NCBI GenBank assembly: GCA_963727625.1
Contig: CAVSHR010000012.1
Span: 480,001 to 544,000 of the forward strand
Length of the DNA: 64,000 bases
Source: an uncultured delta proteobacterium
Lineage (GTDB): Bacteria > Desulfobacterota > Binatia > UBA9968
Reading direction: 5' to 3'
Shown here one piece after another: positions 1 to 64,000 of this stretch. The translations under genes and the position numbers were made by a program. The notes below the pieces were generated by a model that saw only the letters and a list, made by a program, of their open reading frames with translations, was not told the DNA's origin and did no database searches. Numbering within the stretch: position 1 is the first letter of the stretch; each line of letters begins with the position of its first letter.

Positions 1-64
1 AGTTGATCGAAGACTCTCTGCTTCATTGTTCTGATCGACCGATTTCGCTGTTGGGCGGCTGGGC

Positions 65-406
65 TCATGGCAATCTCATCGAGGCCTGAATTCGAGCAGG
101 GACTCCGGTGACGGTGATATGGCCCACGACCAGCACCGTCTCGTCTTGATGACGCCGCACCGCCGCGGCGACGGCCTGGATGTTTTCGCGCGATTTTCCT
201 TCATAGACCGGAATAATTTTGGGCTCGCCCTTTAGTAACTTGGCTAACGGCGCCGCCGTGTCGCGGGTCCGGCGCCATTGAGTCGTGATGATCGTCGTGA
301 CACCGGCATCGCTCAAGGTCGCCGGGAGTGATCGCGCCCGCGCTTCACCCTCGGCGGTCAGGGGCGGATCTTCGCCTTTCCACACGCGCTCCATGTGTAG
401 GACCAA
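65..406 (-). pseudogene. Histidine phosphatase (phosphoglycerate mutase family) remnant
   Basis: DPPLTAEGEARAR, RTRDTAAPLA and VLVVGH motifs are present. The catalytic RH motif is degraded (VLHMER) and the C-terminus diverges after VVGH. Confidence 0.6.
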
Positions 407-567
407 GAAGACATGACGGGTTGAAACCCTCCCCTCGGGTCTGCCAGGCTTGGTACGGGCAGCTCAACCGAACAAAGCCGCGGCCAAAACGATTATCGGT
501 AGCATTCCATTAGAGCCGAGCCGTAATATTCTCACGAGAATCATCGATAGCGGCATTAATTTGGGAA

Positions 568-918
568 CTAGAATGAATCAGACGAACTTCGCCGTCTTCC
601 CGCAATTCGGACACGCACGCCAATCGGCATTAATCGCAAAACCGCACCCCGCGCAACGATGTCGCGGCATGAAGCGCAGCTTGGGTTCGTCCAACTTCGC
701 GGCCCTTCGGCCCAATAGATGCCGGTGAACAGACTGGTTTTGCAGGTCACCGTCTCCGTAACGCCTGAACGGTCCGTGTAACTCACCCTGTCGTGCCGCT
801 CGTTTTTCTCAAAAAACCAGCCGTGCGCAAACGGACTCCATTGAATTGATAGGACGCGGCCACCCTTCGATTCGATCTCATTTCTGATCCGGTTCTTTTG
901 GACGGCATTCGCATGGCT
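568..918 (-). pseudogene. N-terminally truncated hypothetical protein
   Basis: The frame is open directly after the GT87 stop: SHANAVQKNRIRNEIESKGGRVLSIQWSPFAHGWFFEKNERHDRVSYTD...CKTSLFTGIYW. It has no start codon or RBS of its own before 786. Confidence 0.4.
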
Positions 919-2175
919 TTAACTATTTTTCCTTCGCTCCCAACAAAACAAAAGGTAATTGGCCAAGAACGCCGGCGCTAACCAGGAGTACCACAACTCC
1001 TCCGCCAACGAAAATCTCAAAAGCAAATGAGCGACATTGATCATAATATAGACACGAGCCGTCCAGGATCTAAGCCATGACCGGGGCCGTTGGCGTACCC
1101 AGACCGCCCCTTCCAAGATCGCCGGGAGAAGCACGACCTGATCGTAAGTCCAAATAAAAATACTGCTTACGACCGAGACAACGCTAATGAGCGGCAACTG
1201 ATCCAGCCAACTCCATGCATCCTTGTGACGCCGCCAATAATAGAGAGCCCAGATAACGGCGATCACCGTGGGCGTAAGCTCCAACCAACGATTGTCAAAG
1301 CCAAGAAGGATGGCCAGCGAGTTCCTTAGCGTCGGGGCGGGCCATTCCAACGGCTTCCGAACATCAGCAATTCCGTATAGCGTGAAATATTCGGAATACA
1401 CATTCGAATTGAAGAGCAACGGCAGCAACACTGCGACGACACCGGGCAGCAAAGCCCCCAAGACCAGCCGCCAGGACCCTTGGTCCAGGATCCACAGAAA
1501 GAAGAAGATCCAAAACAAATACAAGACATGGGGCTTGATCGACAAGATCACCAGCGCTGCCCCCATCACCATGCTATTCCGCTTGCGTTCGGAATGCAGA
1601 AAAGCGGTCAGTCCAGCCAAAACCAGCGGAGTAATTTGGCCGATGATTAAAACAAAAACCGCCGGCACAAATGTTAATGCCAGAACCCACGACAACCGGG
1701 AACCTTGCGCCGAGCCTCCGTAGAGTCGCCAGAGTTGTCGAGCCGAAATCAGAATCAAGCAAACATGGAACAGCAGCCAAAAAAATTGGCTGACAGTAAA
1801 ATCAAAAAGGCCAAACGGCAATGTAAACACAAACGACCAAGGCGGATTCCACATGACTAGAGGCGCTGCGCCGCCCCATCCAACGCTGCGTTGAATGGTG
1901 AGAAGCTCGTCGGGCGAGTAGGGGTTTCCGCCATTTGCAAGTAGCCGGGCGGCGGCCCAGTACTCGACAAAATCCCGGATCCCGGCCTGCTTAGGAATTT
2001 CCGCGCCCTGCGCAAAAACCTGTCCCGCGCCCATAAGCCCCAACAATCCGACGAGCAGGATCACCGGACAATAGAGATAAATTCGCTGCCAGCTCAAAAG
2101 GTGCGAGTCGAACAAATTCTTAGCGTGTCTGAAAATCACCGCTCCGGTTACCCTAAACTTCGAGTTCCTCGGCAT
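919..2175 (-). CDS. Glycosyltransferase family 87 (DUF2029, GT-C fold) membrane protein
   Basis: DFVEYWAAARL...GGNPY, WNPPW, GQ and KP motifs, and multiple TM segments. Confidence 0.85.
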   Translation of the reverse strand: MPRNSKFRVTGAVIFRHAKNLFDSHLLSWQRIYLYCPVILLVGLLGLMGAGQVFAQGAEIPKQAGIRDFVEYWAAARLLANGGNPYSPDELLTIQRSVGWGGAAPLVMWNPPWSFVFTLPFGLFDFTVSQFFWLLFHVCLILISARQLWRLYGGSAQGSRLSWVLALTFVPAVFVLIIGQITPLVLAGLTAFLHSERKRNSMVMGAALVILSIKPHVLYLFWIFFFLWILDQGSWRLVLGALLPGVVAVLLPLLFNSNVYSEYFTLYGIADVRKPLEWPAPTLRNSLAILLGFDNRWLELTPTVIAVIWALYYWRRHKDAWSWLDQLPLISVVSVVSSIFIWTYDQVVLLPAILEGAVWVRQRPRSWLRSWTARVYIMINVAHLLLRFSLAEELWYSWLAPAFLANYLLFCWERRKNS

Positions 2176-2196
2176 TCAACCGCAAGAGCATAATTA

Positions 2197-2209
2197 AACT
2201 TCGTCCGAC
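2197..2209. repeat. Left copy of inverted repeat AACTTCGTCCGAC (partner at 26684-26696)
   Basis: Exact 13-bp reverse-complement match with partial similarity in the flanks (GAGC..TA upstream, CAATG downstream). Confidence 0.4.
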
Positions 2210-2308
2210 CTCAATGCACCGGCAACGAATCGTTGCCGAAAACACAAGAATTTTTCGATATGCGCACGCGGATTGAGACGACTTTACGCGGGTATTACGA
2301 CCGATCCA

Positions 2309-3039
2309 TTACCCGGTCCCGCTGAAAAAGTTGATAGTTGATCGGGAAGACCGGCGCCACCGTCTTTGACATTGTAAAGAACCGCCCCCCCTATCGCCCT
2401 TTTTCGCAATATTTCCTGTGATATTAGTAGTCATCAGAGCGCTAGGAATTGGTCGGGTTTCGCCGCTAGAATGTGATTGTCGCTCCAACGTGGTTTGCGT
2501 CTTCAACAGAGCGGCTTTTTCCTGGCGTAGTCTCTAATGTGTTGGGCGGCATCCTCCAGCCATAACAGCCCTCGCTCCAGTGCTTCCGCCCATCGGCGGA
2601 GTTTAGCATCGGCATCTGTAATGGCCGCTGCGATCGTCTTTCCCTCCGCAGTGGGCTTTTGCTTTTGTGCCATCGCGGCTGTGGCCAACGCGATAAATCT
2701 TCGCACGTTGTCGGTACTTAGAATGCGCTTGTGGATCCTATCTAAGACAGCATTCTCTAATTTGTTTTTGTTTAAGAGCGGCGCGTCACAAGCGCTTTTG
2801 CCCTTTTGCAAATATGTTTGGCAGCTATAATAGTGGAAGCGACTGCTTTTGGCGGCGGTTCCAACGTAATGGTGTGACCACCGATCATATACGACGAGTT
2901 GGCTGAGAAGATAGTTTGTGCGGTGAGCATAAGAGTTGTACCAGGACAAAGGAACCCCTTCACGTTTCTTTTGGACCCAATCGAATAAACTTTTTTCGAT
3001 GATGGTCGGGTAGAAACCAAGGATCGTGAACGGCTCTTG
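2309..3039 (-). pseudogene. Large serine recombinase C-terminal remnant (recombinase, Zn-ribbon and coiled-coil regions)
   Basis: YPTIIEKSLFDWVQ, YLLSQLVV, YYSC...C...LENAVLDRI, then coiled coil. The first CxxC is lost (YDRW), the catalytic domain is absent and there is a frameshift near 2530. Confidence 0.75.
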
Positions 3040-3079
3040 GCAGCTGTATATTATGGGTGATTCGGTACGGATAGAGTTG

Positions 3080-3943
3080 CTAAATTTGGGAGACGCTATG
3101 TTGCCCCTGGTTCGAAAATTGCCATGTTACGAGAGATGCAGCGCCCGAGGACCAACCCTTCGCCCAAATATATTCGACGGACGACGGTATCGCTGGCCCT
3201 AGAACACCTTGGAGAGCCACCCAGGCTAAAAGTTCGTTGGACACTCCGGCTTTTTTAATGTTCTCGGGCGTAACCCTGCGTACAAACTCCTCGATGTTTC
3301 CCTCCTTTAGCAATCCCAGGAACTCCATTTCGAAGGCTGTGTCTACACTGCCCATCGTCGGACCTCCGACGTCACCATAGATACTTCCGCTAACCAGGAC
3401 CGCCACTTTGCCGGTATAACTGTCGTTGATGAACTGGCGAATATGCTGACCCAATTTATAGCACCTCCGAGCCGTCGGCCCTGGTTGCAGCATTCCACCG
3501 ATATGTACCGGCACTATCGGAAGATCCATGTGCGGGGTGACGAAATTTAGGGGTACCATAAACGCGTGATCCAATATAAAGTCTTCAGAATACGAAAAAT
3601 CGATCTCGTTCTCGATTCCATAGTGGAGCAGTCCACGCGCCAATCTCGTATCGACTTTAAGCGTGGCCTTTGGCACCCGCAAATTTTGGATTTCTTTTGG
3701 TGCCGGTCCTGCGCACGTGTCCGAGACCGCGAGGCAGAACATCGGATTGTTATGGTAGAAAAAGTTGGTCATGTGATCTGTAGTCAGAACAATAAGACAA
3801 TCCGGTGACGCCTCGACCAAGCATTTGTGCAGATAGTCGAAGCCCTGCAACAACCGGTGCCGGTCGTCATCGGATATACCCTCCGGGCGGGATGTGATGT
3901 TTGGATTGTGAGGAGCTGCAAGACCGAGAACTATCTTACCCAT
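3080..3943 (-). CDS. LigB-like class III extradiol dioxygenase beta subunit
   Basis: PHNP, DHxxNFF, LDHAFMVPL and NELLAW motifs; adjacent to a LigA-like gene. Confidence 0.85.
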   Translation of the reverse strand: MGKIVLGLAAPHNPNITSRPEGISDDDRHRLLQGFDYLHKCLVEASPDCLIVLTTDHMTNFFYHNNPMFCLAVSDTCAGPAPKEIQNLRVPKATLKVDTRLARGLLHYGIENEIDFSYSEDFILDHAFMVPLNFVTPHMDLPIVPVHIGGMLQPGPTARRCYKLGQHIRQFINDSYTGKVAVLVSGSIYGDVGGPTMGSVDTAFEMEFLGLLKEGNIEEFVRRVTPENIKKAGVSNELLAWVALQGVLGPAIPSSVEYIWAKGWSSGAASLVTWQFSNQGQHSVSQI

Positions 3944-4195
3944 TTAGACCTCCCGTATCTGCTTCAAATACTCATCAGTTCGAATTCCCACCATGTGGGC
4001 GAATTGGAAGAGGAGCCACGGGTTCACCCCCATTTGGTAAAGGCTCTTTATATCTTTTGATAATATGGCCAAGCGCTCAGTATGACTCAAGTCATAAGGC
4101 TTCGCGATTGATTCTGGCTTAGCAAGATAATTTTCCCGGAGATCGAGATCGTTATGGATGTCAAAGAATAGCCTTTGGACTTGGTAAAGGCTCAT
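3944..4195 (-). CDS. LigA-like extradiol dioxygenase alpha subunit
   Basis: 83 aa, YDLSHTERLAILSKDIKSLYQMGVNPWLL pattern; GGAGG RBS; abuts the beta subunit. Confidence 0.8.
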   Translation of the reverse strand: MSLYQVQRLFFDIHNDLDLRENYLAKPESIAKPYDLSHTERLAILSKDIKSLYQMGVNPWLLFQFAHMVGIRTDEYLKQIREV

Positions 4196-4503
4196 GGTAT
4201 TCCTCCAAGATTAAGATCGCTTACAGTATTAACGCCTCACATGAGTTTTTGGAAGCCTATTTGCTCTTGATGAAATTGCAGTCTTTGAAGTTCGGTAGCG
4301 TCTGAGCCTAAATCGAGGCAGCCCGAGGATCGATCCGGCGACTTCCTTCACCATCTGCTGCAATCACGCCCGGTTCCAAAAAATCTTCAAAGTCGCGATG
4401 CATTATCAGGGCCGCACTATTGAATCATCTCACAAATCACACTGGTTGAAGCATTGCACGACGCCAATCATTGGAATGAAATATCAAAAATGTGCCTTAC
4501 AGG

Positions 4504-5550
4504 TCAGAAACCCCATTTCCTCACTGCGGCCTCCGCTTTCTTCAATGCAGGTTGCAATTCCGGTCGTCCACGGACTTCCTGATAGGCGGCCGTGACCAAG
4601 GCGCCGCGCACCACCTCTTCGGGATCAATCGGTAGATCCAGTTGCTTGAGGTGAAGCATCTCTTGGATCGTTTCGACAACGTCAGTCCGGGAAACAGCGA
4701 GGTCGATGGGTAACGTCCAACCCTCGACTTTTTCCGGACTACTGAGAAGCTGCACGACTCGTTCTTCATCATTGTGGCTACTCTCGCGTAACCTGAGCTC
4801 GAGATCTCGGAGATATTCAAAGTGGTCACGGTCCCGCATAAACCAGAATGAGCGAATGATTGCGCGAAGAAAAGCAGAGAGTTCGGTTTCGCGCTCCTCT
4901 ATTGTCTGCTTTGTTGCGACGATAACTTTGCCAAGCCGCCCCCGCGACCGGTTTGTCTTGGGGTCCAGAATCGTAGAATAGCCCTCCGCCTCAAGCTGTT
5001 CCGAGAAAGGTGGCGCCGACGACACCATGTCCACTTTTCCCGATTTAAGCATCTCGACGTGCGCGGGATTACTTCGGTAAGCAAATGCTGGATCGTAAAT
5101 CCAGGAAACATCCTTTTCTGGGTTCAGCCCTGCCGCGCGCAATGCCTTCGATAGAGAGTACTGCATGAGATCGCCTGGCTCTCGAACACCGATTTTACAA
5201 CCGCGCAGCTGACTTAGTTCTCGAATACCTTTGCGAGCGTACCACTTCAGGTCCGGATTGCTCTCGTACCGCCAACCAGCAACCAAATAGAGGTCAACTC
5301 CTCTGGCGCGCTGGCAAATGATCGAGTCGATATTAACGGCCGTAACAATATCTAGCCCGTGATCCTTCACGGCCGCTTCTAATCCTTCAGATTCAAGAAG
5401 CCCAGGAACGAGTCCGCGACATTCATATTCGTAATTTAAAAACCCTTCCTCGCGAAAATAGCCTTGCTCCTCGGCAACCCGAACCGCTATTTGTTGCCCG
5501 ACATGGTAGTTGCTGTTTGCGACTAAAAGTGCCTGATCACGGTTACTCAA
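4504..5550 (-). CDS. SsuA/THI5-like solute-binding-fold protein without signal peptide
   Basis: AEEQGYFREEG, LRGCKIGV and GKVD motifs; TTG start with GGGAG RBS; paralog of 7553-8602. Confidence 0.8.
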   Translation of the reverse strand: MSNRDQALLVANSNYHVGQQIAVRVAEEQGYFREEGFLNYEYECRGLVPGLLESEGLEAAVKDHGLDIVTAVNIDSIICQRARGVDLYLVAGWRYESNPDLKWYARKGIRELSQLRGCKIGVREPGDLMQYSLSKALRAAGLNPEKDVSWIYDPAFAYRSNPAHVEMLKSGKVDMVSSAPPFSEQLEAEGYSTILDPKTNRSRGRLGKVIVATKQTIEERETELSAFLRAIIRSFWFMRDRDHFEYLRDLELRLRESSHNDEERVVQLLSSPEKVEGWTLPIDLAVSRTDVVETIQEMLHLKQLDLPIDPEEVVRGALVTAAYQEVRGRPELQPALKKAEAAVRKWGF

Positions 5551-6158
5551 GATACTCCCTAGAAGCTGTTACCTTATGACCCATCCAGTTTGTTGCTAAT
5601 TACCATCGCCCTCTTTCCGCGTGGTGTATAGCGACGGAAACCCTAGACATGAACACGTCAAAATCCGCAGTTCGCAAGTGTATCGTTATCTTTTTACGTC
5701 GTTGATTGCTCAAAACGAGACAAGCCATGCAAAACGCTAGCGCCCAAAATGAAAAAATGACAAACATAATATCGACTCGAACCAACTATTCAACGCTACG
5801 CTCGAGCCAATATGCAATTGCCGTCCTCATATCACCCTGCCGATTACCGGTCAACTTGATTTGACCGCTAATTTTGCTCTGTGTTTTTAGAAGATCAAGA
5901 AAATTATCGGTAATGAGGATTATGCGACCGAGGAGAGAAGTTTCAGAGGTCGGGCTCAAGAGAGGAGCTGTGGACGGGACCTTGTACTTTCTCATTCTGT
6001 TCATCGGTTTCTGTCTCGGGCTTGGGTTTGAAACCAGAAACCATAGTCGCTTGACATTATTTATCACTTGCACAATAGATGTTTTAGTGATGCGCGTTGC
6101 ATTTTTTTGGATAGAAGCCATTGGCACAGACGTCGTAGCACGCGCTTCGATTTGATGT

Positions 6159-7115
6159 ATGGCCGATATAGCCTTAACGCTTTCCTGTGGGGACTATGAT
6201 CGCACGCGCCCACTCATTGATCACACAGTTCCTACACCCGGCTTGGATCTCAAGGTCATGCCGGTGTCGTCATCCGAGCGTCACGCTCGGTTCGTCACCA
6301 ATTTTGAGTTTGACGCTTGCGAGCTGCAAATTGCCCTGTTTTTGGGTCTAAAGAGCCGCGGGGTGCCGATCACAGCGATCCCGGTTTTCCCTCATCGCCG
6401 ATTCAATCATAGCTGTGTCATGGTCCGTCTGGACTCCGACATCAGGCGTCCTGAAGATCTCCGCGGGCGCCGTGTCGGTATCCATGGACACTTCAATCCA
6501 ATCGCACTTTGGACACGGGGCGTGTTGCAGCATGAATTCGGGGTACCACCAAGCTCGATCCAATGGGTCGCTGATGGCGTCGATCTTGTGCCAGCCTGGT
6601 CACCCCCTTCCTGGTTACGCATCGAGCGCGCACCGGCCGGGAAGAAAATGCAAAGTTTAGTGGCAACCGGCAAGCTGGATGTCCAAATACTTTCCGATAG
6701 CGGAGCCGACGCCTTGGCCATGAACAAGGTCGTGCGAAGGCTATGGCCCAACTATCGCGAGGTGGAGGCGGACTACTATCGCCGCACTGGAATTTTCCCG
6801 ATTCGCGAAGTTGTTGCCGTCAAGGACGAAGTGCTTCAGCGCGATCCCGAGGTGGCGGTACTGCTGGTGCGCGCATTCGAAGATGCCAAACAGCGCGCCT
6901 ACCGTTATTGGGCCGACCACCGCCGCTCGTATCTTGCCTGGTACGGGGCCGAACAGGAAGAAGAAAGGGCCCTATTCGGGGCCGATCCGTGGCCCTACTC
7001 GATCGAGAAGAACCGAGTTGCCATTGAGACGCTGCTGGACTACGCGTTTGAGCAGGGACTCACTGAGCGGCGCCTCGACGTCAAAGAAATTTTTACCCCC
7101 GAGACACTTGATTGA
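6159..7115 (+). CDS. 4,5-dihydroxyphthalate decarboxylase (OphC/PhtC)-like protein
   Basis: LTLSCGDYDRTRPL, AIPVFPHRRF, EADYYRRTGIFPI and GADPWPY family motifs. Confidence 0.8.
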   Translation: MADIALTLSCGDYDRTRPLIDHTVPTPGLDLKVMPVSSSERHARFVTNFEFDACELQIALFLGLKSRGVPITAIPVFPHRRFNHSCVMVRLDSDIRRPEDLRGRRVGIHGHFNPIALWTRGVLQHEFGVPPSSIQWVADGVDLVPAWSPPSWLRIERAPAGKKMQSLVATGKLDVQILSDSGADALAMNKVVRRLWPNYREVEADYYRRTGIFPIREVVAVKDEVLQRDPEVAVLLVRAFEDAKQRAYRYWADHRRSYLAWYGAEQEEERALFGADPWPYSIEKNRVAIETLLDYAFEQGLTERRLDVKEIFTPETLD

Positions 7116-7552
7116 GAATCGGCGCCGCTCTTTCACTTTAATTCCCATTGATATCGTGGCGACTGACCGGCAAAAATCGTTTTTGAACTGATGAAAGATA
7201 AATCAGTTTGACAGTAACCGGGTTACGCGGTAAGGGAAATCTAGTCACAACGTTGACGGCCGAACCAATTATCTCGTGGCTTTTTTCGAGACGCCGCTCA
7301 TCACTTCGATTCGAGCTACAGATTCGGACAATGCAGCGAGGCTGCCCTAAAAAATCGGTTCAAAATCGTTTTCGAATTTGACACCCGCTTTTCGCGGCTT
7401 CTTATCGACGGCAAAGTACAAAAGCGTCCAAAACAAATAATTTCCATCCTAAAAAAGGTTCTCCAGCTACGCTACCAGATCACAGCGCAAAGCATGCATG
7501 ACTTCATCCTTGTGCGTGCGGCAAACAAATTGTTAGAAAAAGGAGATTCACA

Positions 7553-8602
7553 ATGAGCATTTTGGATCAACCTATTTTAATCGCCAATGTGAACTACCAC
7601 GTCGGCCATTGGGTAGCCATTTACCTCGCCGAGGAACAGGGCTTTTTCAAGCAGGAAGGTCTCGAACATTATGAGTATGAGCGTGGTGGACTCCTACCTG
7701 GGCCGTGGGAAGGCCTGGGTCTCGGTCTGGCAATCAAAGAGCATGGGGTTGATATCGCAACAGCGGTGGACACGGAATCGGCCATCTTGCAGAGGGCCCG
7801 AGGTGCCGATGTGTATATTGTCGGCGGTTGGCGCTACACGCCATTACTCAAGTGGTATGGTTCCAAACATATCACTGATATGGCTAAGCTCCGCGGCGGT
7901 AAAATCGGCGTCAGGGAGAGCTCAGCCGAGGGTGGAGGACTCGTTGAGTTCTTTATCGAGGAGGCCTTGAAAGAAGCTGGCGTCAACCCCCAAACAGAAG
8001 TGGAAAAGGTCCGAAACCGCGTGTTCGGTTACCGCAATAACCCGGCTCATATCGAAATGCTTCGGTCCGGAAAAGTCAATGCGATCACGTCTTCGCCCCC
8101 GTTCTCCGATCAACTCGAAAAAGAAGGTTATCCTGTCATCCTCGACCCCAACAAGGTATTTCCACGGCGCCCGGGTAAGGTTACCGTGGCGCCGCTAAGA
8201 ACAATCGAAAAACGGGGTGAGGAGCTTAAGGCTTATTTCCGAGCGATCATTCGGGCTTTTTGGTTCATGCGGGATCCAAATAGCTTCGAATATCTCCACG
8301 ATCTCGAAGCGCGGCTAAGGAAGCTCACGCATAACGAAGACGAGCGTAGCCTCTTTATTGCTTCAGCGCCTGATAGACTTGAAAGTTGGGCATTGCCTGT
8401 CGACGGATGCATAGAACGCCAGGCGCTCGGTAGAATCATTCAAGAGATGGTCAAGAGAGGCAGGCTGGAGAGCCCGCTTCCTGTAGAGGAAGTTTTCAGA
8501 GACACAGCGGTACAGGATGCTTACCGCGACGTCAGCAGCCGGATGAATCTTAAGCCTGCCTTCGACACCGCCATGGGGGCCGTGAAAAAATACGGTTTCT
8601 AA
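7553..8602 (+). CDS. SsuA/THI5-like solute-binding-fold protein without signal peptide
   Basis: Paralog of 4504-5550 (NYHVG, GWRY, YRxNPAH, FWFMRD, HNxxER shared); AAGGAG RBS. Confidence 0.8.
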   Translation: MSILDQPILIANVNYHVGHWVAIYLAEEQGFFKQEGLEHYEYERGGLLPGPWEGLGLGLAIKEHGVDIATAVDTESAILQRARGADVYIVGGWRYTPLLKWYGSKHITDMAKLRGGKIGVRESSAEGGGLVEFFIEEALKEAGVNPQTEVEKVRNRVFGYRNNPAHIEMLRSGKVNAITSSPPFSDQLEKEGYPVILDPNKVFPRRPGKVTVAPLRTIEKRGEELKAYFRAIIRAFWFMRDPNSFEYLHDLEARLRKLTHNEDERSLFIASAPDRLESWALPVDGCIERQALGRIIQEMVKRGRLESPLPVEEVFRDTAVQDAYRDVSSRMNLKPAFDTAMGAVKKYGF

Positions 8603-8957
8603 GAAACTGTAAAATGATCTCGTTTGTGAGCGTTCAACAGCAGCTAGAACCCTTTATACATGATCTCGGTCATGCGCTCATGGGCGACTCGGATATCGCC
8701 ACTCGGGCAAACGCCGAAAATACCGGGCCCTAGAAGTCTTCGGAACGAAAGCGTGCGCACGATCGCTTACGTCATTGATTACTAACGATTGAAGAGACAA
8801 GGCGCCGTCGACGCAATTTTGCAAGAAGCCGCGCGCCATCTCTTAGAAAAGTCTATCGCAGCTAGTGTAAAAAATACAGGTTTCAATCTGTCACGCCGGA
8901 AGCTAAGTTGTAACGTAGGTGCTGTAACGTATACATTGATCCAACAGACAGAAAGGA

Positions 8958-10118
8958 GTGTCTCCAATGATTTCAATGGCTGACCGTACAGTTTCTTTCT
9001 TTGTGTTCGCACTCGCCCTGGCGATCTCGATGGCGGTCTACTCGCCAACGTGCGGAGCGGCGAATCCTCTAGCGGATCTCGTAGCGGCTGCTAAAGGAGA
9101 GGGCGCCTTAAATGCCGCTGTTGTCTCGAGCTTACATGGCAAAGCTCACCCAAAACTTGCCGCGGCTTTCAAGAAGCGCTTCGGGCTTGATGATATTGAC
9201 CTAACGATTACAAACGTAACAAGCTCGACGCACTACGGCAGAGCTGCGGCTGCAACTCGGGCTGGTGCGGTGCCGACCTATGATACAATTGAAGGATCTG
9301 AGCTCAGCAATATTCAGCTCATCGGGATTGGCGGTACGCAGACAATTGAAAATTGGCAGTCCTTATTGGCCGGAATCAACCCGCTGGTGCACTCGGGAAA
9401 GGTTCGCCCTCAACAGATCAGCCCAAAGCCATTTACCGGTCACGGTTTCAAGTACATGTCGCGGGTGAAGGCATTATTATACAATCCCAAACTTATCTCT
9501 GAATCCGAATTGCCTAAGACGCATGCTGACCTCGGCAATCCAAAATATAAAGGTATGTGGACGCAGCCTCCGTGGACGTCCCATTGGGAGGTCGGCCCCC
9601 TGATTTTTCCCGATTTAGGCAAGGAAAAATGGGTGGACGTGGTACGGAAAGCTGGGAAAAACGCCCGCGCCGTGCAGTCAGCGTCGAAAGGTGTTCAGCG
9701 AGTCCTTTTGGGTGAGTTCGCCTTCGGGTTGGCTAACACTTACGAGGGGCTACGAGCGCAGGATCGAGATTCGGACTCCCCGATCGCAGTTGCCTATTTT
9801 GCGGATTACAACCAAACCAATTCGGGCTATTACGTCGTTCGGAAAGGGGCTCGGCACCCTGCGGCCGGGACCCTTTTTGCTTTGTGGATGGGAACGCCCG
9901 AAGCCAAAAGCATCTGGCAACCGGTGACCTATGGCACACAGTTTTTGTGGGGTGAAAGTAAGCTGGATCGTACCGTCAGAGAGCTGATCAAAAAGAGCGG
10001 GGCCCGTATCGTTGATTATCTGGAGAGTGACGAAAGTTTGGCGCTGTTAAAGTGGTACGGCACTGGAGAAGGGAGAAAATATAGCAAAGCCCTGGCCCAA
10101 GCTATAAGGGGACAGTAG
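8958..10118 (+). CDS. ABC transporter substrate-binding protein (Fe(III)/polyamine-type)
   Basis: Signal peptide, AAAKGEG, YNPKL..LPKT..DL..PKYKG and ARHPAAG motifs. The exact start is uncertain. Confidence 0.85.
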   Translation: MSPMISMADRTVSFFVFALALAISMAVYSPTCGAANPLADLVAAAKGEGALNAAVVSSLHGKAHPKLAAAFKKRFGLDDIDLTITNVTSSTHYGRAAAATRAGAVPTYDTIEGSELSNIQLIGIGGTQTIENWQSLLAGINPLVHSGKVRPQQISPKPFTGHGFKYMSRVKALLYNPKLISESELPKTHADLGNPKYKGMWTQPPWTSHWEVGPLIFPDLGKEKWVDVVRKAGKNARAVQSASKGVQRVLLGEFAFGLANTYEGLRAQDRDSDSPIAVAYFADYNQTNSGYYVVRKGARHPAAGTLFALWMGTPEAKSIWQPVTYGTQFLWGESKLDRTVRELIKKSGARIVDYLESDESLALLKWYGTGEGRKYSKALAQAIRGQ

Positions 10119-10187
10119 AGAAGTGGAAACCCACGCTGGTTTTGGCCTTCCGCTGGCTCGGCCAGCGGTCTGTTAATCGGTATTTTA

Positions 10188-12032
10188 ATGTTCGAACACA
10201 AGAGCACTGACATGCATGGAGTCGAGCAGACTACGGCCAGAGACAAAGTCGACCGGATTCGCGCATGGTGGAGACCGAGGCTCGATTCCGACACTCTCGT
10301 GAATGGGTTACCTCTGGCATGTTCCTGGTTCATTTCATCACTTGTGCTGGCTCTAATGACATTTGTGTTTTATATGACGTTTGTCCCCGGACTGCCGACT
10401 GAGGCAGGGTGGACATTGAAACACTGGGCAAGTATTGCCACGCCACGCATGCTGACGGAAGTTCTGCCGAATACGTTAATCGTTGGGTTCGGCACGATAC
10501 TTGTGGTGACATTCTTCGCCTTGCCTCTGGCGTGGCTGCTCAATCGCACCTCTTTGCCCTTCCGAAACGTCTTTATCACTTTGATGGCTTTGGTGGTGGT
10601 TATACCCGGTTTTATCAAGGCCATGGGCTGGATTCTGCTCGTCAACGACCGGATTGGCCTCGTGAATAAAGCCGTAGCCAACTTATTGGGTTTGAAAACC
10701 GTCCCTTTGACAGTTGTCAATAATCCTTTCGGTATGGCATGGGTCATGGGATTGATGCTTACCCCAACGATGTTCTTCTTGATTTCGGGTCCCATGCGTG
10801 CGTTGGATCCGTCTTTGGAAGAAGCTGCAATGGTGTGCGGGCTCAATCGGTGGCGATTGATTCGTCGAATCAGCTTTCCTCTTGTTTGGCCGGGGACGCT
10901 CGCGGGAATCATATATATTTTTATGACGTCCATCTCCACCTTTGAAGTACCTGCGCTCCTGGGTGCGGCGAGCGGAAAGGTTCCCGTGTTGGCGACGGAA
11001 CTCTTTTATGCGGTGAGGCCAAGCGGCATCGAGATGATTGAACCCGCCTATGGTGCGGCTGGGGTGTACGGCACGCTGATCGCCGTTCCAAGCGTGGTCG
11101 CTCTTTACTGGTACCTGCGGCTGTTGAGCCGAGCCAGGGCGCACGAAGTGATTACTGGCAAAGGTTATAGGCCGCAAGCGTTTGACTTAGGGCGATTTAA
11201 ATGGGTGGCGCTGACGTTTGTCGTACTTTATCTCTTCCTTGCAGCTATCTTACCGTTGCTTGTGTTAATCTGGGCGTCGTTATTGCCGATCCTCCAGATG
11301 CCCTCGGCCGCAGCCTTTTCTAAGATCAACTTCTCGAACTACAACGATCTGATTCCCGCTCTCGGTGGCGCATCGGTTGTTTGGAATACAATCTTATTGA
11401 TGGGATGGGTGTCGGTTCTGGTCCTGTTTTTTAGCGTGATGATTTCTTGGGTCGTCGTCCGCGCGCGGGTCAGATTCCACAGCTTAATTGATTTAATCGC
11501 CATGGTGCCACACGCAATTCCGGGACTGGCGTTCGCGTTCGCACTGATGATGTTGGCGCTACTTTTGTCACGTTGGTTTCCATGGCTGCCGTTTAGCGGA
11601 ACCCTGGGGATAATCGTGATCGCGGGACTAATAAACCGATTGTCGTATGGCACTCGGGCGACGAACGCGGCCTTAATCCAAATCCAGGTGGATCTGGAGG
11701 AGTGTGCTCGAGTCTGCGGGCTTCGCAATCTTTCGATTATACGGAAGATTATTATTCCCTTGGCGATGCCGACTCTTCTCTTTACCGGTTTATGGACGGC
11801 CCTTCTGACGTTTCGTGAGGTGACCATGGCATTGTTTCTTTCCGAAAGCCGCAACAGAGTGCTGTCCGTCAACATCTGGTACCTTTGGCAAAATGGGAAT
11901 CTTGGAATTGCTGCAGCCGGGTCTGTACTGATGGTGGTTGTCGCGGGAGCCCTGATGCTAATCATCCTGTCATTTAGCGGTCGCCAGTTCGGCGATCAGG
12001 GACGTGCGGGTTTAAGCGTGTCGCGAATCTAA
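10188..12032 (+). CDS. ABC transporter permease (FbpB-type, two TM domains)
   Basis: Two EAA loops (DPSLEEAA, DLEECARVCG) and an ITGKGYRP linker. Confidence 0.9.
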   Translation: MFEHKSTDMHGVEQTTARDKVDRIRAWWRPRLDSDTLVNGLPLACSWFISSLVLALMTFVFYMTFVPGLPTEAGWTLKHWASIATPRMLTEVLPNTLIVGFGTILVVTFFALPLAWLLNRTSLPFRNVFITLMALVVVIPGFIKAMGWILLVNDRIGLVNKAVANLLGLKTVPLTVVNNPFGMAWVMGLMLTPTMFFLISGPMRALDPSLEEAAMVCGLNRWRLIRRISFPLVWPGTLAGIIYIFMTSISTFEVPALLGAASGKVPVLATELFYAVRPSGIEMIEPAYGAAGVYGTLIAVPSVVALYWYLRLLSRARAHEVITGKGYRPQAFDLGRFKWVALTFVVLYLFLAAILPLLVLIWASLLPILQMPSAAAFSKINFSNYNDLIPALGGASVVWNTILLMGWVSVLVLFFSVMISWVVVRARVRFHSLIDLIAMVPHAIPGLAFAFALMMLALLLSRWFPWLPFSGTLGIIVIAGLINRLSYGTRATNAALIQIQVDLEECARVCGLRNLSIIRKIIIPLAMPTLLFTGLWTALLTFREVTMALFLSESRNRVLSVNIWYLWQNGNLGIAAAGSVLMVVVAGALMLIILSFSGRQFGDQGRAGLSVSRI

Positions 12033-12167
12033 TGCACCCGTTGGGAAATGTGAACAACTGTCCCCGAGCCCGTAAGTCTTTTACTGATGTGGCCATTTCG
12101 ATTAGAGCTGTCGTGGCGGCTTGCGTTCGCTAAATTCCCCTACTTAAAACTTGAATAATTTATTAAG

Positions 12168-13268
12168 ATGGTCGGGATCTATCAGCTGCGAAAAAATTTC
12201 CGGATGCGAACTGGTGAAGTCCCTGCTCTAAGAGGGGTCGACTTGGAAGTCAAAGAAGGGGAGATATTTACGATGCTCGGCCCGTCAGGGTGTGGGAAAA
12301 CCACCATCCTTCGGTGTATCGCCGGGTTGGAGAAAGCGGATACAGGAAAAATCACCATTGATGGGGAAGTCGTTTTTGACGCGGATGCTAACGTGATGGT
12401 TCCTGCGTATGGGCGGGGTGTCGGCATGGTGTTTCAGTCCTACGCAATCTGGCCGCACATGAGTGTGTTTCAGAATGTTGCTTTGCCACTCCTGGAGGGG
12501 ACATTCAGGATCCCAAAGTCGGAAGTTAAGTCTAGAGTCAGTCAAGCGCTGTCCTTGGTGATGTTGGAAGGATTGGGGGAACGACCGGCCACATTGCTCA
12601 GCGGTGGTCAGCAACAGCGCGTTGCTTTAGCGCGGGCATTAGTTTATAGGCCAAAACTTTTACTGTTGGACGAGCCTTTGAGCAACCTCGACGCGCGTTT
12701 GAGAGCTGATATGCGATTAGAATTGCGTGAGCTCGTGGAAACGCTGAACATGACGTCGGTGTACGTGACGCATGACCAAGATGAGGCCTTGGCGCTTTCC
12801 GATCGGATTGCTGTGATGGAAAAGGGTATCATACTACAAATCGGCACGCCACGGGAGATTTACACGACGCCGGCAAACGACGCAGTCGCGTGTTTTATTG
12901 GGGAATCGAACCTGTTATCGGTCACGGTACAATCTGAGCGAGAAGGAGACGGATACCGACTGGTTAACAGTGCACTTGGCCTGATGTCATGTCGGATTCC
13001 AGGATCCATAGGAGTCGGAGCGGTGGTTACTGTTATGTTTCGCCCAAATGACGTCAGGTTGGAAAGAGAAGAAGCCGGCCCTGAGACGAACATGTACCAA
13101 GGATTCGTCAAACGGACTGTTTACCTTGGTAGCCGACTACGCTGTGAAGTTGAAGTCGCGTCCACAAAGATTTTGGCCGAGGTCCCGTCGTCTCGTGACA
13201 TCAAGGAGCGCCAGGCAGTAAGCGTGCACATTCCACCGGATCAAATATGCGTTCTAGCCGGTAACTGA
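12168..13268 (+). CDS. ABC transporter ATP-binding protein (FbpC/PotA-type)
   Basis: [22 protein letters not shown] and VTHDQ motifs; TOBE-like tail. Confidence 0.95.
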   Translation: MVGIYQLRKNFRMRTGEVPALRGVDLEVKEGEIFTMLGPSGCGKTTILRCIAGLEKADTGKITIDGEVVFDADANVMVPAYGRGVGMVFQSYAIWPHMSVFQNVALPLLEGTFRIPKSEVKSRVSQALSLVMLEGLGERPATLLSGGQQQRVALARALVYRPKLLLLDEPLSNLDARLRADMRLELRELVETLNMTSVYVTHDQDEALALSDRIAVMEKGIILQIGTPREIYTTPANDAVACFIGESNLLSVTVQSEREGDGYRLVNSALGLMSCRIPGSIGVGAVVTVMFRPNDVRLEREEAGPETNMYQGFVKRTVYLGSRLRCEVEVASTKILAEVPSSRDIKERQAVSVHIPPDQICVLAGN

Positions 13269-13429
13269 ACTTTCTCAACTCGCATCCAATAATGCGAGTT
13301 TTTCGAAGGCAAGATCTGGCAACCTGCGTAAATACGACGCTGAGAATATCAAACGCTTGTTAAGGTAAGGGCGCATGTGCAATAAAGCATAAGTCCAGAC
13401 ATTCTGTAATTCGTCACGAGGAGAACCGT

Positions 13430-13810
13430 ATGGAACCCAAATTTGTTTTTCATGAGCCACCGAGGCGTTATTCCAAAGCTTGCGTCTACGGTGAATTCAA
13501 CTTTCTCGCCGGTGAAGATTCCAAAGATCCGACGACGCAGAAGGTGCAGGGAAACACCGTTGCCGAGCAGGCAGAATATCTATTTCGCAATATGAAGACT
13601 ACTCTTGAAAGCCTTGGGAGCTCGCTCACCAGCGTCATTAAGACGACCGTCTACCTGAAAGATCCGCGAGACCGGGCGAACTATCAAGAGGCCCGCGTCA
13701 AGTACTTGCCACAGACCCCTCCTAGCACGTTGATCATGGGGGTTCAGCTTGCCGAGCCGGAGATGCTGATTGAGATTAACGCGATCGCCGTTATGCCAGG
13801 AGCGAAATAA
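13430..13810 (+). CDS. RidA/YjgF family protein
   Basis: YSKA, VIKTTVYL and LIEINAIA motifs; lacks the catalytic Arg (PPST). Confidence 0.85.
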   Translation: MEPKFVFHEPPRRYSKACVYGEFNFLAGEDSKDPTTQKVQGNTVAEQAEYLFRNMKTTLESLGSSLTSVIKTTVYLKDPRDRANYQEARVKYLPQTPPSTLIMGVQLAEPEMLIEINAIAVMPGAK

Positions 13811-14079
13811 GCCGGCGCAGATGATAAGATTGACAACGGCGAAGGCGTGCGTCCATAAAGAAACAATGAAACTCGACTCGTCAGGTGGTACGAGCAGTTT
13901 TTGCAAAACTGCGTGCGAAAACAACAGCAAGTCAGTGGTCGCTCAAGTGGCACCAGCGGAACGACGGCGGAAATATATGGATGCGGCGGTGTGGGCCATC
14001 CGCGCGGAAGAACCGACTGTCAGCGGCGCGTCGGAGCAGCAGACTTAATCACGCCACAAGATTAAAACAAAGGGAGGGA

Positions 14080-15304
14080 ATGATGGGAATCTTGCGTGAG
14101 GTCAGACAGGCCAGTATTGGCCTTGTTACGTGGCAAGTTCTAGTGTTTTTCTTGGTATTTTTTCTCATGCCATGGTGTATCTTGGCTTGGGCGCACCGAC
14201 GCTGTTTGCGGGGGAGGCGGCCGCTGCAGCAGAGACTCCTTCTAAGGGGAAACGGGCCGTCGATGAGTTGGTTGCAAAGGCGAAACAAGAAGGAGAGCTT
14301 GTTGCCACCATACAGTCGAGCTGGAACAAGGGGTTGATTCAGCCCCTCACTGACGCATTCAGAAAGCGCTTCGGGTTGGATATTAAGGTAACAGTCTCAA
14401 ATGTCAATTCGGCCCGGCATTTCCCAGTGGCGATTGCCGAGATTAGGCGGGTGCCCCGGCAACTTACGATGTTGTGCAGGGGGACGATGCCGAGACCATG
14501 CAAATCGTAGGAGCTGGCGCGACTCATAAAGTCGAGAACTGGGTGACACTGCTCGCCGAGATCAATCCTTTGGTGCGATCTCGGCAAGCGTAGACCGGAC
14601 GAGATCAGTCACGGACCGTTTAGAGACCATTCATTCATGTTCATGGCCAACGTTAAGCAGCTTATCTACAACACGAGACTGATCTCTCAAAAAAATCTGC
14701 CAAGAACGCATAGGGACCTTGCTAATCCCAAGTACAAGGGCAAGTTTGCGCAGCCGCCGTGGACCTCTCATTGGGAAATTGCGCCCGCCGCGTTTGATAA
14801 TTTCGACAAGAAGCAGTGGCTGGAGGTGGTGCGAAAAGCCGGCAAAAACACCGGAGCAGTGCTCGGTGAGTCTTCCGCGGTGCAGCGGGTGGTCCTCGGA
14901 GAGTTCGCCTTTGCTCTAGCGCAGGATCGATACGTACGGCAGATTCTCGCCAAAGATCCGAAGGCGCCGATCTCCTCGCGGTTTTTTGACGACTACAATG
15001 AACTCAATCAAGGGTGTATTATTCCGTCCGCACCCGGGCGCGCCATCCCGCCGCAGGCACTCTATGGGCGCTGTGGATGACCACGCCTGAGTCGGAGAAG
15101 ATCTGGCAGCCGAGCGATCTGCAATCCGTACCCTATGGTGATAGCCAACTCGATCATGAGTTCAGACAGAGTATAGAGAAGTCAAAAGCGAACGTGGTAG
15201 GGTTTTTGGACAACAAGAAGACCATCGAGCTGCTGAATTGGTATCGGACGGACGAGGGACGCAAATATTTAGACGCCATGGCTCGGGCTATTAGAGCGGA
15301 ATAG
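14080..15304 (+). pseudogene. Frameshifted ABC substrate-binding protein, paralog of 8958-10118
   Basis: Homologous pieces are spread over ORFs 14130-14510, 14637-15080 and 15014-15304 (AKAKQEG, QPPWTSHWE, RHPAAG). May be consensus error rather than true decay. Confidence 0.75.
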
Positions 15305-15354
15305 TCGGCGTTGAAGAGCCTTATGCTGGTGCGGCGACCTGGGTACGCCGAGCC

Positions 15355-17128
15355 GTGAGTTTACTCTTTAAGCAAAGGGAGCGCACGGGCGGCATGGATG
15401 CTATTCCGCTTATATGCTCGTGGTCGATTCTTTCGGTCATCATTGCCCTCGTCGCGTTTGTTCTGTACATGACCTTCGTGCCGGGCCTGCCCACCGAGCC
15501 AGGCTTTACGTTGCGGCACTGGTCCAACGTGTTCAGTTCGCGTCTGCTCACCAGGGTTATTCCGAATACAGTCATTGTGGGTTTCGGCACCATTTTCATC
15601 GGCGCGTTTTTCGCTTTGCCGCTGGCTTCGCTGCTCAACCGGACGACTCTCCCATTTCGTACAATCTTTACGACCATAATAGGCATTGTGCCTGTCATTC
15701 CGGGCTTCATACTGGCCATGGGGTGGATCATGCTCTTGGACGAGCGGATCGGCCTGATCAACAATGTTGCCGCGAGTGCTCGACCTTCGAGCATCGCGTT
15801 GAGCGTTAAAGACAGCCCTTGGGGAATCGCATGGGTATTAGGGTCGATATTGACCCCCGCCGATCTTCTTTTTGGTCGCCGGTCCTTTGAGCCGCATCGA
15901 CCCCTCTCTAGAAGAGGCGGCGAAGCGCTACCGCATGAGACATCTCACGATCCTTCGGCGCGTGACTTTGCCCTTGGTATCGCCTGGAAATTCTCGGCGG
16001 GATCATATACACGTTTCTGACAGCGGTGTCGATCTTCGAAATTCCAGCGCTGTTAGGCGCTGCGAGTGGAAGGGTCCCGGTCCTTGCAAGCGAGATCTTT
16101 TACTCGGTCAGGCCGGGGGGGCCAATGACGGCCACATTCGCATACGGGACGGCCGGGGTTTACGGAATGTTGCTGGCTATACCGAGTCTTGTAGCGTTAT
16201 ATCTTTATCTTCGAGCTCTTCATCGGGCGGAGCGTTATCAGGTGATCACCGGAAAGGGCTACCGAGCTCGAGAAATCGATCTTGGTCGTTTCGCCTGGGT
16301 TGGAGTCGTATTTGTTGTTCTTTACTTGAGCTTGGCCGTGGGACTACCCATACTGATCCGGGTATGGGCATCGCTCATGCCAGTGTTGCAAATGCCTTCT
16401 CGGGAAGCGCTCGAAAAACTTAGTTTCGAAAACTATCATGGCCTGCTGGAAGGGTTGGCAGGAGTAGACGTCGTTTGGAATACTGTCCTGGTAGTGGTCT
16501 GCGTATCTCTGCTCGTCATTTTCTTCAGCTTCATGATTTCATGGGTCGTGGTGCGGAGCCGAGCCCGGTCACGCAAGACGGTTGATTTGCTGGCGATGTT
16601 GCCTACGCGATTCCGGGCCTAGCGTTTGCGTTCGCACTGGCGATGATTGCGGTTCTGGCCTCCCGATGGCTTCCCTGGTTGCCGCTCTACGGAACCCTTG
16701 GCATCATCGTGATCGCCCATCTCATCAACAGGGTGCCCTATGGGACGCGCGTAATGAATTCCGCTCTGGGCCAGGTGCATCGCGATTTGGAAGAGATTGC
16801 CCAAGTTTGCGGCACGAAGACGCCGACGATCATGAGAAGGGTGGTCTTGCCGCTGGTCAAACCTTCGGTAGTCTATCTGGCTGTTTGGACGGCCATGCTA
16901 AGCTTCCAGGAGGTGACGATGGCGCTTTTTCTTTCAGGGCCGCACAATACCGTACTTTCGGTAAGTATCTGGTCACTTATGGGAAGCCGGCAGCCTGGGG
17001 ACGGCTGCCGCCGCAGCCGTTGCGATGGTGTCTATCATGGGAGTGTTGATGTTCGGTGTTCTGAAGATTGCGGGGCGTGCAGCAACGGGGCTCATCAGCC
17101 GAGGTGCCGCCGTGCTGCGTTCGTCTGA
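15355..17128 (+). pseudogene. Frameshifted ABC permease, paralog of 10188-12032
   Basis: YMTFVPGLPTE, DPSLEEAA, ITGKGYR and DLEEIAQVCG are split across at least four ORF pieces. Confidence 0.75.
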
Positions 17129-17134
17129 AGCGCG

Positions 17135-18224
17135 ATGATTCGAGTCATCAACCTCCACAAGGATTTTTTCACCCGAAATGCAAGCCAAGCGGCGGTCCGG
17201 GACGTTAATTTTGAAGTCAATGAGGGCGAAATTTTCATGCTCTTGGGACCCTCCGGCTGCGGCAAAACCACGACCCTACGTTGTATTGCCGGCCTGGAGA
17301 CTCCCGACGACGGAGAAATCTGGATCGATGACAAACTAGTCTTCGCGAACCAAGGTCAAATTATCGTTCCGGTTTATAGACGCGGCGTAGGAATGGTGTT
17401 CCAATCGTATGCTATCTGGCCGCATTTGACGGTATTGAAAACGTAGCGTATCCTCTGGTTTATGGAATCAACAAGGTCTCGAAGGGGCAAGTAGAGAACT
17501 GTACGAAAAGCTCTGCCTCGGTCGGTTTAAACGAATTTGAAGATTGTTTTTAGCGCCCTTGCTCAGCGGGGGCCAGCAGCAGCGAGTCTCGTTGGCCCGG
17601 GCTCTAGTCTATGAGCCGAAAGTATTGCTGCTGGATGAGCCCCTCAGTAATCTTGATGCCAAGCTGCGCACAGAAATGCGCGTGGAACTCAGGGCTTTCG
17701 ACAAAAAGACTAAAGATCACCGCCATTTACGTAACCCATGACCAAGAGGAGGCGCTGGTATTATCAGACCGCGTTGCGGTCATGCATGCGGGACAAATCC
17801 GGCAAATCGGAACTCCACGCGAGATCTATATCAATCCGAAAAGTGACGTGGTCGCCGGGTTTATAGGTACGGCCAATCTGCTGCAGGCGAGGGTCGAACG
17901 ACTACCGTTGGATGAGAAAGACGGCACATTGACTAGGCTTTAGGAAAGCTGAAGTCATCTGCCTGCTTCACTGTCTGTCGGACAGACCGTGACTGTTATG
18001 TTTCGGCCCGAGGACGTTATCATTGGCGGCGACTCGTCACGCAGCGGCAACAATTTATTCCCCGCCACTGTAGAGGACGCGCTGTTCGTGGGTAGTCGAT
18101 TTCAATGCCAAGTATCTATTAATACGCACAGAATTCATGGGGAGGTTTCCAAAACTCGGGTGGTAGAGGTGGGCCAGACGTCATGGTTGAGATTCCGCCG
18201 CATATCATTCACCTGCTCCTGTAA
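17135..18224 (+). pseudogene. Frameshifted ABC ATPase, paralog of 12168-13268
   Basis: [16 protein letters not shown] and VTHDQEEA lie in separate ORF pieces. Confidence 0.8.
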
Positions 18225-18303
18225 CTTTACATATTTCAAGCAGGCCGAGATTGGCGCCATCCACAAATTGAGGCGTCTTGACCTACTGAATCACGTCGAT
18301 ATT

Positions 18304-18756
18304 TCAAACTGAATGATCCCGAGAAGAGCGCATGGGAAGTATCAACGTACAGCGACCAGTAAGAATTTTTTTATCGTCTTGGTTCCCTCCTTGAAGTTCA
18401 CAAATGACCCATGGATCCGCGATGTTGGGCGACTTTTCCGCGATCCGCGCACTAAAGCGCATCATATCTCCTTCAAACGTGGAGTAGGTGTGCCGAACGC
18501 TAATTTTTCTCAACCATTCGCGGACGGATCGAATCGGTCAACATCGAATCAGTAGGGCCTGCTGGTAAGCTCTCGCTTGCGATGTTAATGTCTTTAGCCC
18601 GTTATGCTCGCGGACATGGTCTCTATCATAGTGAAGGCGCTGCCAGTTCTCCGTAAACTTGCCCAGCGCACAGCGTCAAATTGTAAGTCGGCCATGTTCG
18701 CGCGCCGGGATGGAGTCGCCGACGGCAACATCGTCTAAATAAACGGATTGATTCAC
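18304..18756 (-). pseudogene. Frameshifted MaoC-family dehydratase
   Basis: Hand translation: (M)NQSVYLDDVAVGDSIPARE / DAVRWA / ENWQRLHYDRDHV / LRKISVRH...EGD...KILTGRCTL, across several indels. Confidence 0.7.
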
Positions 18757-18784
18757 AAAGGATATCTCTCTATTTTATTGGCTG

Positions 18785-19891
18785 TCAGCTGCATTGGGTA
18801 CCTTGGTACCAGGGAGCTAAAAAGTATTTCTTTAGAATTTGCTCGTTGTGCTCTCCGAGCCTAGGCGCCGGGCTCAGCCGAGTTCCCGTGACGCTGGCAA
18901 TCGCTCCTTGAGGAAAAAGTATCTTGCCATACTCGGGATGATCCATCTCGCTTAAAAAACCGCGCGCAATGAGTTGCGGATCGCTGACAAGGTCGAGCGG
19001 CGTGGAGACAGGGGAAGCGGGAAAGTGTAGGCGCTGACCCTGCTCGACCAACTCCGTTTTCGTGAAGCGCTTGGCCCAGTTATCCAGCCGCTGCATGATG
19101 AAATCGCGGCGCTTATGCTGATTTTCTTCTTCGGCCAGCGATGGATCGTTCCTTAGCTCGGGGTCCTGCACCCACTCGACGAATTTCGCCCAGCGGCCTG
19201 GCCGGTGAATTTGACTGATCACCCAGTGGCCGTCTTTACACGGCATCGCACCGGAGACCGCGGTGATTGCACCTCGGCTGCCGCGCCGCTCGGTGATCGT
19301 TCCGGAGAAACTATACTCAACCATCGCTTGCTCGACGAAAGAGGCTAGGGAGTCCCGCACCGAAACAGTGGCGACTAAACCGCGGCCCGAACCTTTGCGC
19401 ACCAGCAGAGCGGCAGCAGTGGCAACGGCGGCATAGATCCCGACCGCAAGATGAGGAACGTGACCACCCAATGTCACCGGCGCGCGATCGGGATGACCGG
19501 TAAGCGACATTAGCCCCGAGCGCGCCACCGCACACAGCTCCGGCGCGTCATCGACGATCTTGGTCAGAACGAGATTTGGATTGGCTGCATGACAGAATTG
19601 TTCGTCGAAAGGCGTGTTGGCCAGCAACACGTCGGCATGGCCGAGTAGATTGTGCAAGATCTTTTTCCGGCATCTGACTCGATATCGACAGTCACACCCT
19701 TCTTACCGGAGTTTAAGAACTGATGATACGCGCTGTGCTCCAGATTTTGCTTGTCGCGTAAAAAACGGCGGGAGTCGCCTAAGCTCGTCACCTTCTGGTG
19801 GTTCGACGCGAATCACTTCGTGCCCTTCTTCGGCGAAAAGCCGGGCTGCGTAAGCTCCGGTAAGCGAAGTTAAATCGATAACACGGAGCAT
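18785..19891 (-). pseudogene. Family III CoA-transferase (CaiB/BaiF) subunit with one frameshift near 19660
   Basis: LRVIDLT..GAYAARL, VIRVEPPEGD, LNSGKK, CKDG and APRLGEHN motifs. The shift is in an A-run and the catalytic Asp is not seen. Confidence 0.8.
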
Positions 19892-20437
19892 CTAGTTTCG
19901 ATCCTGGACTACACCAGACAGCTTTTTTTCTGGAAAGACAGCGAGCGTATGCCGGCGACGGAGTACGATTTGTTGCTTAAAATTCAACACCTGTTCCTCC
20001 TGGTCGATGTATATTCCCAAGCCCGCCTTACCCTGGCGCGCGACGATGTCCGTGATGGAGCTTTGCGTGGACAATGGGTCGCCAAGGTAGGCTGGCTGCA
20101 GCTATTTAGTTTCGGAGCCAGCGTTACGTACGTTGGTGTATCCGGCGGGTAAGGGGGAGTTGACGCCGCAGGTCTGTTGGGTCTGTGCTTGCTCGCTCGG
20201 TACCTTCTTTAAAACTAAATGGCACCCAGCCGACGAGGAGCGGCGGCAGTATGCGGCCGCGATAGCCGGCGCGGCGTGCGTAGTCAGTGTCCAACCACAA
20301 TGGGTTGGCATCGTCGGTGGCGTCGACGTAGCGGCGAATGTCCGATGCACTGATGACTTCGAGGGATCGCAAAGGTGTTCTGCGACCGATCCAGCCACCC
20401 AGCTCCGGCGTGACGATAGTTTCGATAGACCAGTCAT
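19892..20437 (-). pseudogene. FAS1/MaoC-like dehydratase N-terminal-type protein, interrupted
   Basis: DIRRYVDATDDANPLWLD..YAR and NAGSET motifs; indels plus an in-frame TAG at 20102-20104; ATG overlaps the upstream TGA. Confidence 0.75.
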
Positions 20438-21651
20438 TGCAGGACCCCTTGTTGTTGGATCTCCTCGATCTCCGTCGCGGAACAATTCAGCCAGGCGCGC
20501 AACACATAGACGCTATGTTCGCCCAAACTCGGCGCACTCTGGGGCGCGGGAAGCTCGACGAGGGACAACGAAAACGGTAGGGTGGTCGTCAGCATGGAAC
20601 CGCTCCGCCGCTCGGCCATCTTCGAGAAGACCGTCGGAGCGTCCGGGGAATCGATAACGTCATTGATGCGTCGCACGCGTTCGGCAGCGATGCCCACCGC
20701 TCTCAAGCGCTCTTCCACTTCTTTGCTGGAGTATTGTTTGCTCCAGTTGGAAATCGCTCGGTCGATCTCATCATGATGCTGCATGCGGCCGGCCACGGTT
20801 GCAAAGCGCGGTTCTGCGCCCCACTGTTCCCGCCCGATCAGTTTCGCCAGGGTTTGCCATTGGGTTTCGGTTGAGGTACATACGGCGCACCAGTTGTCGG
20901 TGCCGGCGCAAGGATAAACGCCTTGCGGAGCAAAGTGGTCCGAGCGGTTGCCCGCTCGGATCGGCTCCTTGCCGAGAATTACGCTGCTCAGTAACAAAGA
21001 GCCGATCATCGAAGCGCTGCATTCGAACTGGCTCAAATCGATCAGGCTTCCCTGACCGGTGGTGATGCGCTTATCTATCGCCTGCAGAATGGCGAAACAT
21101 GCATGCAGACCGCCGATGTAATCATTCCATGAGTTGGAGATCGCAGTCGGCGGATCACTTTCGGCTCCAGAGACCATCATCAAGCCGCTGTAGCCTTGCA
21201 AGTTCATGTTCATGCTGGTCCAATCACGGCGCGGGCCGTTATGGCCGTAGCCGGACATGCTGACGTAAATGATCTTCGGATTGGTCGCTTCTATTTGCTC
21301 ATAACCGAGTTTAAGCCGGTCCATTACCCCGGCACTGAAGTTTTCGATCACCACATCGGCGATTGCCGCCAAACGCGCGGCAACCCGTTGGCCGGTTTCC
21401 TTCTTCAAGTCGATGGCGATAGAGCGCTTGTTCCGATTCGTATTCAAATAGGAGGCGTGGCGATGGTCTTCGCTCACAAACGACGACTGCCACGGATGGT
21501 CTGGATGTTTGCTGCTCTCGACGCGGACAACATCGGCGCCCAGATCAGCCAGCAGTCGAGTGCAGAAAGGACCGGCGAGTACGTGCGTAAAATCCAAGAT
21601 TCGAATTCCCGCTAGTGGTGCGGAAAAGGTTGCTTCGGCGTCGGTGGACAT
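20434..21651 (-). CDS. Family III CoA-transferase (CaiB/BaiF)
   Basis: PLAGIRILDFTHVLAGP, NRNKRSI, SGYGHNGP, catalytic Asp in WNDYIGG and APSLGEH. Confidence 0.92.
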   Translation of the reverse strand: MSTDAEATFSAPLAGIRILDFTHVLAGPFCTRLLADLGADVVRVESSKHPDHPWQSSFVSEDHRHASYLNTNRNKRSIAIDLKKETGQRVAARLAAIADVVIENFSAGVMDRLKLGYEQIEATNPKIIYVSMSGYGHNGPRRDWTSMNMNLQGYSGLMMVSGAESDPPTAISNSWNDYIGGLHACFAILQAIDKRITTGQGSLIDLSQFECSASMIGSLLLSSVILGKEPIRAGNRSDHFAPQGVYPCAGTDNWCAVCTSTETQWQTLAKLIGREQWGAEPRFATVAGRMQHHDEIDRAISNWSKQYSSKEVEERLRAVGIAAERVRRINDVIDSPDAPTVFSKMAERRSGSMLTTTLPFSLSLVELPAPQSAPSLGEHSVYVLRAWLNCSATEIEEIQQQGVLQ

Positions 21652-21882
21652 GGGGGTAACGAACCTTTAACTCCTTCTGTGCTTGTAGGAGCAAATTGCG
21701 GCTGGCCGCGTGCCACGGAACATCATCTCTGGATTCGCCTGTAAAAACTTGATGAGGGGGGTTCAAGCCTCTTATCTTATGCGCTGTCATGGCTTTTTGA
21801 CTTCAGCAATAGCCACGAGACCATCACAAGTAGAATCCTGAAATCGAAGTCTATGTCGTAAATAAGTTATTTGGTTTGCGTA

Positions 21883-21925
21883 GTCAAATATATTATTTTG
21901 ATGGCGACGATAGATAGGGGTCAAT
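21883..21925 (-). promoter_or_regulatory. Putative LysR operator/-35 region of the CoA-transferase operon
   Basis: The minus strand reads ATTGACCCCTATCTATCGTCGCCATCAAAATAATATATTTGAC. It aligns ungapped with 22949-22991 and overlaps the LysR start. Confidence 0.5.
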
Positions 21926-22871
21926 GGATCTTAATCTTCATCAGTTGGAAATTTTTCTCTGTGTTGCGCGCGAGCGGAGCTTCTCGAAAGCAGCGGCGTA
22001 TTTACATATAAGTCAACCGTCGGTATCCATACAAATCAAGAAACTTGAGGATTCCCTACAGGTAAAACTCTTCGAGCGGTTGGGACGACAGATTTATTTG
22101 ACACGCGAGGGAGCAGCAGTTCTCAGCCATGTGACGCAATTAGCCGATATTATCTCCAATCTCGAGGGCGACCTTAAAGACCTCAAAGGCATTGGACAAG
22201 GGCAGCTTTCGGCAGGATGCAGCAGAGTTCCGAGCGCAACGCTGGTTCCATTGGCGGTGGCGGAGTTTAAAGAGCACTATCCCCAAACGGAAATCTCGAT
22301 CAAGACCGGCCGTCCTTACGAGATCGAGCAATGGATTTTGTCCAACGCTGTTGATTTCGGCGTCACTGAAGGAGACCCCTCTTCTTCACTTGTATTGAAG
22401 GAACCCTGGTATGAGGATGAACTTGTCTTGGTTTTGTCGCGACGATCGCATTTGCTCAAGAAACACCAATTGACATTGAAAGAAGTGGTCGAGGAGCCCT
22501 TCCTGCTTCAAGCTCCGTGGGGGCAGCCGACATTTATCGAAAGGGTATTCGCCCAAAAGGGGATTACGATCAAAAAGCCGGTTACACTCGGCTCTAGAGA
22601 AGCCGTTAAAGCAGGAATCGCGGCGGGATACGGAGTCTCGTTGTTGCCAAAGACGGTGATCGAGATCGAATTAAAGGCCGGAACACTCAAGATGAAAAAA
22701 ATTCGCGATTTCGACGTCACCTATCCAATGAACATCGTCTATCATCGAGACAAGCAGCTCTCGATTTACGCCAGGACATTTCTGGAGATTCTGAGAAAAC
22801 AAAGCATAAGATTACGCGAGGCGCACCTTTCGTATTCCGCTCACAAAGAAAAATCTCGACTGTCTTCGTGA
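21924..22871 (+). CDS. LysR-family transcriptional regulator (CysL/CbbR-like)
   Basis: HTH SFSKAAAYLHISQPSVSIQIKKLE...LFER; SREAVKAGIAAGYGVS. Confidence 0.95.
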   Translation: MDLNLHQLEIFLCVARERSFSKAAAYLHISQPSVSIQIKKLEDSLQVKLFERLGRQIYLTREGAAVLSHVTQLADIISNLEGDLKDLKGIGQGQLSAGCSRVPSATLVPLAVAEFKEHYPQTEISIKTGRPYEIEQWILSNAVDFGVTEGDPSSSLVLKEPWYEDELVLVLSRRSHLLKKHQLTLKEVVEEPFLLQAPWGQPTFIERVFAQKGITIKKPVTLGSREAVKAGIAAGYGVSLLPKTVIEIELKAGTLKMKKIRDFDVTYPMNIVYHRDKQLSIYARTFLEILRKQSIRLREAHLSYSAHKEKSRLSS

Positions 22872-22948
22872 TTCATTTTTGGTAAGTATTTTCCCCGGCT
22901 TTGAAGCGAATTCCGGGTGTTACAAATACTCAGAGTTTCTTGAATCGC

Positions 22949-22991
22949 ATAGAGTATTAACTATATGAGCGATAAAAATTATCAATTTGTC
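22949..22991 (+). promoter_or_regulatory. Putative LysR operator/-35 region of the thiolase operon
   Basis: ATAGAGTATTAACTATATGAGCGATAAAAATTATCAATTTGTC; dyads ATAG..CTAT and GATA..TATC. Confidence 0.5.
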
Positions 22992-23122
22992 GCGATAGTC
23001 CGTCCTAGTATAGGGTCGCGCTGTGAATAGCGTTGTGTTTGTCCGGCTCTTGCCTTCGGCGCGGTATTACTATTCCCCGAGGAAATCATGGCGTACGAGT
23101 TTAGCATAGCGATAAAAAACAC

Positions 23123-24283
23123 ATGACCGATCTGAAAAACAAGTGCGCCATCGTCGGAATTGGCGAGACTGCCGTGGGAAAGCTTCCCGCGACGAGCAGC
23201 ATGGGCATTCAACTCGAGGCCATTCGTTGGGCGCTTAAAGATGCCCAGCTTCGGCCGGTGGACGTCGACGGTCTCCTCGCAATCCAACCGGCTGACGATC
23301 CACGCCGCTCGTACGCGCTGTCGATCGCACAGGCGGCGGGCATTCGTCCTAATTACGCGACCGATCTTGCGTTGGGCGGCGCGACTCCAGTTGCGATGGT
23401 CGCGCATGCGGTGATGGCGATTGTGGCCGGTCTCTGTAAAACCGTCGTGTGTGTTTTGGGCCATAAGCAAGCCACCGGACGTCTGGGGGACAGACGGGGA
23501 CGACTCCGTGATGGACTGGAAGACTTTGAAGAGCCGTTTGGGCTGTTGGGAGCTCCCGCGATACATGCCGCGGTGGCCGCTCGCCACATGCATGAGTATG
23601 GGACCACGAGCGAACAACTGGCGGCGGTGGCTGTGGCGGCCCGCCGCCATGCCAGTGTGAATGCTAACGCTTCCATGCGCCAGCCGATCACGGTCAAGGA
23701 CGTTCTTGAATCGCGCTGGATCGTTAAGCCATTTCATCTTCTGGACTGCTGCTTGGTTTCTGACGGCGGTGGCGCGGTTGTTGTCACATCAAGCGAACGT
23801 GCTGGCGACTTCCCGCAGCGCCCGGTCTACATTCGAGGTTTCGGCGAGGGACATACACAGGGGCCGCTGGAATCACCGACGTTGACAACCCTCGGTGGTA
23901 AGCACTCTTCGACAGTAGCCTACAGGATGGCCGAGGTTGGCCCAAAAGACATAGATTTTGCGGAGCTCTATGACTGCTTTACGGCGATTACGATCGTGAC
24001 ACTTGAGGATTATGGTTTTTGCGCTAAAGGAGAGGGCGGCCCCTGGGTCGAGAACGGGCGGATCGAGATCGGTGGCGAATTGCCGGTGAATACGCACGGC
24101 GGTCTACTATCGCAGGCCCATATTGAAGGAATGCTGCATATCACAGAGGCGGTCAAGCAGCTTCGCGGCGACTTCGTGGAAATTGAGCGGCAAGTGAAGG
24201 ACGCAAAGTTAGGTATTGTCAGCGGGCACGGAGCGAATCTCGGCGCACATGCAACATTGATCCTGAGCCGGCAGTTTAACTGA
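23123..24283 (+). CDS. SCP-x/Ltp2-type thiolase-superfamily protein
   Basis: AIVGIGET, DCCLVSDGG, ELYDCF and NTHGGLLSQAH motifs; no nucleophilic Cys at GGATP. Confidence 0.9.
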   Translation: MTDLKNKCAIVGIGETAVGKLPATSSMGIQLEAIRWALKDAQLRPVDVDGLLAIQPADDPRRSYALSIAQAAGIRPNYATDLALGGATPVAMVAHAVMAIVAGLCKTVVCVLGHKQATGRLGDRRGRLRDGLEDFEEPFGLLGAPAIHAAVAARHMHEYGTTSEQLAAVAVAARRHASVNANASMRQPITVKDVLESRWIVKPFHLLDCCLVSDGGGAVVVTSSERAGDFPQRPVYIRGFGEGHTQGPLESPTLTTLGGKHSSTVAYRMAEVGPKDIDFAELYDCFTAITIVTLEDYGFCAKGEGGPWVENGRIEIGGELPVNTHGGLLSQAHIEGMLHITEAVKQLRGDFVEIERQVKDAKLGIVSGHGANLGAHATLILSRQFN

Positions 24284-24311
24284 GACGAAGGATTTAAAGA
24301 ACTCGTGATCT

Positions 24312-24719
24312 ATGGGTGATTACCTAAAGCCACTGCCGGCGCTCGATATCGACAGTCGGCTTTTCTGGGAAAGTTGCAAGAAGCATCAAATGGCGCTACA
24401 GCAATGCCTCTCGTGTAAACAATTCCGCTATCCGCCGCGACCCCTATGCCCTCAGTGTCACTCGCCGGAGGCGCAATGGACTCCCATCACTGGCAGGGGC
24501 CAAGTCTATGTGGCGCTCCTGATGTGCCGCAGCTATGGGCCCGCATGGGAGCACGATGTGCCGTACAATATTTCCTTAATTGATCTGGACGAGGGAGTAA
24601 GGGTCTGGAGCAATGTCATCGGCTCTCCCGCTCAAGATGTCAATATCGGCGATCATGTCGCGATCAGCTACGAGGATGTGACCGATGAGATAACTTTGCC
24701 CAAATTTCGTAAAGTCTGA
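24312..24719 (+). CDS. DUF35 Zn-ribbon/OB-fold protein
   Basis: FWE, CxxC-YPPR-CPxC, PY..LIDLDEG and LPKF motifs. Confidence 0.9.
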   Translation: MGDYLKPLPALDIDSRLFWESCKKHQMALQQCLSCKQFRYPPRPLCPQCHSPEAQWTPITGRGQVYVALLMCRSYGPAWEHDVPYNISLIDLDEGVRVWSNVIGSPAQDVNIGDHVAISYEDVTDEITLPKFRKV

Positions 24720-24743
24720 TCTGCATTCGAAAGGAGACTGACA

Positions 24744-25846
24744 ATGGCTATTTGTGTATCGCACGGCGGCACCACTACTTACTCGTCGCAGGCGCCATCG
24801 TCCGAGTTATTCGTCGGAACAGTCAATGGGGTAATGATGCTGCGAAAAGGCAGTGACGGGCGCTGGAGTTGTCACGCAAAAGCTCTGGAGGGCATGCATG
24901 TTCATGCGCTTGTCATTGAGCCGACGAGCGGATTTATCTTTGCCGGTATTCACAAAGGATCTGTCTATGTTAGTAAAGACCAGGGCCTGACCTGGGGGAA
25001 GCAGGATAACGGAATAGCCCAGAACGATATCTATTGCCTCGCGACTGCCATCGTCGATGGCAAAGGGAGGCTTTACGCAGGTACCGAACCGGCTCATTTC
25101 TATCAAAGTGACGATTTGGGTGAGAGCTGGAATGAAATTAAATCGCTGCGCTCCGTTCCTAGCGTGTCCAAATGGACTTTTCCGGCACCTCCTCATATTG
25201 CGCACGTCAAAAATATCGCCCTCCATCCGGGGAATACCCAAAAGATATATGTATGCATTGAACAAGGCGGTCTATTGACAAGCGACGACGGCGGTTCCAC
25301 TTGGGAAGAGCTCCATGGTTTTGATACGGATTTAAAGTTCGATCTCCCGGAAGGCGCATTTGCCGACGATATTCATCGGGTTCTCATTCCTCCAACCGAT
25401 CCGAGCTTTACCTATATTTCCAGCGGTATTGGACTCTGTTGCAGTCCGAACCAAGGAAAAAGTTGGGAGCATCTCACAACGCCGCAAACGAGAATTGGCT
25501 ATCCCGATGCGCTGCTACTGCATCCACGCCGGCCTTCCCTTATGTTTGCCGCCGGTGCACGGGAGAATCCTCGCGCTTGGCGTACGACCCACGACGCGGA
25601 TTCAACAATCGCCCGAAGCAGAGACCGGGGAAAAAGCTGGGAGTCCCTAGAGGAGGCGCTTCCGGGACACCTGCGGGGCAATATCGAAGCCATGGCTATG
25701 GAAGTGTGCGAAAACTCTTTTTCTTTATTCGCGCAACGACGGACGGAGAAATCCTGTATAGCGATGACGAGGGCGATAAATGGTCGACAATTGTTAAAGG
25801 AATACCGGCTATATCTAAAAACGGCCATTATTTGAGACTACGGTAG
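24744..25846 (+). CDS. BNR/Asp-box beta-propeller protein with a frameshift near 25733
   Basis: Repeated SxDxGxxW and YAGTEPA. The C-terminus (TTDGEILYSDDEGDKW) continues in the 25439-25846 frame. Confidence 0.8.
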
Positions 25847-25911
25847 TGCACAGGGGCGCCGCAGCGTAAACGTCGAACTTAACCGTTAACTCCAAGGTAT
25901 TTGGAGTGGAA

Positions 25912-26055
25912 ATGGACATGAAACACTGAGCCAGCGGTTTAGAATCGGAGAAGCCACCAAACTTATCTACAGGTTGCTACATCGATACACGAATCTATAC
26001 GGATCAGAAGGTCTTTGACGAGGAGCGGCGTAAGATTTTTACCAAAGTATGGAAT
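25912..26055 (+). pseudogene. N-terminal remnant of a Rieske ring-hydroxylating dioxygenase alpha subunit
   Basis: MDMKH*ASGLESEKPPNLSTGCYIDTRIYTDQKVFDEERRKIFTKVWN after a GGAG RBS. Homology ends before the Rieske CxH. Confidence 0.7.
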
Positions 26056-26683
26056 TTACGGCCGAATCGGGCTGCCACCCTTGGAAGCGGCCTGCCGTGC
26101 CGGCTATGGCAACCGGAACGAAGGGGTAAACACAGGTTCTTTAGACCGTGATGCCGCCTCCATCCAGAAATACCGAACTCACGGGTTACGATAAATCGCA
26201 TTCTCAGACGAAACAGATTAATGACGGTATAAAATTGTCCGGCTCGAGTGGTTAACGATAACAAAGTCACCCCCGGCAACTTTTCGGACCAATATCACGT
26301 GAACTTATGCCTCCACCCGGAAAGCAACAGCCAAGCGATGCCAAAGAGGAACTCATGTCATAGAATATGATTTTGCTCCGGGCATGCACAGGTGAGAATC
26401 CGAGGCGGACTAAACGTTACAAACGCCCTACCGGAATCTACACCCAAAGAGTGTTGCCGGTCTAACAATGCAGTCGCGGGGTTTTCTCCGGTAAGCAGCA
26501 ATCTGATTACCGTCCAATAGCCGAAGAAATTATTACCTCGCTGCGCGCCTGGGGCGACACCCGCTTCGGCGACTGCCAAGGAAGCAAACTGAACGAAGAA
26601 TAAACCGGCGCGCAGCGACGATTTCAATGACGAATTTGACCGCGACTGGTGATCGTTTAAGGCTTTAGAGCCAATCATTGCAA

Positions 26684-26696
26684 GTCGGACGAAGTT
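26684..26696. repeat. Right copy of inverted repeat (GTCGGACGAAGTT), partner at 2197-2209
   Basis: Exact reverse complement of 2197-2209, lying about 45 bp from the first backbone gene. Confidence 0.4.
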
Positions 26697-26740
26697 GGTA
26701 AGCTCAACATTTTAAAGACGGTAAATTCGAGCGGGCGCAA

Positions 26741-28522
26741 TCAGTTCTGTTGGATACCGTAACGGCGCGCGAAGAGATAATAAACCAGCGCGATAGAAAC
26801 CAAGATCGCCGTCCAGAGCACGCCAAAAGCGGCCAGCTCGCCGATTTGAGCGTTCTCCCAGAGCTCGAAAATTGCCACGGAGACGACCGGTGTCTTCGGG
26901 CTGACCAGCAAGACCGACATGGAGAGTTCTTTGGCGGACAAAAGAAAAATAAACACCCAGCCGCCGATAAACGACGGTGTGATGAGCGGCACGATGATCC
27001 GGCGCATGCAGTTCGACCATGACGCCCCCGAGGTGTAAGCCGCTTCTTCCAACTCCTTATGGAGCTGCAACAAACCGGAATGGGTGTAGCGGATACCGTA
27101 AGGAATGTAACGCGTCACAAAGGCGATGAGCAAAATCCACAACGTGCCGTAAACCGGAATCGGCACGAACAGATAGAAGCGCAGGATCGCCAGCCCCATG
27201 ACGATGCCGGGAAACAGCAACGGCAGCGTCGTCAGCAAATCGAGCAACCAGCGGCCGCGCAGCTTCGTCCGCACCAAAAGCCAGGATGCGAATAGGGTCA
27301 GCAGCATCACCGCGCTGGCACTGCCAAGGCCGAGAAGAATGCTGTTCTTAATGGAATCGGTAATCTTCGGATAATACAGTGCCGTAATGTAATTTTTTAA
27401 GGTAAAGCGAGAGAGCGCCTCGAAGGACGGCTGGATATAAAATGGCAACAACGACGCCCAGAGAATGATTAGAAAGGGTAGCACCAAGAGCACCGTGGCA
27501 TAGATCAGCAAAGCTAAAGTTGCCAGGTAGCGCCAGCGGCCGAGAGAAATCACCGTCGGTCGATAACCCTTGCCCGTGACGGTTTGAAACCGCTCCCCTT
27601 CGCGAGTCACGCGAAAATAAAAATACAACGTGCCGGCCACCACGAACATGAGCAGCACGGAAAACGCTCCAGCACTGCCGTATTGTGCCGGCATTTTTTG
27701 CGCATCGATGTAAATCGACGTCGTAAGCACGCGCACGTCGCCCGGAAGTCCCACCAAGGCGGGAATCTCGAAGGACTCGAAAGAACGAATAAAAATCAAC
27801 AGCACCACCGAGAAGAATGCGGGCAGCATCAAACGGAGCGACACCCGGCGCATGGTCTGCCAGAGCCGCGCGCCGCACGCCGACGACGCTTCCTCGAGCG
27901 ATGGATCCATCGAGCGAAACGCCGCGGCCAGCATCAGAAAGACGAACGGCGACCATAGTAGCGACTCGATGAGAATCATTCCGAATAATGAATATACGTT
28001 GATGACCGGAGTGGATTGATTGAGCCATATCTTGAGCCAGTAGTTGACCGGTCCGGCCCGGCCGAGAAGCAAGAGCCAACCGATCGTATAAAGGATGAAC
28101 GGCGTGCCGAAGGAAGCGAAGGCGGTAAAATAACCCAGGCCGCGCAGCGGCGCGTTCGTGCGCGTGACGATCCACGCGATGGCGCCGCCGAGCGCGGTTG
28201 CCAGCAGGGCGCTGCCGATCGAAAAGTAAACCGTGTTGAGAAAGGGGCCAAGGACCCGCAGCTCGGTTAGGAGATCTCTATAGTAACGAAAAGTAAACTG
28301 ATCGATCTCGCCGGTGAGCTTGGTCGTAAACAGGCTGGTTTGAATGACCGAATAGAGCGGCGGCAGCACCAGATAGGCGGTGACGAGCGAGACTCCGACC
28401 ATCAGACCCGTTGCGCTGTCGAATCGGCGCAGCCAGGAAACGCCGAGCAACCCGCGCGCCGCACTTGCGGCGCCCGACTTTGGTGAAAAGCCGTAGGTCT
28501 GCGATGACGTTTGTTTGGCCAC
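26741..28522 (-). CDS. ABC transporter permease (FbpB-type)
   Basis: DPSLEEAS, VTGKGYRP and ELEEAAYTSG motifs. Confidence 0.92.
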   Translation of the reverse strand: MAKQTSSQTYGFSPKSGAASAARGLLGVSWLRRFDSATGLMVGVSLVTAYLVLPPLYSVIQTSLFTTKLTGEIDQFTFRYYRDLLTELRVLGPFLNTVYFSIGSALLATALGGAIAWIVTRTNAPLRGLGYFTAFASFGTPFILYTIGWLLLLGRAGPVNYWLKIWLNQSTPVINVYSLFGMILIESLLWSPFVFLMLAAAFRSMDPSLEEASSACGARLWQTMRRVSLRLMLPAFFSVVLLIFIRSFESFEIPALVGLPGDVRVLTTSIYIDAQKMPAQYGSAGAFSVLLMFVVAGTLYFYFRVTREGERFQTVTGKGYRPTVISLGRWRYLATLALLIYATVLLVLPFLIILWASLLPFYIQPSFEALSRFTLKNYITALYYPKITDSIKNSILLGLGSASAVMLLTLFASWLLVRTKLRGRWLLDLLTTLPLLFPGIVMGLAILRFYLFVPIPVYGTLWILLIAFVTRYIPYGIRYTHSGLLQLHKELEEAAYTSGASWSNCMRRIIVPLITPSFIGGWVFIFLLSAKELSMSVLLVSPKTPVVSVAIFELWENAQIGELAAFGVLWTAILVSIALVYYLFARRYGIQQN

Positions 28523-28537
28523 GGCGGTCGACCGCCA

Positions 28538-29632
28538 CTATTTCACAAAGACTTTGTTGAAGTAGTCTACCCACTCGTTGCCCTTGTCGTACTGGATGTC
28601 CGGGTTGATATAGTCGGCGCGTTTGAAACGGCCGCCACCGGGTTTCAGGTCGGCCTGCTTGGCGGGCACCTTCGGATGAGCCGGCAAATAGTTCGATTGT
28701 TGGAAAACTTTCTGTCCCTTCTCGGACATAACGAAATCGAGCAGCAACATCGCCGCGTGCGGATGCGGCGAATACTTCGCCAGGGCGATGGTTTGAATTG
28801 TCGCGGTCACCGGTTCCTGAGGCTGCCAATCCACCGGAGCGCCGGCGGATTGGCTGATATAAGCGTGATGATTGAAAATATGCAGCGCGAGCGGATACTC
28901 GCCGGCAATCGTCATGTCCAAGATCTGCCGGTTGCTGGCCGTACTTTTGGCAATGTTTTGCGTCTTTAATTTCTGCAAATAGGCTTTGCCCGCTTCTTCG
29001 CCCATCGCATGAAGAATCGTGCCGATAAAGATCGGCGCTCCGGAACCGCGGCTGGTGGACCAAATCATCTGTCCCTTCCAGCGCGGGTTGAGAAGATCTT
29101 CGTAGGTTTTCGGCACTTCGTTGGGCTTTACCATCCCGGTGTTATAACCGGTGGCGAAAAAGTACAAGTTCGTCGAGCCCCAGAACCCTTTCGGATCCTT
29201 AAGCTTGGCAGGGTATTCAGCCAAAAACGGCGAATAAAACCGCTGCAGATAACCCGCGCGCCGAACCATGGTCGGCGATACGGTGCCATCGATGATATCG
29301 ACATCGTATCGTTTGGCCTGATATTCAGAGAGCATTTTCTGCACGACGCGCGAAGAATTGCCGCGGAAAAACTCGACTTGAAGGAACGGGTATTCCTTCT
29401 CGAACGCCGCTTTGACAGGACGCACCACCTGATTGACGATGAGTGTAGTGTACCAAGAAACTTTACCTTCTTTCTTGGCGCCTTCGACGAGGAGTTTCTG
29501 GCGATCGGCACGGTTCATGAGTGCAATCTCTTCGACGCTCGCAGCGCCGGCGAACTGACTTAACCCCATCGTAGCCGCCACCGCAACAACCACAGCGAAA
29601 CGCAAAACTCCCCAGCGATTGAGCATCGTCAT
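28538..29632 (-). CDS. ABC substrate-binding protein (Fe(III)-type)
   Basis: Signal peptide, GAKKEG, PKTYEDLL..RWKG and PHPHAAMLL motifs. Confidence 0.92.
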   Translation of the reverse strand: MTMLNRWGVLRFAVVVAVAATMGLSQFAGAASVEEIALMNRADRQKLLVEGAKKEGKVSWYTTLIVNQVVRPVKAAFEKEYPFLQVEFFRGNSSRVVQKMLSEYQAKRYDVDIIDGTVSPTMVRRAGYLQRFYSPFLAEYPAKLKDPKGFWGSTNLYFFATGYNTGMVKPNEVPKTYEDLLNPRWKGQMIWSTSRGSGAPIFIGTILHAMGEEAGKAYLQKLKTQNIAKSTASNRQILDMTIAGEYPLALHIFNHHAYISQSAGAPVDWQPQEPVTATIQTIALAKYSPHPHAAMLLLDFVMSEKGQKVFQQSNYLPAHPKVPAKQADLKPGGGRFKRADYINPDIQYDKGNEWVDYFNKVFVK

Positions 29633-29819
29633 AAAATCGTCTCCTTAGGTATTGAAATGACCCTGCGCTGCTAATCGAAAGTTATTCTGAGACCCCTTGG
29701 CTTGTCAAGGCAAAACCGTGGCGCGTATCGCCCCTTGTCAGCGCGAATCCTTCGAATAAATTTGTGCCAAATGTTTCTTTCTTATGGATCGATCGTTTCG
29801 AATCACAAGGCCGCCGGCT

Positions 29820-30827
29820 TCACTGCCAAAGTTTTTTGATGAAACCGCTCTTTTCCAGCTCATTCATGTAGCTCGTGTCCATGAATTCGCCCGGCCGCCG
29901 GCCCCTGGCCTTCGGGTTGCTCTCACCGATAAGCTGAAGCGCATTCTGCGCGGCTTTGACGGTGAGCGTGGGTACTTTCTTGATATACTTGGAGACGAAC
30001 AGATCGTAAGTTGCGGCGAGCAGCTCCTGATCTTGAATCCCGCCGTATTTTTTTAGCGCCCTGATCCCCATTGCCCGGTCGGTGAGCAGCCGGTACGTCC
30101 CTTCAAGGTAAGCTTTCATGTAGCGCAGCACCAGATCGTGATGCGCGCTGGCGTAAGCGCGACTTACCGCAATGGTCGTCGTCGGCACTTCGATGCCCGA
30201 CTCGGACAAATCGTAAAGCGATTTAAGACCCAATTTCTCGGCAAAAAACGACGACGGAAAGGACAGCATGCCGGCAGCGATCCGCTTTTGCTGAATCGCC
30301 GGGACAATATCGGAAAGCCGGCCAATCTGCACGATGGTCACGTCTTTATTCGGCTCCAGCTTCCAGTGCTCCAGGACCGGCCGAAGCGCCAGGTCCGTGA
30401 GCGAGCCGAAGCGAGTCACGCCGATCGACTTATCCTTGAGGTCCGCGGGTCCGGAGATGCTTGGATGGGCGATGACTTTCATCAGATGGCTTTCGATGGA
30501 ATTTGCCAACAGGATCAGATCCGACCCGTTCACCGAGGATTGTAGGGTAACGATTCCAGACGTGCTGGTAAAATCCAGCTGCCCGGCGGTATGCACCTTC
30601 ACCATCTGCACGCCTTGCACGTAAATCAGCTCGGCGTCCAGTCCGTACTTCTCGAATAGCCCCGCTTCTTTGGTTACGAAGAGCGGATACATGCTCGCGC
30701 TCGGCGACGGATAACCGACGCGGATCTTGGTTAAACCCGCCGACACCGCTCGGGCTCTCGGCAGTTGAACGACGCCCAAGCCAAACAGCAGCACCCATAC
30801 TAAAAAATGAATTCGCCGGATAACCAT
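29820..30827 (-). CDS. NitT/TauT-family substrate-binding protein
   Basis: Signal peptide, GLFEKYGLD, DLKDKSIGVTRFGS and ELEKSGF motifs. Confidence 0.9.
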   Translation of the reverse strand: MVIRRIHFLVWVLLFGLGVVQLPRARAVSAGLTKIRVGYPSPSASMYPLFVTKEAGLFEKYGLDAELIYVQGVQMVKVHTAGQLDFTSTSGIVTLQSSVNGSDLILLANSIESHLMKVIAHPSISGPADLKDKSIGVTRFGSLTDLALRPVLEHWKLEPNKDVTIVQIGRLSDIVPAIQQKRIAAGMLSFPSSFFAEKLGLKSLYDLSESGIEVPTTTIAVSRAYASAHHDLVLRYMKAYLEGTYRLLTDRAMGIRALKKYGGIQDQELLAATYDLFVSKYIKKVPTLTVKAAQNALQLIGESNPKARGRRPGEFMDTSYMNELEKSGFIKKLWQ

Positions 30828-30983
30828 GCGAACCTCCTCACCGTCATAAGCTCCTCAGCGATAACCTGAGAACGCCTGCTCTCTTAACAACTTAGCGAGG
30901 CTGACGCAAACGTCGAATCGCCGCTGCCGTCGACTTGACAGGCACTGTCGCCGCAGATAGAGCATCGGTTGAGAAATCGATCG

Positions 30984-32984
30984 ATGATTACACGCCTTGT
31001 CGTCCAACACCGAGAGCCATTCGCCGACGGTCATGAGTTTCCGATTACCGGAGCCTATGAGAAGCTGATCGGCAAGATTTACGGTGAAGTCGATCCGACG
31101 AACCGGCTGAATAAAATCATCGTGAATCTCGACAAGGCGCGGCGTAACCGGCGCCGCAGAGTCGAATATTCGAGTGACTTTTGCGTTTTGAAACCCGTGG
31201 ACATGGCACGCGGCAACGGCAAGCTTTTTTTCGACGCGCCCAATCGCGGGAGTAAACGGATTCTGAGTTTTCTCAACGACGCGCCTGCTACGAACGACCC
31301 GAGCACGTTGGCACACGCCGGCAACGGCTTTCTCATGCGCCGTGGCTATACCATAGTCTGGTGCGGCTGGCAGGGCGATTTGATGCCGATCAAAAACTGG
31401 CTGGTGATGCACGTCCCAACGGCAACGAACCATGGTAAACCGATCATCAGTCGAGTCCGAACTGAAATCGTCGTCGATGAGCCCGGTGTCAAATCGCAGC
31501 CGCTCAGCGGCGACGATCGCGTTAAGAGTTACGCCGCCGCGTCGCGCGACAAGTCGCTAGCGAGCCTCACCGTGCGCGAGAAGTCCTACGGCGCGCGCGT
31601 TTCAGTTCCGCCCTCCGAGTGGGAATTTGCCGTCTGCGCCAAGAAGGAGCGAAGCGGCGAGGAGACCGTCAAACCGAACGCGAATCAACTCTACCTCCGC
31701 TCCGGTTTTAAGCCGGGGTATATTTATGAATTTATTTATTCGGCGAAAAATCCGCTCGTGCTCGGGCTGGGCTTCGCGGTCGCGCGCGATCTGATTTCAT
31801 TCCTGCGCTATGCGGCTAAAGATCGCGCCGGGAAACCGAATCCCTTGACATCAGGCAAAAGGTTGAGCGGCATCACACACGCGTATGCCTGGGGACGCTC
31901 GCAAAGCGGGCGATACCTTAGAGATTTCATTTACCATGGTTTCAATGAAGACGAAGCGCATCGAAAAGTGTTCGACGCGGCCGCGCCCCATGTCGCCGGC
32001 GGCGGCAGATTGTATTTGAATTACGAATTTGCCCGTCCGGTCACTTCGTCGCAGCAACACACCAACCAGCTCGATCCGGAGCTCTTCCCCCATGCTTATA
32101 ATATTTTAGAGGATGCTCACACCGGCCGGCGCGACGGAATATTGAAGCGTGACAAATTCGACCCGCGGGTTTTTCACACCCAGACTTCGACGGAGTATTG
32201 GCAAAAACGCGGCTGCCTGGCGCACACGGACGGCAAAGGCAACGACATCGACCTCCCGGAAAACCTGCGCCTGTACGTCATCGCCAGCGCCCAGCACAAT
32301 AGCCCATTCGGCTCCGAGCCGGTGAAGGACAATAGTCAATTGCCAGTCAATCCACTGCCTGCCGGCGACGTCTTGCGCGCGCTCATAGTCGCGCTTGATC
32401 AATGGGCGACACAAGGAATTCCACCACCGCCAAGCCAATTTCCACGCGTCAAAGACGGCACGCTGGTTCAGCCGAATCGAAGATACACCGGATTTCCAAA
32501 TATCCCCTGCGTCCGCTTTGCAGCTCTGCACAACCGTCAACTCTTTCTCGACTACGGCCCTAAAATTTTGCGCGGCAAGGTGACGATTCATCCGCCTCAG
32601 TCGATTGGCAACGGCACGTACAAGGTTCTCGTCCCCAAGGTCGACGCCGATGGAAACGACCTGGCTGGCATTCGCCTGCCCGCCGTGCAAGTTCCCGTTG
32701 GTAGCTATACCGGCTGGAATTTGCGCCCGCACGGCTTGGCCGAGAACGAATTAGCGGGCCTGCTCGGTTCGTTCATTCCCTTCGCCAAAACCGAAGCCGC
32801 ACGGAACAAGATCGGCGACCCACGCCGGTCAATCGAAGAACGCTTTAAGAACCGGAACGATTACGTGAAGCAAATCAGTCGCGCGGCGCGGCAACTCGTC
32901 GAAAAACGCTATCTGCTGGCCGAAGACGCCGAACGGATGATCGCCGAGGCCGCGAAGAACCAGCCTGCCCGGGCAAAAAAATAG
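30984..32984 (+). CDS. Alpha/beta-hydrolase-domain protein
   Basis: PNRG, GWQGD, nucleophile elbow GRSQSG, EYWQ and DADGND..GIRLP motifs. Confidence 0.85.
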   Translation: MITRLVVQHREPFADGHEFPITGAYEKLIGKIYGEVDPTNRLNKIIVNLDKARRNRRRRVEYSSDFCVLKPVDMARGNGKLFFDAPNRGSKRILSFLNDAPATNDPSTLAHAGNGFLMRRGYTIVWCGWQGDLMPIKNWLVMHVPTATNHGKPIISRVRTEIVVDEPGVKSQPLSGDDRVKSYAAASRDKSLASLTVREKSYGARVSVPPSEWEFAVCAKKERSGEETVKPNANQLYLRSGFKPGYIYEFIYSAKNPLVLGLGFAVARDLISFLRYAAKDRAGKPNPLTSGKRLSGITHAYAWGRSQSGRYLRDFIYHGFNEDEAHRKVFDAAAPHVAGGGRLYLNYEFARPVTSSQQHTNQLDPELFPHAYNILEDAHTGRRDGILKRDKFDPRVFHTQTSTEYWQKRGCLAHTDGKGNDIDLPENLRLYVIASAQHNSPFGSEPVKDNSQLPVNPLPAGDVLRALIVALDQWATQGIPPPPSQFPRVKDGTLVQPNRRYTGFPNIPCVRFAALHNRQLFLDYGPKILRGKVTIHPPQSIGNGTYKVLVPKVDADGNDLAGIRLPAVQVPVGSYTGWNLRPHGLAENELAGLLGSFIPFAKTEAARNKIGDPRRSIEERFKNRNDYVKQISRAARQLVEKRYLLAEDAERMIAEAAKNQPARAKK

Positions 32985-33095
32985 TAGAGAACCGTTTTTG
33001 AATAGTACAAGAATGCAGGCTGATTCTTCGTCGCTCTGCTCCTTGGCATAATACTCAAGAGGGAAGGCTTGCTACTCGCGTCTCAAGCCTCTTGG

Positions 33096-34106
33096 CTATT
33101 TTTGTTCGTAGAGATTCTTGATGAATCCGCTCTTGTCAAGCTCGCGGACAAAGCTCGGGTCCATGAACTCCTCAGGCTTGTGACTTCGGATTTCCGGTCT
33201 CCGGCTTGCCACGTAATCGTAGGTGGCCTCCAGGCCGTGCATGATCGGATAGGGGACCGAAATAAAATCCGCCTTAAAAATCTCGTAAGAGCCTTCCAGA
33301 AGGTCCCGATCATTGGTTCGAAGATATTTGCTCAAGACTTTTAGGCTGAAATCTTTGTGAGTTTTGAAATACGCGATGCCTTCGATGTGGGATTTCAACA
33401 TCCGCATCACGGTATCGCGATCTTCGACGATGCTTTTTCGGCGGGTCACGACGGACATCGAGGGATAAACGACTTCTTTCCGAGCATTGAACAACACGTG
33501 GTATCCCAGACGCAGGGCCCGCGCATCGGTCGGATAGGAGAGGTCCGCGGCATCGACATTACCCGATGCGAGCGCCTGCAACCGCTCAGGCGGGCTGCCG
33601 ATGGAAAGCCAGGTCACGTCCCGGTCGGGGTTCAATCCATGTTTGCGCAGAATGTAGCGAAAGAGAAAATCCCCCAGAGAGCCCAGGCTTGAGGTCGCGA
33701 TTTTCTTTCCCTTGAGGTCTTCCGCCTTGGTGATATTTTTTTTCACCAACAATTTACTCTGGACACCGGGAACCGTATGGGCAATATTTGTTAAATCCGC
33801 CCCGCTGAGATCCGCCAACATCACCGTCGGAAGAGCCACGGGCGCCGCAAAGAGGCTGCCGCCCAATATTGCCGCCGACGTTTGACCCGAGCCTTTAAGC
33901 AAGATCAACTCGACATCGAGGCCGTTCTTCTCGTAGATTTTGGCGTCCTTCGCCAGCCACGGAATCCAATTCGAGGCGGAAAGTGACGTCACGCCCCAGC
34001 GGATTTGCTTCAGCGGCTTGTCTTGGGCCTGCGCCGGTGCTAGCCACCCGAGAACACTTATCGCAAAAATAAAGAAAGTGGTTTTCCGTGATAATTTGTC
34101 CTTCAC
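33096..34106 (-). CDS. NitT/TauT-family substrate-binding protein
   Basis: GTG start after GAGGAG; signal peptide; DLKGKKIA and ELDKSGF motifs. Confidence 0.9.
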   Translation of the reverse strand: MKDKLSRKTTFFIFAISVLGWLAPAQAQDKPLKQIRWGVTSLSASNWIPWLAKDAKIYEKNGLDVELILLKGSGQTSAAILGGSLFAAPVALPTVMLADLSGADLTNIAHTVPGVQSKLLVKKNITKAEDLKGKKIATSSLGSLGDFLFRYILRKHGLNPDRDVTWLSIGSPPERLQALASGNVDAADLSYPTDARALRLGYHVLFNARKEVVYPSMSVVTRRKSIVEDRDTVMRMLKSHIEGIAYFKTHKDFSLKVLSKYLRTNDRDLLEGSYEIFKADFISVPYPIMHGLEATYDYVASRRPEIRSHKPEEFMDPSFVRELDKSGFIKNLYEQK

Positions 34107-34143
34107 GCGTTTTCTCCTCTCAAGGATTCTTCGCTCGCGCTGG

Positions 34144-35136
34144 CTATCGCCGATTGCCAAGATTCTTGATAAAGCCGCTCGCCTCGATCTTCTTTAAATA
34201 GCTCATGTCATAAAAATCCTCAGGTTTGGCGGTCGCCGCCTTCGGCTGCTTTTCGGCCAGAAACTCCAGCACGGTTTGTACCGCCTTCGGGCTAGCGTAA
34301 GGCATCACCGGCATGAGAGCGACATAATACTCGTAGCCTTCTTCGGCGCGCGCTCGGTCTTTCATCCTGAGGAATTTCATAACACCCGCCAAGGTCTTTT
34401 CCTTTTCTGTCCTGAAGAAATGCAGCGAATCGATATAGCCCTTTAGAAAATTTTCCACCAGCCGAGTATGACTTCGAATATAGGGTCCCATGCCCGCGAT
34501 CGAGCTGCCCGAATATTCGATGTCGGTCTTTCTCAAGTCGGCGAGCTCGTTAAAACCGAGCTGCTTCGCGATAGCGCTATAAGGCGGAGCGAGAACCGTG
34601 GCCGCGACCGCGCCGCGGTGCAGCGAATTCAGCCGCCCCTGCTGGCTTTCCGCGACCGAAATAAAAATCACGTCCTTGTCCGGCGACAAACCGTTGCGGC
34701 GCAAGTACAGACGCAAGGCGCTGTCCGCGGACGCGCCCGGCCGGGTACCGGTGACGATTTTACCTTTCAAATCCTTAGCCGATTTTATCGTCGGAGCAGC
34801 AAAGACCGTGTAATCGAGCTTGTTCGACTGCACCGTGAGCATCACGATGTCGATGCCGCCCAGATGCGCGCCGATCGTAGCGGTGGAACCGGCGGACAGA
34901 AACTGCACGGAATTGGAGGTAACGGCCGCGATGGAATTCATTCCTCCGCCCATGTAGATCGGTTCGACATCGACGCCGTATTTAGCGAACAATCCATACT
35001 GAGCACCGACGGGAATAACGCTCGTGTTCACCGAGATCGCGCCCAGCGCAACGCGAACTTTTTCGCCATGCTGCGCCGCGGCGATCTGCGGCAATAGAAA
35101 TAAAACGAATGCGAATAAAAACTTAAAACGTATCAC
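34144..35136 (-). CDS. NitT/TauT-family substrate-binding protein
   Basis: Signal peptide, GLFAKYGVDV, DLKGK and IEASGF motifs. Confidence 0.9.
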   Translation of the reverse strand: MIRFKFLFAFVLFLLPQIAAAQHGEKVRVALGAISVNTSVIPVGAQYGLFAKYGVDVEPIYMGGGMNSIAAVTSNSVQFLSAGSTATIGAHLGGIDIVMLTVQSNKLDYTVFAAPTIKSAKDLKGKIVTGTRPGASADSALRLYLRRNGLSPDKDVIFISVAESQQGRLNSLHRGAVAATVLAPPYSAIAKQLGFNELADLRKTDIEYSGSSIAGMGPYIRSHTRLVENFLKGYIDSLHFFRTEKEKTLAGVMKFLRMKDRARAEEGYEYYVALMPVMPYASPKAVQTVLEFLAEKQPKAATAKPEDFYDMSYLKKIEASGFIKNLGNRR

Positions 35137-35193
35137 AGTGATGCTTTCCTCTCTTTGTTTTTCTTGTGGTCGCCTGCCGGTTGGCGAGCACTG

Positions 35194-37140
35194 TTAATCC
35201 TCTTCGTATTGTTCCTTTAACTTCGCCACCACGGCCGGGTCCGCCAGCGTCGTCGTGTCGCCCAGCGCGCGGCTGTCGGCGATGTCGCGCAGCAAGCGGC
35301 GCATGATCTTTCCGCTGCGGGTCTTCGGCAGTTCCGCGGTAAAAAGTATTTCATCCGGCCGGGCAATCGGTCCGATTTTTTTCGCCACGTGGCCCTTCAA
35401 CTCGTCGACGAGCGCGTTGCTGCCTTCGATACCCGCCTTCAGCGATACAAAGGCGCAGATCGCCTGGCCTTTGATCTCGTGTTCTTTGCCTATCACTGCG
35501 GCTTCCGCGACGTTTTGGTGATCGACCAGGGCGCTCTCAACTTCCATCGTGCTGATTCGATGACCGGCCACGTTCATCACGTCGTCGACCCGGCCCAGGA
35601 GCCAAAAATATCCGTCTTTGTCCCGCTTGCAGCCGTCGCCAGCGAAATATTTTCCTGGAAAACGGCTCCAGTAAGTTTGCACGAACCGGTCCGGGTCGCC
35701 GTAAATCGTGCGCATCATCGCCGGCCAGGGTTTGGTAAGTACCAAGTATCCGCCACCGCCTTTGGGAACCGACTTTCCCTGCTCGTCGACGACGTCGGCT
35801 TCGATTCCTGGAAACGGCATGGTCGCCGATCCAGGCTTGAGCTTCGTTAAGCCGGGCAGCGGCGTGATCAGCGGATGACCGGTTTCGGTCTGCCACCAGG
35901 TGTCCAGCACAGGACAGCGTCCGCCGCCAATGTTTTTGTGGTACCACATCCAAGCCTCGGGATTGATCGGTTCACCGACAGTGCCCAGCAGCCGCAGGCT
36001 TTTTAAGTTATGCTTGCCGGGAAATTCCGCTCCCCAGCGCATGAACGTGCGGATCGCCGTGGGCGCGGTGTGAAAGATCGTCACGCCGTATTTTTCCACG
36101 ATGCGCCACAGCCGATCTTTGTCGGGCCAGTCCGGCGTGCCCTCGTACATCACCTGGGTGACGCCGTTGGCCATCGGGCCGTAGACAATATGCGTATGCC
36201 CGGTCACCCAGCCGATATCGGCGGCGCACCAGAAGACGTCGTCTTCTTTCATATCGAAGACCCACTTATTGACCAGGTGCACGCCGGTCAGATAGCCCCC
36301 CGTCGTGTGCACAATGCCTTTGGGTTTGCCGGTCGTGCCGCTCGTATAGAGGATAAAGAGCGTGTCCTCACTGTCCATTTTTTCCGGCTCGCACCATAAG
36401 GGCGCATCGGCCATCAGATCGTCCCACCAATGATCTCGATTCTCTTTCATTTGCGCGCCGGACTCCGCGCCGACGCGCTTGACCACGACGACATGTTCGA
36501 TGGACGGCGCATCGGTCAGCGCTTCATCGACGTTGGTTTTCAACGGCACCACGGCACCACGGCGGTAGCCGCCGTCCGCGGCCACCAGCACCTTCGCTTG
36601 CGCGTCGTTGATACGGTCGCGCAGCGATTCCGCGCTAAAGCCGCCGAAGACCACGCTGTGCGGCGCGCCGATGCGGTTACAGGCGTGCATGGCGATCACC
36701 AGTTCGGGCACCATGCCCATGTAGAGACAGACACGGTCGCCCCTTTTTATCCCGAGCTTTTTGAGCACATTGGCGAATTTATTGACCTCCCGCCAAACAT
36801 CGCGGTAGGTCAGCACGCGCTCGTCGCCCGGCTCGCCCTCCCAGATGATCGCCGCCTTGTTTTTACGTCCGCCATGAACATGGCGATCGAGACAGTTGTA
36901 TGACGCGTTGATTTTTCCGCCGATGAACCACTTCGCCCAAGGCGTATTCCATTCCAGAACTTTTTTCCACGGTTTGAACCAATACAGTTCTTTGGCGGCT
37001 CTGGCCCAAAATGCCTGCGGGTTTTTACGCGCCGTGTTGAAAATGCTCGCGCTTTTAACGTTGGCGTGTTTTTTGAATTCCTTGGGCGGCGGAAAATTTC
37101 TTTTCTCGTTTAGCAAAACCTCGATAGCCTTATCGGCCAT
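35194..37140 (-). CDS. acs: Acetyl-CoA synthetase
   Basis: [20 protein letters not shown] and [12 protein letters not shown] motifs. Confidence 0.97.
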
Positions 37141-37354
37141 AGCGCAGCCTCCTCGAAAAATAATCGGACCAATCAAAGAAAACGCCTCGGATTCTATTTG
37201 ACGCTCACGGGCTTGGCAAGAGCCTCGCGGTCATTGGCCCCGGATCTGGCGTTTGGAGACGTGAGTGCCGAGAGTCCAAACAGTTCGGGGTCGATTGACG
37301 ACAACCCATCGCCCGCGCTATGGGAGGAACTGATCCATCCACAAGGAGTTGCCA

Positions 37355-38095
37355 ATGGACAAGATCGCCGTGGTTACCGGGGGCGCAGGCGGCATCGGTC
37401 AAGCTGTCGCCGAAAGATTCTTCAAGGAAAAGTATGCCCTGGTGTTGCTAGACTTGAACGATGAAGCGGGTCAGACGATGGCGGCCAAATTGAGCAAGCG
37501 CGGCGCGGCAACAATGTTTCTACCGGCAAATCTCACTCAAGAAGCCGACGTCAAAGCCGTCTTCGAGAAAATCATCGCCGCTCAGGGTCGCGTGGACATC
37601 CTGGTCAACGTAGCCGGAGGAAGTCTGCACCGCCATCCTCTGGAAGATTTCCCCTTGGCGCACTGGCGCGAGGTCATCGACGCCAATCTCACTTCGACTT
37701 TTCTCTGCTGTCGCGCCGTAGCGGCACGCATGAAAAGTCAAAAACGCGGCGCAATCGTGAACATCTCTTCGGATATCGGCTTCAGCGGCGACGCCGGCCG
37801 GTCCGCCTACGCGGCCGCTAAAGCCGGCATACTCGGCTTAACCAGGACGCTCGCCCTCGAACTGGCCCCGTTCGGCGTGCGCGCCAACGCCGTAGCGCCG
37901 GGGCGTATCGCCACGCAGAGGGTGAGAGCGAATTATACCGACGCGGAATGGGAAGCCGCGGCCAAAAAAATTCCCCTCGGTCACGCCGGCACTCCGGAAG
38001 ACGTCGCGGAGGCCGTCACCTACCTCGCCGGCGATGCCAGCAGGCACATGACCGGACAGACGCTCCATGTAAACGGCGGCCGGATGATGAGCTAG
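37355..38095 (+). CDS. Short-chain dehydrogenase/reductase
   Basis: TGGAGGIG, YAAAK and NAVAPG motifs. Confidence 0.93.
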   Translation: MDKIAVVTGGAGGIGQAVAERFFKEKYALVLLDLNDEAGQTMAAKLSKRGAATMFLPANLTQEADVKAVFEKIIAAQGRVDILVNVAGGSLHRHPLEDFPLAHWREVIDANLTSTFLCCRAVAARMKSQKRGAIVNISSDIGFSGDAGRSAYAAAKAGILGLTRTLALELAPFGVRANAVAPGRIATQRVRANYTDAEWEAAAKKIPLGHAGTPEDVAEAVTYLAGDASRHMTGQTLHVNGGRMMS

Positions 38096-38154
38096 TTATC
38101 CGTCTTTTGAGAAATTAAATTCTTCGCTTCTGATATTGAGCTATCGTTCGCGGC

Positions 38155-38189
38155 AAAAAAAGACGGAAGCGTAGATGATCGCACTTCCG
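38155..38189 (-). terminator. Rho-independent terminator after the FNR-like gene
   Basis: CGGAAG...CTTCCG stem followed by a T-run on the minus strand. Confidence 0.6.
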
Positions 38190-38227
38190 GTTTGGGATTC
38201 AACGAAATCTATTTTGACTGGCAAGTT

Positions 38228-39571
38228 CTATCGCGCCGCTTTGCGCGCCGCGATGACTTCGAGCATTTTCTCGTCGCTGGTGTATTTGAAATCCCAGGTT
38301 TTTCTAGCGCGCGCCTGTTCGTGCTCGGCGCTTTCCAGGAGCTCGATATCTTCCTTGGTCACGACCGACACGCCTTTTTTCTTAAGCCCGTCGATCAAGG
38401 CTTCGATTCTCGCTTCCATCTCGCCGCTCGAGAGGCCTTCTTTGGATGAAAGGTATCCGTTGACGACTTTCATGCCGCGCTCGGCGTCCTGCTTGGCCAC
38501 GCCGACCAGACCAACGCTGGCATTGCGCGACCAACCCGCGACAAAAATACTGTCGAGTGCTTTTTTGGTTTCCGGATCGTAAGACTGATACGCCGCAGGA
38601 TTCGGATCGCCGGGGAGTTTCTCCGGGTTGGTCACAAATGCGCCGCGCGAAAACGGCAAGCCGAGCGACGCATCGACCTGATCACCGATGGCGTAGATCA
38701 CGCAATCGACCTCGATCCGCCGCTTTTTTCCAGTGCCTTTGGCCACGGTCCGGCCGTCCCGCAGAACCATTTCGTTTTCTTCAGCTTCAAGTGCGGCCGC
38801 CCGGCCCTGCGCGTTGGCAATCACTTTTGTCGGTGAGCATAGGTAGCGGAAAGTCAGCCGGCGCCCTTCAGCAGGCTCGCCTTGTTTGACAAACTTTTGC
38901 TTAATTTCTTCCACGTTTTGCCCAACCGCCAAGAGTTGCGGCGCGATGCGGTCAATCTCTTGCTTCATGTCGGCGTTGTCGAGGTATTGCTCGATCACCT
39001 CGAATTCACTGTCGTCGTAGGCCTTTTCGAGCGGCCCGCGCCGTGCCACGACCACCACCTGGTCGATCTTTTTGTGATTTAGCAACCAATTGGCGATATC
39101 GACCATGACGTTGCCCATCCCGATGATGGCGACGCGCCGGCCAATTTCGAAATTACGCTCGCTGAAGGGTGGCAACGAATTAAAGTGATAAACGACGTCC
39201 TTCGCATGATAAACGCCGACGCAATCCTCGCCTTCGATGCCCAATTTTTTAGTCCCTTGGGCGCCGGCGGTGACAACGATCGCGCCGAATCCCATGTTTT
39301 TAAGCTCATCCAAATTCAGCGCTTTGTTCTGCCCGACGGTTACGTGGCCGAGGTAGAACACTTTCGGATCGGCGAGGATTTTCTTAAATTGTTTGCGCAA
39401 GCCAGTCTTCATCTTCTCTTTGTCGACGAATATTCCATATTCCGCCAAACCTCCCGGCTTGATGTCGCGGTTAAGCAAGACAACGCGATGTCCCGCCTCG
39501 GCCAGCTTGCGAGCACCATAAAGCCCTGCTGGACCAGCGCCGACAACCGCAACCAAATGTTGTTTCGACAT
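38228..39571 (-). CDS. Adrenodoxin-reductase-like ferredoxin/flavodoxin-NADP+ reductase
   Basis: VVGAGPAG, GGLAEYG, IIGMGNV, ARRGP and AGW motifs. Confidence 0.85.
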   Translation of the reverse strand: MSKQHLVAVVGAGPAGLYGARKLAEAGHRVVLLNRDIKPGGLAEYGIFVDKEKMKTGLRKQFKKILADPKVFYLGHVTVGQNKALNLDELKNMGFGAIVVTAGAQGTKKLGIEGEDCVGVYHAKDVVYHFNSLPPFSERNFEIGRRVAIIGMGNVMVDIANWLLNHKKIDQVVVVARRGPLEKAYDDSEFEVIEQYLDNADMKQEIDRIAPQLLAVGQNVEEIKQKFVKQGEPAEGRRLTFRYLCSPTKVIANAQGRAAALEAEENEMVLRDGRTVAKGTGKKRRIEVDCVIYAIGDQVDASLGLPFSRGAFVTNPEKLPGDPNPAAYQSYDPETKKALDSIFVAGWSRNASVGLVGVAKQDAERGMKVVNGYLSSKEGLSSGEMEARIEALIDGLKKKGVSVVTKEDIELLESAEHEQARARKTWDFKYTSDEKMLEVIAARKAAR

Positions 39572-39657
39572 TTTCCTAACCTCGATAATCGGATTAAAAT
39601 TCTCTCGCCGTTGAGAGGGTTCCAGTTGTAAACGGGCAGAAAAGGAAAAGCAGGGAT

Positions 39658-39927
39658 TTACTGAAGTTCCCTTTTACCTTCGTATTCCAATTCCGTGCCT
39701 CGGGAATCTTTGTGAGTAAAGGAAACCAACTCCCACGAGCCGTCTTCCAAAGGGCCCTTCAGGATGTAGGAATTCTCATCCCTTCCGAGCACGCGGAAAT
39801 AACATGCTTGCTCGCCATGCCAGCGATCGACGCATGCTTCCACTTCGATCGTTCGTGTTCCAAGGGTAAACCGGGTAGGAGTTTCTTGCCCCTTCGAGTC
39901 AGATTCAGATTCAACTTTAATTTTCAT
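39658..39927 (-). CDS. Conserved hypothetical protein
   Basis: ETPTRF..DRW..YFRV..YIL..W pattern; gene-sized and fills the intergenic gap. Confidence 0.7.
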   Translation of the reverse strand: MKIKVESESDSKGQETPTRFTLGTRTIEVEACVDRWHGEQACYFRVLGRDENSYILKGPLEDGSWELVSFTHKDSRGTELEYEGKRELQ

Positions 39928-39998
39928 CGGTGACTCGCTTGTCCGGCGAAGCGAACAACGTAATATAACGTAAAATTCTCCAATTGAAAAGGAGCGCC

Positions 39999-40682
39999 AT
40001 GGACACCATCAGCCGCTTGAAACAGGATATGATCAGCGCCTGCCGGATCCTATCTCATCAGAAACTAGTCGAGGGCTTCGGCCATGTCAGCGCACGGATC
40101 CCGGAAAGCGAGCTTTTTTTAATAACGCCCAGAATCGGCCTCGCCCTGGTTGAGGAATCCAACCTTTTAACCATGAACCTTGAGGGCAAGGTGGTCGAGG
40201 GCGGCAATCCCGCGCCCTTCGAGGCCAGATTGCATATTGCCATCATGCGATCGAAGCCTCAGGTCAACGCGATCACCAGGATTCACGCCCGGATGGCGAA
40301 CATATTCTCCATCACCGACCGTAAGCTTGAGCCAGTGCACAATCACGGCAGCTTTTTTACCGGAGGGGTGCCGGTGTTTTCCACTCCAGATCTAATTTCG
40401 ACGGAGAAATTGGGACAGGAGGTGGCTGCGGCGCTGGGCGACAAGCCGGCCATCCTTTTGCGCGGCAACGGCCAAGTGACGGTGGGCAGAACCATTCCCG
40501 AAGCCGTGATGATGGCGATCTATTTGGAGGAAGCCGCCGAGGTATTGCACGGCGCGCTGCAGATCGGCACACCGGTGCCGCTGACCTTGGATGAATCGAA
40601 GCAACGCCAGCTTGAGGCGTTGCCCCCGATTGACATGGAACGGGCGTGGAATTTCTTCAAATCTAAGGTTGTCGAGCGCTAG
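39999..40682 (+). CDS. Class II aldolase/adducin family protein
   Basis: FGHVSAR, E..LH, RIH and LLRGNG motifs; AAGGAG RBS. Confidence 0.9.
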   Translation: MDTISRLKQDMISACRILSHQKLVEGFGHVSARIPESELFLITPRIGLALVEESNLLTMNLEGKVVEGGNPAPFEARLHIAIMRSKPQVNAITRIHARMANIFSITDRKLEPVHNHGSFFTGGVPVFSTPDLISTEKLGQEVAAALGDKPAILLRGNGQVTVGRTIPEAVMMAIYLEEAAEVLHGALQIGTPVPLTLDESKQRQLEALPPIDMERAWNFFKSKVVER

Positions 40683-40735
40683 CTTGAAGCGATCGTCGCG
40701 CAGCTTGGTAAATTTTCAACAAGGCGCAAGTTTGA

Positions 40736-40776
40736 TAAAAAGAGCGCGGCGCCCAGTCACGGAGCGCCGCGCTCTC
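40736..40776 (-). terminator. Rho-independent terminator of the Rieske/cytochrome b operon
   Basis: AGAGCGCGGCGC/GCGCCGCGCTCT stem with TTTTT on the minus strand. Confidence 0.8.
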
Positions 40777-40793
40777 ACAGGCTCGGAGGGTGC

Positions 40794-41507
40794 TTACTTC
40801 CCGGCCATTTCCAAGTTAACCTTGGCGTCTTGTTTAGCCTTAACAGTGACTTTCTGCGTGCTCTTGCCGAGCTTTTCATGCCACACTTCCACCGTGTAAG
40901 TTCCCGGCGGCACGTCCGTCAACTTGAAGCTGCCGGAACTATCGGTAACCGCAAAATAAGGATTCGGCGCGGCCACCAACCAGCCGTGCATCCAGCCATG
41001 CACGTCGCACTTGATCTCGACGGCTTCAGGCTTCTCGACCTTGACCTGGAGGCTCTTTTTGAACTTTGGTTGAGCATGGTTAAACGGGCTGTTGACCTTG
41101 CTGTAGGAATGGACATTGTGGAGAATTCCATCCGGGTTCAAGATTTCAACCGGCGTACCGGCCGTGAACGCCAGCACATGCGGATGATATTCGCAGCCCC
41201 TCTGGTCTAAGACGATTTTTTTGGAATCGATTTTTTTGCCCTTTTGAATATCCGTAATGGTGACAACGGCATTGACCAAATTGCCGCCATTGACCATCAA
41301 CGATTGATCCACCTTCGGGGTTTTGCCGCAAACATCCTTGTCTTTGCCGACGTCTAGTTTTTTCGGCGTGGGAGCGGTGCCTTTGAATTTTACCGTCCCA
41401 GAGATGCTTCCGCCGTCTTTTACCTCGCCGCCTTGATAAGCCGCCATACTACTGACCGGCAAAGCCAATAGCGCCGCTGACAAGAGAACTGAGCCCAACT
41501 TTCTCAT
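40794..41507 (-). CDS. Exported cupredoxin-like/carboxypeptidase-regulatory-like domain protein
   Basis: Signal peptide; HNVH...CDVHGWM (type-1 Cu-like ligands); VPPGTYTVEVWHE. Confidence 0.85.
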   Translation of the reverse strand: MRKLGSVLLSAALLALPVSSMAAYQGGEVKDGGSISGTVKFKGTAPTPKKLDVGKDKDVCGKTPKVDQSLMVNGGNLVNAVVTITDIQKGKKIDSKKIVLDQRGCEYHPHVLAFTAGTPVEILNPDGILHNVHSYSKVNSPFNHAQPKFKKSLQVKVEKPEAVEIKCDVHGWMHGWLVAAPNPYFAVTDSSGSFKLTDVPPGTYTVEVWHEKLGKSTQKVTVKAKQDAKVNLEMAGK

Positions 41508-41570
41508 ACTTTCCTCCTTCGGATTAAAGACTAACACTTATTTCGACGAATCTACACGCCCGTTTATTCA

Positions 41571-44270
41571 CTATTTCGTCGGCTGGGCCTTCGCTGTCAC
41601 TGCTGCCGCCGCGGGCGCGGAAACACCGCGGCCAATACTCATTAAATAATCCCGCAGCGCTTCGATTTGTAAATCTTCCTTGCCCCCGAGAATATCGTCA
41701 GGACCGCCGGGATAAAATGACGGCATTTTGGTCCCCGGTTGAACCTTTTGCGGGTCCTTCAACCACTTGATGATCCAGTTGGGATTGAGTCGCTGGCGCG
41801 CTAGGGTCAGATCCGGAGCCCAACCGTCCACGGATCCCTCCGGCTTTTTGTCACCTTGTTGATGACAACTGAAACAATTGAAATAATCTTTGGACACCAA
41901 TTGCCGCGCTGCCTCTAAATTCTCTCTTGGGACTTTTGAGTCGTCGAAATAGGTGTAAGGAATCTGGACTTTCGACAGCCCGGTGAAGAAATCAACCAAC
42001 TTGGCGTCCTCCTGATCGGAAAAACCAAACGTAGGCATGCGGAGCTTGAGCCACGGACGGATGGGGACAGGGGATTTGAGGAAGCTAAACAGCCAGGGGG
42101 GTTGGGCCTTCTCCCCTTCGCCGTTAAGTACCGGCGGCGCAAGGGTCGGGCGCTCTTGATAGTATTTTCGGATGAATCCTCCTTGGCCTTCGATTTCGTG
42201 GCAGCCGATACAGTTGTACTGGTGCATGAGTCGGCGTCCCTCGACGACTTGCATTGTCCGACTGCTATGGTCGGCCAAATAGCGCGACGGAATTTTTCTA
42301 TCGCGGAACCCAGCGAGAACAACACGCAAAGCCTTGATATCCGCGTCCGTCAAGTCGAATTGCGGCATCAACTGCTCGACACGCTCAGTCGCATAAGTTC
42401 GCGGAGTTTTTAGTTTGTTGTAAGTCCAATCATCCCAGGTTTCCGGGATATCGGTGTGGTTGCCGAAGAAAAGCTCTTCGAGTGATTTACCCCCAAAAGT
42501 CGTGAGTTCAACTCCGATGCGGGATTCCTTTTCCATTCCCGGAATATCGTGGCAACCGAAACAACCGTATTTACGGACGAGGGATTCACCGCGCGAAATA
42601 TTTTTAGTGTCTTGGAGCCGCCCTTCGAGATTGGCGATCGGCGCAGCTTTGGCTCCGAGGGTCGACAAATAAGCGGTGATAGCGAGAGCCTCCTGGTCCG
42701 TCAGTCGAAGACTAGGCATGCGGGTTTCGGCGTTATATCCTCGGGGATTCTTAATCCAGTTGTAAATCCACTGCGGACTCACCTTGGCGGCGATATTGTG
42801 GAGATTGGGAACTATATCCTTCCCTTGACCTAAGACCGTAGAAAATTCGCCATCGGCAAAACCGTGGCATCCCTTGCAACCGATAGTCTCTGTCAGTTCT
42901 TTGCCCTGCGCGATCAGACTCGTATCACCCTCACGAACGCCGGTGGGGGCGGGATGATCGGCGAGCCATTTTTCGCTCTCTTGTTTCGAATTCGACCAGA
43001 GATACGACGCGATGGCGACCGCTTCATCTTCTTTGAAAGCAAAATTCGGCATCCGCGTGCGTGGACGGAAAAGATGAGGATTTTCGATCCAACGGACCAT
43101 CCAATTGGGGTCAACCTTAGCGCTAATACGCCGCAGGCTAGGGCCGATTTTGGGAATGTCTTCGTATCCCTTGACGAGGTGACAACCGGTACAGCCAACC
43201 TGTTCGAACAAACGTTGCCCTTGCGCCATTAGCGGCGCATCCTTGAGTGGTTGCACGTCCAAGTGACAAGACACGCAGTTGCTCTGCACCTTGGCGCCGC
43301 GCAGAAGCGGCTCCTCCCAATACGGCACTTCACCGTGCGCCTGTTTGACACTGTTTACAGCCGGCCCTTGGCCCTCGTGACAAGAGGTACAGCCAAACTT
43401 ATCCGGCGCATGGGCATTATCGGCGAGCAAAACTTTCCGGTTCGGGTGAGTGCGAAAAGGCTGCGGTTCGTTCTCAAAGCCGGGCCGGTTAATGGCGAGG
43501 TGACAGGATTGACAACGGTCTACCCGCGCCACAGGCTCGTTGAAGTTGTTGCGGTCAAACTCGGGGAGCACTACCTGTTTAATGCTAGGAATCTTACTGA
43601 AGGAAAAAAGCTTGAACTCGCCGATTTTAACCGACGAGGTGGCATTTTCCATGACGCGGAGCCACTTGTCGCGTTCCGCCGTTATCTTTGTGAGTTGGGT
43701 TTCGAGATCTTTAACTCCGCTGTTGAGCTTCTCGATTTCGCCTTTGAGTTGATCGCGCTTTGTCCTCGCCTCTTCGAAGGGTTTATCTAATTTCTCCTTC
43801 TCTACATTGAGCTCATCGATCCTTGCCAAAGCCGGCTTCGGATTCCCCCCTGTCTGAACTGCGTAGTCGTGATCGTACCATGCCTCCTCGAGCTCACTCT
43901 TGAGATTTTTGATCTGCTGATCAATCTCGTTGAATCGAACTTTAGCACTCGTCTCGCTTCGAGTCAGGGCGTCAATCTTGTTTCTCAGCTCCCCTTTGGC
44001 GAGGCTACGCCGTGCCGCCTCGAGTTTCTTAACGAGATCTTGATACGCCGGATCGGCCTGAAGTTTCTTGTCTTCTTCGTCGTAGGCTGCCTGGGATTTC
44101 TGGTAATCAAGGTGATAGAATTGCGCTTGGTACTGTTTCCATGGACGCCGCGTAAAGTTGTCATCCCAATAAGCCCAAAGGGTAACAACCACGAGAATGG
44201 CGCTACCCAATACGAAAGCACTACCGTAGGATTTCTTCTCTTCGCGATCGTCTATTCCTCTAACCGCCAT
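41571..44270 (-). CDS. Membrane-anchored octaheme cytochrome c with coiled coil
   Basis: Eight CxxCH motifs (CQSCH, CTSCH, CVSCH, CTGCH, CKGCH, CFGCH, CIGCH, CFSCH); N-terminal TM helix; MP motifs. Confidence 0.93.
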   Translation of the reverse strand: MAVRGIDDREEKKSYGSAFVLGSAILVVVTLWAYWDDNFTRRPWKQYQAQFYHLDYQKSQAAYDEEDKKLQADPAYQDLVKKLEAARRSLAKGELRNKIDALTRSETSAKVRFNEIDQQIKNLKSELEEAWYDHDYAVQTGGNPKPALARIDELNVEKEKLDKPFEEARTKRDQLKGEIEKLNSGVKDLETQLTKITAERDKWLRVMENATSSVKIGEFKLFSFSKIPSIKQVVLPEFDRNNFNEPVARVDRCQSCHLAINRPGFENEPQPFRTHPNRKVLLADNAHAPDKFGCTSCHEGQGPAVNSVKQAHGEVPYWEEPLLRGAKVQSNCVSCHLDVQPLKDAPLMAQGQRLFEQVGCTGCHLVKGYEDIPKIGPSLRRISAKVDPNWMVRWIENPHLFRPRTRMPNFAFKEDEAVAIASYLWSNSKQESEKWLADHPAPTGVREGDTSLIAQGKELTETIGCKGCHGFADGEFSTVLGQGKDIVPNLHNIAAKVSPQWIYNWIKNPRGYNAETRMPSLRLTDQEALAITAYLSTLGAKAAPIANLEGRLQDTKNISRGESLVRKYGCFGCHDIPGMEKESRIGVELTTFGGKSLEELFFGNHTDIPETWDDWTYNKLKTPRTYATERVEQLMPQFDLTDADIKALRVVLAGFRDRKIPSRYLADHSSRTMQVVEGRRLMHQYNCIGCHEIEGQGGFIRKYYQERPTLAPPVLNGEGEKAQPPWLFSFLKSPVPIRPWLKLRMPTFGFSDQEDAKLVDFFTGLSKVQIPYTYFDDSKVPRENLEAARQLVSKDYFNCFSCHQQGDKKPEGSVDGWAPDLTLARQRLNPNWIIKWLKDPQKVQPGTKMPSFYPGGPDDILGGKEDLQIEALRDYLMSIGRGVSAPAAAAVTAKAQPTK

Positions 44271-44286
44271 CCGCGCCCTCTCAAAC

Positions 44287-44448
44287 TCATTTATTTTCCA
44301 GCGTCCGACCCAGCGAAAAGATCCCGAAGCCGATCAAGGTTAACACGATCTCCTCCGCCATCGACGCGTGTTGGATGATGCCGACGTAAACAGCGTAACC
44401 CACGTCCGCAATACCCAAAGCTTCAAAGAACTTAGCGACATAGAACAT
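44287..44448 (-). CDS. 53-aa two-TM membrane protein (absent from the ORF track)
   Basis: MFYVAKFFEALGIADVGYAVYVGIIQHASMAEEIVLTLIGFGIFSLGRTLENK; TGATG overlap with the upstream stop. Confidence 0.75.
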   Translation of the reverse strand: MFYVAKFFEALGIADVGYAVYVGIIQHASMAEEIVLTLIGFGIFSLGRTLENK

Positions 44449-45221
44449 CAGATGTTAATCCAAGGCGTCACCAAGATGTATTTCACATTGAAGGCAAGCC
44501 GCAGAAACATCTTACAGGGAAGAGCTAACATCGTGACAACCAGAAAGGCCGTGATACTGAAGCGTGCCATCCCCCATCTATCTAAAAATTCCCTCCCCTT
44601 GACGCGCAAGATCCAGAAATAGAAGGAGGTAATCGCAACCACGAAGTAGCCGAAGACAACAACTAACCCAAATACCGCAGACCAGAAGTAATCCCTGAAA
44701 CCGAGTAAGTACGGCAGATCTACGTTGGTAAGCGCAACCACTTTATGCGGATCCCATCGCTGCCACGGCCAAAAGAGATTCCAGCCCGGGCCGCGAAAAA
44801 ATGTTCCGATCAGGATCATCGAGACCCACAGGACATGGAAACCCAGAAAAAAAGTCAGAATCTCATACTTTCTGTCTTTGAAGCAGTAATACCCGTTGCC
44901 TTTAGGATTAATATCGATAAAAGGGATCACCATAAGTCCCACGATGATGAGGCTGGGCATAACTACACCCGCGTTCCACGGATCGAAATAAACCAGCATC
45001 TCTTGCAAGCCAAGAAAGTACCACGGCGCCTTTGACGGGTTCGGCGTGCGCGTAGGGTTTGCCGGGGACTCCAGAGGTGCGTCGATCAGTAACGCCCAGA
45101 GCGTGAGGACGACCAGAACAAACAGCGCACAGAGAAACTCATTGCGTGTTAGATGAGGCCAGGTATGGATTTTATCGTCGACCTGTAAAGGTTTCTTCTT
45201 TTCTTGAGTGACCTCAGCCAT
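44448..45221 (-). CDS. Cytochrome b C-terminal/subunit IV-like protein
   Basis: WP, ANPTRTPNPSKAPWYF (PEWY equivalent) and IPFID motifs. Confidence 0.88.
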   Translation of the reverse strand: MAEVTQEKKKPLQVDDKIHTWPHLTRNEFLCALFVLVVLTLWALLIDAPLESPANPTRTPNPSKAPWYFLGLQEMLVYFDPWNAGVVMPSLIIVGLMVIPFIDINPKGNGYYCFKDRKYEILTFFLGFHVLWVSMILIGTFFRGPGWNLFWPWQRWDPHKVVALTNVDLPYLLGFRDYFWSAVFGLVVVFGYFVVAITSFYFWILRVKGREFLDRWGMARFSITAFLVVTMLALPCKMFLRLAFNVKYILVTPWINI

Positions 45222-45262
45222 CTTGATCCTCTTAACTCGTCAATCTTCGAATTGGTTTTTTT

Positions 45263-46033
45263 TTATAGAGAGGGACCGGAGAAGCCGTCTCTGCGGATGC
45301 GCCAGAAATGCACTGCCATGAGAATACTAGCGACCATGGGAATGAAAATACAATGGAGGATATAGAAACGCAGGAGTGTGTGCGGCCCAATTTCCCCTCC
45401 GCCAAACAGAAATGCCCTTGCATCGTAAATAGGATTAGCCCCGACAAACTCGGCGAACGGGCCCTCATTACCAAGCAAGGGAGTCGCCCGTGCCATGTTC
45501 GAGCCGACCGTTACTGCCCAAATGGAAAGCTGGTCCCAAGGCAACAGATAACCTGTAAAGCTCAATAGAAGCGTAAAAACCAGCAGAAGCACGCCGACGA
45601 TCCAGTTGAACTCGCGCGGCGGTTTATAAGAGCCGGTTAGAAAGACCCGGAACATATGCAGCCAGACGAAGACAATCATCGCATGGGCCGCCCAACGATG
45701 CATGTTGCGCATCAGCATGCCGAAAGGCATATCGAATTCGAGATATTTCATATCGGCGTATGCGTACTCCGCGACGGGGCGGTAGTAGAACATGAGATAG
45801 ATCCCGGTTATCACCGTCATCAGAAACATAAAGAACGTGAGCCCCCCCATGCACCAGGTAAATCGCATTCTGACAGCATGGCGCCTAACCTTAGCGGGAT
45901 GAAGGTGGAGAAAAACGTTGGACGTCACCATCATGACGCGGTTACGCGGTGTGTCCTCGTAGCCGTGGCGAAAGATCGCCTTCCAGACATGGCTTTCGAC
46001 AATATCGTTCTTGATCTTATCCAAAAGGTTCAT
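45263..46033 (-). CDS. Cytochrome b6-type N-terminal subunit
   Basis: WCMGG (heme ci Cys), RNMHRWAAH, WLHMFRV, GYLLPWDQ and RFYILH...VH motifs. Confidence 0.93.
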   Translation of the reverse strand: MNLLDKIKNDIVESHVWKAIFRHGYEDTPRNRVMMVTSNVFLHLHPAKVRRHAVRMRFTWCMGGLTFFMFLMTVITGIYLMFYYRPVAEYAYADMKYLEFDMPFGMLMRNMHRWAAHAMIVFVWLHMFRVFLTGSYKPPREFNWIVGVLLLVFTLLLSFTGYLLPWDQLSIWAVTVGSNMARATPLLGNEGPFAEFVGANPIYDARAFLFGGGEIGPHTLLRFYILHCIFIPMVASILMAVHFWRIRRDGFSGPSL

Positions 46034-46044
46034 GATCTTATCCG

Positions 46045-46566
46045 TTAGACTTTTAGGATGCTCCCAGGATATTGCTCATCCGGCTCCGTTCCCGGAGCCA
46101 TTTTAAAAACTTTGCTCTTATCCACGACCAATTGGCCATCTTCGCCGATTTCAACTTCAAACCGGTCCATTGGCCTTGGCGCAGGGCCCTCAAAATTGAG
46201 TCCGCTTTTATAATAGCCGCTGCCGTGACAGGGACACTTAAATTTTTCCTCGGTGGCGAGCCAGCGCGGAGTGCAGCCCAGGTGAGTGCATTTCGCAAAA
46301 ATAGCGTAAATCCCCGCATTCTCCCGGATGATCCAGACTCGCTCGTCCTGCTTGTATTTTTCGCTGACTTCACCTATCGCGTAATCGGAAGGAACCCCGG
46401 CTTTAAAAGTCGAAGGAGGCTGGAACAACACGCGCGGAAAAGCCGAGCGGAGAAATCCCAAAAGGCTCAACCCGCCGAAGATGCCAAATCCGCCCCAACC
46501 CAACCGAGTAAAAAAATCTCTGCGCGACCAGATTCCGCGTTTTTCCTTCTTCTCCCGTTCAGCCAT
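46045..46566 (-). CDS. Rieske iron-sulfur subunit
   Basis: Tat motif SRRDFF; CTHLGC and CPCHGS. Confidence 0.95.
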   Translation of the reverse strand: MAEREKKEKRGIWSRRDFFTRLGWGGFGIFGGLSLLGFLRSAFPRVLFQPPSTFKAGVPSDYAIGEVSEKYKQDERVWIIRENAGIYAIFAKCTHLGCTPRWLATEEKFKCPCHGSGYYKSGLNFEGPAPRPMDRFEVEIGEDGQLVVDKSKVFKMAPGTEPDEQYPGSILKV

Positions 46567-46573
46567 ATCCGAC

Positions 46574-46921
46574 CTATCCTTTAATCCAGCTGATCATGGC
46601 GCCCCAAACTATAAAAATCACGCCGCCGAGCATTAAAACCAAACCGACGGGCCCAAAAATGAAAGATAGTCCCGCTCCTAAAACAAATATTAATACACCG
46701 GTCCCCAGCGGGTTGAACGGTGCCGTAGTTGATCCTGCCTTGCTCGTCTCCGCATCAGCTTTATGAATAAATTCCTCGCGGATAAGGGCGAACGCCAGCT
46801 CTTTGAGATCCTCGCGCCGCTCAGAGTCGACGCCTTGAATCAGCCGGCCAAGCTCTTGAGCTAACCTTTCGATCTCTTGTTCACGCGCTTCGGGCGCAAG
46901 ATTGGCAGGATCTGATGTCAC
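46574..46921 (-). CDS. Hypothetical membrane protein, first gene of the bc operon
   Basis: Soluble helical N-terminus plus two C-terminal TM helices; stop lies 7 bp before the Rieske start. Confidence 0.7.
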   Translation of the reverse strand: MTSDPANLAPEAREQEIERLAQELGRLIQGVDSERREDLKELAFALIREEFIHKADAETSKAGSTTAPFNPLGTGVLIFVLGAGLSFIFGPVGLVLMLGGVIFIVWGAMISWIKG

Positions 46922-46986
46922 CTGAGATTAGAGTTGTTGATTATTATAGAATTTTTTCTTTGTCAACCAATTGCCTAAAACTTCGC

Positions 46987-47469
46987 TTAGCGGCTCAACA
47001 AGACGACCGCGGTGACCGCAATCCCCTTCCCGGCTCCAGCCCATCCGAGTCTTTCCGTAGTCGTCGACTTGATGTTAATCCGGCTTTCAACGATCTTGCA
47101 CAGGCCCGCCACGCTCTTCCGCATGCGCTCGTAATGGGGCGACAACTTCGGCTGCTGCGCCACTACGGTAACATCGGCATTGACGAGTTGGAAACGCTTG
47201 CGGCGCATCCTCCCCAGCACGATAAGCAAAAGCTTGGCGCTGGCAATGTCTTTATAACGGCGGTCGCTGTCGGGAAAGTGCGAACCGATGTCACCGTCGC
47301 CCAGCGCGCCGAGAATCGCATTGATCAGCGCATGCAGCACCGCGTCGGCGTCGGAATGGCCGGCCAGGCCGCGATCATGCGGAACCTCCACGCCGGCTAA
47401 AATGAGTTTTCGCCCGCGGCGCAGGCGATGCACGTCGAATCCGTGTCCGATGCGAAACTCTTTGGCCAT
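46987..47469 (-). CDS. ispF: 2-C-methyl-D-erythritol 2,4-cyclodiphosphate synthase
   Basis: RIGHGFDVH, GHSDAD, GDIGSHFP and KSTTTE motifs. Confidence 0.96.
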   Translation of the reverse strand: MAKEFRIGHGFDVHRLRRGRKLILAGVEVPHDRGLAGHSDADAVLHALINAILGALGDGDIGSHFPDSDRRYKDIASAKLLLIVLGRMRRKRFQLVNADVTVVAQQPKLSPHYERMRKSVAGLCKIVESRINIKSTTTERLGWAGAGKGIAVTAVVLLSR

Positions 47470-47625
47470 GACCCGAAAACTTGTCCCCAGCTGTTTCCGC
47501 ATAATCACCCGAACCAACGCAACATTCAACTGCGCGGCAAAACGGGGATCGCAATGAAGCGACGGACTGCGGGCTTCTGGTGTTGATTGGCGCCCTGGGC
47601 TATAATTCCCAACAAGTCAAAACCC

Positions 47626-48372
47626 ATGCGATCGCGAATGTTTTTGCTCTTCTTGTTGCTATTTTTCGCGTTGCCTCTGTACATGGTCCTGTCCGGACAA
47701 GCACCGTTGAACCGCGACTTCCGCACGGCTGACCGCTCCAGCGCCGAAATCGCGCCACGCGCCGAGGCGACTCCGGAAGCCGTGGTGCAGGTGTATTACG
47801 CACGCGCGCTCAATTGGCGCGGCATCTTCGGCGTCCATACCTGGATCGCAACCAAACCCGAGAACACCGCCGCCTATACTGTTCATCAAGTGATCGGTTG
47901 GCGCCTGATTCGCGGCTTGCCCGCGGTGGTCTCGACACCGGGCACACCCGACGCTCGCTGGTTCGGCAATGAACCGACGCTGATCGCCGACTTACGAGGC
48001 AGCGAGGCTGAGCAGGCGATTCCGAAGATTCTTGACGCCGTGGCGAGCTATCCTTATCCCGACGAGTACAAAGTCTGGCCGGGCCCGAACAGCAATACGT
48101 TTATAGCTTATATCGGACGCCAAGTGCCCGAGCTGCGGATGGACCTCCCGGCAACGGCGATCGGCAAGGATTATCCGATCAACGGTTCGCTGGTCGATCG
48201 CACTCCGAGCGGCACCGGCTATCAAATCAACATGCTCGGCGTCTTGGGCGTGAGCGTGGCGCGAGAAGAGGGCTTTGAATTGAACTTACTTGGTTTAAAT
48301 TTCGGTGTCGATTTCTCTAAGCCTGCGCTTAAGTTGCCTTTTATCGGCCGAATCGGCATCGGCGAACGCTGA
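47626..48372 (+). CDS. DUF3750 domain protein
   Basis: AVVQVY.AR..WRG.FGVHTW, WPGPNSNTF and AIGKDY motifs. Confidence 0.85.
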   Translation: MRSRMFLLFLLLFFALPLYMVLSGQAPLNRDFRTADRSSAEIAPRAEATPEAVVQVYYARALNWRGIFGVHTWIATKPENTAAYTVHQVIGWRLIRGLPAVVSTPGTPDARWFGNEPTLIADLRGSEAEQAIPKILDAVASYPYPDEYKVWPGPNSNTFIAYIGRQVPELRMDLPATAIGKDYPINGSLVDRTPSGTGYQINMLGVLGVSVAREEGFELNLLGLNFGVDFSKPALKLPFIGRIGIGER

Positions 48373-48411
48373 ATATTATTCTTTTAGTGCTATCCCGCTC
48401 AGATTTTGCGA

Positions 48412-49695
48412 ATGGCGAAACGCCCATCTTCTGCGATCCTTTACCGGGCCTTGGTTTTTTTGGCGACCGCCTGGACGCTGACGTCCTGGCTTTTCCTCCT
48501 CGACAACAATCTTTTTTCCCATCGTGAAAGATTTCAGGAATCTGATTTTATCATGACTTTCTACGTCGCCGGTCATCTAGTGGCGCACGACCGGTCCACC
48601 GAGCTTTACCCCCAAGCCGACCTGCAATCGTTCGCAGGCACGCCGTTTGACAAGGCCGCTCACGCACTTTTGCCCCATCTTCCGAAAAACATCACCGGCG
48701 CGTATATGAACATCCCGCTCGTCGCCGCTTTTTTTGCACCGTTTAGCCATCTCGATCCTAACTTGGCGCTGTTTCTCTGGCAGGCGTTGTCCGTTCTGGC
48801 GTTGTGCCTGTGTAGTTTTATGTTGTCCCGGACCACCGGGACGAAAGCCAGCGAATTGTTTTTTTTGTCGTTTACGTACCTTCCGGTCTTTTTAACTTTG
48901 TGGGCCGGACAGCTCGGTCTAGTGTTCGGACTGTTGCCGTTATGTTTCGGCTATTTGCTTCTGCTCAAGCAAATGCCGTTAGCCGCCGGCCTGGTTTGGT
49001 CTTTGCTTATTTTGAAACCTCAGTATCTCCTTGTGGGTGCCTTTGTCGCGCTGGTGAGTGCCTTGCTCCAACATTACCGAATGCTGATCGGTCTAGTCTT
49101 AGGCATCGTCTCCCTCATGGCTCTGACGATTGCGATGTTTTCACTTCCGGTAACGTTTCAATGGCTCGCGAGCCACCGCGTAAGCGACGCCTATTTCTTT
49201 GCTGGACTGCAAGTCATCCCCGCCCATTTATTGACCGGGTTACCCGCCAATATTTTGGTTCTGCTTCCAGTTGATCAGCGCAGTAGCCTAAAGTTGCCAC
49301 TCTATTCGGGCGCCGCCGCGATGTGGCTTTTCGGCATTTGGTTCTGTTCCCTATTTAATAAACCTCGCTTGGAAGCTCCAACGCAAATCTCAATCACATT
49401 CGTGACTGGACTCATCCTCGCCTCCCTTACATCGCCGCACCTACTTTACTACGACCTATGCGTGCTTTTACCCGCGGGAACTCTTTTAATTGCAAAACAA
49501 GGACCCTTTGCGCGGCAAATAAGTTCTCGCTTCGTCGCGGTGAGCGGATGGATAATCGTCAGCGCGTTTTTGCCCATCTTGCTCGCGTTCACCGAACAAA
49601 AAATCCTACCGCTTATCCTGGAATTGAACTTGCTGGCGCTGTTCGTCGTGTTGCTATTGCAGTGGAATCAGATTCGAACGTCCGTGCGCGCGTAG
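48412..49695 (+). CDS. Glycosyltransferase family 87 (DUF2029) membrane protein
   Basis: DF..FY, GQ, LKPQ and SPHLLYYD motifs; multiple TM segments. Confidence 0.85.
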   Translation: MAKRPSSAILYRALVFLATAWTLTSWLFLLDNNLFSHRERFQESDFIMTFYVAGHLVAHDRSTELYPQADLQSFAGTPFDKAAHALLPHLPKNITGAYMNIPLVAAFFAPFSHLDPNLALFLWQALSVLALCLCSFMLSRTTGTKASELFFLSFTYLPVFLTLWAGQLGLVFGLLPLCFGYLLLLKQMPLAAGLVWSLLILKPQYLLVGAFVALVSALLQHYRMLIGLVLGIVSLMALTIAMFSLPVTFQWLASHRVSDAYFFAGLQVIPAHLLTGLPANILVLLPVDQRSSLKLPLYSGAAAMWLFGIWFCSLFNKPRLEAPTQISITFVTGLILASLTSPHLLYYDLCVLLPAGTLLIAKQGPFARQISSRFVAVSGWIIVSAFLPILLAFTEQKILPLILELNLLALFVVLLLQWNQIRTSVRA

Positions 49696-49758
49696 TGCGA
49701 TGAAAATCGCGTGTTCTCAGTCCGAGACGGGGGGTCTCCGGCTGGGCATATTGACGAA

Positions 49759-51213
49759 TTAATCAATTGAACCCCGGCCCGTCGGCCAAAGGCTAATAAC
49801 GGCGCCAGCGATGGCGATCGCCGCGGCAATCCAATAAGCGAAGCGGTAACCTTGCAAAAACGCCGCTAGAACCGGCGCGCCGGAGCCGGCGCCGAGTTCC
49901 TGTAGCGATGTTTTGCCGGTGGAGGTTAACAGGAAAAAACTGACGATACTGGTCGCCAGCGTCGCACCGATCGAATAGCCGAGGCTGCGCACGATCGACA
50001 AAACCGAAGAGCCAACGCCCAAGCGGTGGCGCGGCACCGAGCTCATCAGCAAGTTATTGTTCGGCGTCTGAAAAATTCCCATGCCGATGCCGAGCAACGC
50101 CAATCCAAAGATGATTTGGAACGCACTGGCGCCGGGCGCAAGAAAGCTCAGAAACAGCAACGCGATCCCGTTGACGCCGAGCCCGAGGGCGCAGAGGAAC
50201 TGCGGTGCGAAGCGTTCCGACAGCCAACCAGTGAGCGGCGCCAACAGCGCCATGGCGAAGGGCGTCGGCGCTACCAAGAACCCGGCGCGCAACGGGTCCA
50301 AGCCCATCGCGAGCTGCAGAAAAAACGGCATCAATAAATTACTGATGCTCATGATGATGAAGCTGAACCACCTGGCGATATTCCCGATCGTGAAAGCCGC
50401 GATGCGAAATATTTTCAAGTCGAGCAAAGGAAAATTTGCGCGCTTCTCCCATCGAATAAAAAAGCTGAGTGCTCCGGTGCCGGCTAACGCCATCACGCCG
50501 ACGACGGGGTCTAACCATCGGCCTTTCTGCGCCAGGGTCAAGGCGAACAAGAGCGCCGAGATGCCCACGGCGAATGTGGCCGCGCCGGTGAGATCGAACG
50601 GCTCTTTTTTATCCCCGGTGCCTTTGAAGCTCTCTTGCGGGAGAAGCATGCGTGCCGCGACAAAACCCGCTAGGGCGAGGAGTCCGGATAAATAAAAATT
50701 GGAGCGCCAGCCCAGAGAGTAAGTCAGCAGGCCGCCGAGCACGGGTCCTAACGTATATCCAAGAGCCGAAACCGTGCCACCGGCGATACCCATCGCCCGA
50801 CCGCGCTCCTCCATAGGAAACAATGCTGTGACCAAAGCGAAGTTATTGGCCATAATCAACGCGCTGCCCGCGGCTTGCAGGGCGCGAAAGCAAACGAGTT
50901 GGCCCGCGCTCTGCGAGTTGCCGGCTGCGAACGAGCTGATTGAATACAACGCAAAACCGGCGAGAAATAAGTTTCCCACGCCGAGCAGATCGGACAATCT
51001 GCCGCAAGGGAGATAAAGCGACGCCGTGATGAGGGCGTATGCCAGCGCGATCCAGCTCGCCAGCGTCAGGTCTGCGTTCAAGTCTTTGACAATCAGCGGC
51101 AACGCGATACTCAGCTGTCCCGAGTCGGCGGTGACAATCAACGTCGCTAGCGACGCGACCAGCAGAGACCACCAGCGGTTGCGCGGCGGAGAAGTCAGGT
51201 TCTGTGCGGCCAT
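49759..51213 (-). CDS. MFS transporter (EmrB/QacA, DHA2-like)
   Basis: GRLSDLLG, ERGRAMG, GPVLGG and PLLDL motifs; about 14 TM segments. Confidence 0.9.
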   Translation of the reverse strand: MAAQNLTSPPRNRWWSLLVASLATLIVTADSGQLSIALPLIVKDLNADLTLASWIALAYALITASLYLPCGRLSDLLGVGNLFLAGFALYSISSFAAGNSQSAGQLVCFRALQAAGSALIMANNFALVTALFPMEERGRAMGIAGGTVSALGYTLGPVLGGLLTYSLGWRSNFYLSGLLALAGFVAARMLLPQESFKGTGDKKEPFDLTGAATFAVGISALLFALTLAQKGRWLDPVVGVMALAGTGALSFFIRWEKRANFPLLDLKIFRIAAFTIGNIARWFSFIIMSISNLLMPFFLQLAMGLDPLRAGFLVAPTPFAMALLAPLTGWLSERFAPQFLCALGLGVNGIALLFLSFLAPGASAFQIIFGLALLGIGMGIFQTPNNNLLMSSVPRHRLGVGSSVLSIVRSLGYSIGATLATSIVSFFLLTSTGKTSLQELGAGSGAPVLAAFLQGYRFAYWIAAAIAIAGAVISLWPTGRGSID

Positions 51214-51268
51214 GGAGAATTTGGAAGAATAAGGAACGATGCGAGTCGAACCTAAAAGCCCGGCGCAA

Positions 51269-52063
51269 TTATCGAACCACCGGCCAATAGCGTCCCCGCC
51301 GCTTCATAACCGTGAGTGAAACTCCGTAAAGATCTTTCAACACCCCCGGCTTGAGCACTTTGCTCGTTGGTCCGGCATGCAGCACCTTGCCGTCCCGCAG
51401 CACCAGTGTATGGCCGAACAGCGGCAGGATCTCTTCGATATGGTGCGTGACGTAAATCAGCGCCGGAAGGTTTTTTTGCCGGCCGAGCCGGGCCAGCGAG
51501 GCAAGGAATTTTTCCCGCGCACCCGGATCCATGCCGGCGCAGGGCTCGTCGAGAATGATCAGATAGGGTTTCGTCATGCGCGCCCGCGCGATTAGAATTT
51601 TTTGCTGCTCGCCTTGTGACAGAGTGCCAAACTCTTGTTCGCTTAACTGCGCGCCGCCGAGTTCGCTCAAATAGCGCCGCGCGCAGGCGTAATCTCGACG
51701 ATTCGCCTGTCCCCAGAAACCACCCAGGTAACCGACCTGCGCAAACCTGCCCGACACCACCGTGTTGAGCGCTTTTTCTCGCGGCGGGATTTCGCTCGCT
51801 AAAGTCGCCGTCACCCAACCGATGCTTTTGCGCAGCTCAGGTAAGTAAGTCAGATCCTTTCCCTTGCGCAGAACCACCCCGCCGGCGTTCGGCCACAGAT
51901 AGCCGCACGCCAATTTCAAAAGCGTCGTCTTGCCCGAGCCGTTGGGACCGAGAATCGCCCAATGCTCGCCGCCTGCGACCGTCCAATCAATGGCATCGAG
52001 AATTTTTTTGCCGTCGGCGACGTAGGAAACGTCGCGCAGTTCGAGCGCAGCGGTTTTTTTCAT
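51269..52063 (-). CDS. ABC ATP-binding protein (ModF/YlmA-like)
   Basis: GEHWAILGPNGSGKT, LSQGEQQ and VTHHIEEI motifs. Confidence 0.9.
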   Translation of the reverse strand: MKKTAALELRDVSYVADGKKILDAIDWTVAGGEHWAILGPNGSGKTTLLKLACGYLWPNAGGVVLRKGKDLTYLPELRKSIGWVTATLASEIPPREKALNTVVSGRFAQVGYLGGFWGQANRRDYACARRYLSELGGAQLSEQEFGTLSQGEQQKILIARARMTKPYLIILDEPCAGMDPGAREKFLASLARLGRQKNLPALIYVTHHIEEILPLFGHTLVLRDGKVLHAGPTSKVLKPGVLKDLYGVSLTVMKRRGRYWPVVR

Positions 52064-52197
52064 CGGTGAGTCTCTTGCCGATGAAAGTGAACGGAAACGA
52101 CGCGGTTTTCAACGGGGCGAGGAGCGATCAGGAAAAAAATGGCGCTCCAGTCCGAAGCCGCGCTCCAGCCGCCGAACGCGCCAGCGCCCCCCATCGA

Positions 52198-53463
52198 TCA
52201 CTGCGGCGCGACAGCAGCGCCGGCGCGGACCATCTCCACGACCGCGGCTCGGCGCAGGTCAACCACCGCCACTTCATCCGATCGCTCACAACCGACAAAG
52301 GCCAACTCGCCGTCAGGGCTGAATGAAATATGCGCCGGCGCGCCGCCGACGGCGAGACGTGCTCGTGTTTCGTGGGCGTGGGCGTCGATAATACCGACGC
52401 TTGCTTCGCCGGTGTGCGACACGACAATCCACTTGCCGTCCGGACTCGGGGCGAAAAAATGCGGATAAATGCCGACCGGGATGGTCCCGATAACGCGATG
52501 ATTCATGCAATCCCACACCGTCAGATCGTCGGACGCAAAATTAGCCACGTAACCGCAGCGCCCATCCGGGCTGAGCGCAGGCAAATGCGCGCCTTTGCCC
52601 GCCGGAATTCTCGCCACGACTTCGTGATCGCTGGTGTTGACGACCGTCACATCATCCGAAACAGAATTGGCCACGTAGGCGAAGCGGCTCTCCGGGTCGA
52701 ACGCGATGTGCCCAGGTCCCAATCCGACTTTGACTTCGCCGGTTACGGAATAATCCCGCCCATCGATCACGGTCACTGTATGCGAAGCGGAGTTGGGCTG
52801 GTAAGCCCAGCGACCGCCCGGAGAAACCGCGATGTCGTGCGGCGCCTTGCCGACCGGCACGGTCCCGCGAAGATCTCCGCCGCTGCCGATCACCGTCACG
52901 CTGCTACCCGGCCCGCTCGGCAGGTAAACGCAATCTCCATCCGGCGCTACACAAGGCAGCAATGGGCGCGAGCCCGTCGTTGCCGTCGTGATCACGGTAT
53001 CGCTCGTCGTGTCGATGATCGTGACATCGTTGGAGCCGCTGTTGGCGACGTACAGGCGTTCGCCGTCGTGCGACAATTCCAAATGCGACGGATCGTCGCC
53101 CGCGGCAATATGCTTGATTACCTTGCGCGATGCGCCGTCGATCACCGCGACACGATTGTCCGTCGTATTCGAGTAGACGCGCCCATCGCGATGACTCACG
53201 ACGGAATGAGCCCCGCGCAAACCCAACCGCGGCGTTGAACCGTCCGGATAAAGCACTAGAGCAAAAGAATCGTCGCCGCGTTCGAGCATCACCCGATAAC
53301 CGCGTTCAAGCATCGAGATATACTGGCGCACAGGAAGAGCGCCGACCCGCGCCCGGACAATGGCGTTTTGGCCGCGCAACGCAACATATTGTTCTTGCAG
53401 TCGAGCGACCTGTTGGTCAGGCGCGAGTGCGCCAAGATCGAGATGAACGGTTTGCGAAGACAT
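52198..53463 (-). CDS. YVTN/YncE-type beta-propeller with extra N-terminal domain
   Basis: Eight repeats of G-x-x-P/A-..-(S)PDG..YVAN..S..VTVID; no signal peptide. Confidence 0.88.
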   Translation of the reverse strand: MSSQTVHLDLGALAPDQQVARLQEQYVALRGQNAIVRARVGALPVRQYISMLERGYRVMLERGDDSFALVLYPDGSTPRLGLRGAHSVVSHRDGRVYSNTTDNRVAVIDGASRKVIKHIAAGDDPSHLELSHDGERLYVANSGSNDVTIIDTTSDTVITTATTGSRPLLPCVAPDGDCVYLPSGPGSSVTVIGSGGDLRGTVPVGKAPHDIAVSPGGRWAYQPNSASHTVTVIDGRDYSVTGEVKVGLGPGHIAFDPESRFAYVANSVSDDVTVVNTSDHEVVARIPAGKGAHLPALSPDGRCGYVANFASDDLTVWDCMNHRVIGTIPVGIYPHFFAPSPDGKWIVVSHTGEASVGIIDAHAHETRARLAVGGAPAHISFSPDGELAFVGCERSDEVAVVDLRRAAVVEMVRAGAAVAPQ

Positions 53464-53499
53464 GGGGGAGACCCGTTGGCGGACTGGAGCGATAAATTT

Positions 53500-53553
53500 T
53501 TGGAGTGTCGGAGCCTACCCATCCTCCCATGACTCCGGACTCCATCACTCCAA
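53500..53553. repeat. Intergenic inverted repeat of 8-bp-period TGGAGTRA-type units
   Basis: TTGGAGTGTCGGAG ... CCATCCTC CCATGACT CCGGACT CCATCACT CCAA. Confidence 0.65.
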
Positions 53554-53561
53554 TTTTTTTC

Positions 53562-54560
53562 CTATTGCTTGAACCTCGTGAACACCTGCTCGGCGTTTTT
53601 GTGAAAGACTTTCGCCTTGTCCTCCGCCGTAAGCCACGGGATACTTTCAATGTTAGGCCGCACATCGTCGTACCATTTGCCGGTGCGCGGATCGGTCTTC
53701 GAGCCCGCCCCCGGCCGTTCCGTGCCGAAAAGACAACGTTCGGGGCCGCAGATGCGGAAGAGCAGCTTCAATGACTCGACGTTGTAGAGCGCGCTGTCGA
53801 AATAGAGCTGCTTCAGTCTTTGGTCGAAAGTCTCCGTGTCGTTGGGACCGCGCAGCTGGGAGCGCCAGCGGCCGACTTGATAGGGCACCGAGCCGCCGCC
53901 ATGCGAGATGATCAGCTTCAGCTTGGGAAAATCTTGAAACACTTTGGAGTCGACCAGGGACAGGATCGCAATGCTCTCTTCGGTGATGAAGTGGCCGTGG
54001 AACGACTCGCGCGGATTTTTGCAGCTCGCCCCGTGCACGAGGCCGGGTACGTCCATCTTCACCATCTTCTCGTAAAGAGGATACCAGTATTCGTTGCCCA
54101 TCGCCGGCGTTTGCCCGTCGCCCTCGCCGGGATCGGGGTTGATCATGATGCCGACGAAGCCTAGATCATTGATGCAGCGATCGATTTCTTCGAACGTGTT
54201 TGTCACCGGCACCCCGGCGTTCTGGGGCAGGCCGCCGATGGCGCGAAATTTCTTCGGTTCCATTTTGACCTGCAATGCCAACGCATCATTCACCGCCTGG
54301 CAGTACCAGTGCACGATCTTCTCCGGTTTCGCCGAATGCATCATCGTGTAAGGTCGCGGCGAGATAAACGCGAAATCCGTGCCAACCTCGTCCAAGACTT
54401 CGGAATGTTTATGGCCGTGCCACTTTGCCTCTTGAATATGCTTCTCCGTTACCACGCTGGTGCTGCGCGGGCGATGAAACCCGGCGCTGTTGATCAAACC
54501 GGCTTGAAAGGTCTGGAGCTGCTCGCCGGCAACGATATGGTTGTGAATGTCGATAATCAT
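53562..54560 (-). CDS. Amidohydrolase, 4-oxalomesaconate hydratase (LigJ)-like
   Basis: IIDIHNH, SPRP..M.H, NPDP, WYPLYEKMV, HGGGSVPYQ.GR and LFGTE motifs. Confidence 0.82.
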   Translation of the reverse strand: MIIDIHNHIVAGEQLQTFQAGLINSAGFHRPRSTSVVTEKHIQEAKWHGHKHSEVLDEVGTDFAFISPRPYTMMHSAKPEKIVHWYCQAVNDALALQVKMEPKKFRAIGGLPQNAGVPVTNTFEEIDRCINDLGFVGIMINPDPGEGDGQTPAMGNEYWYPLYEKMVKMDVPGLVHGASCKNPRESFHGHFITEESIAILSLVDSKVFQDFPKLKLIISHGGGSVPYQVGRWRSQLRGPNDTETFDQRLKQLYFDSALYNVESLKLLFRICGPERCLFGTERPGAGSKTDPRTGKWYDDVRPNIESIPWLTAEDKAKVFHKNAEQVFTRFKQ

Positions 54561-54632
54561 GACAAAGTCCTTTCCAACAAAATTGCATCTTACCTATCAG
54601 AGACCGGCGACCGGCGGCAAGACGGGATGAAA

Positions 54633-54723
54633 CCGGAGCTATGGAGTAATGGAGTACCGGAGGGATGGGTTCAGAAACACTTCCCAACACTCGATTACTC
54701 CAACGCTCCATCATTCCGTTCCA
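54633..54723. repeat. Inverted repeat of 8-bp-period TGGAGTAA-type units
   Basis: CCGGAGCT ATGGAGTA ATGGAGTA CCGGAGGG ATGG ... CCAACACT CGATTACT CCAACGCT CCATCATT CC. It contains the MFS stop codon. Confidence 0.75.
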
Positions 54724-56023
54724 CTCTCCGTGGCGGCCGTAGCAACAAACTCAAAAACGCCGAGGTGATCAGCGCGCAACCGAACAGCGCAAAGGAAACT
54801 CCGTAGCCGCCGGTGGCGTCGAAGAGAAAGCCGAAAAACGGCGGCCCCATGGCAGCGAGCACCTGAGAAATCAGCAAACCCATGCCGCGAATTCTTCCGA
54901 GCGAGCGGCGCCCGAAGTAATTGGCCCATAAGAAATCGGGCAAGACCATATTGCCGCCGAGGCCGATGCCGTAGAGAAAAAATCCGATATAAAGGCAAGC
55001 GAGGTTGCTCGTGGAGATCGCCAGCGCCAGACCGATGCCTTGAATGACAAATCGCAGCATGGCCGCGATGCGGGCGTCCAGTCGCTCGACAAGAAATCCC
55101 CAGACAAGCGGCGAAGCCAACTGCATGGAGGCAATCACGCTCATCACGGTGGCGGCAATCACCGGCGAATGGCCGAGGTCCGTTACGTACGGATACACAT
55201 GCAGGTTGAGGCCGGTCACGCCAATGCTGGAAATGCCGAAGGTCACCACCAGTAGCCAAAAGGTTTTCGTGCGCACCGCCTCGGCGCGCGTCCAGACAGT
55301 GTTCGAAGCCTTAACCAAGTCCTCTTCCCAACTTTTTTTACTTGTTGGGATCGATTTATCTTGGATCGTCGGTTCAGCATCTCCATCCGGACGAAGCCCC
55401 ATATCCTCGGGGGTCCGCCGCACCACAAAAAGCGCCGGCAACACCAACAAGGCCGCCGTCAGAACGCCGAAGACCACCCAAGTTTGGCGCCAACCGAGGG
55501 TCAACAGAAGCCAGGCCGCGACCACCGGCATGCAGACCTTGGCGAAGCCCACGCCCATGCTCGTGAATGCCATTGCACGGCCGCGCCGGCGCACAAACCA
55601 CTGGGAAACGACCACGTTGACGACCATGGAGCCCATCAGCGCATCGCCGAAGGTCACCAACGTCAGACGAATGGCGGCGAATTGACCGAAGCTCTCCACA
55701 TGGCCGAGAATCAGATAGCCCAAGCCGACGATCACCGCGCCGAGCGCCATCAGCACGCGACCGCCGTGGCGGTCCACCAGCGTGCCGACCAGCGGCGCCA
55801 GACCGGCGCCGATCATGGCTTCGCCCGAGCGCAGCAAGGAAAACACGCCGCGGGAAATGCCCATCTCGGCGGTCAGGGGTTTGAGAAAAATACTGAGCGT
55901 GCTGGCGAGCGCGAACGAAGAAGCGACGTTGGCGAGAAAACCTACTCCGACGATATACCAACCGTAGAAAATACCCCGACTCTTCCGCTCCCGCTCCTCG
56001 CGCAACGCTCCTTTCACACCCAC
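54695..56023 (-). CDS. MFS transporter (OFA-like)
   Basis: FYGWYIV, GTLVDRHGGR, WFVRRRGRAM and YFGRRSLG motifs. Confidence 0.9.
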   Translation of the reverse strand: MGVKGALREERERKSRGIFYGWYIVGVGFLANVASSFALASTLSIFLKPLTAEMGISRGVFSLLRSGEAMIGAGLAPLVGTLVDRHGGRVLMALGAVIVGLGYLILGHVESFGQFAAIRLTLVTFGDALMGSMVVNVVVSQWFVRRRGRAMAFTSMGVGFAKVCMPVVAAWLLLTLGWRQTWVVFGVLTAALLVLPALFVVRRTPEDMGLRPDGDAEPTIQDKSIPTSKKSWEEDLVKASNTVWTRAEAVRTKTFWLLVVTFGISSIGVTGLNLHVYPYVTDLGHSPVIAATVMSVIASMQLASPLVWGFLVERLDARIAAMLRFVIQGIGLALAISTSNLACLYIGFFLYGIGLGGNMVLPDFLWANYFGRRSLGRIRGMGLLISQVLAAMGPPFFGFLFDATGGYGVSFALFGCALITSAFLSLLLRPPRRVERNDGALE

Positions 56024-56124
56024 GCTTTAGCAGGAAAACAGCGGCGCGCGCAATTCAAGCACAGCGATTGAAGATTTTTCTTGAAACCGTAAATGAGAGC
56101 AGTACGGCCGGATATTCCTAATCA

Positions 56125-56859
56125 TTAGCTCCTGTCCTTTTTACTTTCGATAAGCGCCTTGAGATTTTGAATCCGTTCGTCACCGCTTGGATGGCTTGAC
56201 AGAAACGGCAAGCGCAATCCTCGGTCGATTTTCAGAAATTTCTCTTGCAGCGTGATCGCCGCCCGCAGTTTGTAATGGTTGGCGCGCATGTAAGCGAGGC
56301 TGGCGGCGTCGGCTTCCCGCTCTTGCTCGCGGTTGTACGAGGAGTCGATCAGATTGACGCCGAGTCCGCTGACGAGCCCGGCCACCGGCACTCCCGCGGC
56401 GCTCAAGCCGACTCCGACCATGGTGCCGAGAGCATTGAGGGTGCTCATGCGCGTCTGTCCGGCATCCACGTGCCCCTTGGCCCAGTGCGCAGCCTCATGG
56501 CCGATCAACGCGGCGTACTCATCGACGTCGCCGCCGATCAATCGCACCATGCCGAGATTGATGCCAATCACTCTCTGCCCGTTGTTAATGATGCCGGCAA
56601 AAGCGTTGGGCCCTTCTCCGTCGACAATGTAAAGTTCGCTTTGCACCCCCGCGGACCGGTTGATGCGCAGGTGGGCGAGCATCATTTCCTGGATCGTTTG
56701 GGTCGAGACCGCCAGAGCGATTCGATGGTTTGGCGTGTGGAGTTCGAGCACAGGGCCCCGTTCCAGCACGACATCTTTGACGCGCCAGTAGTATTTTTGC
56801 CGCTGCATCGCGCATCCGGCGAAATTCACGGCGATGATCAATAAAATGAGCTTTTTCAT
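56125..56859 (-). CDS. M48 family Zn metallopeptidase lipoprotein
   Basis: Lipobox FAGC; PNAFA, HEAAH, EREAD and SSHP motifs. Confidence 0.92.
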   Translation of the reverse strand: MKKLILLIIAVNFAGCAMQRQKYYWRVKDVVLERGPVLELHTPNHRIALAVSTQTIQEMMLAHLRINRSAGVQSELYIVDGEGPNAFAGIINNGQRVIGINLGMVRLIGGDVDEYAALIGHEAAHWAKGHVDAGQTRMSTLNALGTMVGVGLSAAGVPVAGLVSGLGVNLIDSSYNREQEREADAASLAYMRANHYKLRAAITLQEKFLKIDRGLRLPFLSSHPSGDERIQNLKALIESKKDRS

Positions 56860-56967
56860 TCCCGTTGCATCTAAGCGATTTTATCGCGCCCGCGAGCGGA
56901 CCCTAGCCGCGCGCGACGATTTGCGTTAGCTTCACTTGTGCGAGCATTCTTGCCGAAAGGATCTTAT

Positions 56968-57681
56968 ATGAAAGCTTTTCTGTCCATATTGGGCATTTTA
57001 CTTCTGGTCGGTTCGACGGCTCAAGCACAGCAAAACAATAATCGCCCGAGACCGTCCACGGTTACGGTAAGCGGCGATGCGACGATTTCGGCTGAGCCCG
57101 ATCAGGCGCAAATCGACATCGGCGTCGTCACTCAAGCCCGCAGCGCGCCGGAAGCGTCGAAGGAAAACGCCGAACGGCTGACCCGCGTATTGGCCGAGAT
57201 CAGAAAGCGTTTGGGCAAAGGCGACGAAGTCAAAACCAGCGGCTACTCTCTCACGCCTAACTATCGCTACCCCCAGGGCGGCAAACCCGAGATCGTCGGC
57301 TACACCGCCAGCAACACCGTACGCATCGAGACAACCAATTTGGACCTCGTCGGCCGCCTGATCGACAGCGCCATGCAAGCGGGCGCCAACAACGTTCATC
57401 GTCTGGTCTTTACGCTGAAGGACGAGCAAGCCGTCCAGCTCGAAGCGCTGCGCGCGGCTTCGGCCAAAGCGAAAGCCAAAGCTGAGGCTATCGCCGCAGC
57501 ACTCGGGCTAAAAATTGTCCGCATCGCGTCGGTTAATGAAGGCGAGCGGGTCGTTCGACCGATCTACCGCCAAGCGCTGGCGGCGCGCGCCGATGCAGCG
57601 CCAGCGCGGACTCCGGTAGAACCGGGAACGGTTGAAATCCGCTCGACGCTGTCGATGACCGTGGAGGTGAGTGAAAAGTAA
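56968..57681 (+). CDS. SIMPL (DUF541) domain protein
   Basis: Signal peptide; VTVSG..PDQA, GYTASN and AGAN motifs. Confidence 0.92.
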   Translation: MKAFLSILGILLLVGSTAQAQQNNNRPRPSTVTVSGDATISAEPDQAQIDIGVVTQARSAPEASKENAERLTRVLAEIRKRLGKGDEVKTSGYSLTPNYRYPQGGKPEIVGYTASNTVRIETTNLDLVGRLIDSAMQAGANNVHRLVFTLKDEQAVQLEALRAASAKAKAKAEAIAAALGLKIVRIASVNEGERVVRPIYRQALAARADAAPARTPVEPGTVEIRSTLSMTVEVSEK

Positions 57682-57699
57682 ACACGAAGCTTCTGTGGA

Positions 57700-58081
57700 T
57701 AAGTCCTATTTCGCGCTTCGCTAAACCCGGGGTCGCTCTTTGAGGCGGCATGCCGATTGGCCCGACGTTTCTCTTAATCACTTCCGCCAGCGTCCGATTG
57801 GCCCGCGTCGGCCAAACGGCCCTCAGCACGCTGACGGAATAGCTCGTGTCGGTCATGTTCGCCGCGCCTTCGGCGACGCGCTGGGCTTTCTCGAACAGGG
57901 CGCGGATTTTTTCCGCCGTGGCCCCGCAGAAGAACCAGCCGACCGATGATTTATTGGGAATGACATTGGGCTGATCGCCGCCGTTGGTGATCGCGCGATG
58001 ACTGCAATGGCTCGGCTCCAGATGCTCGCGCAGCTTGTCCCAACCGATGTCCATCAACACCACCGCGTCCAGCGCATCCTT
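57700..58081 (-). pseudogene. Internal fragment of an AbgB-like M20 amidohydrolase
   Basis: DALDAVVLMDIGWDKLREH...ITNGGDQPNVIP; both termini are missing. Confidence 0.7.
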
Positions 58082-58097
58082 ATTCTTTCAATGATTC

Positions 58098-58979
58098 TTA
58101 CCCCTCAAATTTCCCCGGATCTTTGTAATAGTGTTTGTAGTACCACTCGGCGATCTCCCAGCCCGTCGCGCGCCACACGCCGTCGTGCGAACACATGTAA
58201 TCGAGCGCCTTGTCGAGATACTTGATCCGAAACGGCATGCCGATCACGAAAGGATGAAGTGGCAAACATAATACCCGTCCGCCTGATTCACTGTCTTTGT
58301 AAAGCGTGTCGAAATGGTCGCGAACCATCCGATAGTATTGCTCCGGTGTGTGACCTTCGCGGATAAACACGCGGATGTCGTTGACGCCCAACTCATAAGG
58401 CACGACGATCATGCGGCCGCTTTTGACGCGCATCGGTGTCGGCTGCTCGTCATTGCCCCAGTCGCAGACATACTCAAATCCCTCTGCTGCTAAATGATCC
58501 GGCGTGTCGGCCGTTTCGCCCAGACCGGGCCCGAGCCAGCCCTTCGGCGCTTTGCCCGTCGCCGCGGTGATGATCTCTTTCACTTTGCGGATGATCGAGC
58601 GCTCTTCTTCGGGTTTGTAATCGAGCATCGAGACGCTGTTGGTCATGCCGTGGCCGAGCCACTCCCACTTGCGTTTGTTGCCGGCTTCGATGATCGGCGG
58701 GTGTTGCTCGCAGACTTCGGCGTTCAGCAGCACGCTGGCGCGGATATTGTATTTGTCCAGCACGTCCATGATCCGAAATACGCCCACGCGGGAGCCGTAA
58801 TCGCGGAGCGTGTAGCCGGGCACATCGGGCGTATGGTTGCTGCCCGAGCCGCGAACCGGCATGTCAAAGTGAAAATACTCGATATTCGGCGCCACCCAAA
58901 GCGCGATGCGGCCGTGATTCGGCCATTCGATTTTAGGCCGGCGAATTATCGGCGAATAATCGTAGCGGCGATTAATCAT
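58098..58979 (-). CDS. Polysaccharide deacetylase family protein (PuuE-like)
   Basis: YSPI.RP, RDYGSRVG, GHG, GWLGP and LHPF motifs. Confidence 0.92.
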   Translation of the reverse strand: MINRRYDYSPIIRRPKIEWPNHGRIALWVAPNIEYFHFDMPVRGSGSNHTPDVPGYTLRDYGSRVGVFRIMDVLDKYNIRASVLLNAEVCEQHPPIIEAGNKRKWEWLGHGMTNSVSMLDYKPEEERSIIRKVKEIITAATGKAPKGWLGPGLGETADTPDHLAAEGFEYVCDWGNDEQPTPMRVKSGRMIVVPYELGVNDIRVFIREGHTPEQYYRMVRDHFDTLYKDSESGGRVLCLPLHPFVIGMPFRIKYLDKALDYMCSHDGVWRATGWEIAEWYYKHYYKDPGKFEG

Positions 58980-59070
58980 TGAATCGAGACTCCTGTCTAA
59001 TTGGTATCTGAACCCACAACTTATGCCAGCAGGCAAAACCGCGTCAAGCCGCCGCTCACATCGGATCGGT

Positions 59071-59102
59071 AAAAAAAAGGGGGGGAAGTTCCTTCCGCCC
59101 CT
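59071..59102 (-). terminator. Rho-independent terminator of the peroxiredoxin-glutaredoxin operon
   Basis: The minus strand reads AGGGGCGGAAG GAA CTTCCCCCCC followed by T8. Confidence 0.75.
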
Positions 59103-59131
59103 CACCGGTCGCATCCCTTGACGACGCCGTG

Positions 59132-59371
59132 TTACAAAAATTTTCCCACAAGAAATTGGTTGATCTCCTCGGAGCCTTTCAACGGCTTGCCGTCGACCAC
59201 CAGAACCGGAACGGTCTTCGTGCCCGTGAGCACGATGAGCTGTTGCTCGTATTCGGGATTTTCCCGAATATTTTTTTTGATGATTTTTTCTTCGCAATGA
59301 AGATTGGTCATGCAATTGAGCACGCTCTGGGAGAAACCGCATTCGTTGTAGAAGTAAAGTTCCATCGCCAT
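59132..59371 (-). CDS. Small glutaredoxin-like protein with CGFS motif
   Basis: ELYFYNECGFS, cis-Pro motif TVPVLVVDG and SEEI. Confidence 0.85.
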   Translation of the reverse strand: MAMELYFYNECGFSQSVLNCMTNLHCEEKIIKKNIRENPEYEQQLIVLTGTKTVPVLVVDGKPLKGSEEINQFLVGKFL

Positions 59372-59402
59372 TTTTGAATCCAACAGAATCGGAGAAAAGA
59401 TT

Positions 59403-59481
59403 TCTCCCGCCAAGTCGCTAAGTCAATGAAAAGATCTATGCTCTAAAGCTTTTATTCTTTCCTTAGCGTCTTTGCGGGAGA
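59403..59481. repeat. Intergenic inverted repeat of about 9-bp-period CGC(C/A)AAG units
   Basis: TCTCCCGCCAAGTCGCTAAG vs reverse complement TCTCCCGCAAAGACGCTAAG (18/20), with an AT-rich spacer. Confidence 0.75.
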
Positions 59482-59500
59482 TATTTCTTGGCCTATTTCT

Positions 59501-59971
59501 TTACCCCTTGTTGACCTTCTGGCATTCGGCCAAGAGGTCCTTGGGGTTGCGTTCCCCCGCCGGAGTCACCGAGGCCGCGTAGCGCACTACGCCTTGCTTG
59601 TCGATGATGACCGTAGCACGGTCCGTGATCCCCTTATCCTCGATATACACGCCATACTTTTTTGCCACATCCCCCTTGGGGTGGAAATCCTGCAGCAGCG
59701 GAAACGATATGCCGCCCAGCGATTTCGCCCAATTGTCGTGGGAGAATCTGCTGTCCACACTCACACCCAAAACTTGGGTGTCACAGGCCTTGAACTCGTC
59801 CCTGAGGGCTTCGAGACCAGGCACTTCCTTGCTTCAAGTCGGCGTCCAATCCAGGGGATAGAACACCAACATGACGTTTTTTTGCCCCTTGAACTGGCCG
59901 AGGGAAAACTTGGTTCCCGCCAAATGGCTGGCCAGTTCGAAGTCCGGCGCTGTTTTACCGATCTCAATCAT
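59501..59971 (-). CDS. Selenocysteine-containing peroxiredoxin (AhpC/TSA, AhpE-like)
   Basis: MIEIGKTAPDFEL...VFYPLDWTPT-TGA-SKEVPGL... The in-frame TGA (59834-59836, codon 46) sits at the peroxidatic Cys of PxxxTxxC. AAGGAG RBS; conserved Arg in DRAT. Confidence 0.88.
59798..59824 (-). promoter_or_regulatory. Candidate bacterial SECIS hairpin
   Basis: GTGCCTG-GTCTCGAAGCCCT-CAGGGAC starts 10 nt after the UGA and contains GGTCT. Folded by eye only. Confidence 0.45.
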
Positions 59972-60135
59972 GTTGTTCACTCCTTCTAAAAAAGTTGAGC
60001 GTCCGCAGGAACGCTCAACTTTAAGTATAAACGCTAAGACGCGATATTCAACTTTGCCGCGTGATGGACCGACGATTAATTTTAAGATTTTCTGATTATT
60101 GATTGAAAAAGCCGAGCCAGCGGCGCGCCCGTCGC

Positions 60136-60846
60136 TTACGGCAACTTGAATTCGGCCCGCAGCCGCTCCAATGAGGATAACCTCGCGAGCCGCTGCAGGA
60201 CGGTCGTGGTCGGCGGTAAAATGGGAAAGTCGCGGCGATCGACGCGGCTAATCGCCTCTGCCGCGTTTATCCATAGACTGTGGGTGACTTCTTCGGAGCG
60301 GCGCAGCGCCCTCTGCTTGGACGGTTGAGCAGCGATATAAAAGCGCGTATCGAAGCGCATCGAATAAATGTCGGGGGTCACCCAATGATCGAAATAAACC
60401 GCCCGCGTCAGGTCGCAAAAAAGATTTTCCGATTCTAAAAACGCGCTGAAATCGAGTTCCTTGCGCACGATAGCCTGGCGCTTATTCTCAATACGCTGTT
60501 TGGCGGCCTGATCGCTGACCGCGACTTCCTCTCCCGCTTCATTTACGCAGAGCAAAACGCCGACTTCTTCGAACAGCTCGCGCACCACCGCCACCCAATG
60601 GCCGAGCGCTTCGTTCGGTTCGCGGCGGTTGTCCAGAATGCCGCGTGCTTCCTCGCCGGAAAGGCCGCGGCAACGGCGCAACATGGAAGGCGAATAGTCG
60701 GACTCGTGCACCGTGCCACCGGGAAAGACATAAAAGCCGCCGAGAAAACGCATCTCCGGCGGCCGGCGCGTTAAGAGAAGCTCGAAACCGCCCCGCTCAT
60801 CCGGTCGCACGAGCACGACGGTGGAAGCGTAGCGGGGAATTACCAT
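60136..60846 (-). CDS. NUDIX hydrolase
   Basis: FPGG, RELFEEVG, HWVTP and RFDTRFY motifs. Confidence 0.92.
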   Translation of the reverse strand: MVIPRYASTVVLVRPDERGGFELLLTRRPPEMRFLGGFYVFPGGTVHESDYSPSMLRRCRGLSGEEARGILDNRREPNEALGHWVAVVRELFEEVGVLLCVNEAGEEVAVSDQAAKQRIENKRQAIVRKELDFSAFLESENLFCDLTRAVYFDHWVTPDIYSMRFDTRFYIAAQPSKQRALRRSEEVTHSLWINAAEAISRVDRRDFPILPPTTTVLQRLARLSSLERLRAEFKLP

Positions 60847-60854
60847 CGGTAAAG

Positions 60855-61000
60855 AATTCCGAAATCCGAAACTCGAAACAAAGTTGAACTTAGAGAAATC
60901 TCAACCTGCGAAAACCCGTAAAACCAATTTCAGTTGAGTTAGTTTGGAAAATTAATTCGTTGGACATTTGAATTGGTTTCGAGTTTCGAAATTCGGATTT
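60855..61000. mobile_element. ORF-less element with inverted 7-bp-period (AAATCCG-like) ends
   Basis: AATTCCGAAATCCGAAACTCGAAACAAA ... GTTTCGAGTTTCGAAATTCGGATTT. The right end matches 63907-63942 at 32/36. Confidence 0.65.
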
Positions 61001-61021
61001 TGAGTAACGGTTGCCTTCCTC

Positions 61022-62065
61022 CTACATTCTCCCTAACTCGCGCAACAGCTTCTCCCACTTCTCATTTTCCTTATCGTACTGGGTCGCGGACATTCCCGCC
61101 TCGGGATAGTAACGCTTGAAGTCCGGTTTATTGGTGGCGCTGTCGAGACCGAACTTGCCGAGGAATTTTTGTCCCTCAGGGCTTACAAGAAAGTCGGCGA
61201 ACAGCAAGGCCGCATACGGGTGCGGTCGATTGGCCGGCACGGCAACACCGCCCGCGTTGGTCGGCACGACGTCCATCGGCACCCACTTGATCGGCGCGCC
61301 TTTTGCGATCGACACGCGCGAATGGCTGAGAAACACCGTCGGCGACACGCCCACCTCGCCGGAGATCACCATATCGAGCAGCGCCCGACCCGACACCGAA
61401 TGCAAGCTGACCTGTTGCTCCTTGAGTTTCTTGACAAACTCAGCGCCTTTGCTGGCGAGCATGGCGGCGATCACGCGCTTGCCGGTGTCGGTCGTGGAGA
61501 AGCCGATCCTGTCCTTGAGCTCGGGTTTGAGCAGATCTTCGTAGCCCTTCGGCACCGCGCTTCCCTTCACCGAGTTTGTGTTGTACGCAAGCCCGATGTA
61601 GGACTCGCGGTCGGTCATCCAGTAGACCAAACCCTTGTCGGCTTTTTCCTTGGCTTCGTCCGGATAGTGGGCCGAATAGGGAGAATAGTACGGCGTCAGC
61701 AGTTTATATTCCTGCATCAGTTTCAGAGCCGGAAAAGTCGTTTCGATCGTGTCGACCAGAAAGCGCTTGGCCTGAGCTTCCTGCAAAACCCGCTGAATGA
61801 TTGCGTCGCTGTTGCCGCGGTAGACTTCGAGCTTGACGCCGGGGTACTTCGCCGCGAAAACCTTCGGTGCTTGCTTGTTAGGTCCGCCGGTTAGCGAGGT
61901 GTACCACATCAACATCCCTTCTTTCTTCGCTCCCTCATAAAGCATCTTTTCGCGGTCGGGTTTGTTGTACGCGGCCAGCTCGGCCATCGACATGGGTTTT
62001 TCTTGGGACCATACCGGGGATATCCAATTCAGCGCAACAGCCATCATCAATAGCAAAATGCTCAT
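61022..62065 (-). CDS. ABC substrate-binding protein (Fe(III)-type), orphan
   Basis: Signal peptide; GAKKEG, PKGYEDLL and PHPYAALLF motifs. Confidence 0.92.
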   Translation of the reverse strand: MSILLLMMAVALNWISPVWSQEKPMSMAELAAYNKPDREKMLYEGAKKEGMLMWYTSLTGGPNKQAPKVFAAKYPGVKLEVYRGNSDAIIQRVLQEAQAKRFLVDTIETTFPALKLMQEYKLLTPYYSPYSAHYPDEAKEKADKGLVYWMTDRESYIGLAYNTNSVKGSAVPKGYEDLLKPELKDRIGFSTTDTGKRVIAAMLASKGAEFVKKLKEQQVSLHSVSGRALLDMVISGEVGVSPTVFLSHSRVSIAKGAPIKWVPMDVVPTNAGGVAVPANRPHPYAALLFADFLVSPEGQKFLGKFGLDSATNKPDFKRYYPEAGMSATQYDKENEKWEKLLRELGRM

Positions 62066-62251
62066 TGCTGTCTCTCCTTGCTTGGCAATAGAATATGAGA
62101 AATTTTTATCATTGTCGGAAGGAGTAAAACAACCGACGGTCCTGTTTGCAACAGAGGAACGCTTTCACCGGGCGGGATTGAGCGCGGTTATTTCCAATTT
62201 TAGTTATGCTTTTCCGTGACGATTCGAAGGGCGGCCCGGGTTGATCGCAAT

Positions 62252-63367
62252 CTATTCTTTGAAGCGAATAATATTATATGCGGCAATAGGACGGTGAAAA
62301 CCCTTGAGCGAAAGCTCGCCGGCCGCCTCGGCCTCGACCAATTCTTCGATGCTGCCGAGCAAACGCTGGGAGGCCAGAATTTCCCCCGGCTTTGCTTCGC
62401 CGCACAGGCGCGCCGCCAGGTTTGGCACACTGCCGATCGCGCCGTACTCCCAACGTCCCTCATAACCGATTGCGCCGATGGTGGCGTAACCTTGCGCGAT
62501 GCCGACGCCGAAGTCGAGGTCGTAACCGAGTTTGCGCCATTTCACGGTCAGTTCTTTCACTCGCTCACGCATTGCCAGAGTCATGCGGATCGCGCGCTCG
62601 GGTGAATTGGGCACCGGCACCGGGTCGTTAAAAAAGATCATCATGCCGTCGCCCGCGAAGTGTTCCAATGTTCCTTCGTACTCGAGAATCAGCGTTCCCA
62701 TCGCCGCATGGTATTCATGCAAGATATTCATGACCTCTTCGGGCTCGGCGGATTCCGCGAAAGCCGTGAAACCACGCAGATCCAGATAAACCACGGTGAG
62801 CTCACGGCGATGGGTCTTCAGCGGATCGTCGGCTTCGCCGCTCACGATCAGTTCGGCGAGTTGCGGCGCGAAAAAGCGTTTGAGACGCCCGAGCCGCTCG
62901 AGCTGGGCCAGCTGATCCCGGACGCGCTGCTCCAACATTTTGTTCCACTCAGCAAGCTCGGCGGATTGACTCTGAACCCGATCGTGCAGCTCTTTTATCC
63001 GGAGCAACGACCGCACGCGCGCGAGCAGCTCGGCTTGATTGATCGGCTTGGTGAGAAAATCATCTGCGCCGGCGTCGATACCCTTCACCCGTTCCTCCGC
63101 CGGGTCCAGGGCGGTCACCATGATCACCGGAAGCATCGCCGTGGCGGAACTGTCGCGGATCTTCCGGCAGACCTCGTAGCCGCTCATCTCCGGCATGACG
63201 ACGTCCAGGAGCACCAAATCAGGACTCTCAGCTCCCATCTGAGCCAATGCCTCGCGACCCGATGAAGCCGTCACGACGTGGTAGCCCTTGACCTCCAGCA
63301 GGTCTGCGAGCAGCTTTACGTTCCGGGGCGTGTCATCGACGACAAGAATCTTTGGAGGAGTATTCAT
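62252..63367 (-). CDS. Response regulator receiver plus class III adenylate/guanylate cyclase
   Basis: LVVDD, LLDVVMP and KP; DLRGFT, GDG and N.AARL. Confidence 0.95.
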   Translation of the reverse strand: MNTPPKILVVDDTPRNVKLLADLLEVKGYHVVTASSGREALAQMGAESPDLVLLDVVMPEMSGYEVCRKIRDSSATAMLPVIMVTALDPAEERVKGIDAGADDFLTKPINQAELLARVRSLLRIKELHDRVQSQSAELAEWNKMLEQRVRDQLAQLERLGRLKRFFAPQLAELIVSGEADDPLKTHRRELTVVYLDLRGFTAFAESAEPEEVMNILHEYHAAMGTLILEYEGTLEHFAGDGMMIFFNDPVPVPNSPERAIRMTLAMRERVKELTVKWRKLGYDLDFGVGIAQGYATIGAIGYEGRWEYGAIGSVPNLAARLCGEAKPGEILASQRLLGSIEELVEAEAAGELSLKGFHRPIAAYNIIRFKE

Positions 63368-63380
63368 TCGAACAAACTCG

Positions 63381-63954
63381 TAATCCGAATATCGAAATCC
63401 GAAACAAACCCTCTGAGGTCAAATCCGAAATTCGAAGCACGAAATCCGAAATAGACTGGAAATCCATTAACCGCGTGCTTCAAGCTAGTTTATTTAATTT
63501 ATTCACTCTTTCGCAGAATCGCACCAAATATACCGGTCAACTCCGTTGACTCTCCGACAAGATCAACGCGCAATTTCTCAAGGGCCAACTCACCACCGAT
63601 GTCGATCAACCGCAACCAATAGCGGCTTTCCTCGGCCTCTTTACGACATATTCTGATTCTCATAAGAAAATCTTTCTTGCTTAGCGATTCATTGGCCTCG
63701 ATATAGTTAGCTCCGACCGAACCAGACGCTCGCATTACCCGTTTTGTATCCTCAGTATTTGCCAACGCCTTTGGAATTGTTTTGACAAAAAGGCGAACGA
63801 TTTCCGCAAAATCGAAGGGTCGGTCTTCGAGATCGTATTGTCTGAACCCCAATTCGGCTTTCATGTCTGGTGTTTTGCATTATTGATCTCGGAGCCCGGA
63901 TTCTATTTGGTCATTTGAATTTGTTTCGAATTTCGGAATTCGTGCTTCGGATTT
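63381..63954. mobile_element. Four-helix-bundle gene cassette bounded by inverted 7-bp-period repeats
   Basis: Arms 63381-63408 and 63421-63451 are inverted relative to 63920-63954 (22/24 for the best pair). Confidence 0.65.
63499..63864 (-). CDS. Four helix bundle protein (23S rRNA IVS-protein/Avd-like family)
   Basis: YDLEDR, RASGSVGANYIEANE..SKKDF and KEAEESRYWL motifs. Confidence 0.9.
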   Translation of the reverse strand: MKAELGFRQYDLEDRPFDFAEIVRLFVKTIPKALANTEDTKRVMRASGSVGANYIEANESLSKKDFLMRIRICRKEAEESRYWLRLIDIGGELALEKLRVDLVGESTELTGIFGAILRKSE

Positions 63955-64000
63955 ATCTCCTTGTGGCGAGTACTCTTTCAACTTCGCCGAGAAAATCCTT
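63953..64000 (-). CDS. 3' end of an upstream gene, probably a single-domain response regulator (partial)
   Basis: KDFLGEVERVLATRR* resembles the last helix of a receiver domain; it runs off the window. Confidence 0.45.
   Translation of the reverse strand, partial: KDFLGEVERVLATRR

Follow-up and report, generated by a model that had tools for sequence, protein, structure and literature searches.

A family of bacterial cassettes with a four-helix-bundle gene between inverted heptamer arrays looks like a transposase-less mobile element

Introduction

Intervening sequences (IVSs) lie in helix 25 or 45 of 23S rRNA, as in Leptospira and Coxiella, and short IVSs without an ORF also exist. The protein family PF05635 (S23p) is named after the IVS proteins. 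RNase III excision has been shown for IVSs, and the Coxiella IVS combines an S23p ORF with a 28-bp terminal stem of near-complete complementarity that RNase III cuts in vitro (PMC4990558, in part). IVSs are regarded as selfish, with a patchy distribution and suspected horizontal transfer, and an old proposal gives their ORF a role in mobility (PMC4990558, in part). The function of the S23p proteins and the origin and spread of the 23S IVSs have been loose ends for decades.

Avd, the accessory protein of diversity-generating retroelements (DGRs), is pentameric and basic and acts on nucleic acid encoded beside its own gene. PF05635 is the Pfam family that most often adjoins DGR reverse transcriptases (PMC10053308, in part).

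Another loose end of that age is the excess of heptamer repeats between bacterial genes. Heterocystous cyanobacteria have the STRR heptamers. Published intergenic heptamers include GGGAATC in Xanthomonas, GGGGA(T/C)T in Nostoc, and TAACTGA in Beggiatoaceae, cyanobacteria, and Bacteroidetes (PMC4692102 and PMC4679880, both in part). They are described as tandem 7-nt intergenic units, often in convergent pairs, and Xanthomonas campestris has 70 such convergent (inverted) pairs, one of them in the groES-groEL spacer; the repeat-bearing regions are mostly conserved in two Xanthomonas species (PMC4692102, in part). Many of the repeats lie at start codons without Shine-Dalgarno sites (PMC4679880, in part). 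Horizontal spread has been suspected, "but no mechanism is evident" (PMC4692102 and PMC4679880, both in part).

In this study, we analyzed a locus at one end of a 64,000-nucleotide stretch of DNA (the window) that bears on these systems. As in an ORF-bearing IVS, a small PF05635 ORF lies within terminal inverted repeats, and as in the published heptamer repeats, the unit is 7 nt long and is repeated in intergenic arrays. The window cassette differs from an IVS in that it lies between a receiver gene and a cyclase gene, with no rRNA.

Results

Layout of the cassette in the window

The first-pass annotation of this DNA had described, on the minus strand, a stop codon that runs straight into a heptamer array, followed by a four-helix-bundle ORF and two complementary arrays, and our analysis confirmed each of these features (Table 1). 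The last two A's of the receiver gene's TAA open the left arm, giving an overlap of 2 nt. The 13 nt reported between the arrays and the cyclase ATG (63367) are correct for the array end chosen at that time (63381), but when the outer right arm is counted as five heptamers, it ends 6 nt from the ATG. The arm pairs that a repeat search found in the cassette have 25 nt at 92% complementarity (the inner right arm against the left arm), 23 nt at 87%, and 31 nt at 77%.

TABLE 1 Features at the cassette locus and at a second element, in window coordinates
Feature	Position	Strand	Description
CheY-like receiver gene, 3' end	63953..64000	minus	Continues past the window edge; stop TAA at 63955..63953; from the reading frame
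Left arm L	63920..63954	minus	Five heptamers, 35 nt: AAATCCG AAGCACG AATTCCG AAATTCG AAACAAA
Relic of canonical start	63903..63914	minus	ATG 5 nt past the arm, then ACC AAA TAG (stop)
Second relic start	63865..63880	minus	ATG CAA AAC ACC (MQNT), out of frame with the window ORF
Four-helix-bundle ORF	63499..63864	minus	121 aa; PF05635 / S23p / 23S rRNA IVS protein family (Pfam, PDB, AF2, Foldseek)
GAAGCACG	63474..63481	minus	Candidate leftover of an additional left arm beyond the ORF stop, suggested by comparison with L001
Inner right arm R1	63421..63455	minus	Reverse complement AAATCCG AAATTCG AAGCACG AAATCCG AAATAGA
Outer right arm R2	63374..63408	minus	Reverse complement AAACTCG TAATCCG AATATCG AAATCCG AAACAAA
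Receiver domain + class III nucleotidyl cyclase	62252..63367	minus	371 aa, downstream gene; PF00072 E=2.1e-32, PF00211 E=2.4e-17 (Pfam)
Element B	60848..61007	minus	ORF-less copy between a solute-binding-protein gene (stop 61022) and a NUDIX gene (ATG 60846)
Element B arms	left 61007..60973, right 60882..60855(48)	minus	28 nt, 86% complementary, spaced 90 nt

Two related loci, L001 and L002, have the same gene neighborhood. The receiver C terminus of the window, KDFLGEVERVLATRR and then the stop, matches that of the receiver genes at the equivalent place in L001 (KDFLEEVRRVLDRK and the stop) and L002, and the cyclase gene has orthologues with 83% identity in L002 and 77% in L001. Both relatives also have a degenerate counterpart of R1. 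The L001 gene uses the MQNT start that is a relic in the window, its protein beginning MQNTKVETKNK, while in the window MQNTRHES is read in another frame. Directly after the ORF stop, L001 has TAGCTTGG and then a full left arm (AAATTCG AAGCCCG and further units). In the window, L001, and L002 alike, the downstream gene begins right behind the arm without an obvious Shine-Dalgarno sequence.

The 12 ORFs from 49.7 to 64 kb agree with the absence of a transposase: a Pfam scan of them found neither a transposase nor a reverse transcriptase. The cassette itself encodes no recognizable nuclease, recombinase, or reverse transcriptase. Rfam, at the gathering cut-off and at E<=1, gave no match in the window or in 60700-64000, rRNA included, and a promoter and terminator scan of 60700-64000 gave the same counts as shuffled sequence.

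The four-helix-bundle protein

The window ORF matched PF05635 (23S_rRNA_IVP) at 40.1 bits (cut-off 33.8; E=4.7e-10), and 7,994 of 8,000 scored candidates were homologues, which their sources, where they give a name, call four helix bundle protein. The AF2 model of the window protein has a pLDDT of 92.3 and helices at residues 14-28, 34-58, 63-86, and 93-120. In Foldseek, this model matched PDB entries 2RLD (TM 0.72/0.80) and 2GSC (TM 0.71/0.76). The sequence matched 2RLD at E=2.7e-10 and its profile did so at E=2.6e-41; a profile search of the PDB had no hits at E<=1 other than 2RLD and 2GSC. These two closest solved relatives each have 5 chains per entry, and a Xanthomonas family member is described as a homopentamer (PMC4990558, in part). 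An oligomer prediction with four copies gave scores of 0.06, 0.37, and 0.02 against a mark of 0.42, which weighs neither way on assembly.

The model also resembles Avd (8UB7_E, TM 0.71/0.77; 4DWL_C, TM 0.62/0.67), with weak E-values of 0.11 to 0.27 that are expected because the fold is a generic bundle. Thus, what had been proposed for this gene is right on both counts: its product belongs to the family of the 23S IVS proteins, and its predicted four-helix bundle resembles the fold of Avd. The differences from Avd and the DGRs are that the profile search found no sequence-level Avd match at E<=1 and that the ORFs scanned around the cassette include no reverse transcriptase.

The cassette recurs in related loci

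We collected the 80 closest homologous loci, picked by similarity to the window protein; with the window copy, they make 81 cassettes. Arms lay on both sides of the gene (a + array upstream and a - array downstream, each no more than 250 nt away) in 61 of the 80 loci, on one side in 18, and on neither in 1; because the loci were selected by protein similarity, the 61/80 figure is valid for this clade. Co-location of the heptamers with four-helix-bundle genes, which the first-pass annotation had put forward as a check, was clear in these loci, with 2.54 arrays per kb near the gene versus 0.098 per kb elsewhere. A generalized detector found 278 arrays in 1.18 Mb (window plus related loci) versus 2 in block-shuffled sequence, and the array pattern is not due to chance. 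Within the 64 kb of the window, a strict detector placed heptamer arrays at only two sites, and TRF gave no further period-7 array longer than about two units.

The anatomy of the copies is regular. Array length was 4 to 6 heptamers in 274 of the 278 arrays. Both arms could be anchored in 52 of the 80 loci, each as four heptamers and an AAACAAA unit, and the 7 nt beyond their outer ends belonged to unrelated flank. The preferred heptamers differ by arm, with AAGCACG on the left and AATATCG on the right. The first in-frame ATG came exactly 5 nt after the left arm in 33 of 61 anchored loci. Neighboring genes were co-directional upstream in 45 of 55 loci and downstream in 46 of 57, by crude ORF calls of strand in which some "-" calls are known errors, and in 25 of 45 loci, the end of the upstream stop and the array lay -2 to +10 nt apart. 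Among the loci examined, the PF05635 gene was the only gene that the arms enclosed. Taken together, these results show that the locus in the window belongs to a very widespread family of cassettes, in which a PF05635 gene is bounded by two inverted 35-nt arms, each made of four AAAnnCG-type heptamers with AAACAAA at the inner end. Canonical copies have their start codon 5 nt inward of the left arm and no Shine-Dalgarno sequence, and the cassettes lie mostly in sense in spacers of co-directional genes, beginning at or a few bases from the upstream stop. The arms also account for many spurious "hypothetical proteins" translated through the repeats.

The heptamer sequence varies with the protein clade, and distant family members have other heptamers. 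For 9 distant family genes, a lag of 7 gave the best autocorrelation in 6/9 upstream and 9/9 downstream flanks, and the inverted-repeat score exceeded all 100 shuffles in 6/9. No protein residue convincingly tracked the G versus T class of the arrays; the differences mostly mark one Planctomycetota clade. Rfam found no rRNA in 9 related loci, where the only match was one tRNA. A phage collection gave just 2 weak partial matches to the protein, and a plasmid collection gave distant members only, at 40% identity or less.

Dispersal and decay

The first-pass annotation had suggested a self-propagating unit, and the distribution of the cassettes supports it. The 81 cassettes occupy at least 59 distinct flank-defined gene contexts. 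The closest 80 loci carry 21 phylum labels, a spread that mis-binned contigs could inflate, as nearly all of the loci come from metagenome-assembled genomes; 34 changes of label are needed on the tree, and the proteins are 56-72% identical. At orthologous sites, the cassettes are present or absent. What a single spacer contains depends on the genome: L040 has a G-class cassette there, L043 an AAAAGGC-type cassette, L008 a short element, L021 a lone arm, and L012 nothing at all. Similarly, the short element of L011 is missing from the equivalent spacer in L012 and L007, and that of L078 is absent in L061. The comparison for an empty site that had been proposed for the window therefore gave orthologous empty sites and replacement at another spacer, but the window locus itself is syntenic with L002.

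The cassettes also decay via internal deletion to ORF-less, hairpin-like elements. We found 31 ORF-less arm pairs, and in some contigs they outnumber the gene-bearing copies (e.g., 6 in L001 and 5 in L034). One deletion derivative, in L006 (10506-10674), still encodes MTETPGDRQYGLEDR ahead of the deletion, and an internal stop interrupts 4 of the 80 genes. The window has its own example in element B (Table 1), which retains the motif AAACCAATTCAAATG and has a short counterpart in the equivalent spacer of L002 (13487-13653). These observations support mobility of the cassette family.

Short multi-copy inverted repeats in operon spacers, with gene-less copies derived from gene-bearing ones, are also a property of REP/BIME elements and MITEs. 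The arms might be terminal inverted repeats for a transposase encoded elsewhere, as in a MITE, with the four-helix-bundle gene as passenger cargo, and the sharp ends of the inverted arms, the empty sites, and the numerous ORF-less copies would agree with that. However, direct repeats of 2 to 6 nt at the junctions of 52 elements were at or below shuffled expectation, so that no target-site duplication stands above chance, and the ORFs scanned near the window copies include neither a RAYT nor a DDE transposase. The only gene in the cassette is a 120-aa helical bundle, PF05635 is the sole enclosed gene across all 21 phylum labels, and the heptamer sequence shifts with the protein clade. Furthermore, the arm comes with a start codon at a constant spacing, and therefore the gene belongs to the element and is not cargo. 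We regard the MITE explanation as very unlikely.

The arms as motif arrays

The first-pass annotation had the arms pair in the operon transcript and loop out the ORF. In the fuller form of this model, the stem is cleaved by RNase III or an enzyme like it, the ORF RNA is released, the flanking cistrons are separated, and the arms are kept for the stem. The arms can indeed pair. In the minimum-energy fold of the window cassette, L pairs with R2, and whole-element folds gave z = -3.15 (the window cassette) and -3.0. Left-right duplexes had a mean energy of -31.35 kcal/mol versus -9.4 kcal/mol with a shuffled partner. The seventh heptamer base, moreover, co-changes in both arms, being concordant in 50 of 61, with G-C, U-A, C-G, and A-U versions all present. 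The sense bias of the cassettes and the precedent of the Coxiella IVS point the same way.

The idea that the arms are kept for this pairing, however, found no specific support. A left arm pairs as well with another element's right arm as with its own (-31.06 versus -31.35 kcal/mol; p=0.81), and the match within elements, 6.06 of 12 variable positions, equals that of permuted partners (6.13 +/- 0.20), so that there is no element-specific covariation. There was no excess of G-U over A-C in any of three versions of the comparison (81 versus 94 and 122 versus 140 among them), and sense and antisense duplexes did not differ in stability (p=0.51). Heptamer positions 4 and 5 mismatch in 43-50% of cases, each arm has its own preferred heptamers, and no Rfam family matches. 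Because element-specific covariation and a G-U bias are both lacking, the arms look like arrays of a recognition motif and not like a selected RNA stem. Thus, the arms are conserved as motif arrays, not through mutual pairing. This sets the five-heptamer arrays of the cassette apart from the nearly complete stem of the Coxiella IVS. Given these results, excision at the RNA level has no specific support, and we consider the RNA intervening-sequence model rather unlikely.

Age of the window copy

Because the window cassette is syntenic with that of L002, it is an old copy and not a recent insertion. Over the spacers of the window, L002, and L001, 29/35 columns of L and 28/35 of R2 are invariant versus 9/47 in the stretch between the arms, with dS saturated. 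The window copy is old, vertically inherited, common to L002, and partly degenerate, with arms that are still conserved. Its ORF has lost both the canonical start and the basic charge typical of the clade and shows unusual substitutions: the window protein differs at 3 of the 41 near-invariant columns of the clade alignment, and its pI is the lowest among 81, in a clade with a median of 9.3.

Synteny and constraint on the arms in situ would equally suit a spacer element that is useful to the host. In that explanation, the arrays benefit the host as intergenic signals that arose in part through replication slippage, the small protein regulates them, and the unit is inherited mostly vertically; the candidate roles are translation enhancers in place of Shine-Dalgarno sites, mRNA stabilizers, and G4/cruciform-type structures. 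A cassette in the leuC-leuD spacer, syntenic across species in 9 Planctomycetota loci, is a second case of such conservation, and genes that start right behind an arm without an obvious Shine-Dalgarno sequence recall the placement of the published heptamers. The conservation of repeat-bearing regions between the two Xanthomonas species also speaks for this explanation. A host module does not account for the same 35-nt arms and similar proteins in so many unrelated contexts and phylum labels, for orthologous spacers that are occupied, empty, or filled with a different cassette type, or for the frequent decay products and interrupted genes. We find this explanation quite improbable for the family.

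Discussion

The reading that we favor, and hold to be moderately probable, is that of a mobile PF05635 cassette family whose arms are motif arrays and candidate sites of the family's own protein. The arms would be putative binding sites of the protein that the cassette encodes, and reading the arrays is a plausible predicted function for it. If the protein assembles as a homopentamer, as its solved relatives seem to, each subunit could take one heptamer, in keeping with the five of an arm. Such binding would help the cassette to propagate as DNA, for which the candidate routes are insertion without target duplication and recombination exchange at generic arms. Because the left arm adjoins the start codon, putative binding there could also autoregulate the gene on the transcript.

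The window arrays fit the published description of tandem 7-nt intergenic units, often in convergent pairs (PMC4692102, in part), and the published arrays resemble them in having about four units and in often lying at start codons without a Shine-Dalgarno site. The unit sequences, in contrast, are unlike those of the cassette. The main texts of PMC4692102 and PMC4679880 contain 0 occurrences of S23 or four-helix-bundle genes, and a search of journals open without subscription found no literature linking heptamer arrays to a four-helix-bundle gene. According to the supplement of PMC4692102, a 4-unit GGGAATC array overlaps the XCC0516 start codon; PDB 2GSC is the structure of this gene's protein. 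We propose that the published heptamer arrays may be arms of PF05635 cassettes and their ORF-less remains, with XCC0516 as one supporting data point.

A broader proposal would make the PF05635 pentamer a sequence-specific heptamer reader, with one 7-nt unit for each subunit and five for each arm, and the sole encoded factor of a transposase-less cassette that lives, across bacterial phyla, in operon spacers and, historically, in 23S rRNA helices. ORF-less remains of this cassette would then explain the STRR, TAACTGA, and GGGAATC excess, and Avd would be a domesticated member. Taken as a whole, we think this proposal unlikely.

For metagenomics, the arms may be a cause of contig breaks in assemblies. 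If the cassette reading is true, the family would be a mobile element without a recognizable transposase whose end arrays match, in unit number, the oligomeric state of its only protein, and it would supply the DGR accessory protein Avd with an ancestry. S23p function, the spread of IVSs, and the heptamer excess would then be faces of one element family. The cassette looks like a transposase-less mobile element, and it may explain the 7-letter repeats that have long been noticed in bacterial genomes.

Structure of the window cassette

Reading of the minus strand, the PF05635 match, and the complementarity of the arms (in a repeat search, 25 nt at 92%, 23 nt at 87%, and 31 nt at 77%) confirmed that a four-helix-bundle gene flanked by heptamer arrays lies between the stop codon of one gene and the start codon of the next. 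The first bases of the left arm are the last two A's of the receiver gene's TAA, and an ATG at 63914, five bases beyond this arm, is followed by ACC AAA TAG. The first-pass annotation had counted 13 nt between the arrays and the cyclase ATG. The arrays do end ahead of that ATG, but the distance depends on the array end chosen. The cyclase gene starts 6 to 9 nt past the right arm, without a recognisable Shine-Dalgarno sequence, in three genomes (window 63368-63373 and the related loci L002:10467-10472 and L001:11200-11208), and the U-rich right arm may be its translation initiation region. Mechanical ORFs that cross the arrays (63333-63467, 63352-63549, 63870-63998, and 60645-60887) yield peptides such as ISDFVLRISDL and SEIRSTKSEI; read-through ORFs of this kind are a likely origin of spurious hypothetical proteins in databases.

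Features of the cassette and of the second, ORF-less element in the window
Feature	Position	Strand	Basis or remark
Upstream receiver-domain gene, runs off the window	stop TAA 63955..63953	minus	reading frame
Left arm L, 35 nt: AAATCCG AAGCACG AATTCCG AAATTCG AAACAAA	63954..63920	minus	sequence reading
Four-helix-bundle ORF, 121 aa	63864..63499	minus	PF05635, E=4.7e-10, 40.1 bits vs cut-off 33.8
Right arm R1, five heptamers on the opposite strand	63455..63421	minus	sequence reading
Right arm R2, five heptamers on the opposite strand	63408..63374	minus	sequence reading
Receiver-cyclase gene	ATG 63367	minus	R2 end to ATG, 6 nt
Second element	60848..61007		

The second element (160 nt) separates the solute-binding-protein and NUDIX genes. 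It shares with the cassette its arms (28 nt, 86% complementary, with 90 nt between them) and the inner motif AAACCAATTCAAATG, but a four-helix-bundle ORF is absent from it. Over the whole 64 kb, a strict array detector found no arrays outside these two elements, and TRF found no further period-7 array in the window longer than about two units. A generalised detector found 278 arrays in the window and related loci (1.18 Mb) versus 2 in block-shuffled sequence, and 274 of the 278 have 4 to 6 units.

Canonical form at homologous loci

Close relatives of the window protein number in the thousands (7994 of 8000 candidates scored; top identities, 70 to 81%). A genome scan with the protein matched at least 602 stretches, with a relative encoded in 537 of the matches listed, and the best 80 loci (56 to 72% identity) were retained; these were picked by protein similarity and come nearly all from metagenome bins. 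Many close homologues of window 63499-63864 sit on very short contigs (about 500 to 2000 bases), which may reflect multi-copy elements breaking assemblies or just the typical size of metagenome contigs.

With the strict detector, 47 of the 80 loci had a plus array upstream and a minus array downstream within 250 nt of the gene, 16 had an array on one side, and 17 had none. Those 17 carry arrays with a different seventh base (e.g., AAATCCT with AGGATTT), and with the generalised detector the counts became 61, 18, and 1. Array density by the latter was 2.54 per kb near the gene versus 0.098 elsewhere. The sole locus without a detectable arm (L014:9968-10715) holds a tandem pair of four-helix-bundle genes with a duplicated flank, only degenerate arrays, and an internal stop in the first copy.

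At 52 of the 80 loci, the inner AAACAA served to anchor both arms, each consisting of four heptamers plus AAACAAA. The arm ends are sharp, because the seven bases beyond them belong to unrelated flank. At 33 of 61 anchored loci, exactly 5 nt separate the arm from the first in-frame ATG, which has no Shine-Dalgarno sequence ahead of it; at 25 of 45, the distance between the end of the upstream stop codon and the array is -2 to +10 nt. Neighbours are co-directional upstream at 45 of 55 loci and downstream at 46 of 57; a crude re-count, in which several "-" calls are known errors, gave (+,+) at 43 of 66.

Evidence for propagation

The idea of a mobile element, raised in the first-pass annotation, gained support from the distribution of the cassettes and of their ORF-less arm pairs (short elements). 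Flank similarity sorts the 80 loci and the window copy into at least 59 contexts, and a tree of poor resolution shows the 21 phylum labels among these 81 cassettes interspersed (34 changes of label versus a minimum of 20). Orthologous spacers are occupied in some genomes and empty in others: a short element of locus L011 is absent from L012 and L007, and one of L078 is absent from L061. The spacer ahead of one conserved gene holds a cassette of the class with G as seventh base in L040 and an AAAAGGC-heptamer cassette in L043. At this position L008 has a short element, L021 a single arm, and L012 nothing but a terminator-like hairpin. Among the 31 ORF-less arm pairs found, one (L006 10506-10674) still encodes the protein's first 15 residues ahead of a deletion, which identifies the short elements as deletion derivatives.

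No target-site duplication was seen in 52 elements. Internal stops occur in 4 of the 80 genes. A second, distant cassette type has AAAAGGC/GCCTTTT arms (L043:12690-13215 and L063:3200-3850), and its protein in L063 is about 30% identical to that of the window.

History of the window locus

The gene order of L002 matches that of the window (receiver, arm, four-helix-bundle gene, arm, cyclase, solute-binding protein, short element, NUDIX), with identities of 83% for the cyclase, 80% for the solute-binding protein, and 67% for NUDIX, and the two share the junction TAA|ATCCGAAGCACGAATT. Between its cyclase and solute-binding-protein genes, L002 additionally has a short element and a cupin-like ORF (L002:11591-12223), whereas the corresponding 186-nt spacer of the window (62066-62251) has neither. 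In L001, whose cyclase is 77% identical, the cassette's spacer holds an element that has L, R1, and R2 but no ORF, and the four-helix-bundle gene lies one spacer upstream, flanked by two short elements. This Syntrophobacteraceae contig includes a 12-kb cluster of signalling genes (L001:900-11210; receiver, cyclase, 2183-aa GAF histidine kinase, four-helix-bundle gene, receiver, cyclase) in which all spacers hold a heptamer-armed short element; several of these elements have one left and two right arms, as in the window copy.

Of the 35 columns in each arm, 29 (L) and 28 (R2) are invariant among the three spacers, versus only 9 of the 47 columns between these arms. Synonymous sites of the four-helix-bundle gene, by comparison, are saturated (dN/dS of 0.08 against L001), and the arms are thus constrained in situ. 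The window ORF itself looks worn: both ancestral starts are gone, it differs at 3 of 41 near-invariant columns (joint most among the 81 sequences, 50 of which differ at none), and its protein's pI of 6.4 is the lowest of all 81 (median, 9.3).

Pairing of the arms

It had been proposed that the arms pair in the transcript and loop out the ORF. A stable duplex is possible, at a mean of -31.35 kcal/mol versus -9.4 with a shuffled partner, and element folds gave z values of -3.15 (0 of 20 shuffles as stable) and -3.0 (1 of 200). However, a left arm pairs as well with another element's right arm (-31.06 kcal/mol, P = 0.81), and matching at the variable heptamer positions 3 to 5 was 6.06 of 12 within elements versus 6.13 ± 0.20 with permuted partners. 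Mismatch at positions 4 and 5 is 43 to 50%, neither the G-U type nor the A-C type of mismatch is in excess (81 versus 94 and 122 versus 140), and sense and antisense duplexes do not differ in stability (P = 0.51). Preferred heptamers differ by side (AAGCACG left, AATATCG right). The only concerted feature is the seventh base, alike in both arms at 50 of 61 loci; at least three switches of this base map to the tree. We read the arms as two inverted arrays of one putative recognition motif rather than as a selected stem.

The protein family and published heptamer repeats

The model of the window protein is a confident four-helix bundle (pLDDT, 92.3) whose best structural matches are the family members 2RLD and 2GSC; Avd, the accessory protein of diversity-generating retroelements, is lower in the list. 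By profile, the closest solved structures are likewise 2RLD (E=2.6e-41) and 2GSC (E=0.051), with five chains in each, and a Xanthomonas family member is described as a homopentamer (PMC4990558). Five heptamers per arm and five subunits would be a coincidence worth testing.

Nine distant family genes (24 to 44% identity; six on plasmids, three second copies within loci) all have other 7-nt arrays beside them. A lag of 7 gave the best autocorrelation in six of nine upstream and all nine downstream flanks, and the inverted-repeat score exceeded all 100 shuffles in six. Four of the six plasmid genes lie between co-directional neighbours, such as an RND adaptor and permease pair. Four-helix-bundle genes on plasmids also occur beside cas genes: in Nostoc, one with GTAAAAA-type arrays lies between cas2 and cas1 (L081:217-1521), and in Pseudanabaena one lies just upstream of cas1 (L082:598-1533).

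Intergenic heptamer repeats have been published as TAACTGA (PMC4679880) and as GGGAATC, of which X. campestris has 70 convergent pairs (PMC4692102); the main texts of these papers do not name S23 or four-helix-bundle genes, and our literature search found no paper linking the two. The supplementary table of PMC4692102 lists a GGGAATC array of four units that overlaps the start of XCC0516, the family protein of PDB 2GSC, at its start codon. By the same supplement, the X. campestris groES-groEL spacer is filled by two convergent arrays of four units each, separated by 60 nt.

Taken together, the cassette is widespread, and its copy at the window locus is old and partly degenerate. Excision of the cassette from RNA is possible, without specific support here. 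The cassette behaves like a transposase-free mobile element, and in the mechanism that we prefer, its own protein would recognise the arms.
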